A DNA stretch of 64,000 bases from Octopus sinensis (taxonomy: Eukaryota), in NCBI RefSeq assembly GCF_006345805.1, contig NC_043001.1:102548001-102612000 (forward strand). The letters are read 5' to 3'. Of this stretch, positions 1 to 64,000 are shown one piece after another. The notes under the pieces are model-generated. The model was not told the DNA's origin. It saw only the letters and a list, made by a program, of their open reading frames with translations, and did no database searches. Both the position numbers and the translations under genes were made by a program. Each line of letters opens with the position of its first letter. The stretch's first letter is position 1.

Positions 1-30
1 ACGGACGTTAAACGATGATGATGATGATGA
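1..30 (+). mobile_element. 3' tail of RTE-family retroposon, cut by window start
   Basis: acggacgttaaacgatgatgatg matches the tail of longer copies in this window, e.g. 55675-55706 and 57843-57872. Confidence 0.7.
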
Positions 31-664
31 TATATGAGAGAGAGAGAGATGTATACATATGCCTGTAAAATATGTGAGCTAGCATGATATCCCCCACCTC
101 CCTTCCTAAATAAAAAATATATATTTAAAAAAAAACATCTATCAACAAACGTTTTTATCAAAAGACATGTTACACCACATTAAAACCATCGCCCCAAATA
201 CATACCTAAAACATAGAAAATTACTAAAAGAAAGAATTTGGAAAAAATATCTGGTCATTAGATACCTGACTAAAGGTCAACTATTCAAATGGCTTCACAA
301 AACACTATTTTAACACCCCACCACATCTCAACTCCACCCCCAATCAAGTATCTTGTGTTGACCATTCACTGCTTTCAGCTATCATTCATCAATAGTCTTT
401 CATTCCCACACTGATTAACAAACCCCAACCCCCACCCCAAACACACCCAAATCCCATATATTGAATCACAAAACCTCAAATCCTCACATCTGTTTCACAA
501 GGAATGTCAGAAAGGTCTCCAAGAAAGTTAACAAGTAATTTTTTTTATTTTTAATCTTCACACCCAAGTTAACAAAGAACTTACTAGATCTATGAACTAA
601 AATTTATATTATTGAAAAATAAAAAAAAAATTAATTAAACTGATTATAACTACTTTGGAGATAC

Positions 665-1073
665 GCTGTGATTGAGAAGACCCGGCAAGTAAAGGGAGAT
701 CACAGCTGTAGCCTTTACCAGTCTCGCATAACCAGCACATTTAATAAGTACCTTTGAATCATCGGGTGATACGCGCACTTGAGACGACCTATTGAGTCAA
801 GTAATATCAAAATAAGATCAAAATGAAAATGGAAATTGTTGTTGTGGCTAATGCCAGTGCTGCCTGACTGGCACATAATAAGCACCATTCAAGCATGAGT
901 TGATGCCAGTGCCACCTGAATGGCTCCCATGCCAGTGGCATGTAAAAAGCAACCACTACACTCTTGGAGTGGTTGGTGCTAGGAAGGGCATCCAGCTGTA
1001 GAAACCTTGCCAGTCCCCAGTCAAACCATCCAACCCATGCCAGCATGGAAAACGGATGTTAAACAATGATGAT
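665..1073 (+). mobile_element. 5'-truncated RTE LINE, 3' UTR only
   Basis: Contains the family motifs taggaagggcatccagctgtagaaac and ccaacccatgccagcatggaaa, ending in a (GAT) tail. The same 3' UTR follows RTE coding sequence at 24019-25392. Confidence 0.75.
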
Positions 1074-1299
1074 ATATATATATATTATATATATACATAT
1101 ATATATATATAAATGTGTGTGTGTGTGTGTGTACAAGGTGGTTCTGAAATGTTCCTGGCATTGGGTAAAAGAAAATACAGTAGAATCAGTTAATTATGAT
1201 TTTATTCAACATATTCCCCTCTCAGATTCACACACTTATTGCAGCGGTCCTGCAATACCATCATCTGGCACAAAGACACATCCCTGAATACCACTCCCT

Positions 1300-1478
1300 T
1301 CTCAGTTGAGAAGGTCTTTACTTGCAAGTTATTTGGCCACCTCCCCAGTGCTGATGTCACCTAAACAGCACCCAGTACTGGGAAAGTATCCAGCTGTAGA
1401 AACCATGTCAAAAGTAAACGGTAGAGCCTGATACAGTTTTCTGAATTGCCAGCTCCTGTCAAACTGCCCAACCCATGC
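1300..1478 (+). mobile_element. Degenerate RTE 3' UTR fragment
   Basis: Contains tccagctgtagaaaccatg and gccagctcctgtcaaactgcccaacccatgcc, homologous to 25260-25350. Confidence 0.55.
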
Positions 1479-2401
1479 CACCACCACCACCACTGTTACC
1501 ACTGCTGCCATTACTACCATTATCATCGTAGCTGGATGCCCTTCCAGTTACTCAGCCTTACCTAATGTTCAATAAAGGATATATTATACCACATGTCTTT
1601 CCAGCCTGCAATGCCACCACTTGTAGCTGAGCAATTTTGGGACAAACACAAATGTAAACAAATAATACACAGGCACACACATACATATATCCCTACCCCC
1701 ACTAACCTATGCCACCATGCTTCCAAACTTGCACATACATGAATAGACAAACATCACACCAACATATACCCACACACCTACCTCCAGATGCACAATCACA
1801 TACATTTATCTACACACCCACTCCTTCCTCTCTTCTGGACATCCTCTCAGAGAATACTATTTCCTCACTGATTTTTAACACCTTAACCTTCCTCCTGGAG
1901 CCACCTCCCCCCCCCCTACAATATCTTATGTCCAAAACAACGCATTCTTATTTCAACTTCACAAGTATTAAACTAATGTCATGTTTCTCAAGCTTTGGTC
2001 TCTCTGTGATGTTCTTTTCAATGTTTGTTGACTTTATACCGTGTATGTGTGTGTGTACAAGTGCACACATACAAACATGCAATACACGAATGTCAGTTCT
2101 GAAGTTTTTTAAAGAATATCCAGTGCTCAAGTCAGCTGACAGCTATTGGACGTGAGATTGAGAGTAACAACAAAATAGAAAGTTTACATTTTCAGGGAAG
2201 AAATTTCGAATCATAAATAAAGTGTCTAACTCATGTTTGTAGGTGGAATTCCCAAACTGTGCAACTTTTAAACAAGAAATAACAAATAATAGTCCAATGC
2301 AAGCTCAACAAAAATCACACCAACTAAGGTCAATACTATTTAGAACGGAAAATACTGCATTATGGTGGCTGTTGTACTCATAGATTAACGAGACATCTAC
2401 A

Positions 2402-2434
<33 letters not shown>

Positions 2435-3129
2435 TAAGGGTATGAGTACACATGCAGAGTTGTGTGTATATACACAGAAGTGTGTGGCAGTATGCAAATT
2501 TTACACCAGCTACAATAACAAGTATATGTATACAATAATTACAGTAAGGCATAAGCAATGACAACAACCACACAAACTATGTTTAAAGTAGACCATAAGC
2601 TGTGTATAGTAACCACCTTGTACAAATTATGGGAACAATTATACTCAACCTATATAACTGCCTAAGATAAGCCATGGTAACAATCATATGCAAGATATAG
2701 TAAGAACCACATACGAGTATACTAACAGCTAAATATGAACTGTGATAACAAACATACACAAACCATGGAAGAAACAACAGTCAAAATATGGTAGCAATGA
2801 TACTCAATTTAAAGACAACCTAAAGGAGTAAATCATCATTGTCATACAATATTGGCTCTTGATGAAAAAAAAAAAAAAGAGACATTTTACCCCACAAAAC
2901 CTTGTTAAATAAAAGCAACATCTGTTGAGAAATTAGTTGACATTGCTTCCATGGTTTTACCATAATGAAACCACTCTGGTTATTTGACCACCACTAATAA
3001 AATGATCATTTGGTGGATTACCAGAAAGACAATAAGATTAGAATTTACATTCGTGGATATAAATCCTCATTTTAACCGTCAACAAAATTATTATTTTAAA
3101 ACCTTTTCCCAACTCAGTTTGTGGGAGGT

Positions 3130-3400
3130 GGGTCTTATACTTCGCTGTGTTCCTAATCACACTTCAGTAAGTTCTTGAACAACTACTACGAGCGATTCTT
3201 TATCAAGATCTACATTAGATGTATTTAACTCAGCCCTCAGCAATGTTTTAATTGGAACACATCATCCAGTTTCAGGATATGTCTAAACCATCTCTATTAA
3301 TTCTTCTTACTTGCATTTAACTGAAGCTTCTTGCATGCAAGTGCCTTGTCAGCTTCCCTGCACTCAATGCATCTTTCATGACTATGTATACATTAAAGAA
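3130..3400 (-). mobile_element. Highly decayed RTE-like LINE ORF2 C-terminal remnant
   Basis: Minus strand gives RWFRHILKLDD, resembling the RTE RLRWFGHV motif, with many stops. Confidence 0.4.
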
Positions 3401-3424
3401 ACTTCTAAACTTCCTTGGCTATTA

Positions 3425-3830
3425 TCATTAACATCATCATCATTGTTTGACCATGGTCAAGACAATGGGATTTACTATGTTACACCAGACTTCACGGTCC
3501 ATCATAGCATTACGGAGGTCCTGTTGCTGGATGCCTGTATCCCTGGAGATTACATCAGGGTAGGAGAGTGTGCGCCCTCTGGTATCGCGAGCAGATGGCT
3601 TCCAGAGGAGAAGAGTAGAAATTACCTCATTTTCAGCTCTACAACAATGTCCAGCAAACTGGACTCTTCTACCTTTCACAAGAGATGATACAGGTGGTAA
3701 TTTCCCATATATTTATACTTTAGTTGGATGACGCTTCCACAAGAGATTTTGAGCTCTCATAAGGAGGCGAGTGTAAGTTCCATCCAACCGCCTCTCAAGC
3801 TTCTTTGATAACGTCCAGGTTTCTGAGCCA
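3425..3830 (-). mobile_element. 5'-truncated RTE-clade LINE, ORF2 C-terminus and short tail
   Basis: Minus frame reads GSETWTLSKKLERRLDGTYTRLLMRAQNLLWKRHPTKV*IYGKLPPVSSLVKGRRVQFAGHCCR...DREVWCNIVN (one stop), followed by a tgatgatgatg tail. Confidence 0.85.
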
Positions 3831-4052
3831 TTTAAACCAGCCACAACCAGCCCAAATATTCTCCTTGTTTCATCTTCAAACTAGCCAGATCTGGATTCTC
3901 ACACCTACCCAACAATGTCATTCTAACAATGAAACAAACAGCCACATCATCAAAGTCTGAAAGACTACAAGGTAATGCATGGGTAATTCAAAACAATGTG
4001 AATAGATAAGCAGTACATTTGACAGATAGTAATCTGAATGCTAAAGGGTTAA
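3829..4052. mobile_element. piggyBac-like MITE lacking its left terminus
   Basis: Ends in aatctgaatgctaaaggg plus TTAA. Homologous to the two flanks of the minisatellite (27781-27885 and 32154-32274). Confidence 0.7.
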
Positions 4053-5384
4053 GTTTCAAGCTGAAGACCAACAAATATGTGGTCAGTCAACTATAATTAA
4101 GGTTAGTCTTTCAAGTACTCTGAAACCATTTCAAACATTTAGAAGACATTTAATAAACATATCTATTCAAAGGAATAATGCAATAATGATTATCACTTCA
4201 AGAAAAAGCACAATTCAATTGAACATGTATTTAGTCATGACAATCTCTTGAAACAATGACCTGACGACAACAAGGGCTTTCTGTCAGCCTGTCTTTTTCC
4301 ATCTTTCTCATTCAAGTGTACACTTTTACAGATGTCTGTGCATGCACATGTATGCACATAGGTGTGTACATGCACACACACAGACAAACACACAAACGCA
4401 CACACACACACATAATATCCTTGCTAGAGTTCTTATAACCAGAAGGATTGTGAGAAATGTTATGTTGCTATGGTTGTATTATTATCTTAGTGATGAAAGA
4501 CAAGCTGCCAGGAAATATTCTTTCCCTTCCTTCAGTAATGTTATTCCGAAACGAAAGAAAGGGAAAGAATTCCATTGAAATCCTACAGTAATATGTTTGT
4601 GTACTAGACTCATCTCTATTGCAATATCTACACATTTACATAGTTGGAGTCTATGAAAATACAAATATGCTCTTATGCAAGTGATGTGAATGTTCATATA
4701 GAAAGGTGTTGCTTTCCTCTGCCTCCTCCCTCATTCTTTTCTTTCTATCATTATATACATATAATTTCCCCCTTTTTTTTCTTCTTGCATTCACCTCTCT
4801 CTCTCTCCCTCTCTCTCCATTTCAACAGAACTGGAAACAACTGAGGGCAACTTTTATTTTTGTCTTCTGTACTCAAACTTTTATGACTGCCCTCTGCTCA
4901 TTAAAGAAGGAGGACAATAGTTTGGCAATGAATTGTTGGAGCAAATTATTTCATAAGATAAAGGAATCTACTTAGCCTCTAATCAGCCATGAAATGAGAA
5001 TGATAACAAGTGTTCAGTGGGATATTTACTAATCAAAGATGTAGGCTATGCCTTATTTCGAGGCACAATATTACATCTGAGGAAAGATTTCACAACAATA
5101 ACACCTAAGCTACAGTCACGTACATTTATATGGAGAGATATTGCTGCTGCTTTGAAAAATGATACTAAAATGCATTGTATCATCATATATCGCCTTTTAA
5201 ATTCTTTCTTATATATAAGATGACTAATTCTTGTAAAAATGGTCCTAGGCACACATATATAAACAAACATACATGAACACATTTGCATTTAAAAACAGAG
5301 ACAAGGTTATGGACATACATGGAAAATTTCAAGAATACAAACACATATCCACAGCAATGCATAAGACACAAGAACATTAAATAT

Positions 5385-5592
5385 CATGGACCCTGTACGT
5401 GTGTGGAGAAAGCACCCAGTACAGTCTGCAAAGTAGTTGGGATTAGGAAGGGCATCTAGCCATAGAAACTTGCCAAAACAGACAACTGGAGCATGGTGCA
5501 GCCTCCTGGCTTGTCAGTCCTCAGTCATACTGTCCAACCCATGCCAGCATGGAAAGCAGACATTAAATGATGATGATGCTGATGATGATGAT
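5385..5592 (+). mobile_element. RTE 3' UTR fragment with (GAT)n tail
   Basis: ttaggaagggcatctagc...ccaacccatgccagcatggaaagcagacattaaatgatgatgatg. Confidence 0.75.
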
Positions 5593-6000
5593 TTACTGAT
5601 CGTTTTTGTGAATGTATCAAATAAAGATGGGATCATATTTGACTTGCTAAACAGAAATGGAAGGATCCTAACTCTGTTAGGATTCCTAAGTTGCTGAAAA
5701 TTTCTTCTGAAATGCACAAGCAGGTTGTGAAGGTTAATGTTTGGTAAACCAGGCAGATGTTTATGTCTGATTTTGGATTAGGTTTGTTTGATAATTAAAG
5801 TTTTTTTTTTTTTATTCTTTGACTTATTTCACTTATAGGACAGTGACCATGCTGGGCCACCAATTTGGTGAGTTTAGTCAAACAAACCTACCCCAGTGCT
5901 TTTATTAACTGTATCATTCATATCTACTAAGTTACAGAGACATTAAACAACTAATACTGGTTATCAAGCAGTATGGGGGTCAAAAATAAAGATGCATCTT

Positions 6001-6360
6001 CTTTCACTTGTTTCAGTCAATAGACTGTGGCCATGCTGGGGCATGACCTTGAAGAACATTTTTAGCCGAAAGAATCAACCCCAGTACTATTTCTTTTATT
6101 GGTCTTTTATGCTAAATCACTAAGTTATGGGGATGTAAACACACCAACACTGGTTACCAAGTATTTATTGGGCAACAAACACAGACACACACACAAACAT
6201 ATACATACACAAGCTTCTTTCAGTTTCCTTCTACCAAATCCTACCACAAGGATTTGGTTGATTCGAGGCTATAGCAGAAAACACTTGCCCAAGATGCCAT
6301 GTGGTAGGACTGAACCCAGAGCCATATGGTTGGGAAGCAAGCTTCTTACAACACAGCATG
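6001..6360 (-). mobile_element. tRNA-type SINE, family B (CORE-like body)
   Basis: Reverse of head ctgtgttgtaagaagcttgcttcccaaccatatgg, B-box-like gggttcagtcc, cttgggcaagtg core and cagcatggccacagtc...tgactgaaacaag 3' end. Confidence 0.75.
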
Positions 6361-6656
6361 TCTGCATCAATGAATGCATGCATACATAAATACATGCTAG
6401 CCTTTTACACATCCTTTGCCGACAAATTCAGTCACATGCCATTCATTGCCCTTGCAACAGAAATAACAGAAAAAAAACTTGCCCAAGGTACTCCACTGTA
6501 AGATTGAACTTGAACTCATCAGGTTACAAACAAAACTTCTTAATCACAGCCATGCCAGCACCTGTATACTTTCTATTCATTATTTCTTTCCATTTCAGAG
6601 TAGCTATTTTACAATAATCCATAATGCTTCATAATGTACATATTACTTAATATTTA

Positions 6657-6775
6657 AGGCTGTCAACTGGTAGAACCATTAGCATGCCAGGCAAAATGCT
6701 CAGCGGCATTTTGTCCATCTTTACATTCTGAGTTCAAATTCCACTGAGGTTGACTTTGCCTTTCATCCTTTAGGA
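6657..6775 (+). mobile_element. SINE family A, 5' half
   Basis: ctggtagaaccattagc head, B-box gagttcaaattcc, and gttgactttgcctttcatccttt domain. Confidence 0.7.
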
Positions 6776-6783
6776 GTGAATAT

Positions 6784-7007
6784 ATTTCTTTATTGCATAC
6801 AAGGGGCTAAACATAGAGGGGACAAACAAGGACAGACAAAGGGATTAAGTTGATTACATTGACCCCAGTGCATAACTGGTACTTAATTTATCGACCCCGA
6901 AAGGATGAAAGGCAAAGTTGACCTCAGCAGAATTTGAACTCAGAACATAACGGCAGACGAAATACGGCTAAGCATTTCGCCCGATGTGCTAACGATTCTG
7001 CCAGCTG
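6784..7007 (-). mobile_element. SINE family A, near full length
   Basis: Reverse complement of the 47707-47914 and 61032-61259 copies. Confidence 0.85.
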
Positions 7008-8108
7008 AATCAGATTCAATGAAAGACCTTCACACCAATTGTCTCAGATTCACCAAGCAACACACTAAGGGAATTAGCCAAGAAGATATAGTTTCTTTGC
7101 TTTCCCACTTCTCTAACAGTTTTTGTTTTTGTCTAAATAAATGCACATTACACAACTCAAGCTGAATCTGATACACCCCCCCCCACACACACACACACAT
7201 TTAACTAATTCTTATAAGTTGTCCCAGGAATATCGGTGCTTGCACTCTCTGCAATTATATGCCTGTCTTTCTTTTCTTTTTCTTTTTTCCCCTCTTCCCA
7301 CCCCGACACACTTTGCTATTTCTCATTTTCTCTCTCACCAAACATTGCAGTCATTGCAGTAAAAACTTTCCCAAAGTTTGCAGTATACACTCACCCAATT
7401 CTTCCTCAATTAACCAAACTCACCTGGATCAATCCATTCTCATGTCTTCAACTATAGAAATCACGTTACAGAAGCTAAAGCTGAAAATAAACTACATCAA
7501 CTTCACCTATCTGAGGTAGACTATAAAAATTAGGAGGACCACTCCACTCCTGCCAATTAAATAATAATAATAAGAAGAAGAAGAAGTAGAAGAAGAAGAG
7601 GAATAGCCAGAACAAGTGAAATCGAGAGTTCTGTGAATTGCAATGAAAGTAATAATAATAAAATTAGACAGAGTATCCGATATAGTAGTTCTAAAAGAAC
7701 TAATTAGGTTACACAGTCTGCACAATTCAATACATAACCAAACCATCTGTTTCTCATAATGATTATATATGGGTCTCACAGTGAATGAAAACATGTTTTT
7801 CCTCATAGAATACCAAATGATAGCTTAGTTATACAGTTAATTGATAATGGCTTACATTATCTACCTTTTATATACAAGACATCACAAAATAGAAGACAAT
7901 ACTTTTTTTCCAAAACGTATATATTTGCATTGGTTCATGTGAAAGGAGACTAGTTTTTTTTTTTTATTTCTTTGTCTTATTTCATTTTGTTTCTATGTAA
8001 TCATTGGCGATTTCTGTTTTTTCTTTTATATATTTTTTTAAACAGTTTATTTTATTCTTACTCAGCAAATACTTAAGACATATCAATAGTAAACAGAGAA
8101 TGCTGGCA

Positions 8109-8150
<42 letters not shown>
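8109..8150. repeat. (AAT)n microsatellite
   Basis: Perfect trinucleotide run. Confidence 0.95.
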
Positions 8151-8151
<1 letters not shown>

Positions 8152-9291
8152 GCAGGGTGAAGAAATTAGTTATGTTGACAGCATGACCTTTAAATTTTGA
8201 CTTTCTTTTCTAAGTAATAGAAACAACTAGTATAACATTATGAAGAGTTCTACTGTTTTCTCTTTGGTCTAACTGGTAGGTGGGACAGAAAGAAAGAAAA
8301 AAAATTGAAAAATCATCAGCATACACAAAGGAAGTATTAGGTTTAATTACAAACACACAGCATCTTTGTGAAAGTAGATGAATCAAATTTCTTATACATT
8401 CCTATTGATAAGTATCAACTGAAATTACAGACCAAGGCAATATTTGTTGTTTTTTTTTAATAAACAAAATGTCAAAAATATAAATGTACCCGTTATATTA
8501 TTTACATAGGCTATGATGAATAATTACCATTTATTACCTTATATCTAACTTTTGAGTCAAGATCAGGATATCATCTTGTAATGGATGGTGAACGTAAACA
8601 GCTTAAAGAGTTCAGTGACTGAAATTGGATTTTTTACCCACCTTTTTTTTTTTTTACATTATTCAAACTCCATCTATTTCACAGGACAAAGAATAATAAT
8701 GTGGTAAGTCTTGCATACATTAAATAATTAGGCAAAAAACGTTAATCACTTGAGAGTATCGAAATAAGTAGAAGACAAAAAAAATTCTCACTAACACTGT
8801 TGGAATGTTTTGAAAAGAAGGAAGATAACTCCAATAAGTTCACTTGATCACAATTTCTAAACAAAAGAGACAATGTAGATTGGAATGAGAAAGAACAGAT
8901 ACAACATTCACTTCTCTAACTGAATCAACACTGAGAATAACATTGGAAATAATATTTTAGCATCCAAGACATAAATAAGAAATGAAACATTTCGCAGAGT
9001 CCACCAAACTAGAAACTCTAATGCCATACAGATGACATCCTAAAGACATCAATGATTTATTCATATCTTAATCAAGAATCTTCTAACTTGTGAACTTTTC
9101 TCGAAACAAACAGTTCCTAATCCTTATTATCTGAAAGCTATATGTCAGCAGAGAGAACCAAGAAAGCACAGAACCAACTAAGATGCTTAAGAATAGGAAA
9201 AGCTTACTTTGTACACTGTATAAATCTTGTTAATTTTTAACTCTGTTTTCATCACAAGGGATTCATAAAAAGTTAATATTTAATGTCTTTA

Positions 9292-9476
9292 GGGCGGTGA
9301 GCTAGCAGAATCATTAGCAAGCTGAGAATCTGAGTTCAAATTCCAATAAGGTCATCTTTGCCTTTCACCCTTTCAGGGTTGATAAAATAAGTACCAGTTG
9401 AACACAGGGGTTGATGTAATCAACTTACCCCTACCGTTGAAATTGCTGGCCTTGTGCCAAAATTTGAAACCAATAT
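9292..9476 (+). mobile_element. SINE family A (short-tail variant)
   Basis: ggcggtgagctagcagaatcattagc head, gagttcaaattcc B-box, and ctttgcctttcaccctttcagggttgataaaataagtaccag domain. Confidence 0.75.
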
Positions 9477-9491
9477 TAACTGTCTTTAAAT

Positions 9492-9911
9492 TGTTGGCAT
9501 CCTTTTGTCTTGGGAGACAATGGAGTTGCACATAAACTAATCCAGTCTGGTTTTTACATTTCACGTCCTCTTCAGTTTCCTCTCCAGGTTTGTGCAGGCC
9601 TGGGCTAGATGTAAGAAAATCCTGGGTAGCCCAATCGTCAGGATTCCTCTCTCGACATTGCTGATGTAGTCCAAAGGAGTGCAGAGCATTACATTTGGTA
9701 CCAGCTTGGTTGCAGGACCTGCTGGAAGAGTGTCGAACACTAAACTGCCTACGAGGCCCAACTCCAGATTTCTTTGAAGGTTGTCTCCTTTCCGTAACCC
9801 TGGATAGGGGCCCATACCAGGTACTATGAGCCGGAGCCAGCTGAGCCTGGGACTCGTGTTAGGCAGGGTTGTCACCCCTTGAAGTAGTGAAGAAAATCGC
9901 TACCCACTACC
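9492..9911 (-). mobile_element. Non-autonomous RTE-derived retroposon (putative 5' UTR fused to RTE 3' end) with perfect 15-bp TSD
   Basis: taactgtctttaaat at 9477-9491 and 9912-9926. The minus-strand end ccattgtctcccaagacaaaaggatgccaaca resembles RTE/BovB-type 3' termini. Confidence 0.75.
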
Positions 9912-10784
9912 TAACTGTCTTTAAATACACACACAGATTCAAACCAGAAATGATTTTTATTAAAATGGATATAAAAAAATACACCAGCAACGTACGGCAA
10001 AAATTCCTTATTGCAAACAGCAGTTTAAAGAATGGTACATCACTTAGTTTATTTAAGTTGCTCTTACCAAAACAACAGAAGCAACAGCCATTTCAGAAAA
10101 TCATTCAAAGCTGCAAACATTCAGCCAACAACGAAACATCTGCATAGTCACTCAACTTGCTGGAAATAGCAGCTGAATCATTCCCATATCACACACACTA
10201 CTGCCAGGAAAGACATACACTGGATACACTTGCTTGAATACAAAGGATGTTTTTGGTCACACAAAAACATCTATCATCAAAGGTATGTTCAATCTGAACA
10301 GAACCTAAACAAAATAACAACAGTGCAAATATGGAGCGCAGGACACTCAATTCTCCTTGCCCTACCATCATATTCACACTGGATACATTTCTCCAGATAA
10401 CAGTGGTATGGTAGAGCCACAGGTAATAGATTCAGGTTTTGTAACCAGGGATTATAAAGCAAACAGAAGAACATTTATATATGTAGAAGCAAGACACCTT
10501 TGTTGTTTATATTTCATGGTGGAATTCTTTTACTCTTTTACTTGCTACAGCCATTTGACTGTGGCCATACTGGAGGTTCAAATTTCTGAATTAATGCTGG
10601 AGTTTATTAATTTAAAGAGTAAAAATTAACCTAAATTTGTGTATATAGTTATATATAGACAAGGACAGTGGAAAGAAAGTGTATAAAAGCAGAAACCAAT
10701 AACTACATCACAAATTATCAAAAAAAAAAGAAAATGGGTAAATAAAGAAATAGACCAATATATTCACAGGCCATCAAGGGAGCC

Positions 10785-11075
10785 TCCAACCACATGGTTC
10801 CAGGTTCAGTTCCACTGTGTGGCACTTTGGGCAAGTGTCTTCAGCTATAACCTCAAACCAACCAAAGCCTTGTGAGCGCATTGTGTGTGTCCATCCTTAT
10901 TTGTCTCCCACCACTGCTCAACAAACAGTGCTGGTGTGTTTACAACCCTATAACGTAGCTGTTTGGCAAAAGGGACTGATAGAAATAGGTCCTGGGGTCA
11001 ATTCATTTGACTAAAACTTTTCACGGTGGTACCCCAGCATGGCCACAGTCTAATGACTGAAACAAGAGAAAAGAG
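10785..11075 (+). mobile_element. SINE family B
   Basis: caaccacatggttccaggttcagttccactgtgtggcactttgggcaagtgtctt...cagcatggccacagtctaatgactgaaacaag. Confidence 0.75.
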
Positions 11076-11944
11076 ATGATAGGAGAGGGAAAATAAAGAG
11101 AAAGGAGAGATGCAGATAATGAGGAAGTTCGGACCAACATGAATCTAGTGCTGGGAAAGGTGTTCTAAGTTTCTTTAAGACAAAAGACTGTAATGAGAGG
11201 AAAGTTGCAGCTATTTCTAGAAAGACAAGAGAGAACATGGAGGCTGCCTTAATGGCCTGTGACTATATTGGTCAAACTGAGAGGTCAGCTAGCATCACAT
11301 TAGTATGAGGCATCATTTCACCAGACCAGCTTTAAAGCTGGTAGTAAACACATACACTGGATCTCTAATAGCTCACATTCACTCCACCCCTGCCAGCGCC
11401 TACTTTCTTCTCTTACTCATATACAAAATGCTATGGTGGAAGAGGTGTTGGTAGAACATGATTAATACTTATAGATTAATTACTATTTAGTTGTAATTGT
11501 CAGAAGATGTAAACAATCTTTAATTATCATTTTGACAATTATCCTACCACACTAATTCCTAGTTAGAACAACAATACATTCATCATTATTACTGTCTTTG
11601 TTTTGTTATCTCTTGTTTGCTTATTTTTGATTCTTTTTTTTTTTGTTCTTTCTCTTCAGTTCTTCACACCAGAAAGAATAGCAATATACTGGAAATAGAA
11701 TAAAATATCCACATTTTCAAAGATTACAAGAATCACATTCTCTAAATTGTTTCCACTACGAAAAGCCCACTTTTCTTCTTCTCCAAATCTCCACCTACCA
11801 CAAACATAAGCATTCCACTACATTCTTAAGATGCCTTGTTTTAACAGACATATATCCTTACAAACACACACATAATGCAAGCACACACACACCACCTTTA
11901 TGAAACAAAATCTTTGCTAACTAACAGCCAGTTGCTTCTAAATT

Positions 11945-11980
<36 letters not shown>

Positions 11981-11988
11981 ATAATGAA

Positions 11989-12026
<38 letters not shown>

Positions 12027-12770
12027 GTATATATATCTCTATAATGAAACACTGGCTAGCTAGAAGTTAATATATGATATGAGAGAGAGAGAGAGAGAGA
12101 AGAATAAAGAAGGCACCCAAAGGTGAAGGTGATTTTCTAGAGGTAAGTAAAAGGGAGAAAGACAGAGAATGGTAGATGGTCTTCTTGCTAGGCAACCATG
12201 AATCTTGACTGAACACCCACATTGTCATGCAGCATATTCACAACAGCAAAGTTATCAATAGCAAGCCTGTGAGGACAGACAACTTGTCGTCTGTCACTGA
12301 AGATTAGGGATGTAGTAGATGGAAAAACGGAGAGTGGAACTCAGAGCGAATGAAACAATGAGAAGAACTTGAGATAAATTAAAGGATATGAACAAGACAA
12401 GTTTGTTAATGATCTATAATTTTAAATACAATTAGCAATTATGCATATATACATGAGGAGAAAAGAATATGTATGTAATAAAGTATGCCTCCAGGTAGGA
12501 GTTTTTGACATACTTAGAAAATATCAAATTATTATGTATAAGTGTGCATATGCAAATATATATTTGTGCAGAAGGCTGGGAGTCTGAATGCAGACATGTA
12601 TTCCTTCATTAAACATGAGTGAATGTATATTAGCTGCATTGCTAAAGGAAAATATTCTGGTACATTTTTCAAAATATAAAAATGCATCCTATTTAATCAT
12701 AATAACATTCTCATACACAAAAGCATATTAAATTTGTGGTTCTTTTTCTCTCTTTCTTTTTTTTTTTGAT

Positions 12771-13100
12771 CTTTTTCTTGTTTCAGTCATTAGATTGTGA
12801 CCATGCTGGGGCACCACATAGAAGAAGTTTTAGCCAAGTTTATCAACCTTAGTATCTATATCTCCTTTCTAAGCCTGATCTTTTACCAAACTGATAAATT
12901 ACAGGGACATAAACACACCAACACTGGGGGACAAACACAAACACACACACACTTCTTTCAGTTTCTGCCTACCAAATCCACCCACAAGCCAGTGATCAGT
13001 CTAAGGCTATAATAGAAGACACTTGCTGAAGGTGTGGTGCAATGGGATTGAACCCAGAACCATGTGGTTGGGAAGAAAACTTTTTACCATACAGCTATGA
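12771..13100 (-). mobile_element. SINE family B
   Basis: Reverse-strand homology to the 6001-6360 and 60042-60400 copies. Confidence 0.75.
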
Positions 13101-13299
13101 CCTATTTTTCAGAAAAAAGGAAACAAAATATTGTGACATTCATAGGTTCACTAGAAGCTTTATCAATTAAAACGGTAAGTCTTCAGCAGAAAGTATAAAC
13201 CAAGTTACTAATCTCAACTAGTCACGAGCTCAAAGTATATTGCAAAGCATTGATAACAGATATGTAATGAAACATTAAATAGGATTGTTGATATACTCT

Positions 13300-13343
<44 letters not shown>

Positions 13344-13594
13344 CATGCATGCATGCACACGGGTGCTGACATGACCAAATGATTAAAGAACTTACTTCAC
13401 AACTCCGTGTTTCTGGGTTTAATCCTAAGACATTGGTACTTTGGGCCAATGTCTTCTATTAAATAGATTGGCGCTACTCAATGATCAGAGAATGAAATTC
13501 ACTTAAAAGAAACCAGACAGAAGCCAGTCATTTATACATGCGTAAATACATACACACACACACACACACACATACATACATAACGCATGCAAGA

Positions 13595-14010
13595 CTCAAA
13601 AGAGATTTAAGGAAGAATGTTATGATCAAGAAGGTGAATCACAATGACCTTTCTGGGTGCACAGTTTGTGACAGACCATACCTTTCCTTTGCTAGGATCA
13701 AATCTCATTTGTGAACCCATGGAAAACAAACCTCCACCAACCATTCTGCCTATATGTCTGTGTGCACCTTTCAATGTTGTGTATACCAGAAGGTTTGCAA
13801 ATCCAACGGAGGCCTCAAAAGACATTTTAATATCTACAAAGATCAAAACTTATCTGCCGCTCTCGGTGGTCCAAATCGGATATGCAATCTATGTGGGTGT
13901 CTTTTCAGAATATCGTCTGGTTTAAAAAACCATATCAGATGCCATGATGGATCTAAGGTGTAGGTACAGGAGGTGGTCAAACTCTGTATAAGGAGTAGAC
14001 AACCACCACA
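13595..14010 (+). pseudogene. Decayed ORF with three C2H2-like zinc fingers, probably the 3' end of an RTE-type LINE ORF2
   Basis: One frame 13595-13963 reads ...CTVCDRPYLSFARIKSHL*TH...CCVYQKVCKSNGGLKRHFNIY...CNLCGCLFRISSGLKNHIRCHDGSKV*, then a short 3' segment and a (CA)n tail. Confidence 0.65.
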
Positions 14011-14017
14011 CACACAC

Positions 14018-14051
<34 letters not shown>

Positions 14052-14231
14052 AAATATATGTGTTCACCTATATGTATATACATATCAGAGGCTCCGGTGA
14101 AGCTATGAGGTGTTACTCAGGCACTCAACTATAAGTCCACTGCATCTTTCAGCAGAAACAGCTGTAAGCTAATGAAGTTCAGAAGATAATCATTTATTCC
14201 TTTGTCATCTCTTTTTCTTATATATATACAT

Positions 14232-14283
<52 letters not shown>

Positions 14284-14380
14284 ATTCATGTATATATTTG
14301 CATAAAAATATGTGTATATGTATATGTGAATATACATATACAGACACATGCATACATGACAATGAATTCACAATTTTTGT

Positions 14381-14530
14381 TAGGTGCAGCCATGTTTGTG
14401 TGGTTAAGAAGTTCATTGCACAACCATATGGCCTTAGATTCAGTCTTACTGCATAGTACATTGGGCAAGCATCTTCCACTATTGCTTCTGACCAACTAAA
14501 GAAATTGGGAGACAAACACTGTACGAAAAG
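14381..14530 (+). mobile_element. SINE family B head and core fragment
   Basis: ggtgcagccatgtttgtgtggttaagaagttc...ttgggcaagcatcttccactattgc. Confidence 0.6.
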
Positions 14531-16614
14531 CCATCACATGCCTAAGTGCATGCCTGAAGGTGTGTGTCAGAGGTATCACTTTTACTTCTTGCATGAGATC
14601 ACCTGAGTGAGAGAAACAGTGGCATTGAGTTTGCATTTCTGGTGAATATTACCCAGGCCCGTGGCTCAGCACTCTTGAAATAGTGAAATATTGCTTTTAT
14701 AAAAGAGGAAAGGGTTGATGGCAAGAAATGCATTCATCCATAAAAATACTACTGACCAAAACCTTGTGAGTGGACTCAGTACAAAGAAACTGAAAAGAAT
14801 TCATTCTGTGTGTGTGTGTGTGCACATGCTTTACCTTCTCTTTGCCTTGACATTGTGTGATAGTTGTAAACGAATGCCACTGTCAAACAAGCAGTGTCCT
14901 TCATTTGCAACTGTCCATAAAGACATGTCTCATGATAGGGAAATATTACTTTATTTGGAAAGATGTGATGATTGGTTACAGAAAGAGCATCTGTCCATAG
15001 AATTTCTGCTTCAATAAGATCCAACTCATATGAACATGGAAAGACGGACATTAAAACAATGATTATGAGGATGACGATGATGATATAGTCATCATTTGTG
15101 TCTACTTTTCTATGCTTGTCAGACAGAATCTGTTGAAGCAGATTTTCAACATTTGGATGCCTTTCTTGTCACCAAACCTAATCTGTTTCCAAGCAAAGTA
15201 GAAAGAGAGAATGATCTAAAATTTATTCTGTAAAGAATTTACCTTATTCTAAATTTTACAAACATAAAAATGTATTTCTGCAAAATTTCATTTAAAAAAA
15301 TATTCATTTCTAAAAAAATTTAAGAGAAAATGGGTTTTTTTTTTTTTTTTGGGGGGGGGGTATCAATATAATTGCAATATAGATCCTTAAAAGGTATCTC
15401 TACAATATTTCATCAAACAATATGCATTTTTCAGAAGTTACACCAAAATAAACTGAGAGCTGGATGGAGAAACACAAGTAAAATACTGAACTATTTTCTT
15501 TTAGGTTAAAAGTACCTTTTCTAAACCAATGAAAGTTATATCATGTGTGTGTGTGTGTGTGTGTTTGAAGCACCATCATTTAATACAAACATGTAGTGTT
15601 TTTTTTTATATATTTTTTTTTTAAAAACCATTTGAATAAAAACTGTGAAGTTAAATGAAAATTTACAATAAATGACAGTTTCATTTTGATGGCAATGCCT
15701 GCTACTCCAGCCATAATAATTATTTTTTTCACTTTCCCTGATCTACTTATAACATACCTGACTGCTACCTGCTCCATTTCCATCTGTCATTCAGTCATCC
15801 TCTCCCAAATGTAACAACAAACAAAACCACATTTGTACTTATTGTGTTATTGTACCTTAAAGCATGTCATTGCCTATTTAACGTGGACAGTTTACTTCAA
15901 GCTACATTTATAAGATCTAAGATTCCACTAGAAACCCAAAAAGGAAACAATTTTCAACATAAATTCCTTGATTTAGATATCTACCAGCAATGTATTTGTT
16001 TGCATCTATTTAAATTTACAAATACAAACATACATGGAAACAGTATTTTAAGAAAACTCATGAGTAAGTATATATATCACAACACAACATTTACAAAAAT
16101 AAGCTATTTCTCTTCTTGATTGTAATAAAGAGATTACCTATCATCTTCTCTTTGACCTATTTCCCAAAATATGCATCAAGGATAATTTTCTTCTCAAACA
16201 CTCTGTAGATACGTACTGAGCAAGGTTAACATTGATAAATGCAAATTATATTTATACAGCAAAATGATAATGCCTGGTGCAACATCAAAATTTTCAGTGG
16301 GGCAATTTTCCTGATTACACCTATCATGGCAGTTCTCGTGATAAGGGTTTTACAGAGTAAAGTGTGTATGTGGAGGGGAGAGGGATCAGATATTCTACAG
16401 ATAAATATGTATTATATGATGTTATGTTGTAGCATACATGTTTTTAAGTGAAATAAGTACCATATCATAGAAATGTACTATTTGGTTTCCAAATTGATGC
16501 TTCAAACAGTTTCTAATCAATAAAATGTAGTTTACAAATTGAAAAACAAGATATTTTAGTAAAACAAAAAGTATTAACATCAAGTGAAAATAATGAAGCC
16601 TGTTAGGAATGAAT

Positions 16615-16647
<33 letters not shown>

Positions 16648-17479
16648 ATTCATTCACGAATATATAATTCTGTATTGTGTATAGAAATAGATTAACAAAT
16701 TTGAACATGACAAAATTTTCCTGTAAATGTAAAGAGAACATACACGTATATTTGTGCATGTAGATGCATATTTATATTGCATCTAGTATGAAGAACCATA
16801 AAAATGTTTGTATATAATGGAGAGGAGACTAGCAAGGGATGCTGAAAAGGAGGATGAGGAGGTGGTGGTGGACATGGGAAAGAGAAGAAGAGAGAAGTAA
16901 GGACAAGAGAAAGCGAAAGAGAAGAAGAGAAGAAAAAGAAATTCAGAAACTAAAACGTAGAAAGAGAGGGAAGGAAGAAGAAAATGAGAGAGAGTGAAAG
17001 AGTGATCGGGAGAGAAAGAGAAAAGATGGAGAGGGGGAAGTGAGGGGGAGAGAGAGAGATGTATGACCTGCAAGATAATCATCCTTTAAAAAATTCTTGT
17101 GAAGAGAGCTCTAATGACCTCACAAGGTCATGAGGTCATGACATTTGATGTGCAGCTGTACAAGCTTTTCTTCTAAATGATGTGCACCTACACTCGGAAC
17201 CAGTCTTTTCTACCTTACTCGTTCAATTAGACTTGTAGACATATGCAAAATCTCCATCATCATCACCATCATCACTACTGCAGGCACAGCGACAGTTGCC
17301 ACCACCACCACACCACCACCAATACTGTTTAACTAGTAAGTGTTGCCACCACCACCAACACCTTCGCTACCATCACTCCTAGATTATTGTTCCAACTATC
17401 CGCAGAGTCCACAAAACTTATAAAATCGAAATTGACCTTCCAAGAGATTATGGTAAAAATACTTTGCAGCAGTCCTGTT

Positions 17480-17810
17480 GCACTTTCAGTTTTTAGTTTT
17501 ATTAAGAAAAATAATAAGGATACAACAATTGGTAGAGCAATATTATGAGTTGATGTATGTAGGAAAGATGCCAGGCGTTAATGATGAAAATTAGGTGAAA
17601 AAATGCTTGTATACTGTCAGTGGAACATACAAGAAGAGGAAGATGTGAGAAATGTTGAGGCCAAATGTCAGTGCACCTAAGATAATATTCCAAAACATGG
17701 AAACAGGTTTGGATAGACTGGATAGAAAACCAGTCGAACAAATGCCAACATACCAGGATGAACATCAAAAACAGGGGAAACGAAATGTAGAAGGATATAT
17801 TTGATAACGA
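17480..17810 (+). mobile_element. Highly decayed RTE-like LINE remnant
   Basis: Fragments LRKIIRI and GKRNVEG resemble the RTE ORF2 C-terminus, with many stops. Confidence 0.35.
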
Positions 17811-17989
17811 TGGTAACAATAAATTATCCCAAGGCCATGTGGTTAGGAAATTTGCTTGGTAGTAATGTGGTTCTCAGTTCAATCCCACAACATAGCACCT
17901 TGCACCAATGTCCTCTACTATAATCTCAGATTGACAGAAGTATTGTGAGAAAAATTTGACAAACAGCAACTGCGTAGAAGTCTTTTGAA

Positions 17990-18038
<49 letters not shown>

Positions 18039-18956
18039 ATGTGTGTGTTTTGTTGGGGGTGGGGGAGTAGTGGATTGAAAAATCACCGTTTGGTTTTGAT
18101 TGGTCAAGGACACCTTCCAAAAGTCCCATGCAGAGAGCCTGAACTCAAAACCAAATGGTTGAGAAGGAAACTTCTTAATCACACAACCATGCCTGTGCCT
18201 GTGAGCATGTAAGAGAGGGAGAGGGAGCGGGGCACATGTATACACATATACATACGCAAATATATGTATATAAGCATTTTAATACATAATGATTAGTTTG
18301 ACAAAATATCTTGTTTTGCCAATGGCTCTTCAGGAACGAAAGAACAATATTTAGAGAAACTAATTTTAAGTTACAATTTGCAAGAATGAAAGACTGAAAT
18401 TATAAATACACACACACGTGCACGCATATTCCCACATGCACACATGATTACATATATGGACACATTTGTACACCTGTACACACATTCACACACTAACGTA
18501 CATACACATCTATACAAAAGTGTATACATATAAACAACGATGCCCACATAGTTCTACAAAAATTTCTCATTCTTCATTCAGCTGACCTAAGCATCAACAA
18601 CACAGACAATTGACTCTCATCCATTTATCCAATACTCACCTCTTCTCCTCCCATCTCTCACCCTACTTTACACTTTCTTTCATTCTTTCTTTCAAATGTT
18701 TTCATTCACTTATCTATTTAGATCCTCATTTTTTCTATCTATTTTACACACACATATATATATATATTCTGTTTTAATTTATTTTGTATTATAATTTTTT
18801 ATATATCTTTATATCTATATTTTGTAGTCATAGTTTATAATTTTATATTTTAAAAATTACATATCTTAAATGATAATATATTTTTACGTAATTGATATTT
18901 TCATATAATATACACAGTATAATTCACTTCTGTTTTCATATATATATATATATATA

Positions 18957-19400
18957 TCATCGTCATTGTTTAACGTCTGCTTTCCATGCTGGCATGGGTT
19001 GGACGATTTGACTGAGGCTGCACTAGACTCCAATCTGATCAGGCAGAGTTTCAACAGCTGGATGCCCTTCCTAACGCCAACCACTCTGAGAGTGTAGTGG
19101 GTGCTTTTATGTGCCACTGGCACGAGGGCTAGTCAGGCAGTACTGGCAACGACCATGCTCAAGTGTACTTTTTACATGCCACCTGCACAGGAGCCAGTCC
19201 ATTAGCACTGGCAATGACCTCGTTCAAATGTTTTTTCACGTGCCACCAGCACAAGTGCTAGTAAGGTGACTTAGGTAACGATCACGCCCGAATGGTGTTT
19301 TTAACGTGCCATCGGCACGGAGGCCAGCTTGTTGCTCTGGCAATGATCTCATTCGTATGGTACTCTTAGCGCTCCACTAGCAAACGGATGCCAGTCATCA
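18957..19400 (-). mobile_element. RTE 3' UTR with internal ~60-bp subrepeats
   Basis: Starts catcgtcattgtttaacgtctgctttccatgctggcatggg (reverse tail). Internal repeated tggcaa(c/t)ga...ac(a/g)tgcca units. Confidence 0.75.
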
Positions 19401-19412
19401 AATTTGATTATG

Positions 19413-19413
<1 letters not shown>

Positions 19414-19476
<63 letters not shown>

Positions 19477-19513
19477 GTATATGTATGTGTGTGTGTGTAC
19501 ATATATATATGTA

Positions 19514-19567
<54 letters not shown>

Positions 19568-19619
19568 TATATACACATACACACACATATATACACATAT
19601 ACACACACACATATATATA

Positions 19620-19660
<41 letters not shown>
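19414..19660. repeat. Compound (GT)n/(TA)n/(CA)n microsatellite
   Basis: Direct reading. Confidence 0.95.
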
Positions 19661-19664
<4 letters not shown>

Positions 19665-21096
19665 TTATTCTGTTTTAATTTATTTTGTGTTATAATTTAA
19701 TATCAATATTTTATTTTATCTATTCACTGGATTTCCGTTTTCTGTGATAATTAATGTAGAAACGTTAGTTAAATTAAAACTGTGTCGTAATCATTTTACA
19801 AATGACTAGAACATAGTATTTACCACAATTATTAAAGGAAGACAAAGAAAAACCTTATCAGAGACATCGTATCAACTTTTATAATGACAGAACTTAATCA
19901 CTGGATGCCCAATTGGAAGGTAGAAAAGTAGAGAAAGGACACAACGATGTCAGATGTAACACCAAATCTCTCATGAAATGACACGATACAACCTAATAGA
20001 CATTCTGTATAACAGATGTTTCCAGTCCATCTCAACATTGAAACAGACATGAAAGGAACAATTGTCATAGTGGACATGGTGGTGGTGATGGTGGTGGTGG
20101 TTCACGTGCAAAGGACAAATGACATGATTCATTTTAATGGATGTGAGTAATGTTGGTATTTAGGCATTATTAGATTGCTCAAACTTCAACGCTTCAGGCA
20201 GGGAGCCTTCTTTTGAGAATGAGATAAACGTAGATTTAGTTTTTGTTTGGAGAAGAATAACTTAGAACATTTTTTTTTTTTAAACTTCAATACAGAAATT
20301 ATTTTTTTCTATCATGGACCAACACTTGTCCCATGAAAATCTGGAGCTTAACTTTGATCATTAAGGAATGTATAGGAGGTCATTGTTAGAACATAAGACC
20401 TTCTTATCTCCATCTGAATGACTAACATGACTCAGGCCTTATAGATTAAGATGGAACTATGTAAAATTGGCAACATAACATATGCCTGAAGGTTCGTAGA
20501 TAAACCAGTTGCAACTATTTATATATAAAAATGAATAGAAATGTAAACAGAGCAACATTTTTCACAATGCCTGCACTAAGAATTCTCATAACAAAGAGCA
20601 ACAGTTTATTGGAAATATGGGTAACATGTATTAGCGTTTCCACAACTTCTATAAATTCTAGTCTATTGAAAATATTGCTGATAATGTCCAGCCTGACCCC
20701 TGCAGTTTCTTATGAATAAGAAATTTATTCCCACATCTTAATCTAACATAGTTCATAAAGAGCATCTTTCCATTGCAGTCATTACCCAGTCATTATTCAC
20801 AACGGGCCAGAACTGTGTATAATGGCAAACAAATCATTGTACATATATAGAACCAAATAGAGGAATGAGTCAAAGGAATAATAACAAAGCAGGATGTCTT
20901 GAATCACACATCACTGCCACCACCCAACCATCTGATCTGTACTTTCTGCTTACCTACCTACCCACCCACTAGCCCTTACCTGGCATCCACCAGATTCAAG
21001 TAATCTGTTTGGCGACCTGCTAACTTTCTTCATACACACTCCCTACTATCCTTACGCTTTCCAAGCAACTTCTATTCAAAGGAATGGTGGTTACGA

Positions 21097-21115
21097 ATAT
21101 AAATATATATATATA

Positions 21116-21195
<80 letters not shown>

Positions 21196-21199
21196 CATA

Positions 21200-21247
<48 letters not shown>

Positions 21248-22347
21248 CATATATATAATATATATGTATATACATATATGTATATATATGTGTATATATA
21301 TGTATATATATATATACATATATGTATATATATGTGTATATATATGTATATATATATATATATACATATATATTATATATATATATATTATATATATATA
21401 TATAATATACATATATATATATATATGTATATACATATATATATATATATTATATATATACATATATAATATACATATATACTATATATATATATATATA
21501 CATATATTATATATATATATACATATATATATACACATATATATACACATATATATATATACATATATATATATACATATATATATATACACATATAGAT
21601 ATACATATATATACACATATATATATACATATATATACATACATATATATACACATATATATACATACATATATATATACATAATATATATATATACATA
21701 TATACATATATATATATATAATATATATACATACATATAGATATACATATATACACATATATACACATATATATATACATATATATACACATATATATAT
21801 ACACATATATATATACATATACATATATATATATACATATATATACATACATATATATATATATATATATACAATATATATATATACATATAATATATAT
21901 ATACATATAATATATATATATACATATAGATATATATATATATAACATATATATATATACATATAATATATATACATATATATATATATAACATATATAT
22001 ATATATATACATATAGATATATATATATACATACATACATATATATATAATATATATATATATACATATATATATATATTATATACATACATACATAATA
22101 TATATATATATATATAACATATATATATATATAACATATATATATATACATAATATATATATATAATATATACATACATATATATATATATTATACATAC
22201 ATACATATATATATATACATATATATATATATACATATACATATATATATATATATATATACATATAATATATATATACATAATATATATATATATACTA
22301 CATATATATATATATATATATATTACATACATACATATATACATACA

Positions 22348-22408
<61 letters not shown>

Positions 22409-22775
22409 GATATATACATACATACATACATACATATATATATATAATATACATACATACATATATACTATATATATATATATAATATATATATATTATA
22501 CATACATACATATATATACATATATATAATATATATATATACATACATACATATACATATATATAATATATATATATATATACATACATACATATATACA
22601 TATATATATATACATATATACATATATATATACAATATATATATATATAATATATATATACATACATATATACATATATATATATATTACATACATATTA
22701 CATATATATATATATATATACATACATATATATACATATAATATATATATATATACATACATATATATATAATAT

Positions 22776-22809
<34 letters not shown>

Positions 22810-22992
22810 TATACATATATATATACACATATATATATGCACATATATATATGCACATATATATACACACACACACACACACACAAACACACATACATAC
22901 ATACATACATACATACATACATACTACATACATACATACATACATACATGCATGCATGCATACATACATACATACATATATATATATATATA
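21097..22992. repeat. ~1.9 kb (TA)n/(TACA)n microsatellite field
   Basis: Direct reading; source of the YIYI-type pseudo-ORFs. Confidence 0.95.
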
Positions 22993-23483
22993 AGGGGAAA
23001 AAATGATTCAACTTGTTCTGCATTGACAGTACAAGATCAAGTCAATACCACAGCAGACAGGGAAGTTAAACACACCGAGAGAGACAATCTATTGCATCAT
23101 CTCTTTCCAGATAGACAGCTAGCCTAAGATAGGATGCAAACAGAATATTACAAAAGCGAACCTGATTGCTGTCTGAATAGACGATGTGCATACAGTCATG
23201 CCTGAGTGCATTGTCCTGTACAGACAGCCAGTTCACATACATACACTATCTTACTAATACATGCTATCATTACTACACATACTGACAAAAGTACATTGCA
23301 GTTTTCTTTAGCATCCCTATGAACAAATTGTAATAAGGCAAAACAGATAGGGATGGGATTCCCATTTATGAATATACTGGTATTTAAGTAGGGACATCAA
23401 TGGATTTTAAGTGAACTGGTAGAATATAGGCTGATTACATTTCCCCATATGATATATATATATATATATATAATATATATATA

Positions 23484-23731
23484 CTGTTGTGTCTGGGGAG
23501 AGTCATTTTCTTTTTGTGCCTTATAATATAACACACTCACCGGTAAAGTTTCCACTTTTTTCCTATTTTTATTTTTCTAAAATTTTTGTTGCATCTTGTA
23601 ACCTTTTCAATAGTTTTAAGACGCAACAAAAATTTTAGAAAAATAAAAATAAGAAAAAAGCGGAAATTTTACCGGTCAGTGTGTTATATTATAAGGCACA
23701 AATAGAAAATGACTCTCCCCAGACACAACAG
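23484..23731. repeat. ~250-bp fold-back palindrome
   Basis: ctgttgtgtctggggagagtcattttc at the left end and its exact reverse complement gaaaatgactctccccagacacaacag at the right. Arms pair inward almost to the centre. Confidence 0.85.
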
Positions 23732-24018
23732 AATATGCTTCAACACATGAACTCATATAAAGAATCTTGCAAACCAAATCCAAAAGCGAAATATTATATA
23801 TATATACATATATTATATATGGCCCTGCTCGATCTGTAGAAAAGGCATAGGTAGAAACTCTATAAGATGTACCCAGTGTAAGCTATGGACACATAAGAGG
23901 CACAGCAATATCAAAGGAAGGCTAACTAGGAAGATAGTTTTTTTTATGTGGCAGATGTTCAGGAGCAATAAACTCTGAAAATATGCTGTGAACAACTTCT
24001 GCCACATTCCAGGAAGAA

Positions 24019-25392
24019 AAACTAGAAGTAGTTGATAGCCTCCATTACCTAGGGGACCAAGTCAGTAACAGGGAAGGATGCACTGAAAGTGTAACTGATA
24101 GAATAAGAATAGCCTGGGCAAAGTTCAGAGAGATCTTACATCTGCAGGTGACAAAGGGCCACTCACTCAGAGTAAAAGGCAGACTGTATAACACATGTGT
24201 ACTAACAGCCATGCTACATGGCAGTGAAACATGGGCCGTGACTGTTGAGGATATGCATAAGCTCGCAAGGAATGAAGCCAGTATGCTTTGCTGGATGTGT
24301 AATGTTAGTGTGCATACTTGACAGAGTGTAGGTACCTTGAGAAAAAAATTGGACCTAAGAAGCATCAGTTGTGGTGTGCAAGAAAGACAATTGCACTGGT
24401 AAGGTCATGTGGCGAGAATGAATGAGGACAGCTGTGTGAAAAAGTGCCACACCCTAGCGGCTGAGGGAACCTGTGGAAGAGGTAGACCCAGGAAAACTTG
24501 GGACAAGGTGGTGAAGCATGACCTTCGAACATTATGCCCCACCAAGGCAATGACTAGTTACCAAGACCTTTGGAAATATGCTGCGCATGAGGAGACCGGG
24601 CAAGACAAGTGAGACCATAACCCGTGGCCTTTACCAGGGGTTTAGCCAGTTCACTTATGCATATCTTTCCTTCTTTGGACACAAAACCCAGCTTGCAAAG
24701 AGAAGTTGAGGCAAGTGAAATCGAAATCAAATTCGACAACTAGCACCCATGCCAACCTCCCTTCATTGGACACTAAACTCTGCTTGCGAAGACCTGTTGG
24801 GGTGAGTGAAATCGAAATTGAACCAAATTCGATTCCTTACACTTGGCTCTGCATTGGCGCTAAACAGAGATCTCAACATACTTCCTCTAATGATATTTTC
24901 CTCCAATTTCAATAAGAGACAATCACTGCCTACAGCTATCCCTGCCCCTCTATCATTCTCCAACCTCTCGCCTGACACATAGCCACTTCTCTTAGTTCTT
25001 CTCCCTCTCTCAGGTGAGATGTCCTTGTCTTGCAAGCCACTTGGCGACCCCACGGGTACTGGTGCCATGTTAAAGGCACCACATAAAGAGTATCTGTGCT
25101 GGCACTATGTAAAAAACACCCATGCCAGCACACGTAAAAAACCACCAGTGCCATGTAAAAGGCACCTGTGTTGGTACCGCATAAAAAGCACAGAGGCTGG
25201 CCCCACATATAGAAAGACCTCTGTACACTCTGTAAAGTGGTTGCCATTAAGAAGGACATCCAGCTGTAGAAACCATGCCCAAACAGACAACTGGAGCCTG
25301 ATGACATCTTCTGGCCTGCCAGCTCCTGTCAAACCATTCAACCCATGCTAGAATGGAAAATAGATGTAAGACAATGATGATGATGATGATGT
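24019..25392 (+). mobile_element. 5'-truncated RTE LINE: ORF2 C-terminus (24019-24612, two stops) plus composite 3' UTR and (GAT)n tail
   Basis: KLEVVDSLHYLGDQV...GRLYNTCVLTAMLHGSETWAV...HW*GHVARMNEDSCVKKC...GRGRPRKTWDKVV in one frame. Confidence 0.9.
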
Positions 25393-26667
25393 AAAGGAAC
25401 ATGAACACTGCAGATCTATAACCCTCAGGTTTGTTTTAAATAATAGCCTTTACAATTACAGATCTCTTGGAGAAAAAGTAAGTCCTCAGCTTAACAAAGA
25501 CAGCATCACTGAAATTTGTCTTGTACTTGAAACTCCCAACTACTGACTCTCTACAAAACTCATTTTAGAACTGCAATGCAGCACTGCTCCTACATCTGAG
25601 ACGACACTGCTTCTTTACTCACAGAGATCTTAGAATGCATCCAAAGAAAGGTTTGGCCCATAAATATGCCATCCCTTCTCTCTGCTTTTTCTTTCTTTCT
25701 TCCATTGGAGTGGCCTCTGTTTCTTGAAAGTAGCATGTCTCATGCCATAACCATTCACTTGTCTCTCTTGTAATCTATATTGTCACAACTCTCAAATCTC
25801 TGTGCCAACCATTATGCTCTCTCTCTCGCTCTCTCAAATATCAGCCTTCAAGAGTTTCCTGTTTGCATATCTGTTCAACAATCATCAGTTTGCAACTATT
25901 CAAGTACAATGCTAAATATATCATTCCTCCTGGTCTTGGAGCACCCATAAAGACCGGGGCGCACAGTCCCCAGTTCTAAGCCAAATCAACAAAAAGAAAT
26001 AATTATTGCTCATCCCTTCTACTGCCATTTTAAAATTTAAATTTCTTTAACAGCATTTTGAATTTTTATCAGAAATTATCAATATTTGACCTTTGAGAAT
26101 TTCATAAGTGTAAAGACAATCAGCAAAAACACACAACAAACAAGACATTAATATTCCCATACAGACATGAGGAAATCTCAGGGAGCCTGAAGGTGAAAAT
26201 CTTTTAGCCACTTATCATGTATCATAGGAAATTGTATTAAATATACTCTAATGCAATAACACAAATAATTAAATTATAATATACGATGTGATAATATTAA
26301 TAATTAAATCTAAAGTAATAATGTAATGTATATTGTCTTTTCGCTACACGAGGTACTGCCTTAATTACTAGTGGCTACTATATTTTTAAAAATAATTATC
26401 TGGTAGGAAATTAACAAAGTCTTTATTTAGAATACTTATGAAAAGGTATTCATAATAGTGACCATTATTTTCTTTATTTCTTCTTTGGATAAACGGTGAC
26501 TTTTTCAATGTCTGAAATGAAACTCTCAAACGTTTTAGATTCATTTTACTCTGCTGGTCAAATGAATTGGTAAATTGGTACATTATTTCGGTACTGATGA
26601 AGAAAATATCTTTATGATATTATGTCTTTTCCTCCATCTCATATGACTCACCAGTAAAATGGCAAAA

Positions 26668-27229
26668 TACGAGGGTGAGTCAAAAAGTAATGCCATTTTG
26701 TTTAGGACAGGTATAATTACCAACACAGGAACATGTATTATACATCAAAATGAAGCTGGTCCTCTGTGGATCACATTCCTACATCTCAACATAGTCACCG
26801 TTTCTCTCAATAGCAATGTTCCACTTTCGAATGAGAGCATGTATCCCTGCCCCGTAAAATTCTGTTGACTGTCCTTTGAGCCACCTCTTCACTACAGTTT
26901 TCACTTCCTCGTTACTGGAATAATTTAGCGCCTTCAGACTATCATCTCTTTGGCCCCATGAGAGAGGCAAACATTATTCCAGTGACGAGAAAGTGAAAAC
27001 TGTAGTGAAGAGGTGGCTCAAAGAACAGTCAACAGAATTTTATGTGGCAGGGATACATGCTCTCATTCGAAAGTGGAACATTGCTATTGAGAGAAATAGT
27101 GACTATGTTGAGATGTAGGGATGTGATTCACAGAGGACCAGCTTCATTTTGATGTATAATACATGTTCCTGTGTTAGTAACTATACTTGTCCTAAACAAA
27201 ATGGCATCACTTTTTGACTCACCCTTGTA
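26668..27229. mobile_element. Mariner-derived fold-back MITE with TA TSD
   Basis: TA-cgagggtgagtcaaaaagt...actttttgactcacccttg-TA with ~255-bp inverted arms. Encodes the mariner C-terminus LAPSDYHLFGPM...YSSDEKVKTVVKRWLKEQSTEFY...WNIAIERNSDYVE. Confidence 0.9.
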
Positions 27230-27247
27230 GTATTATGCCCAGTATTC

Positions 27248-27715
27248 ATTGTTGTTGGCTTTATCCCATGTCCCAGAATTCATTTTCTTCTTTGCTGAAT
27301 GCCTCGTTTATGGTGATGCTGTTGGTGACTCTGTAGACCAATTCTTGCTAGAAGAGTTGATGGCATTGACTGCAGGGTAATATTGGTGGTGGGTGAGGTT
27401 GATTTTGTTGAGCCCTTCTCTCCTGTCATTTGATTTCTTCCTTTTCTCTTCTGGTGGCCTTGAAGTTTTCGGTTCCAATCCTGATAGAACACCACCACTT
27501 GGTGCAGCCTCAAGCTTGTGTGTCAAACAATTCTGGCTCAGTTCTAGTGGCTGCTTTCAGGGTTGCTTTGAATTGGTCCTTGTGTCTTCGAAGAGGGCAA
27601 TCCTGTGGTGTTTTTCTTGAAGGCAGCTCACTGAATGACAATACCCAGTATAGATGTACAGATAGCATCTGTAGCTATGTTTACATTCATGGTCCTCAAG
27701 TTTAAAGAAATTAAT
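27248..27715 (-). mobile_element. RTE LINE 3' fragment with C-terminal Cys/His motif
   Basis: Minus strand gives ...PLRRHKDQFKATLK..., then CSQCHQL and, after a frameshift, ARIGLQSHQQHH, followed by a ccaacaacaa tail. Confidence 0.7.
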
Positions 27716-27780
27716 TTGTTTTCTAAAATCTCAAACAACTTCTATGAGTGGAGAATGGCTATGAAGGAAAGATTTAACAG

Positions 27781-30700
27781 TTTAACATTTTAAACCAAAC
27801 ATATTTAGCAAAATAATCTACCTATTTTATGTTCAAACCAGCTATATCTGGTCAAAATATTCTACCTGTCTTACGTTCAAACTTACAAGATATAGTCTCT
27901 CAAACCTACCCAACAAGATATGGTCTCTCAAACCTACCCAACAAGATATGGTCTCTCAAACCTACCCAACAACATATGGTCTCTCAAAACCTACCCAACA
28001 ACATATGGTACTTCAAACCTACCCAACAACATATGGTCTCCCAAACCTACCCAACAACATATGGTCTCTCAAACCTACCTAACAAGATATGATCTCTCAC
28101 ACCTACCCAACAAGATGTGGTCTCTCAAACCTACCCAACAACATATGGTCTCTCAAACCTACCCAACAACATATGGTCTCTCAAACCCGCCCAACAAGAT
28201 ATGATCTCTCAAACCTACCCAACAACATATGGCCTCTCAAACCTACCCAACAAGATATCTCTCTCAAACCTATCCAACAACATATGGTGTCTCAAACCTA
28301 CCCAACAACATATGGCCTCTCAAACCCACCCAACAAGATATGATCTCTCAAACCTACCCAACAACATATGGCCTCTCAAACCTACCCAACAAGATATGTC
28401 TCTCAAACCTACCCAACAACACATGGTCTCTCAAACCTACCCAACAACATATGGTCTCTCAAACACGCCCAACAAGATATGATCTTTCAAACCCACCCAA
28501 CAACATATGGTCTTTCAAACCTACCCAACAACATATGGTCTCTCAAACCTATCCAACAACATATGGTCTCTCAAACCTATCCAACAACATATGGTCTCTC
28601 AAACCTACCCAACAACATATGGTCTCTCAAACCTACCCAACAACATATGGTCTCTCAAACCTATCCAACAACATATGGTCTCTCAAACCTACCCAACAAC
28701 ATATGGTCTCTCAAACCCACCCAACAAGATATAGTCTCTCAAACCTACCCAACAACATATGGTCTCTCAAACCTACCCAACAACATATGGTCTCTCAAAC
28801 CCACCCAACCACATATGGTCTCTCAAACCCACCCAACAACATATGGTCTCTCAAACCTACTCAACAACATATGGTCTCTCAAACGCACCCAACAACATAT
28901 AGTCTCTCAAACCCACCCAACAACATATGGTCTCTCAAACCTACCCAACAACATATGGTCTCTCAAACCTACCCAACAACATATGGTCTCTCAAACCTAC
29001 CCAACAACATATGGTCTCTCAAACCCACCCAACAAGATATAGTCTCTCAAACCCACCCAACAAGATATAGTCTCTCAAACCTACCCAACAACATATGGTC
29101 TCTCAAACCTACCCAACAACATATGGTCTCTCAAACCTACCCAACAACATATGGTCTCTCAAACCCACCCAACAACATATGGTCTTTCAAACCTACCCAA
29201 CAAGATATGGTCTCTCAAACCTACCCAACAAGATATGGTCTCTCAAACCCACCCAACAAGATATAGTCTCTCAAACCTACCCAACAACATATGGTCTCTC
29301 AAACCTACCCAACAACATATGGTCTCTCAAACCTACCCAACAACATATGGTCTCTCAAACCCACCCAACAAGATATAGTCTCTCAAACCTACCCAACAAC
29401 ATATGGTCTCTCAAACCTACCCAACAACATATGGTCTCTCAAACCCACCCAACAAGATATAGTTTCTCAAACCTACCCAACAACATATGGTCTCTCAAAC
29501 CTACCTAACAAGATATGATCTCTCAAACCTACCCAACAAGATATGATCTCTCAAACCTACCCAACAACATATGGTCTCTCAAACCCACCCAACAACATAT
29601 GGTTTTTCAAACCTACCCAACAAGATATGGTCTCTCAAACCTACCCAACAACATATGGTCTCTCAAACCCACCCAACAAGATATAGTCTCTCAAACCTAC
29701 CCAACAACATATGGTCTCTCAAACCTACCCAACAACATATGGTCTCTCAAACCTACCCAACAACAATTGGTCTCTCAAACCTACCCAACAACATATGGTC
29801 TTTCAAACCTACCCAACAACATATGGTCTCTCAAACCTACCCAACAAGATATGGTCTCTCAAACCCACCCAACAGGATATAGTCTCTCAAACCTACCCAA
29901 CAACATATGGTCTCTCAAACCTACCTAACAAGATATGATCTCTCAAACCTACCCAACAAGATATGATCTCTCAAACCTACCCAACAAGATATGGTCTCTC
30001 AAACCACCCAACAAGATATGATCTCTCAAACCTACCCAACAAGATATGATCTCTCAAACCTACCAACAAGATATGATCTCTCAAACCTACCAACAAGATA
30101 TGGTCTCTCAAACCCACCCAACAAGATATAGTCTCTCAAACCTACCCAACAAGATATGGTCTCTCAAACCTACCCAACAAGATATGATCTCTCAAACCTA
30201 CCCAACAAGATATGATCTCTCAAACCTACCCAACAAGATATGATCTCTCAAACCTACCCAACAAGATATGATCTCTCAAACCTACTCAACAACATATGGT
30301 CTCTCAAACGCACCCAACAACATATAGTCTCTCAAACCCACCCAACAACATATGGTCTCTCAAACCTACCCAACAACATATGGTCTCTCAAACCTACCCA
30401 ACAACATATGGTCTCTCAAACCTACCCAACAAGATATGGTCTCTCAAACCCACCCAACAAGATATAGTCTCTCAAACCCACCAACAACATATGGTCTCTC
30501 TCAAACCTACCCAACAACATATGGTCTCTCAAACCTACCCACAACATATGGTCTCTCAACCTACCCAACAACATATGGTCTCTCAAACCTACCCAACAAC
30601 ATATGGTCTCTCAAATCTACCCAACAACATATGGTCTCTCAAACCTACCCAACAACATATGGTCTCTCAAACCCACCCAACAACATATGGTCTTTCAAAC

Positions 30701-32274
30701 CTACCCAACAAGATATGGTCTCTCAAACCCACCCAACAAGATATAGTCTCTCAAACCTACCCAACAACATATGGTCTCTCAAACCTACCCAACAACATAT
30801 GGTCTCTCAAACCTACACAACAACATATGGTCTCTCAAACCCACCCAACAACATATGGTTTTTCAAACCTACCCAACAAGATATGGTCTCTCAAACCTAC
30901 CCAACAACATATGGTCTCTCAAACCCACCCAACAAGATATAGTCTCTCAAACCTACCCAACAACATATGGTCTCTCAAACCTACCCAACAACATATGGTC
31001 TCTCAAAACCCCCCAACAAGATATAGTCTCTCAAACCTACCCAACAACATATGGTCTCTCAACCTACCTAACAAGATATGATCTCTCAAACCTACCCAAC
31101 AAGATATGATCTCTCAAACCTACCCAACAAGATATGGTCTCTCAAACCTACCCAACAAGATATGATCTCTCAAACCTACCCAACAAGATATGATCTCTCA
31201 AACCTACCCAACAAGATATGATCTCTCAAACTACCCAACAAGATATGGTCTCTCAAACCCACCCAACAAGATATAGTCTCTCAAACCTACCCACAAGATA
31301 TGATCTCTCAAACCTACCCAACAAGATATGATCTCTCAACCTACCCAACAAGATATGATCTCTCAAACCTACCCAACAACATATGGTCTCTCAAACCTAC
31401 CCACAACATATGGTCTCTCAAACCCACCAACAACATATGGTTTTTCAAACCTACCCAACAAGATATGGTCTCTCAAACCTACCCCAACATATGGTCTCTC
31501 AAACCACCCAACAAGATATAGTCTCTCAAACCTACCCAACAACATATGGTCTCTCAAACCTACCCAACAACATATGGTCTCTCAAACCTACCCAACAACA
31601 ATTGGTCTCTCAAACCTACCCAACAACATATGGTCTTTCAAACCTACCAACAACATATGTCTCTCAAACCTACCCAACAAGATATGGTCTCTCAAACCCA
31701 CCCAACAAGATATAGTCTCTCAAACCTACCCAACAAGATATAGTCTCTCAAACCTACCCAACAACATATGGTCTCTCAAACCTACCTAACAAGATATGAT
31801 CTCTCAAACCTACCCAACAAGATATGATCTCTCAAACCTACCCAACAAGATATGGTCTCTCAAACCTACCCAACAAGATATGATCTCTCAAACCTACCCA
31901 ACAAGATATGATCTCTCAAACCTACCCAACAAGATATGATCTCTCAAACCTACCCAACAAGATATGGTCTCTCAAACCCACCCAACAAGATATAGTCTCT
32001 CAAACCTACCCAACAAGATATGATCTCTCAAACCTACCCAACAAGATATGATCTCTCAAACCTACCCAACAAGATATGGTCTCTCAAACCCACCCAACAA
32101 GATATAGTCTCTCAAGCCTCCCCAACAAGATATGATCTCTCAAACCTACCCAACTGTGTCTAAAATTAAACAGTCAGTTATCTTCTCAAAGCTACATGAT
32201 GCATCATTCATTCAAAGCAATGAGAACGAATAAACATTACATTTGACAGGTGAATCTGAATGCGAAAGGGTTAG
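27781..32274. mobile_element. piggyBac-like MITE split by an internal minisatellite expansion
   Basis: Left flank ...aaatattctacctgtcttacgttcaaac and right flank ...acatttgacaggtgaatctgaatgcgaaagggttag both match the 3829-4052 copy in order. Confidence 0.75.
27886..32153. repeat. 28-bp minisatellite, ~4.3 kb, about 150 units, consensus tctcaaacctacccaacaa(c/g)atatggtc
   Basis: Direct reading of head-to-tail units with no spacers. Copy number is length divided by 28. Confidence 0.97.
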
Positions 32275-33772
32275 TTGGATGAATTTTGGGATAAAATTAT
32301 TCCAATTACTAATTTATCTACAAACAGGAAGTCAGGTCAGTATTTACGCTTACATTTTATCTACATGAGAACATTAATTCAAGAAAATGCTGCAAAATTC
32401 TCAGACCATCTTAAGATAATGATGCTCTTAAAGGAAACCCCCAGGCAGTGTAATGCTTTGTGAAAACCGCCGTTCACTAATGAATATTTGAAGTACAAAC
32501 TTTTATATTCATAGCCAGTTGTTGTCAATAAGTGTAGTTCTTTTTATAATACTGATGGTCATAGTTGTGCCAACAGCCTGTCATCGTTCTTCCAATCATA
32601 ATGTCATCATAACATTATTTGTTTATTCCACTGGTCTTCACTTTGCCCATTAAGTCACAAATTTGTATTTCATTCTCAAAGTGACTCTAAGACGACCAGA
32701 CCTAATGAGTTCAGATTGAAAATTCTAAAACCTCATTCACAGAAAAACAGCTGTAAGGGAATTGAAACACTGCTGCTTCTGTCTTTGTCATCACTACCAT
32801 CATCACCATAATGGCAGATTCTACACAGTAGGTAAGGATTTGCTTCAGTATTTCACTGTTCCGAGCAACATTCGAACCATTGCAGCATAGGTTTTTTTTT
32901 TTATATATATATTCTTTAAGTACTGATTAAATATGTACCAGTAAATAGAGACAGGGTGACTCTACATTTAAGGTACAAGATTACTGATGACAGGCTCTTC
33001 AGTTCAGATGTCACTGCTAAGAAGCTTTGTACCATAGCACTTTCTTCTACTTAGTTTGTTTTACTGAATAACATAAACCATTTCCACATTCACAATTGAC
33101 TATGTAGTATATAAACAATTGGTACATATATTATTGGGGACAATGGAATAAGTACCATTGAGCACTGGGGTCGATGTAATTGACAAGCCCCCCCCCCCCA
33201 TTTCAGGCTTTGTGTCTACAGCAGAAAGGATTACTAATGCCAATGCTGTTGTGTTTCTTAGAATGATACAACAAAAATGATCAGCGTTTGACTTATTGGA
33301 AACTGAAAGTGGTAAAGAAAATATCAAGCATTTGGGGTGGGGGAGAAAAAGAGAGAAAAAAAATCACTCTGAGTGATCCCTGCAGCTTCATGGAAAAAAC
33401 TAAACCAAAATTGTAAATTTACATAAAATGGCATTAAATTTTGGCAATAAAATGACAAGATGGTTGATCCATTGGACATAAAAAAGAAGTCTTGTATAGC
33501 TAACTTTGTAATAACATCAACTAATCAAGCCATCAAACCAAAAGAAGCCTCTACATAGAACACTGACCTACAAGAAATAGCAACTAAATTTCCTTTAAAT
33601 CACAGAAAATTTAAATAAAAATCCACTGGGTAATGTCCCACCAACACACTCACTGAAAGGAAAAAATGGCAGAATGGTCATGTTTGAAACACCTTTGAAC
33701 ATATGTTCAATTAAGGCTAACCTGGGTTAAACTAAGAACAACAGCATCAAGCAAGTATTTTTTTGTTATTTA

Positions 33773-33983
33773 GGTGGCAAGCTGACAGAAACATTAGCAC
33801 ACTGGGCTAAATGCTTAGCGGCATTTCGTCTACTTCACATTTTGAGTTCAAATGCCGCCACAGTCGACTTTGCCTTTCATCGACCCTGAAAGGATGAAAG
33901 TACCAGTTGCATACTGGGGTCAATCTAATTGACTGGCCCCCTCTCCAAAAGTTTCAGGCCCTTGTATCTAGAGCAGAAAAGAA
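33773..33983 (+). mobile_element. SINE family A with internal micro-inversion
   Basis: ggtggcaagctgacagaaacattagc head. The central domain is inverted at 33874-33900. Approximate TSD tatttt(t/c)tgttattt. Confidence 0.75.
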
Positions 33984-34425
33984 TATTTTCTGTTATTTTG
34001 TGTATAATCTGGCTATTTTATATTAGTGTCTTTAGATAGTTCATTTCTTGATTTATTTATTTTTTGATAGCCATTATAATTTGATTGTCTAACAACTGAT
34101 TAAATAAGACTTATTAAGGATTCTCTAATTTAAATGAAATTTGAAATTAAGATATTTCAGAGAGAAGCTGAAAGTATCAAATGACATATAAATATTCAGT
34201 ACAACACAGCAGTAAAGAGAAAGAAATGTATTTATACCTGTTTATGAAAATAACTGGACAACAACACCTGCTTCTAGGTGAAGGACTCACTGCAGTTCAT
34301 TTCAGGCTGCTTCTTGTGGCAATCATTCAGAAACAAATAACAATGCTACACTGTCTCTAAAAATTACAACTCTTGGCCCAACTTATGGATGTCAATTTAA
34401 TCAACTATGTTCGTTATTCCTTCTT

Positions 34426-35845
34426 CATCATCGTTTAATGTCTGCTTTTCATGCTGGCATGGATTGGACAGAAGTCAGCTAGAAAGGAGCCTGCACCAGA
34501 CTTCTGTGTATTTTGGCAGGGTTTTTACGACTGGATGCCCTTCCTAACGCCAACCACCCAGAGTAGAGTGAGTGCTTTTTATGTAGCACCAGCACAGGCA
34601 AGGTCAGTTTTGGCATGGTTTTTTTTTACAGCTGGATGCCAACCACTTTACAGAGTGGACTGGAAGCTTTTTACGTGGCACCAGCACCGACAGGGTCACC
34701 AAGTAACTTGCAAGACAAAGATCCTTTGAGAAGGGAGGGGCCATTGGAGGAGGTGGCTCCATGCCAGGTGATGAAAGGTTAGAATGAGACAGAGAGAAAG
34801 AAACAGGTATCTTGTTGTAGAGGAGGTACATGGCTACCTGGCTAGAAAGAGAGAGGGAGGGGGAGAGAGAGAGAGAGAGTGGGAGACAGCAACAGTGCAA
34901 GAGAGAACAGGAGAGATTGTGGCAAAATGCCGGGCATATTCACAAGGGACAGGGATCAGAATATAAATGGGATGATCAAGAAAAGAGAAAGATAGAGGGT
35001 AGTAAGTGCTAGGGCATACCTTGAGGTATGGAGATCATAATGTAAGTGGCAGGGCATTGCCAAAGAGGCGCGAGTAGAGAGTGGGGGGAGGGTAATGCAG
35101 TGAGTGGTGAAAACCTTGGTATATATTGAGGGGGTGGAGGGGAGGTACTGGATAGCAATGATACAGTGAACAAGACTGGGAGGACAAAATTGGGGAATGA
35201 GAGATAAGCACAATGCATGAAAGAGGAGATATGAGGAACAGCCGAGATGTAGTTTGGTTTGTTAGGGTAGGGTAGGTTGTGTGAAAAGTTTCTTGTTCTG
35301 TGTGGGTAGAACACAGCACTTCTGGAATTCATTTTGCTGACATGGGCAGGTCTTCTCAAGAATCTCATATCATTAGACATCTTGGTCCATTGTCATTTCC
35401 GCCATGTGATCCCACATCCTGAGATCAGTCCTTACCACTTCATCCCATGTCTTCCTGGGTTTCCCTCTTCCGTGGGTACCATCCACATTTAGTGACCAAC
35501 ACTTCTTTATACAGCTGTCTTCAGTGACCAACACTTCTTTATACAGTTGTCTTCATTCATGCGCATCACATGTCCAAACCAACATGCTGCATTTGATTCC
35601 TGACTTTTCTCTCAATACATTTGCACTTTGTCATACATGCACACTGATGTTGCACATCCAACGGTGCATACTACCTTCATTCCTCTTTAGTCTATGCATG
35701 TCTTCCACATTCAGAGCCCATGCCTCACTACTATGTAGTATAGCCATTTTCACACAAGCATCATACAGTCTGCCTCTCATTCTTAGAGAGAGTCCTTTAG
35801 TTACCAACAAAGGTAGTAGCTCCCTGAACTTGCTCCATCCTATTT
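34426..35845 (-). mobile_element. 5'-truncated RTE LINE (ORF2 C-terminus plus long 3' UTR)
   Basis: IGWSKFRELLPLLVTKGLSLRMRGRLYDACV...WFGHVMRMNEDNCIKKCW, same family as 24019-24612. Carries a 32-bp tandem duplication at 35491-35554. Confidence 0.85.
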
Positions 35846-38192
35846 CACATAAAGCATCTATAAAAGCTAAATTTATAAGTTCAAAAATTGCAGAATTTGT
35901 TAGTGGGCAGTTTACCTTAAAGGTAAAGCACTATGACTGGTAATCACAGAGATGTGAGTTCGAGTCTCATGGCTGGTACTAATAAATTTTTCTGCAATAT
36001 AAGGATGTTCTATCCTATTCATGCTATTCAGCATTATTATTACTATTACTATTATCATGCATTTGAGAATAAAATATTTCCATATCTGTATATTTCAATA
36101 CATCTCAAGGCTTCAAAAAAAAAAAAAAAGAAAAACAAGTGAACTTTGTTTACATACAACATAATTTCTAGAAACAAAACTTTCAAAGCATCTTCCACCA
36201 CTGCTAATTTGGTCACCTAGGTAACAGAAACTACCTACAACTTCAAGAGAGCCTCCTGGGCATTTGAGAGAACCTAAGTCTCATGTGCTTCAAGTGATTA
36301 TTGTTCCTGCACATCTACCGCATTTGAAGATGACTTATCTTTCTATATTCTAGTGTTCTTCATTTCAAGAGCTAAACAAAAAGGAGGCAGATAATTAGTT
36401 AGCATTTTGGTTAATTATCTGTCCAGATAATTAATTGGTCAGACTATGCTATTTCAAAGAAAGGGTAACGACTGTTAATGGATATTGAAACAGTAAAAAG
36501 TAACCGGAAAAATTCTAGACACTACAGAAGCTTGCTCAGATCTTCAGTTTTGAAAGAGGTTCGATAAGTAAACCAACTACGCTCCTCCATTTAATATCCC
36601 AATGCAGGGACAGAGTCAACTACAACAGACACAGGCACAGGTGTGTGATCAAGAAATCTGCTTCTGACTCATGTGGCTCCAAGTTCAGTCTCACAGCATG
36701 GCACCTTGGGCAAGTGTCTCATATAACCCAGGGATTGCCAATGGCTTGAAAGAGAATCTGATTAATGGAAACTGAAACAGATCCATTGTGCCTGTGTAAA
36801 TATTTTTAAAAACCTATGCCAAGCTGATGTCATAGGTTGCAGCTCAGAAACTGACATTGTTAGCATTACCTGAGTGATGCTAACATGAAAACGAAGGTGC
36901 AAGAAGATGAAATGAACATTCTTTATCTTTTTATACAAAAGACTTTTTATTTATAGACTAAACTGATAATAAGGAAATAGATAATTTGTTAGTAAACCAT
37001 GATGTTGATCAGAACAAATTATTACAAAAGAAAAACTTTGCTGCTTCAAATGTTATTTGCGATGCAGAGAGAGGGGGGGGGGAGAAGTACCTAGAACTGT
37101 AACAAAGACAGTTACAAGAGACAAATGCATCTCAGCATCATTAGCAAAACCCAAACTGTTTTGGACCCTAGAGTCATACTGTAAGTGGGACTAAGAGAGA
37201 GAGAAACTAAAATGATATGATGATGGACTGCTTGGATGAACACAAAACAATGAAATATTAGAAAAACAATTTAAGTAAATGGATGGATGAATTTAAAAAG
37301 TAAAAGTAAGTGCTGGTAGAAAAATTCCAAGTTTATAAAAGAATTGCAAAAATAAAAGATTATGCCATGAAGATGGTAGAGAAAGATAAATTATGGAGAT
37401 TGTAAATTTGAATGAGAGAATTGGGTTTACAGGAACTGAATGATGCAAAACAAGTGTTGAAAGAGTTTCCATGGGTCTATTATTGTCTAAGAAACAATGC
37501 TAATTCAACAGTTGATCCATTTCTAAATATTTATTTATTCTAGAACTACGTCTAGTGAAACATATCTTATGTCTAGTTTGGATGAGATGTGGTAGGATGC
37601 AAGTAGTCTATATTTACAGTATACAAATTAGTCAGACAAATTTGCATAAAGATTAAGGATCTTAAAAAGCTACACACACACACACACACAAGTTCATCCA
37701 ATATGAAATATAAATACTATTATTCTTGTATATTTTTTCTGGATTCAATCCCTGCACTGCAGCCATATAGGGGCACCACCTTTAAGAGGTTTAGTTAATT
37801 ATATAATTAGCCCCAATGCTTTGTTTGGAAGTTATTTTATTAATTTTGTAAAGGAGAAAAGTCAAAGTTGACTTGTGCATTTAGAAATACAGACAAGAGG
37901 AAACCCAAAATTTTATGTTCAATGGCCTGATTCAGCTAACTCTTGCCCATGTCCACGTATTAACTCACTCTCTTTCTTTCTCTTTCTCTCTCACACACAC
38001 CCACACACACAAAGATAAGCATCTAAGGATTTTCCAGGCAATTTCCCACCCGTTAAATTTCACAGAGCAAGCTTTAATCAATCTGAAGTTGCCCACGGTG
38101 CACCCAATGTCAGTGAGTGTGGAACCATGTGATGATCAAGCAAACACAGTCATGCCTACACTCTCTTAAACACATTTCCATTTATACATATA

Positions 38193-38422
38193 TTAACCCT
38201 TTTATTACCAACCCAGCTGAAACTGGCTCTGGCTCTGTAGTACAAATCTCTTGTTTTAATAAGTTTTGAATAAAAATCTTCCACCAAAAGTTAGTCACAA
38301 TTTATGTTCCTAACACTAGCTTAATGATAACTAAGTTATTTTACTAAATTCTTTGTTATATTCAGAATTAATTGAAAGAAACACAAAGCATCTCAAAATA
38401 ATTACGGTAATGAAAGGGTTAA
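38193..38422. mobile_element. piggyBac-like MITE (second family)
   Basis: TTAA-cccttttattacc...ggtaatgaaaggg-TTAA: terminal inverted repeats and TTAA TSD. Confidence 0.8.
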
Positions 38423-38817
38423 CTGCTACAGGTAAACCATAAACTTAAAGATTTTAATGAGTTACAGGAATATAAGCAATACAAATACCAAAGCATTGTA
38501 GTTTTTAACTCTACCAAGGCAGAATGAGACTACATCAAATCAAACATGTGATCCTTCAGTGGCCACACCTACATGTCTTCGCTTGCAGTTGTAACCCAAA
38601 TTTGTTTTAGAATAAGGATAAATAATGCATTTATATGGAATGCATTTGCAAACTTTATAGTTTATTACATAACTTGTCTGAGAGAGAAAATTTTGGAGTT
38701 TACAAAGAAATATACAATAAAAAAACAAAACAAAAAACTCTTGATATTATTCTGCATATCTCATGTTGAGAGAAACAAACACTAAAACAGTTACAATGGC
38801 AACAAGGATAATAACAA

Positions 38818-38848
38818 CGATGATGATGAGTTGTAGTGGTGGTGGTGG

Positions 38849-38881
<33 letters not shown>

Positions 38882-38903
38882 CGACGACGACGACGACGAC
38901 GAC
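38818..38903. repeat. Compound (GAT)/(GGT)/(GAC) trinucleotide run
   Basis: Direct reading. Confidence 0.9.
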
Positions 38904-39674
38904 AATGGCAACATCTGCTGCCCCAATCAAGATGGGTAACTAGAAAGTATTAAATCCTACAACCAAATGACTGAACAATCCAAGGTGATAGCATTTAGCT
39001 TCCAGTCATCAAAATTCCCATCTCTAGAAATTTGTTAGATAATTGTTCTGTAAACTAACTTCTTTTTTTAACTTTTTTCTTTTACATTTTATATTGCACC
39101 AAGACAGTATACATGAAGATTACTTGAAGATAGCATTCTCATCTTCAACCAATAAGAGAAATAATGCCAAACAAAAAAAAAAAATAATAATAATTTAAAA
39201 AAAAGAAGAAAAGAATCTTGTAAAAATGCTTGAGAGAGACAGAAAGAAAAGAGCTGTTTCCTTCCTTCTTTGCAATTCTGAAAATGAAACGTAGTGAAGG
39301 TGATGTTGCTGTTGAACAGATATTTCCTTTTCCTTCAATTTGTAAACTCACAGTAACACAATGTTGATGTCATATTTGTGAAAGATTAATAATACTAAAT
39401 AACTGCAACAGCGAACATAATTTCATTCCAAAATCAGCAATTAGAAAGGAGATAAAAGACAACAACAATAACAACAATATTAACAAAACAGAAGAGAGCA
39501 TGAGTGTTAGTGGGGACAAAACAGAACAAAAAGAGAAATAATCTGAAAAAATGAACAAATGTGACGGAACATACATACACACTAAAGTACACATTGGATA
39601 CACATGCACATACACTTAAATGCATACACATACATAAATACTCATGTACACACACTCACACAAACACACACACA

Positions 39675-39715
<41 letters not shown>

Positions 39716-39772
39716 GTACATGTATCCCCTTAAAAGGATATGATGTGCATAGGCATAGACAGTTCACGTAAG

Positions 39773-39890
39773 GCCTAGGTCAGCCCAAGGTTATAGTAGA
39801 AGACACTTGCCCAAGGTGCCACGCAGTGGGACTGAACATGGAACCATGATTGGTAAGCAAGCTACTTACCACACAGTCATTTCTACGCCT
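39773..39890 (-). mobile_element. SINE family B head and core
   Basis: Reverse of ctgtgtggtaagtagcttgcttaccaatcatggttcc...cactgcgtggcaccttgggcaagtgtcttctactata. Confidence 0.75.
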
Positions 39891-41499
39891 ATGTATATAT
39901 ATGTGTGTGTGTATAATGTCGAACAATGAGAATGAGTGCTCAACACCATACAGCTGGATGAAATAAAAACTCTTCATTTATATATTAAAGCAACCATTGG
40001 TTTCATGTTAAGAAAATATCTTCAGATCTTAACAATTTTTCAAATTAATCACATGGTAGAAAGGTGTTTGATTTCTTGTTTTGTTTGTGAGAATTTATCA
40101 TGAATTCTCATGATTTTTCATGTTTTAATCCAAAATGGAGAAAAACACCATTCCTCCATATGCTTGGCTTGAAAAATTGTCAAGATATAAAAATATTGTC
40201 TTTGCATAAAACCAATGGTAGCCTTAATACACAAGAACATATATATATATATAAATATATATATATATAAACTCAAGTTAGTGTATTAGTTATATTGGCC
40301 TATAGTTTTCCATTTAATTTGTATGCTGCTGCCCTCTACCTTTAGTCCTTGGTATGTCTATCATTCAACTGACTTTCAGTGTGACTGATGTCACCAAAGG
40401 AATAATACCTGGGACTGGTATTAGTCCTTGAACTTTAAATGTCCTGAAGCTATGTTGGTTCTGGTTCCAGTATCTGAAGGGAGCATTATAATGTTTTAAT
40501 GATTTCTGTACACTGTTTCATTTTTCACAACTAGCTTCAAAGTGTGAACTGCATCCTGTTGTTATTGCATGCACGCACAAACATACACACACATGTGTGT
40601 ATATACACACACACAAACACATGTATAAATATACATCTGTATACATTCATATCTCTCGCTCTGTCTCTCTCTCACATACACTCTCCTCTTCTGTCACACC
40701 TTGGGCAAGTGTCAGCTACATAGCCTAGGGTTACCCAAAGTCTTGAGTGGATTTGATAGACAGAAACTGAAAGAAGCCTGTTGTGAATAAAATATAATAT
40801 AATGCATGTATGAATGATTGTAATTTTCTTCTTGAGAGAGTTCAAGCCAGTTGCTAAGAAAGTGTCAAGACATTTTGAGTTAAAAGAGCTCCTGGTGTTT
40901 GTAAACATGTGATTGAAGTGGTGCATTGGTTGAGCTGATGATGCATGCAGCAAGTCGAGTCACATAAGAATCTTAGATGGAAAAGTTTTGGAATGGCTTA
41001 CAAATCTCCACTGTGCTTCTAATAGATTGCTATGTGCGGGATGCTATTGTGCATGTGTACAGTATGCATGGACATTGTGGATGTGCCGGTGTTTTCAGCT
41101 TCTATGTGTTTATGGGGCTATTGGATAATGGATGTGTGTATGAAGTTAATGTGTGTATACTATGTGTCTGGTAAGAGCACTTGTATGCATGTGTGAGACT
41201 ATGTGTGGGTTGTAGGGGGACGTATGTGGGTCAACCTGGATGGAGGTGAGGGTGTCCGGTGGTTCAAAGATGACAAAGCAGGTAGGTGTAAGGAGGTACG
41301 AGTAATTATATACATACATTGTACTGTACATGTGGGGAAGGGATTTGAAGTGTGTGTGTGTAATGATGAGTGTGTGTGTGTGTGTGTGTGCACAGGTGTA
41401 CGTAAATGCTGTATGGGCATAATGGTGTGTATGGTACACATAATGATAAGGTGTGTGTTGGGTAGAAGACGAGAGGGTTGTGTGTGGTGTGTGTTAATG

Positions 41500-42545
41500 C
41501 ATGTGGAGGTGTGTTTAAATGGAGAGAGGCAAAGAATTGAGGCCATGAGGGACTGAGAAATAGAGAGAGAAAATAAATTCCTGCTCACGATGGAGGTGGG
41601 AGTGTGGGTGGCCTCTGTGCAAAGCCAGTCCAAACACAACCAAATGTTGCAGGGAATGACTGGTCAAGCGGAAGTGGTGTAAGACTGGGGTATCATGACT
41701 GAGTCTGATGTCCCAAAGATGTTTAGCAAACTGGTCAGCTAAGCACTGGCCAGTTTCACCAATGTACAGAGAATGATAGAGAGAGAGAGCAGGGGATGCA
41801 GTAGATTAAATTGCTAGAAGTACAGGTGAATGAGTCAGTAATGTGGTAGTGACAGTGGTGGGTGACGGTGAGGGTAGCAGTGATGGAAAGGAAGGGGCAG
41901 GTGTGGCAGCATGGGGGAGAACAAGGGAAGGATCCAGGTTCAGTGCCACGAGAAGGGAAGAAGCAATGGACCAGAAGTTCACGTAAGTTACAAGCACATT
42001 TGAAGGAGAGGAGGGGTCAGTTGAGGAAGATATGGAAGGTGGAGCGCTCAGATTTGAATCAGCAGAAAACACATAAAATAGTGTGATGGAGGGGCAGGGC
42101 AGGGGGGTACTAGGTGGGGTGAAAAGAGTAAGAGTGAGGTGGGTGTAGGGAGAGTGTAGTCAATGGTGGTGGGATGTCCCAGTTGGGTCAAGTGGTGAGC
42201 CAGGAGTTTGGACTGTGCCTTGAAGTCATGGCTGTCACTACAGAGTTGGTAGAGAGTAAAAGAAAGACAGTTTGGTGAGGGTCGGGTGGGAGGAGAAGAA
42301 GCTGAGAAAACAGTGACTCTGTGGGTTTATAGTGGATGAAAGTGGTAAGAAAGGAGTGGCGGATGGTAATGTAAATATTGAGAAAATTGACAGAGGCATT
42401 GGAGGTAGAGCAGGAGGATTCAAGGGCAGAATAGAAGGGCTGGGTGGAAGGGAGGAAGGAGCTGAGTTGTTCCAATACAGTCATCAATGTAATGGCCATA
42501 TAGCTCAGGACTGGGACCAATAAACTGAGAGAATATTTGGGCCTC
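41500..42545 (-). mobile_element. Penelope-like element fragment (RT C-terminal half plus GIY-YIG endonuclease), frameshifted
   Basis: YIDD at 42480-42491; VNFLNI...YKPT...SSHP thumb-region motifs; NLIYCIPC...LYIGETG...KH GIY-YIG motif around 41749-41815. Confidence 0.85.
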
Positions 42546-42638
42546 AACTTAGCTGATGAACAAGTTCACATAGTTGGGGCCCATTCTCATTTACATGTCC
42601 ACTCCCAAGGCCGATCAATACATATATATACATACACA

Positions 42639-42870
42639 GGGCAGCAAGCTGGGAGAATCGTCAGTACGCCAGGCAAAATGCTTAATGGTATTTCGTCTGT
42701 CGTTATGTTCTGAGTTCAAATTCCGCCAAGATCAACTTTGCATTTCATCCTTTCGGGCTCAATTAAATAAATACCAGTTATGCACTGGGGTCAATGTAAT
42801 CGACTTAATCCCTTTGTCTGTCCTGGTTTGTCCCCTCTATGTTTAGCGCCCTATGGGCAACAAAGAAATA
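42639..42870 (+). mobile_element. SINE family A, full length
   Basis: Homologous to 47707-47914; ends caaagaaata. Confidence 0.85.
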
Positions 42871-43221
42871 AATATATATACACACACACACACACATTTA
42901 TACACACAGATAAAACAAAATCCCAGGGTGGTGGTGTGTATCAGCAAGACATATATTATTTAGAAAAAGCAACAAAGGGAGTTCAGTGAAATTGTCATGG
43001 CGGTAGCATTCTTCTTCTTCTTTATTTTACTTCTTTTCAGCATAATTCTGAAGAGAAACTGTTTTAAACATTTATATACTACACTCTCCTTATTAATTCT
43101 ACTGTACTCCTCCTGTGACATTTTACACACCGTGGGTGATTTTGAAACACCCAATGCTGCACATGTACACCCATAAATGCATATGCAGTCACATAATATA
43201 AATATATATATATGTATATAT

Positions 43222-43420
43222 ATATATATGTAACCGCGTGTGTATTGTTGCTGATTTTCTTCCTCCGTCTTCCCCCCCTTTGAACTTTCCTCTATTTCTG
43301 AAGAAGAGCTTGGCTCAAAACGTTGAATCCTCTTTCCTTCCTTTCCTGAGCATCTTATAATACAGTAGTTGTACCACATCCTTGGGTTACTTTATTTTCT
43401 TGTTCTTTCTTCTTTGTTCG
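43222..43420 (+). mobile_element. Penelope-type terminal repeat fragment with hammerhead-like core
   Basis: CTGAAGA-a-GAGC-ttg-GCTC-AAAAC-GT at 43298-43323, with the expected GAAA decayed to AAAA. Confidence 0.5.
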
Positions 43421-43427
43421 GATTCAC

Positions 43428-43459
<32 letters not shown>

Positions 43460-43470
43460 CACACACACAC

Positions 43471-43867
43471 AAACAAATAAATAACAAACGGTGGATAAGC
43501 ATCACTGCATTACAGCTGATTCCAATGGGTTTCTTTAATAGATTAATGAGTGCATTACATCATAACTAAAAAAAAAAAATTTAATGCTTTCTTCAGATGA
43601 TACATAACATTCCCAAACAATATAAGAACAGCACTTTACCTCAGTGGGCTGATCAAACTTGATTCCAGCTGAATTTCGATCAGCCAACTGAAGTAAAGTG
43701 CTGTTCTTCTTTTGTTCTGAAATGTTATGTATCACCTGATGAAAGCATTTGAAATTTTTTTATAGTTATGATGTAATTCACTCGTTCATCTATTAAAGAA
43801 ATCCATTGGAAACAGCTGTAATGAAGTGACACTTATTCATCATTTTGTTATTCGTTTATTTGTTCAT
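43471..43867. repeat. ~400-bp fold-back palindrome (MITE-like, superfamily unclear)
   Basis: Arms of ~185 bp pair throughout, e.g. aagaacagcactttac / gtaaagtgctgttctt and cattacagctg / cagctgtaatg, with a ~20-nt loop. Confidence 0.85.
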
Positions 43868-44196
43868 AATACACCTCACTGGAATCGCAACCCATCAGAT
43901 ATTCTGGAGTATACCAAATAGCATATGACCAATACAATGTACACTTTTGGATGAGCCCTTGGGCTATTGAAATATTCATAAGGACTAAGTCCTCTGTATA
44001 CATAACCTGAATTGTTCACTGGATGTTTTTTGGTACCCATGATATTCATTTGACTAAAGGTGTTGTTTACAAGTTAATTCAACCCAACCAGGTGCCTATC
44101 ATTTATGTACCCGATTCCTTTGAATCTTAAAAATTGTGTGTGTGTGTGTGTGTGTATATATCATACATATATACACACGCGTGCACACACACAAAT

Positions 44197-44240
<44 letters not shown>
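44197..44240. repeat. (TAC)n microsatellite
   Basis: Perfect run. Confidence 0.95.
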
Positions 44241-44241
<1 letters not shown>

Positions 44242-44441
44242 AACATCAATAATTACACTACAGATATTCACACATAAATTTTACAAGGCAGAGGTCGATT
44301 GTGGCAAAATTAAAACTTTGAAATCACTTTCAACTTTTCCTTGTAGAAATAAAAGCAAAAGCGATATTGAATGTAATGGAGTAAACCTTGAATTCATGAT
44401 TTTTATTCTTTTCATTGTAACAATACATAAAAACAAACTTC

Positions 44442-44497
<56 letters not shown>

Positions 44498-44755
44498 ATA
44501 TATACATATATATACGCAGACACACATATAAAATAATATGGGCACTCAGGCTGACCAAAGCCTGCGGTTCATAGGGTTAAAAAGGGTTTTGTATCCATAA
44601 AGCGCCAAGCTTTACATACAACTCCTCAAACCCTAAGACCAGCCATTAGGTCTTAACTATCTTTCTCTAAATATTCCGCAGCTCTATAACTCAGAGTGCG
44701 CTTCTCTTTCGGATTCACGATGTACTGACTATATATATACATTTACATACATACA

Positions 44756-44801
<46 letters not shown>

Positions 44802-45399
44802 CATACATACATACATACACACACACACATACATACACATACATATATACATGTGTGTATGTTTGTTCCCCACCACTGCTTGACAACGGGTGTTCGGTTT
44901 TTAAGTCCCCATAACTCAGCAGTCTGGCAAAAGAGACTAAAAAAAAAAACAAACATTACTGGAGTTGATTCATTGAACTAAAAATTCTTAAAGGCAGTCT
45001 AATGACTGAAACTAGTAAAATGTAAGTAAAAGATACACATGTGTGTGTGTGTGTGTGGAGAGAGAGAGATATGCAAACTTATACTCGCAGAAGTGAATAA
45101 TATATACATACACAGTTTACATAGTCTAAACGACCTCTCTCACCACTCAAGACACCGTCACCACCTGAAAAACAGCTTTTGCAGGAGACATATACATGCA
45201 GAAGTGTGTGTGCATGTGTGTGTGTGTATGAGTGCACACACGTTCAAGAATGCATGTGAGGTTGAGTGCTTGTGCATATGAGTGTGTGTGTGTGTGTGTG
45301 TGAATGCTTGTGTAGTAGCATTAACGTGTAATAAATACCACAGCACGCATCCCTGCCACCTGACTCTCCTCTTTTTCACACAGGCACACAATAATCCCA

Positions 45400-46220
45400 A
45401 TCCAATAAGACATTAGACAGATGGGAACGAATGAGATTATGAAAGACAGAAAGGACGAATGAAAGAGAAGAGATAGGAAGGGAGTGGTAGAAAAAGGAAA
45501 AAAAAAACATATGAAAGAATGAAATGAACAAATGTGAATGAGGTAAGTGAAACTGAATAACAGAATACTGGGTAAAGAAAAATAGATGATTTACTGAATG
45601 AAACGAAACAATGTAGATGAAAGATGAAATGAGAATATGAATGAAAAAAATAAACAAAAAGAAAAAAAATGAAATGATGAAGAAGATGAGAGAAAAGAAG
45701 ATTGAGAGAAAAGAGTACAAAATAATGAAAGACGAAAATAGAGAAATAAAATGATAACATACAGAGTGAATAAACGAAGGAGGAAATATATGGGAATAAA
45801 AGACGAAAAGCTACAGTAAAATAGCTGGAAATGGAGGAAATATGATGACAAAAGTACGTGAAAAAGAGGAAAACTTAAAGTAAGGAAAGGAGAATGAGAT
45901 TAGAGAGAATGAAAGAGAAAGAGAAGGAGGCAGGAGATAGATGTAATACTATGGACTGGAAAGAAAGAAGAAAAAAAAATTGGTTTCATTTGGACAGAGT
46001 TGTCATGGTAACAGAAGGAGTGGAAGGCATGTGTTATGGATGCATATTATATTCCGTGGAATTGGGGAAACTTAAAAGGTAAAAATAAGAAGGAAATAAA
46101 ACACTTTCAATATAAGGGGAAAAAGATGATGCAGTCACCATGGAACATTGAAGAAAAAAACAATAATACACATAATAGAAATGAAAAAAAAAAAGGGATG
46201 AAAGGAAAGAAAGAAAGCAA
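45400..46220. repeat. Purine-rich (A/G) low-complexity tract
   Basis: Direct reading; source of the Phe/Ser-rich minus-strand ORFs. Confidence 0.8.
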
Positions 46221-47509
46221 AGACTTGCATCCATGCTGAAACACTTGAAAATTCAATTCTGCTGGCTACAAAGTGGCCAACGCAGTAGAGTGGCATGGTA
46301 TGGAATGGTGTGAAGAATGACTTGTAGTATAGTTTGGGGAACGGCAGAAGGAAGAGGAGTTGGAAACGAAAGGAAATCTAGGGCTGATTGTTAAAGGAGG
46401 CGGGACAAGTTCATTTGCCAACAAAAACAGTTGGCTTTTTGTTTCATTTAAAGGAAAATAAAGTGGTCCAAGCTTCACTTCTCTGTTTGGTGGAGCCATA
46501 ACAACAGAGAGAATCACAGGAAAGGATTCAGTTTGGTTTCATAAAAATATTTTGTTTTGCAAAAGAAGAAAGGGATTCTTTTGGGAATGGTTTCCCCTCC
46601 CCCATTTTTATTCTACACTATTTTGATTTCCCTCCTTATTACAAATGTTCTATATTTTTTTAAGTACTTTTATACGTTACCCCACACCACACGAGAAACA
46701 GTCAATGTACCTGTCTTTCTTTTTCCTCTTAATGCATGCTCCTGCTGCCCTTCCAGACTCTATTACTAAACTTTATAGCCCTATCTTTTCCTCCTAAACA
46801 CACACTCTCTCTCTCTCTCTCTCTCTGAAGTTTCGTCGCCACCACCCTGCCAAACATTAACTGCACTAACCTTGCCCAGTTATTTCTTATGCTCCAGTCA
46901 AGAACAGTAGATAAAGGTTACAAGGCATTGCTCCTCCTCCACCTCTTTAAACAACTGAACAAAAACACTAACAAATGCTGGTTAGCTTTACAAAATTGGG
47001 AGAATATTTGTATCAAAACTGTTGGAACAATTCTTGATGGCAAGATGAATTTCTTTATGTTCCTTCCCAAGAATATTATAGTTAATGTTAACGATTCAAT
47101 TATAGAATGGAAGTCACAGGCATTTTACTGCTTGCTGTATTGGGTGGAATACAGAATAAATGTGCCGTTTTATTAACGCAACATGAGCTGCTGAATATAA
47201 TTATTAGTGACAGAAGCAGAATTGAATTTAGATAGAGGCCACAATATGGTAGGCTGCTATATACACAACACTGAATAAATGCATTGCATCTAAAGGTACT
47301 ACTATGAAATTAATTATACAACATGTAGACTGATGTAAGATGAGACAGCAAATAGTTGAGCATTTCTAGAGCTGGGGACGTTAATTCACTTAAAGTGTTA
47401 TCAGAAAACATCAAGATTAACTTCATCAATAATGTAAGGCAAATAAGTTACAATGTGCTTGTAGTACATCTAAAGAGTAATAAATGAATTAGTATATGTA
47501 CTATTTATT

Positions 47510-47605
47510 AATCACTATATATAGTATTAATGAAGCACTATATGTTATATTAACGATGCACTATATGCAGCATTAATGAAGCAGTATATATAGTATTAAG
47601 TAATC
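47510..47605. repeat. Short ~22-bp minisatellite (about 4 diverged units)
   Basis: Repeated gcactatat...tattaatgaa units. Confidence 0.65.
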
Positions 47606-47706
47606 CAAATTATTAATGGTAAATATAAAGAACTGGTGATGTCTTGTAAGATGAATTTTCGTGTGTTTCTTTTTTCTACTGCGGCAACATTAGGACCATC
47701 TCCTAA

Positions 47707-47914
47707 GGCGGCGATCTGGCAGAACCGTTAGCACGCCGGGCGAAATGTGTAGCCACATTTCGTCTGCCGCTACGTTCTGAGTTCAAATTCCGCCGAGGTC
47801 GACTTATCCTTTCAGGGTCGATAAATTAAGTACCAGTTACGCACTGGGGTTGATGTAATCGACTTAATCCGTTTGTCCCCTCTGTGTTTAGCCCCTTCTG
47901 GGTAGTAAAGAAAA
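47707..47914 (+). mobile_element. SINE family A, full length, with ~19-bp TSD
   Basis: caacattaggacca(t/a)ctcc starts at 47685 and at 47915. A-box-like tggcagaaccgttagc and B-box gagttcaaattcc are present. Confidence 0.92.
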
Positions 47915-48218
47915 CAACATTAGGACCAACTCCAACAACAGAAGATAACTTGTAATAAATGCAGTTGTGTGAAGTTCATAGTTTAAAATTATAAAGTTAT
48001 TAAGTAATGAATGTGCTGGACTCCAGACAGAAAGGTTTTGAATGCAATCAGTTATTACACTTGCCACAGTAAATCTATAAAGGGTATAAAACTTCTGTCA
48101 ATAAATTTTGAACACTAAGTAAACAGCCAACCCTTACATGGTCATTTGACTTGCTAGGAGGAGAAAATCACAGTCTTTCCTTTTGGAAAGAGATACGTTG
48201 GATAATATAGTTTTTAAA

Positions 48219-48705
48219 TAACGTAAATCCTCGACTATAATCCGCATCTTTCCCCCTAAATTTAACGGTCAAAATCGCTAGTGCGTACTATATACGAGGT
48301 TAAAACTGAAAAATATTTTCTAAGCAATGACCGAGTCTCTATTTGTTATCTAGCAGTGTTTATTCAGACGCATTTTGTGATGTCAGGTGCGAAAATACCT
48401 AAGCCTGAAAGCAATGAAGTCATAAAAGAATCATCCATGACTTGCAGTAAGCAACAACATGTAACAAAAACAATTTGCAAACATATTTACATTCCCATAA
48501 AACAGTTAAGAACATCACCATTTATTGTATTACGCATGCGCAGAAGTGTTTGTTCGACTAGGTGCTGCTGGCTTAATTACACATGACTTAAGTTAGAGAA
48601 GGGGTGTGTATTATACAGAAGGTTTAGGTTTGTCAGAAGTACAGCCCCCTAAAAATTCCCTGCGTATTATACTCAAGGGCGGACTATACTTGAGGATTTA
48701 CGGTA
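48219..48705. mobile_element. pogo/Tigger-like MITE with TA TSD
   Basis: TA-acgtaaatcctcgactataatccgc...gcggactatacttgaggatttacgg-TA, with subterminal tgcgta(c/t)tata repeats. Confidence 0.8.
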
Positions 48706-50059
48706 TACTGTCTAAATGAAAGAGAAGAAAGTTATAATTGGAGTCTCTTTCATCAGAGATTTGCTAGAGCAGGATTGATTGGGACTAAGCAACACAATCA
48801 TCTGTGTACTGCTTCTATTTAACTCACTTCACAGGCATATACAACTCAAATATATACTATGTGAAATCATTGTTTTGATAAGGTGTTTCGCTTAAGCAAT
48901 TTTAGAAGACAAACACAGAAAGGCCACGTAGTAGGTCCAACGACCTGGGGAACAAGGTTCAAATAAAGATTGCTATGCATGAACAATGTCAATGCTAAGC
49001 ATGCCAACCTCTAATTATTTCACATGAAGGTCACATAAACACAACGGTGACAAAATTGTACTTCAAGAAATTACTTCAAAGCTGTAAAATATTTCAGTTC
49101 TAATTAGATACTGACTCACCCACCCCATATATACAAAAGCTCAGATATAGTTCACTATGGAGTTCTGCTGCTAAACACTAAAACATATTTAGCCACATAC
49201 AAAAGCGGGTCATTCAGTTAATTGACAAAAGACACAATCTCTCACTTTCAGATATTCTACATCTTCTCTTTCCGTAGTTTTGTAGAGAAGACATTTGCTC
49301 TGTGGCACATCCAGCAACCGTTTTCCACCATAGCATCGTGTTGAACTCAATCATGTCAGTGAAATTTGGCAAGCAGAAATTGTGTGGAAATCTTCTAGCA
49401 TGTGTGTGTGTGTGAGTGCATGTATTGGTCTTATTTGGACAGTGATGGCTTTTGTTTGTGTCCCACACAAATAATGTTCTACAGCTCAGCAGTTCAGCAA
49501 CAAAATTATGGTGGAAGAAAGCATCTTACTTGAAAACAAGGTTAGTGTCAGGAAAAAAAAAAGGTAACCCTAAATCTAATCCAACCCATGTCAGCATGGA
49601 AAAAGTGGATTTAAAAACAATGCTGCTGCTGCTGATGATGATGGAGAGCAGGAGAGAGAAAATGAGGAGAGGAGAAATGGGAGGTGGCTGCAGTGGTGAC
49701 AATGACAATGAGGATCTCTTTTGTTATTACAAGTTTCTGCTTTCCTGTTGGAATGCAAGTTGCTTTCGCTGACTCAAACTCTCTCTCTTCTCCTTCCATC
49801 TCAACAGTGTGTACACCCACCCACCCCCACTAGCCACTTTATTCTATCTTTCTTCATCAAAGCCACAAACTCCTGGGATTCTTTCAAACCCATATTTTCC
49901 CTATGGAGATCGACCACTACAAGTTCAAACAGGACATCAAAGACATCAAGGAAGGCCTACAAAGGTCATAAGCACTTTCTCTCCTTCCCTGACTAATGAT
50001 TAAGAAAATAACACATGATGATTTATACTTAATGTTGAATAATACATAATCATAAAGTA

Positions 50060-50330
50060 TATGAGGATTTAACAGCTCTGAGGTCAGTTTGAATCCAATT
50101 GTACTAAATTCACAATCTTGTCTTCATAGACTTGTCTTCATTGAAAATTTGTGTAAAAGTGACAAAATCCATATAATCTCTGGTTTGTCAAGTAAATTTC
50201 CAAATATTGTCTTTGAGTATGATCCCATAGTTTTGCACTACATGGTACCAACGAATCCACATGCCTTTGAGACATCTACATATGTGGCTTGAACATAGAT
50301 TTAAATCTATCAAACAAAATCAATTTCTTA
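50060..50330 (-). mobile_element. Decayed non-LTR reverse transcriptase remnant
   Basis: Minus strand ATYVDVSKA resembles the (F/Y)xDxSKAFD RT motif, with many stops. Confidence 0.4.
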
Positions 50331-50733
50331 CAGTAACAAATCTGTAATCGAAGCAGCATATGTTTAAAATCAAACCAGTCAAACAGATTTTGACAAAGAT
50401 ACATCATCTGTTCATGCAACGACAATAATTGCTAGCATGCAATAATACCCTGACCTTGTATTAACATACATGCACACATATTCACTCTAGGTTTATAGGG
50501 CCACTGCATGCGTATGTGAGCACTGGGCCATCATTTAAATGAGCCTCTGTGGGTACTTGTTCGAATAAAATTACAACTAATAAAATTATCAAGTAGAAAC
50601 CAAATAAAATAATATCATTTCCTCTTATCTGTTGTTTACATCGCAAAACACATGCCAATATACTTACACGCACACACAATGCATTTATATAAACATGCAT
50701 GCACATACAAGTGCAAGCAAGGCTGTAATTTTA

Positions 50734-51095
50734 TTTGTTTCAGTTATCAGACTGTGGCCAAGCTGCAGCACCACTCTGAAGAATTTTTAATCAAATGAAT
50801 CAACCCCAGTACTTATGATGTTTGAGCTTGGTACTTTTCTGTCTCTTTCGTCAAACTAAGTTACAAAGACATAAAAACATGCCAGCAGTGGAGGAGGACA
50901 AAGACAAACACACACACACACACACACACACACAAGACAGGTTTCTTTCAGTTTCCTTCGACCAAATCCACTCACAATGCTTTGATCGGCCCAAAGCCAT
51001 AATAGAAGACACTTGCCTATCATGCCACACAGTGGGACTGAACCTAGAACCATGTGGTTGAGAAGTAAGCTTCTAACCACACAGCCATGCCTGCA
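50734..51095 (-). mobile_element. SINE family B, near full length with internal (CA)n
   Basis: Reverse of gcaggcatggctgtgtggttagaagc head through to the actgaaacaaa end. Confidence 0.8.
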
Positions 51096-51224
51096 ACTAT
51101 GTTTAAAATGTTTGTATCACAAATACAACACTTATCCACAAGCTTCAATCATTTAGGGTGGCACTTTGGGCAAATGTTTGCAACAATAACGATGGTTTCA
51201 CCAATGTCTTATGAGTGGAATTTA

Positions 51225-51415
51225 ATCTTTTCAACTCTAGGCACAAGGCCTGAAATTTTTTGACCCCGGTGCGCAACTGGTACTTAATTTATCAACCCCA
51301 AAAAGATGAAAGGCAAAGTCCAACCTCAGTGGAATTTGAACTCAGAACATAAAGACAGATGAAATACCGCTAATCTTTTCGCCTGGTGTGCTAACGTTTC
51401 TGCCAACTCGCTGCC
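51225..51415 (-). mobile_element. SINE family A
   Basis: Reverse of ggcagcgagttggcagaaacgttagc...gagttcaaattcc. Confidence 0.8.
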
Positions 51416-51483
51416 TTAGAGTGGAATTCAATAAACAATAACTTTCATACTCTTGTTTTAAATATGTGTGATTTTGTTTTATA

Positions 51484-51524
<41 letters not shown>

Positions 51525-53081
51525 TGTGTGTGTCTGCATGTAAGCAAGCATGCATATATAATCATATGCATGCTTGCATATGAGTACATATGCACTGAGG
51601 TGAGTATAATCAGTTAAACTTGTAAAGGCTGTGAGTGTCCAGTATAGCCATTGTCCAAAGACTGAAAACAGTAAGGGAGCCTAAAATTTTACTTTTCCTT
51701 ATAGCAGCAGTATTAGATGTATCATTCTTTCCATAGCAGTAAATTCTTCATTTTCACACACACACGTATGTGTTTGTGTGTGTGTATGATGATTGTATAT
51801 ATAACAAGTGAAGAAATGTAAGAATAGGGAACTAAGGCAACAAGTGAATACTTAATGTCATCAAAATAACGATGATGATTTTGATGATGATAGAAAAATT
51901 TGACCAACCACATGCAGAAATATCCTTTGCAATGCAGTCAAAATATATATATATAAAACAACCACAGCTCCTCCTCAGCACAACCTAGGAGGCAGTTGAT
52001 AGACAAGCAATGTTGAGAGTGGAACTCTTGGAGGAATAACATATATATTTGACATATGCAATATCAACAAACAACAAATGTAATCTATACAAAATGAACA
52101 CACAAACCTATCACATCTAAGCCCTGTGCCCCACCCTCTGGATATCATTGAAGGAGGCAAGGAAGCTGAATGCCAGGTAGAAGTAGGCAGTATGCTATAG
52201 ATGAGATAAAGGCTGGGATGCCAACAGCTGTTGGTGCTGTAGGAGTGGATAGATGATAATGATGATGAGGAGGACAGCTACCATGACGACTGATAGTGGA
52301 AGTGCTTTCAGAGACAGTACAAATATAATAACAAAATTATCCTGCAAACACCACTCTGCTATTTGAAGTGCTGGAAACATATGTCCCTAACACCACCACC
52401 CTGCACATGCCTGAATCTCAGCAAAGTAAAAAAAAAAATTGCAATGCAGAACAAGGATAGATAACAGAGGATCAGTATACCTCTTAAAAATCACATTGGA
52501 TAAGGTTTGTTTCTACATCAAAAAGAAAGTAAAAAAGAAAGTAAAGAAGGAAAAACGAAATGAGAGCCAGGTCTATGAGAACTATTTGATATGTATGCAC
52601 TCCGACTCTGCATTACAATTGACAAAATGGAGGTAGAATATGACATTTTTGGGTAAACTCTCATTTCCATTACTACCACATGATACATGTGTGTGCGTGT
52701 GTGTGTGTCAGTCTGTGTACATGCACACGGATATATGTGGACATTAATAGATTCATATGAATGCACATACACATGAATGCTAGCAAATATATACACACTT
52801 GCTTATGTACAAACACATAACTACAGCAGCAGAAGATATTAAACAAACGTAAAAACATTAAATTGCACAGCTAACACACACACACACACACACAGATGGG
52901 GAGAGGGGAGGGAGTTTCTATAGCTATCAGACGATGATAAAATATAATTAGCACAAACCATATTATACAAGGATGCAATTCTGAAAATACTAAGCTAAGC
53001 TTGCTGCCATATTTAGCTTTTAAGAATAAACTAAACTAAAATACTTGGGAAGGTAGTGGTAGAAGAGTTGTTGAGTTCCCA

Positions 53082-53116
<35 letters not shown>

Positions 53117-53651
53117 CACACACACACATGCACACACTTTTACATCACATATACACCCAATGCACCAACACCATCACAACATAAACAATATTTTTTTTTC
53201 AGAAATGAAACAACAGCAAAGAGAAAATCTCTTAGTAGAAATAAAAATAATGTTGAAAATATCAAACTAGGGGGGGAAAAAAAAGAAAAATTCATGAAGA
53301 ATGAAACGATGAAATAAAGTTGAAACAAAATAAAAACAGAACTTTGGAATGAGAAGAGAAAATGCAATAAAAGACAAAGATAAAAGACTGGTATCTAAAA
53401 ATATCGAAATCAAGGAAGAAAATCATTAAAAAAATTCACTTTAAAAGAAGTAAAATAAAATTTTTAAAAAAGTAGAAAAAGAATGAATTTTTTAAAATGT
53501 TAAATTGGACGGGTGGACATGTTGTTGTAGTTATTGTTGTCATGAAGATGATGATCATCAGCTGTATACCTAAAAACATCATCAATATTGTTCAAGAATG
53601 TAAACCTAAGCTGACATGCTCAATAAAATTTTTTCATTGCTGTCATTTTGC

Positions 53652-53686
<35 letters not shown>

Positions 53687-54671
53687 TATTATTACTATTA
53701 TTGTTGTTGTTGTTGTTGTTGGAGAGACTAAAGGAGTGGTGGACAGTCATAAAATTTCCCATGAATACCAGACAAGACACACACTGTCTACACGAATGCA
53801 TACTTTTATGCATGCAAACATGCGTGTGATATGCATTCAGGTCTCACTGTAGACAGGTTAAAACCTCTATTAGTATGATTCTTTGTTTAGACACTTAGGA
53901 CTGAATATTTTGAAGACAGAGACTAAGGAGATAAATAGAGAAACAAAAAAAAAATCTTGTCAAAGCTAATGTAAAAAACATTAAAATATTTTTCAACTTA
54001 ATCTCTATTGCTTATTTCATTTTTAAGATGGTGGAAGATTTTTATTCTTATTTCTGACTCTGTTATTGCATGTTGTTTTATAACAATATTAATGTGATGG
54101 AGTAGCAGATATGGTAGAGCAGGGCGAGGTAAAAGCCTGACTGTGTCTAATTACAGTTTTCTCTATCCTTGGTTCAAATTATGTCAGGGTCAAGTGTGCA
54201 TTTTCAACCTTCCACAACTGATAAAAGTACCGGTAGTATACTTGGGTCATACTAGTAATATACAATGCTGCATTCTTGAACACAGGGCAAAATGCTGTGA
54301 GTTATTTGTTTCAGTGCTTTATATTTTAAAATTGGACTCCCTCTGAGGTCAATTTTGCTTTTCATCTTTTTGAGGTCAACAAAATAACACAAAGGTCAAT
54401 AGTATCAACTAATCCCACAACAACCAATAACAATAAAAACAACATTTCATATCTTGTGCCTATGATGAAAACAATTACGAGGTCAACTTCACTGTTTATC
54501 CTTCCAAGGTTGATAAAATAAAGTATTTAGGTTGATGACATCAACACCTCCTCCAAATAGCCAATCTTGCATAAATCAGAAATAACAATTATTCTAATTG
54601 CTATTATCATGAAAAATCTCAGCTTTTATTTTGCTGGGTATGATGGAAAATGTCAGCTGTACACAAACTGA

Positions 54672-54953
54672 TCATGCTTCAAGAACTCTGTGAAGGACTT
54701 TTGCAGTTCAAGCAATGAGGATTTTTTGTAGGTGTTCTGTTTTTACATCAGTTCCAATCTCTTTGAGCCACGTTGGTAGCTGAGCACTGATACTTCTAAG
54801 TGTGCCAATCACAATTGACATCATGTCCACTTTCTTCATTGTCCACAATCTGCATATTTTCCACTTCAGTTCATCATAGCTGTTCACCTTTTCTTCTTTC
54901 TCTTCAATTCTGATGTCACCAGAACATACTACCTCAATTATCAGGCATGTTTT
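54672..54953 (-). mobile_element. 3' fragment of an REL-endonuclease non-LTR element (R4/Dong/Rex6-like)
   Basis: KTCLIIEVVCSGDIRIEEKEEKVNSYDELKWKICRLWTMKKVDMMSIVIGTLRSISAQLPTWLKEIGTDVKTEHLQKILIA*TAKVLHRVLEA*, matching the typical REL C-terminus. Confidence 0.8.
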
Positions 54954-55565
54954 TCATTTTTCTTTTGCCCACAACAGATGTTTAATCTGATGGCCATACT
55001 GAATCACAGAATCTCACAAATTTTTTCAATCTTCATTTTCAGTAACTCCTTCTGGGATTTGGTGGTAGTAGCAGTGGTGGTAGTCATTGTCGTCATCAAC
55101 ATCATCATTACTGAAGGTAGCGAAATGGCAGAGTTGTTAGTACACCGGACAGATCAATATTTGATCTGACACTCTAAATTCGAATCCCATCAGCACTGAC
55201 ATTGCTTTTCATCATTTTTAGGGTCTCTAAGTACTGATTCCAGGCAGGAGATCAACAGGGCTGGTAGAGCATCAGTTTTGTGCTCTCTATTTCAGCTCTT
55301 TGAGTTGTGACAACAATCCTTATGACACTAGCATTAAGCTGTATCAGTCTTGCCTTTCGCTAGACAAGGATGTAGGGAAGAGAGACTCAGATGGGTAACT
55401 GCTAGTCTATTATAGACACCCCACCTAAAAAAAAAAAAAATTTTAAAAACCACTTCCTAGGCCTGTAACTTGAAAAGAAAGTTTCCAGATGCAGATATTT
55501 TATCCTTAGAGGGCAACACTATTGACTGTGTGATCAGCTGGTTGATTGATAACTATTGTCTTTTA

Positions 55566-55706
55566 GGAAGGGCATCCAAGTGTAGAAACTTTGCCAGGTC
55601 AGATTGGAGCCTGGGGCAGCCTTCTAGCTAGCCAGTCCTCAGTCAAACAGTCTAACCCATGCCAGCATGGAAAGCGGATGTTAAACGATGATGATGATGA
55701 TGATGA
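55566..55706 (+). mobile_element. Short RTE 3' tail insertion with 9-bp TSD
   Basis: tgtctttta at 55557-55565 and 55707-55715, with a (GAT)n tail. Confidence 0.85.
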
Positions 55707-56222
55707 TGTCTTTTATCTTTTACTTGTATTTCATTTTGCAACCCTAACATACTAGCAAATTTATAAGTCAATACTTTGTCCTACCTGTTTTAGGAGTGTC
55801 ATTTATCATTTGTAAGTTGTCTCTACAGATTTTCTATTAAAATTAAAGCCAGCATTGAAAGTTACAATGTTTCATATACAAGTACATCTGCATAAACAAT
55901 GCAACCAAAGATAGAAAAATAAGTAGTCGGTGTATATCCTATTTCAGGAGGCCTTGTTCCTTCTTCAGAACCACATCCACCCAATTAACCATCCATGAAC
56001 ACGTTGCTTAAATAACAACTAAGTGTAGTGGTGTAACACTCTTGGATAGACCTATTTTAGTGGCTATTTCAGCAATGGATTTGTGGAAAATCAACGGATT
56101 GGAGGTGGTACTGAAGAGGGAGCAAGAGTTCCTGAAATGTGCATATACACTTATTACCTATTTTCCTATCTCCGATTGCATTGTTTGCATAGAAGAGGAG
56201 GAGACTTTGGTATCCTCACTGA

Positions 56223-56562
56223 CAGTGACGGCCTGCAAGGTTGCTAGCTTACCCAATGGCAAGTGGGCCCCTGTGCCATTAGAATCCATATGAGGGGAAG
56301 GGGCATGTTAGTATCTAAGGGGACCATCCCCTCAAGTTTGAGAATTTTTTATTCACTCCTGAAAGAATGCATTAATTATTTCAGCCTGGCTGTGTCTGTA
56401 GATAGTTGAAAAGAATACATTTAACAAAAAAAAAAAAAATTAAATTATGGCATTGTAGTTGCGGGTGGGGCCCCTTGTAGTTGCAGGTGGGCCCCCTTGT
56501 AATTGCGGCTGGGTCTCCTTAGTCTCCTGGCAACCAATATTTTTTGACCCAGTCCACCACTG
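56223..56562. mobile_element. hAT-like MITE with 8-bp TSD
   Basis: Ends cagtgacggcctg / cagtccaccactg; flanks ctcactga and ctcactgg (7/8 match); internal ~21-bp tandem repeat at 56455-56515. Confidence 0.7.
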
Positions 56563-57021
56563 CTCACTGGTATTTTCCTACAGTGTTGGTGCAATTCTCA
56601 AATTAAAGAATGGTTAGGTAATTTATTATTTTGTACATGACCCTTTTTTCACTATTTCTAGTTGGGACTGCAGCAGCATTCATGATTCACATCCTTGCTA
56701 ACTCTACCTAATTGTTTAAGTGTTAAAAATTTATTTTCCTTTTAGAAATATACTTCAGTCTGGAGGATATGACAAATCAATTATTGTACAGAATTTTTTT
56801 CATTGATCTTTTATTATTGATTGGTAGGCTAGTGTCGTTGTCATTTAACAAAGCCATGCTCCATAGTTTTATCGCATAAACTATTCCTATATCTTTCTCA
56901 GATGTCTTTCATAGTGTAGCCCTGTTTTGTTTTTGTTGCAAATAAATGTCCAGTAAATATGCGTTTTATTCAATCATTTATGTACTCGATAGATATATTC
57001 CACAATCAAGCTCAAAATATC

Positions 57022-57210
57022 ATCATCATCATCATTTAACGTCCACTTTCCATGCTAGCATGGGTTGGACGATTTTGACTGAGGGTTGGCGAACCAGATG
57101 GCTGCACCGGGCTCCAATCTTGATTTGGCAGAGTTTCTACAGCTGGATGCCCTTTCTAACGTCAACCACTCCAAGAGTGTAGCGGGTGGTTTTTATGTGC
57201 CACCGGCACG
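57022..57210 (-). mobile_element. RTE 3' tail insertion
   Basis: catcatcatttaacgtccactttccatgctagcatggg, the reverse tail. Confidence 0.85.
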
Positions 57211-57732
57211 TACTGGCACGTAAAATATGTTTCGTGTATTGACATGTACAAAGAAACAGGTTGTGAATTTGCTCAGGCCCCAAATACTACCAGTCGATGA
57301 TCTAAGAATGTTGCTTCTTTATTCAACACAGGAAGCTGTCATTGTTCTGTAACACATTAAGGAAACAGTCTACTGAATGTGACCCCTAATATCTTGGTTT
57401 GTTGCTCCAGAGAAAAGCAGCAGATATCCAAATTGCAGTGGTATTCCACATGAATGTTCCACATTTGTTTCACTGTACCATACATCTTACTACTAAAAAT
57501 AAACTAGACTTACAAGAAAGCTCCAGAAAAATTGGGATTAACTGCAACTGGACAAATCCTTTGTTGCAACTATCAGTCCTTCAGTATTCTATGCCTTCAT
57601 TTTCGAGCTGTCACTGGTTAGCATCAGGTGGCTTCTTTTTTTTTTTTTTTAATGTGACAAGTTGGTGTTGCAATGGATATTTGGATATTTCCTATGAGAG
57701 AGCTCACTTTCCGTCTAAATGTCATTGTTTAA

Positions 57733-57872
57733 GAAGGGCATCTAGCCATAGAAACCACGCTAAAGCTGACACTGGAGCTAAGCATACCTCTGTTGCTTGA
57801 CAGATCCTGTCAAACCATCCAAGCCATACCAGTACGGAAAGTGGACGTTAAACGATGATGATGATGATGATG
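57733..57872 (+). mobile_element. RTE 3' tail insertion
   Basis: aagggcatctagccatagaaacc...ggacgttaaacgatgatgatg. Confidence 0.8.
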
Positions 57873-59043
57873 TATGTTTGTTTGTTTCATTTAAGTACAG
57901 CTTTTGGATTTCATTTCCATCTAGAACACTAAATCTACACTTAGCAGGTTGCAGGTCTTTGATTTTTAAGCAAATATACCACATTACTTCAGTAAATTTT
58001 CTTCTAGCATTTTATCATGCTGCTTCCTAAAACAAGCAGCACTTGTACATATTGTTGATCCCAAACTAGCACTTTTGATTCGCTTTCATTTATAAGTCAT
58101 TTATATATCTGCACCTAGAGTCATAAAGGCAATCTTCATAACAATAACAACAATTTATTTCAGGTATTTGATGTATTGCATTTCCTGTAATAGAAACACA
58201 CGCACACACACACTTTCGTTTTCCTACGCAAGATAAAGTTGGTTTCAGCCAATAATTCAAAAATTGCATTCTTTCCCTTATTGTATACTTGGTTTCAAGA
58301 TTTAATACGAGAATTTTCTGCCCACAAAAACTAAATTACAATCAATAATACTGGGACCAACACATTATTGAACATTTTTTAAGGTTAAATATTAGCTAAT
58401 GTTTTTGGAGATTTTCTCTCTGAATTTTAATTCTTACCCTAGCTAAACGTTTTTCCAGTCGATTAGAAACCATTCCTAGAGATATTTTCTTACAGCTATT
58501 CAATATATTTTCCTTAGTTATTAGATACAATCTAATACTTCAAAATATCAAGGCACCATTTTCTTATTCTTGCTCATCAATACTGCATTACCAAGGGAAG
58601 CTAGAATTCTTTGTCATACTACTATACTAATGTCTTGTAATAATAAGTATTTTTCCAAAATATTCATTTGTTGTCAACAATAATATCTAAGATGTGTTTA
58701 TCATGTGGCTGTATTGTCTGTTAAAATTCCCAAGAATTTCAATGTCTTCAGACTCAATTATACAAGGAAGTTGGTATCTAAACCATCATCCTGTCCTTTA
58801 CAGCTTGTATTTTCTACATAATTCCTGAAAAATAACCCATTCAACAACATTATCATCTTCATCATCATTATTATTATTATTATTATCATTATTATTATTA
58901 TCATCATCATCATCATCAACCTTTCTTACTGTTCTTATTAGACAAAATATCAAGAGATATTTTATCTATATCATCAATATGTAATGACAAAAACACTGGA
59001 TTGTTGAAATATATGCCTAACAATATAGAGTCATACTACTTAC

Positions 59044-59096
59044 GTGGGAGCAGAAACCTTGTACAGAGATGGCTTTTTGTTTTCATATTCCAAGAT
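59044..59096 (-). other. Candidate 53-nt exon of an unidentified minus-strand gene
   Basis: tactgaaataacag|ATCTTGG...GCTCCCAC|gtaagtag. Two frames are open (ILEYENKKPSLYKVSAP or SWNMKTKSHLCTRFLLP). No homology recognised. Confidence 0.3.
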
Positions 59097-60041
59097 CTGT
59101 TATTTCAGTACAAGTAAATAAAATACTTTAATCTCAAACAATTATTGCTTCTTACCCATTAGCATTTCTTAATACTTTGGGACTGATTAAATATTACGTA
59201 ATGCCATGTTCCCTAAAAGCATCATTATTAGGGAGGTTGTTCTTGTTCACTTTCTCATTGCTTTATTATTATTATTCTTTAACCAGTAGCATAGCTTCTA
59301 TATAGTCACAAGACATGACAGAAATAGCAGCTAAGTCACTTTCTCTCAACACAGACCACTAACTTAAAAAGATGGGAAAAAACATTAGACCACTACGAAA
59401 AGATGCCATGGTCAATGTCTTTTCAGTCAAGTTTGACCTGGGACTAAATAAAAACACACAATCACATACTAGATTAGCTTAACACCGGAAAAAAAAAATA
59501 AAAAGAGAAAGTATCTTAATAATTTAGATGTTAGCCCTTCATCAGAAGAAAGAGAAAATGTGGAGAGAGAGAAAAAACAAAAACAAACTAGCAAATGGTT
59601 AGAACCCAGGCTGGAATGTGATTCTATGTCAGGGAGTTAAAAAGAGATCAAAAGGGATGTGTGTGTGTGTGTGTGTTTTGGAGTGCATCTTTGTTTAGAG
59701 ATGGGCATATGAGTTTTGCTTTTTATGTTTTTTTTGTGGTGAGTATAGAAATGTGTGCCAAAGTGCACTGGTGTAGAGGCCTAGTGACATGGGTTGGTGG
59801 ATGTGTGGAATGACAGTGTGACTGAGATAAAAGAGAAGGTAAGAGGAATATGCAGTTTGTTATAGAAGTATTTGCAAGGGTGTGGGTGTGAGACACAGCT
59901 GTATAGAGAGAAGGTATGAACAGAAGTCAAAAAAAAAAAAGAAATGAGAGAAAAGTATTGAGTGAGAAGAGAAAATTGGAGAAAAATTAATTACTATGCA
60001 AAATGCGGGTAAAAATATAAAACTAAAATATCATATACATA

Positions 60042-60400
60042 GGTGGAGGTGTGGTCGTGTGATAAGGAGTTTGTTTCCCAACCACATGGTTGTGGGTTCA
60101 GTCCCACTGTATGGCACCTTGGGCAAATGTCTTCTACTATAGCTGTGGACCAACCAAGGCCTTGTGAATGGGTTTGGTCGATGGAAACTGAAAGAAGCGT
60201 ATTGTGCACCATATGTGTGTGTGTGTGTGTGTGTGTAGGTCCCCCACCACCTCTTGACAACCAGTGAGTTTACTTAGCATAACTTAGCAGGCTTCAAAAA
60301 GATAAAGAAATTACTAAATTTGATTCATTCAACTAAGAATTCTTCAAAATGGTGCCCCAGCATGACCATAGTCTACTGACTAAAGCAAGTGAGAGATGAA
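60042..60400 (+). mobile_element. SINE family B, full length
   Basis: ggtggaggtgtggtcgtgtgataagg head, gggttcagtccc B-box-like motif and ggcaccttgggcaaatgtc core. Confidence 0.8.
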
Positions 60401-61031
60401 AGACACACACACACACACATACCATCATCCTCATTGTTTCGTGTCTTGCTCTCCATGCTGACACATATTAGGAAGTCAGGACATCTAAGCTGGGTCAAGG
60501 AACATCATATTGCTAGTCGGTTAGCTTTAGTTTGATTTCTACACCTAAATGTCCTTTCTAACACCAACAACTTCACAGGGTGTAACTGGGTCCTTTTCCC
60601 ATGGCACCAGCACCAATGAAGTGTCATTTCCTCAACAAGACTAACAGGACCTCACAACCTCACACTTTACAGTGTGCTAGGTGTGTCTTTCATGACACCA
60701 GCGTTAACGACCCCCAACACGACTAAAAGAGATCACACAGCAACCATACAGCTTCTTGTTTGCTAACCTATTTACCAGAGTAGGAAACAGGAATGATAGA
60801 GGCATGAAAAATAGTGTTGAAAGGGATGTGTGAAGGGAAATGGAGTGAAAGGAGATAGAGAACATGAGTGAAAAGGGCAGGGAGGGATAGGAGTTCAGGT
60901 GAACCAGAAGTAAGACTTATACATAGGCCATGAGATGGGTTAGAGGGTATCAAATAATGAGGAAGCTGATGACAGAATAGAAAGTAAGTGGGTCCTGTAC
61001 TAGTAAAGAGCACAAAGGTATGTAGGGAAAA

Positions 61032-61259
61032 GGTGGCGAGCTGGTAGAGACGTTAGCATGCCGGGCAAAATGCGTAGCCGTATTTCGTCTGCTGTAACGT
61101 TCTGAGTTCAAATTCTGCCGAGGTCGACTTAGCATTTCATCCTTTCGGGGTCGATAAATTAAGTACCAGTTACACACTGGGGTCGATATAATCGACTCGA
61201 TCCGTTTGTCTGTCCTTGTTTGTCCTCTCTGTTTAGCCCCTTGTGGGTAGTAAAGAAAT
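61032..61259 (+). mobile_element. Young SINE family A copy with ~15-bp TSD
   Basis: aggtatgtaggg(g)aaa on both sides, CpGs retained. Confidence 0.92.
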
Positions 61260-62099
61260 AGGTATGTAGGGGAAAGGATCAGAATAGGTGCAGTGGCATC
61301 CATAGTTACACTGGAAGCCGTGTACAGCTGCCATCGGCAGTCACACTGGAAACATAGTTGAGTGAGAATTGAGAAGGAGAAAGAGGGAATGAGTGATGGA
61401 CAACAGGCATGGGTGAAAGAATGCGGTGTGTGTCAAACAATAAAAACCTGGGCAAGACAGTGCAGTGTAGTGAAAAGAGATTCAATGCCATTCTTGTCAT
61501 ATTGACAATATATTACAATGAGATTGCGAAAAGGAGGAAGTAACTGAGGGATGAGCAATAGGATCATGTGTAAGAAAAGAAAGAGAAATAGAGGCATGAG
61601 TGAAAGTATAATTGCTCACAATGGTGGTATGGACAATAGTCGTTGTTGCTATCATCATGACTTCAGTGAGTTATAACAATGAAATTCACACTTTTGCCTA
61701 CTGGAGAGAGGCTAGAAACCTTACTGCATCTAAGCCAGATGCTTAATTTCTCTCCGACCTCATTCTCCCTCTCTCACTTCCTTTTTTTTCTCTCCTTCAC
61801 ATCAAGAACAATTTTGCTTTGCACACCTTGACAGAAAGACTGTCAAACTGGATCTCATCTAAGTCCAAAGTCTTTCAAGTTTGATCCCTTTTCTCCTAAT
61901 ATCCTTCCGTGGTTAACAGTATAGGCGTCACAATGTATTTGTGCTGTGACAGTCAACTACACTCTCTTCTCTGCAGAAGTAAAAGAAATCAATAGTATTG
62001 TAACCAGTATTAATCTTTACAGTTACTTGTTAAATCCCAATTTGAATTTATTAAATCAAGCCTTTGACATGACAGCTGTGCTCATAACAGCCATCACTA

Positions 62100-62230
62100 A
62101 AGAAAAGGGTGTTGGGTTTGCTCTGGAGACTGGTTCAGGCACTTCAAAAGTTACAACAAATTCAGAAGGTACTGCTTCCTATCCAAAGGGACACAAATTT
62201 ACTTCAATTCAAAAGCATCTTATATTACTA
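62100..62230 (+). mobile_element. Possible RTE apurinic-endonuclease remnant
   Basis: KGVGFAL resembles the RTE endonuclease GVGFAV motif; the match is short. Confidence 0.3.
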
Positions 62231-64000
62231 AATGTCGAGATATTAAATGATATTCAATCATTCTAGTTGATGTACAACAATATACTATTAATTCGCTATT
62301 CAATGCAATATGACGCCTTTCTAAGACAATCGCTGCATAAACAATGAAACTGAAGGGCTATTCAATAATTTACAAATTTCTATTAAAATCCTAAAAGAGT
62401 CAATTACCATTTTGGTGTATTCTATACAATAGTGGAATAAATGGCCACATACTACACCATGTGAAGAAAGTTAAGTATACAACAGTACAATGTTTGATTA
62501 CATACAACTATATAGTGACTTTTTATGATGCTAATCAATATGTAACGAAGAACGAAGTATGTTTAGCTTTTAACTATTGCTAAACTAAACCCATTTTATA
62601 GGCCCAGTAGAATTATAGAAAATGAACTACTAGTGTGTGTGTGTGTGTGCACGTGTATGTGTGTGTCTGTGTGTGTCTATATGCGCGTGTGTGTGTGTGC
62701 GCGCACGCGCATATAGACAGGTAATAGAGGCAGAAAGGTAATGTATATGCATACAGAGAGATCGTGAAGACATTCATTGATCTGTGGGAGTGCCTGTCAG
62801 CATACTAACTCATCCATGTATATCTGTATGCAGGCCATCGACACCAAGTTATGAAATGTTTACAGAATACGAATGTGTGTATGCGTGTGCACACACACAC
62901 ACATACGGAGTACTAAAGATAAAAAGATACATACACAGATAGGTAGAGACAAAGAGACAGACCGATAGAGATATAAGTTGAAAGAAGCGTCAGTAGGAGA
63001 GGGCAAATAGAGAAAAAGAGAGACTTAAAGATATGAAGTAGAACCAACAGATTAACAACTGCTCGGAGATGCAAAATGTTATATGGAGTATATTAGAGCT
63101 GTGAAAAAAGGAGAGAGAGGGAACAAAAATATAAACAGAAAAAAAAAATTATGAAAAGTTATTGGAAGGATGAGGTGGGTGAAGTATCAAATATAAAGCT
63201 TATCACAGGATATTAGATGGCAACTACTTATATTTCCCAAAATATAAAGAGCTATTCTGCTCATCATCATAGCCATGAGTCCAAATGTAAAGTGAGAACA
63301 TTACTGATGGCAACTGGGTAAGGTGTGGGGTAGCAGCAGACATACATAAAAGCTAAGTGTCAGGAGTTACACAGTGCTTATTAAATTGATTCCTGTCTCA
63401 GATGGAGATTGCATGGAATCTTGCTTAAATGTAGCAGCACTAATGATTTTCGAAAAAGTTCATTGTAAATTCCTGAAGAAATCTTGGAAATATTCTTAGA
63501 TAGTGTGACGGATGGGTGGATAAGAAAAAAAAAATATGTTCAAAGATGGTTTAATATGGTCTCTACTATAGCATCAGAAAGTCAGTCTTCTTCCCAGACA
63601 GTACGTGTTAATAGCTCCCATTTGTCTGTCTTCCAAGATAAATGTATGCAATGCCATAACACAAAACATGGGCCCATTATTACGGAGACGTTCAGATGTC
63701 TGAGTGTCAGAATTCCCTTCTCCAATGCTCAGTGAAAAAGTTCAAGGCACAACAACACAGCTGGCACCAGCTTGTCTAGAAAGCAAGTAGCATTAAGTAC
63801 AAGCTTGTGTATAATTAAAATGCATGTACGTACACACACATACGTACATGCATGGATACATACACACGCACACACACACACACACACGTGCACCATTTTA
63901 AACAGTTTCACATCAGTTGTTTCGCACAAAGACAGGTAAAATGATTCTTTGCATGAATTGCTGGAATAATGGTTTTACAGCTGAATGCTCTTCGTAATGC

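What the first reader, a model, noticed from the sequence alone, without database searches (positions are those of the whole stretch)
27781..32274. A 4.3-kb minisatellite born inside a piggyBac-like MITE
Seen in sequence: the array is bracketed, in order, by the left and right parts of the MITE that also occurs un-expanded at 3829-4052. The MITE-internal segment ccagatctggattctcacacctacccaacaa matches the array phase caagatatggtctctcaaacctacccaacaa at 26 of 31 positions by hand alignment. Inference: one 28-bp internal segment expanded about 150-fold. Established: MITEs and other transposons can seed satellites. The window holds both an ancestor-like copy and the product.
Basis: partly seen in the sequence, partly recalled or inferred. 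Interest (0 to 1): 0.75.

Follow-up and report, generated by a model that had tools for sequence, protein, structure and literature searches.

The report
Minisatellite grown inside a small transposon
A 28-base piece inside a small, non-coding mobile element, probably in an octopus genome, has been copied head-to-tail 153 times into a 4.3-kb array; an unexpanded copy of the same element lies 24 kb away, which makes this a clear but ordinary example of a well-known way that tandem repeats arise.

Summary
Tandem Repeats Finder reports one array at 27885-32154, with period 28, 153 copies and 92% matches. The DNA on either side aligns in order to the left and right parts of a 213-bp element at 3836-4048 (E = 4e-10 and 5e-15). 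With the array collapsed to one unit, the two copies are 73% identical from end to end. The array sits where the solo copy has a single 28-mer (3885-3912, 23/28 identical). Outside the array, the monomer core occurs only once in the 64 kb, at that spot.

Homology stops sharply at TTAA on both sides (TTAG at one end). The 3' end is the piggyBac-type ...AAAGGG|TTAA. Neither copy has a detectable terminal inverted repeat, so the labels "MITE" and "piggyBac-like" are only partly met.

The array grew in place. Its monomers differ by 8.4% on average, and ten-monomer blocks recur at about 99% identity, while the arms have diverged by 27%.

The host is probably an octopod. No further family copies could be fetched, so the direction of change (solo copy ancestral or contracted) rests on two copies.

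Transposon-seeded tandem arrays are well documented, for example Xmix/Xstir in Xenopus and DTC84 in clams. This is a new member of a known kind, of low to moderate interest.

The parts
27790..27793 (+). TTAA at the left edge of the expanded copy; candidate target-site duplication
   Evidence: Read. Homology to the solo copy begins here. There is no homology further left.
27794..27885 (+). Left arm of the expanded copy. It contains a 44-bp tandem duplication (27809-27852 and 27853-27896, 75% identical) that the solo copy lacks.
   Evidence: 27832-27916 aligns to 3831-3915 at 74% (E = 3.6e-10), and 27789-27851 also aligns to 3831-3894.
27886..32153 (+). Array of 153 monomers of 28 bp, 4,268 bp in all. 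Consensus CAACATATGGTCTCTCAAACCTACCCAA. The plus strand is G-poor (7.7% G).
   Evidence: TRF; segmentation; variant and block structure; base composition.
32154..32270 (+). Right arm of the expanded copy, ending in ...AATCTGAATGCGAAAGGG
   Evidence: 32138-32273 aligns to 3897-4051 at 72% (E = 4.6e-15). The terminal 22-mer is shared by the two copies with 1 mismatch.
32271..32274 (+). TTAG at the right edge; a TTAA with one substitution
   Evidence: Read and the boundary print-out. There is no homology further right.
3832..4052 (+). Unexpanded (solo) copy: TTAA (3832-3835), a 213-bp body (3836-4048), TTAA (4049-4052)
   Evidence: TTAA occurs at 0.58% of window positions.
3885..3912 (+). The single 28-mer of the solo copy, CCAGATCTGGATTCTCACACCTACCCAA, which corresponds to the array monomer. 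It matches the variant CAAGATATGGTCTCTCAAACCTACCCAA at 23 of 28 positions.
   Evidence: Its core is the only match to the monomer core outside the array.

Best explanation
A short (about 215-235 bp) non-coding mobile element inserted at two places in this window. Its ends are bounded by TTAA, and its 3' end is of the piggyBac type. The host is probably an octopod.

In the copy at 27790-32274, one internal 28-bp segment was duplicated. The segment already sat in a stretch of degenerate 22-44-bp sub-repeats. The first duplication probably arose by replication slippage or misaligned repair between short direct matches: the unit starts with CAAG/CCAG, and the DNA just after the unit starts with CAA.

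Once two or more units existed, unequal exchange and replication errors between misaligned units enlarged the array to 153 units. The later steps duplicated blocks of ten or more units at a time. The array is most likely a neutral, length-variable minisatellite with no function of its own.

Shown here: the array, the in-order arms, the single-unit homologue, the sharp TTAA boundaries, the block duplications, and the fact that the array is younger than the arms. Inferred: the slippage start, the unequal-exchange growth, neutrality, and the superfamily.
For: - Array: period 28, 153 copies.
- Both arms align in order to the solo copy, with the array exactly at the single 28-mer 3885-3912.
- The monomer core occurs outside the array only in the solo copy (expected 0.06).
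- Homology ends at TTAA/TTAG on both sides of both copies, and 2 kb of outer flank on each side shares nothing. This argues for a discrete inserted unit rather than a segmental duplication.
- The 3' terminal 22-mer ...AATCTGAATGCNAAAGGG|TTAA is shared by both copies. Its end resembles that of a genuine piggyBac-type MITE in the same window.
- Growth happened in place. The arms differ by 27% (K2P 0.34) and the monomers by 8.4% on average.
- Ten-monomer blocks recur with 3 edits in 280 bp. In 300 shuffles of monomer order the smallest value was 6 and the mean 10.2.
- The leftmost 24 or so monomers have no close partner, as expected for a poorly homogenised array edge.
- A neighbouring 44-bp tandem duplication shows that this part of the element is prone to tandem duplication.
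- Precedents are described in PMC6004289, PMC3879986 and PMC9659126.
Against: - Only two copies of the element are available, so its consensus, true ends and ancestral repeat number are unknown.
- No terminal inverted repeat is detectable, and the 5' end is ACC, not CCC. The mobile-element class is therefore not settled.
- No hairpin-forming potential above shuffled controls was found at the unit junction (z between -1.3 and +1.0). Nothing points to a specific trigger for the first duplication.
- The array length comes from a single assembly and could not be checked against reads.
Confidence: 0.72

Rival explanations
1. The element family carries a variable internal cassette of tandem repeats as its normal state, as in the DTC84/pearl elements or Xmix/Xstir. 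The copy at 27790 inserted already holding several 28-bp units, and the solo copy at 3832-4052 has contracted to a single unit. On this reading the minisatellite was not born at this locus, only enlarged there.
For: The left arm differs between the two copies by one 44-bp sub-repeat unit, so internal repeat number does vary within the family. In the solo copy the 28-mer is preceded by a related 22-mer (TTCAAACTAGCCAGATCTGGAT, read). Repeat-carrying MITEs with 1-5 core repeats are documented (PMC3879986).
Against: The solo copy has exactly one unit in perfect register with both junctions. Most of the array consists of recent block duplications much younger than the arms, so nearly all of the 153 units arose in place in either case.
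Confidence: 0.17
2. The shared 215-bp unit is not a transposon. It would be a fragment of a larger composite repeat, or a small duplicated segment, that happens to end near TTAA. The array would then be an ordinary minisatellite that arose in non-mobile DNA.
For: No terminal inverted repeat was found. Only two copies lie in the 64 kb. No relatives were found in any searchable collection.
Against: Both ends of both copies stop at TTAA or TTAG. The chance of a TTAA within 2 bases of a given boundary is about 0.03. The 3' end has the piggyBac-type AAAGGG|TTAA terminus, also seen on a genuine MITE in the window. The two copies lie 24 kb apart in unrelated flanks and have diverged by 27%, which fits an old dispersed family.
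Confidence: 0.07
3. The array exists, but its length and internal order are partly an assembly artefact, produced by collapse or over-expansion of a tandem repeat.
For: Tandem arrays of short units are hard to assemble. No reads were available for checking.
Against: The array holds 53 distinct monomer variants in a non-periodic, structured order, with a diverged left edge. That pattern is what real sequence looks like, not a collapsed or padded consensus.
Confidence: 0.04

Closest known systems
Xmix (T2-MITE, Kolobok superfamily) and its Xstir tandem repeats in Xenopus (Hikosaka & Kawahara 2004, as summarised in PMC6004289 and PMC9659126)
   Same: A small non-autonomous DNA element that targets TTAA and has an amplified internal segment forming tandem repeats.
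   Different: Xmix has clear inverted terminal repeats with an AGGRR terminus, and Xstir is a large genome-wide repeat family. Here the terminus is ...GGG|TTAA (piggyBac type) and no inverted repeat is detectable. Only one expanded locus is known.
DTC84 and pearl-type repeat-carrying MITEs of bivalve molluscs (PMC3879986)
   Same: A mollusc host, and a short non-coding element with flanking 'cassette' arms around a central block of tandem core repeats whose number varies between copies.
   Different: DTC84 carries up to five core repeats, has an AA target duplication, short inverted repeats and a palindrome at each unit junction. Here there are 153 units of 28 bp at a single locus, the flanks are TTAA, and no junction hairpin signal was found.
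miDNA4 MITE-driven satellite of Xenopus tropicalis and other transposon-derived mini- and satellite DNAs (review PMC9659126, which also cites about 7,276 transposon-derived human minisatellites)
   Same: The general route: a monomer arises inside a non-autonomous element, is amplified in tandem, and the array is then homogenised.
   Different: Those cases were established genome-wide. Here the evidence is one expanded and one unexpanded copy.
Helentron-borne satellite-like arrays of the Pacific oyster (PMC7492417)
   Same: Mollusc tandem arrays embedded in non-autonomous mobile elements.
   Different: Those are rolling-circle elements with different ends and no TTAA duplication. Neither strand here begins with the Helitron TC terminus.

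Membership tests
MITE (miniature inverted-repeat transposable element) | Short (under about 800 bp) and non-coding | tested here: met
   The solo body is 213 bp. The expanded copy is about 236 bp once the array is reduced to one unit. No ORF of 110 aa or more overlaps either arm.
MITE (miniature inverted-repeat transposable element) | Terminal inverted repeats | tested here: not met
   The first 45 nt were aligned to the reverse complement of the last 45 nt. Scores were 13 and 10 against a shuffle mean of about 12.4 (202 and 476 of 500 shuffles scored as well). The inverted partner of the 3' terminal 22-mer is absent from the window.
MITE (miniature inverted-repeat transposable element) | Target-site duplication flanking each copy | tested here: met
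   TTAA/TTAA around the solo copy and TTAA/TTAG around the expanded copy. TTAA frequency in the window is 0.58% per position.
MITE (miniature inverted-repeat transposable element) | Many dispersed copies in the genome | not testable with these tools
   There are two copies in the 64 kb. No cephalopod genome is searchable, and scans of metagenome, viral and prokaryote collections found nothing.
piggyBac superfamily (non-autonomous derivative) | TTAA target-site duplication | tested here: met
piggyBac superfamily (non-autonomous derivative) | 5'-CCC...GGG-3' termini within 12-19-bp inverted repeats | tested here: inconclusive
   The 3' end is AAAGGG|TTAA in both copies. It resembles the end of the genuine MITE at 38193-38422. 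The 5' end is TTAA|ACCA in both copies, and there is no inverted repeat.
piggyBac superfamily (non-autonomous derivative) | An autonomous partner with a DDD transposase and the same ends | not testable with these tools
   There is none in the window.
Kolobok superfamily (T2-MITE type) | TTAA target plus a terminal RR / AGGRR motif | tested here: not met
   TTAA is present, but the termini read AC... and ...GG (CC on the other strand), not AG/AGGRR as listed in PMC6004289.
Transposon-derived minisatellite | The monomer is homologous to an internal segment of the element, and the array is bracketed by both arms in order | tested here: met
   23/28 (26/31) identity to 3885-3912. The arms align at E = 3.6e-10 and 4.6e-15. 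The collapsed copy is collinear with the solo copy at 73% identity.
Transposon-derived minisatellite | Unexpanded copies are the rule, and arrays do not occur independently of the element | not testable with these tools
   Only one unexpanded copy is available. No similar array appeared among predicted proteins or in the DNA scans, but those collections hold little cephalopod DNA.

The most novel reading that the evidence does not exclude
The 28-bp repeat is not a one-off. It would be the seed of a lineage-specific octopod satellite family that spreads by riding on a one-ended element that still moves between TTAA sites without a conventional inverted repeat, much as Xstir rides on Xmix. That would give cephalopods a first documented transposon-to-satellite pathway and an unusual asymmetric-ended mobile element.
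Probability: 0.08. Interest if true: 0.5.

Novelty: new member of a known kind. Interest (0 to 1): 0.27.

Why it matters
This is a compact, easily read example of how a tandem array can start from a single internal piece of a mobile element. The unexpanded state and the 153-unit state lie in one window, and the record of block duplications is still legible.

The held literature yielded no satellite survey of cephalopods: the search for 'cephalopod' and 'satDNA' returned no such study, and the recent Octopus vulgaris repeat annotation (PMC13282606) does not mention satellites. The locus could therefore serve as a worked example, and possibly as a length-variable marker. It does not change what is known about how such arrays arise.

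Tried and rejected
- Relatives of the array among predicted proteins. The 345-aa reading frame through the array gave no hit among 5.8 billion clusters.
- Exact-pattern scans for the monomer and for the element's 3' end in metagenome, viral and prokaryote collections. All were empty.
- Text search for the monomer in the paper library. No hits.
- Exact look-ups of two ORFs from the right flank, to fetch the same locus from another assembly. Neither is on record. Look-ups of the Octopus-like RTE (a LINE retrotransposon) proteins P0019 and P0038 also failed.
- P0037 returned a 1.6-kb metagenome contig carrying the same RTE and a SINE-like repeat. It holds no copy of the element.
- Hairpin-triggered slippage. 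The solo copy has a 10-bp palindrome, CCAGATCTGG, at the start of the unit. DNA folding of the junctions is no better than shuffled controls, so I dropped this as a specific mechanism.
- A strict higher-order repeat. No single multiple of 28 bp stands out. Repeated blocks sit at irregular lags of 26, 45, 51, 60 and 66-67 units.
- Kolobok, Helitron, and SINE or tRNA-derived classifications. The termini do not fit, and neither tRNA scanning nor Rfam finds anything in the element.
- Shared LINE context. Both copies lie just right of a minus-strand LINE tail fragment, but the flanks share no DNA homology, so this is coincidence.
- Gene context. ORFs of 50 aa or more within about 5 kb on each side gave no match to any solved-structure sequence. 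By eye they look like remnants of LINE and mariner elements.
Full report
**1. What is there**

Tandem Repeats Finder reports one large array at 27885-32154, with period 28, 153.1 copies, 92% matches and 1% indels. A dynamic-programming segmentation against the consensus CAACATATGGTCTCTCAAACCTACCCAA gives 153 monomers between 27886 and 32153. Of these, 132 are exactly 28 bp, and there are 53 distinct variants. The plus strand is strongly G-poor: 36.8% A, 34.3% C, 7.7% G and 21.2% T.

**2. The flanks are the two halves of an element that also occurs unexpanded**

A sensitive blastn of 3800-4080 against the window finds only three kinds of match: itself, the array's right flank and the array's left flank.
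- Right flank: 32138-32273, 72% identity, E = 4.6e-15.
- Left flank: 27832-27916, 74% identity, E = 3.6e-10.
- A ladder of weak hits to every monomer.

I collapsed the array to one unit and aligned the expanded copy to the solo copy. The two are collinear from end to end, with 148 of 203 aligned positions identical (73%, K2P 0.34).

The array sits exactly where the solo copy has the single 28-mer CCAGATCTGGATTCTCACACCTACCCAA (3885-3912). The last monomer runs straight into the sequence that follows that 28-mer in the solo copy: CTGTGTC...TAAAATTAAACAG in the expanded copy against CAATGTCATTCTAACAATGAAACAAACAG in the solo copy.

The 19-nt monomer core, allowing 3 mismatches, is found 141 times in the array and once elsewhere in the 64 kb, at 3897-3915. 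Chance expectation is 0.06. A profile search with nhmmer found no further copies of the element in the window.

**3. Is it a mobile element, and of which kind?**

Homology stops abruptly at both ends of both copies. Comparing 2 kb of outer flank on each side gives only chance-level matches.

The boundaries are:
- solo copy: TTAA (3832-3835) and TTAA (4049-4052)
- expanded copy: TTAA (27790-27793) and TTAG (32271-32274)

TTAA occupies 0.58% of window positions, so a TTAA within 2 bases of a given boundary has a probability of about 0.03.

The 3' terminus ...AATCTGAATGC(T/G)AAAGGG|TTA(A/G) is the best-conserved part of the element: 21 of 22 positions are shared by the two copies. It is the canonical piggyBac-type end.

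The window also holds a textbook piggyBac-type MITE of another family at 38193-38422. It reads TTAA|CCCTTTTATTACC...GGTAATGAAAGGG|TTAA, with a 13-bp inverted repeat matching at 12 of 13 positions (score 21 against a shuffle mean of 11.3 and maximum of 19). Its end resembles the 3' end of the array-bearing element (AATG..AAAGGGTTAA).

Against the label:
- Neither copy of the array-bearing element has a terminal inverted repeat. Scores were 13 and 10 against a shuffle mean of about 12.4.
- The 5' end is TTAA|ACCA in both copies.
- The expected 5' partner of the 3' end is absent from the window.

Kolobok elements also target TTAA, but their termini begin AG/AGGRR (PMC6004289), which does not fit. 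Helitron and SINE features are absent.

I therefore call it a TTAA-bounded, non-coding, dispersed element with a piggyBac-type 3' end. It fails the inverted-repeat criterion of a MITE in the two old copies available.

**4. Internal anatomy of the left arm**

The left arm is built of degenerate sub-repeats.
- In the solo copy the order is A (TTTAAACCAGCCACAACCAGCC), B (CAAATATTCTCCTTGTTTCATC), A (TTCAAACTAGCCAGATCTGGAT), then TCTCACACCTACCCAA.
- The expanded copy has one more A-B pair. This is a 44-bp tandem duplication at 27809-27852 and 27853-27896, 75% identical.

The 28-bp unit spans the tail of the last A unit (CAAGATATAGTC) plus the following 16-mer. The expansion therefore arose in a stretch that was already weakly repetitive and had already undergone one older tandem duplication.

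The unit begins CAAG (CCAG in the solo copy). The sequence directly after the unit in the solo copy begins CAAT. This 3-base match 28 bp apart is the kind of short direct repeat at which slippage can create the first duplication. That step is an inference.

The solo copy has a perfect 10-bp palindrome, CCAGATCTGG, at the start of the unit. Single-strand DNA folding of the junctions is no better than shuffled controls, so I do not invoke a hairpin.

**5. How the array grew**

- Monomers differ from each other by 2.36 edits on average (8.4%), far less than the 27% between the arms of the two copies. The array has therefore been generated or homogenised long after the two copies diverged.
- There is no strict higher-order period. 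Runs of 4-6 identical monomers recur at lags of 23-66 units.
- Ten-monomer windows recur with as few as 3 edits in 280 bp (about 99% identity). In 300 shuffles of monomer order the smallest value was 6 and the mean 10.2.
- Blocks around monomers 40-56, 60-68 and 72-80 reappear around 100-112, 126-134, and both 113-120 and 139-147. These are the marks of unequal exchange or replication restart between misaligned units, which duplicated 0.3-2-kb blocks.
- The first 24 or so monomers (27886-28556) have no close partner (best 14-16 edits per 8 monomers), as expected for a poorly homogenised array edge.
- Two positions split the array into its main variants. Position 4 is G, as in the solo copy, in 62 monomers and C in 70. 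Position 22 is T, as in the solo copy, in 101 monomers and C in 31.

**6. Host and surroundings**

The window is AT-rich (about 36% GC) and dense in microsatellites.

A fragment of an RTE-type LINE (a retrotransposon) at 23992-24318 has as its only named relative an uncharacterised Octopus bimaculoides protein (67% identity over 63% of the query). A metagenome contig that carries the same RTE at 83% DNA identity also shares a SINE-like repeat found at about eight places in the window. The source is therefore probably an octopod; the species was not determined.

ORFs of 50 aa or more within about 5 kb of the array gave no match to any solved-structure sequence. By eye they look like remnants of LINE and mariner elements, and I found no evidence of a host gene.

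piggyBac families are reported in Octopus vulgaris (PMC13282606). That paper does not mention satellites. A library search for 'cephalopod' and 'satDNA' returned no survey of cephalopod satellite DNA.

**7. Comparison with what is known**

Tandem arrays seeded by internal segments of non-autonomous DNA elements are well documented:
- Xmix/Xstir in Xenopus, a TTAA-targeting element with an amplified internal segment (PMC6004289).
- DTC84 and pearl elements in bivalves (PMC3879986).
- miDNA4, Tetris and many others (review PMC9659126). The same review cites about 7,276 transposon-derived minisatellites in the human genome.

The present case works like these. Within the held literature it is new only in its host group, in the particular element, and in the absence of a detectable inverted repeat.

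**8. Limits**

- With two copies I cannot tell whether a single unit is the ancestral state or a contraction.
- I cannot say whether the 28-mer forms arrays elsewhere in the genome.
- No cephalopod genome could be reached. Scans of the metagenome, viral and prokaryote collections, the protein search with the array's reading frame, and the exact ORF look-ups all came back empty.
- The array length rests on a single assembly.

**9. Verdict**

The central interpretation, in-place expansion of a transposon-internal 28-mer, is well supported. The 'piggyBac-like MITE' label is only partly met. This is a new member of a known kind, of low to moderate interest.

Noticed in passing
window 38193-38422: A textbook piggyBac-type MITE of a different family. 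It reads TTAA|CCCTTTTATTACC ... GGTAATGAAAGGG|TTAA, with a 13-bp terminal inverted repeat matching at 12 of 13 positions and a 222-bp body. It is single-copy in the window.
   Followed up: partly
window 26666-27231: A mariner-derived foldback element about 560 bp left of the array-bearing element. It has two 257-bp arms that are 95% complementary, 48 nt apart. Each arm carries the remnant of a mariner transposase C-terminus (...FY.AGIHALIRKWNIAIERN.DYVEM), ends of the form CGAGGGTGAGTCAAAAAGTAATG..., and TA on both sides.
   Followed up: partly
window 21097-22865: A very long, impure (AT)n tract: about 1.77 kb, 902 copies, 80% matches. It runs into (ACAC)n at 22865-22948. GC content falls to 23% there.
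   Followed up: no
window 23819-24732 (+) and 35376-36250 (-): Two copies of the same RTE-type LINE 3' region in opposite orientation, on either side of the array region. The first is 83% identical over 919 bp to ENA metagenome contig ERZ22665968 k127_13032110 (L001). Its only named protein relative is from Octopus bimaculoides.
   Followed up: partly
window 18936-19368, 57025-57209, 869-1135, 55563-55698, 5409-5577, 25236-25359, 34440-34598, 57729-57865: A SINE-like dispersed repeat present at about eight or more places in the window and also on contig L001. A peptide motif (...CHVVGLNPEPYGWE...) seen in several ORF translations, often beside (AC)n/(GT)n tracts, may belong to it or to another repeat; I did not check that the coordinates coincide.
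   Followed up: no
window 35906-35979 (+): A tRNA-Thr(GGT)-like sequence, barely above the Rfam threshold (30.5 bits against 29) and also called by ARAGORN. It abuts the RTE fragment, so it may be the head of a tRNA-derived SINE rather than a gene.
   Followed up: no
window 3443-3712 (-) and 27283-27640 (-): Each copy of the array-bearing element lies 120-150 bp to the right of a minus-strand LINE C-terminal tail fragment. The two fragments belong to different families and share no DNA homology, so the shared context appears to be coincidence.
   Followed up: yes
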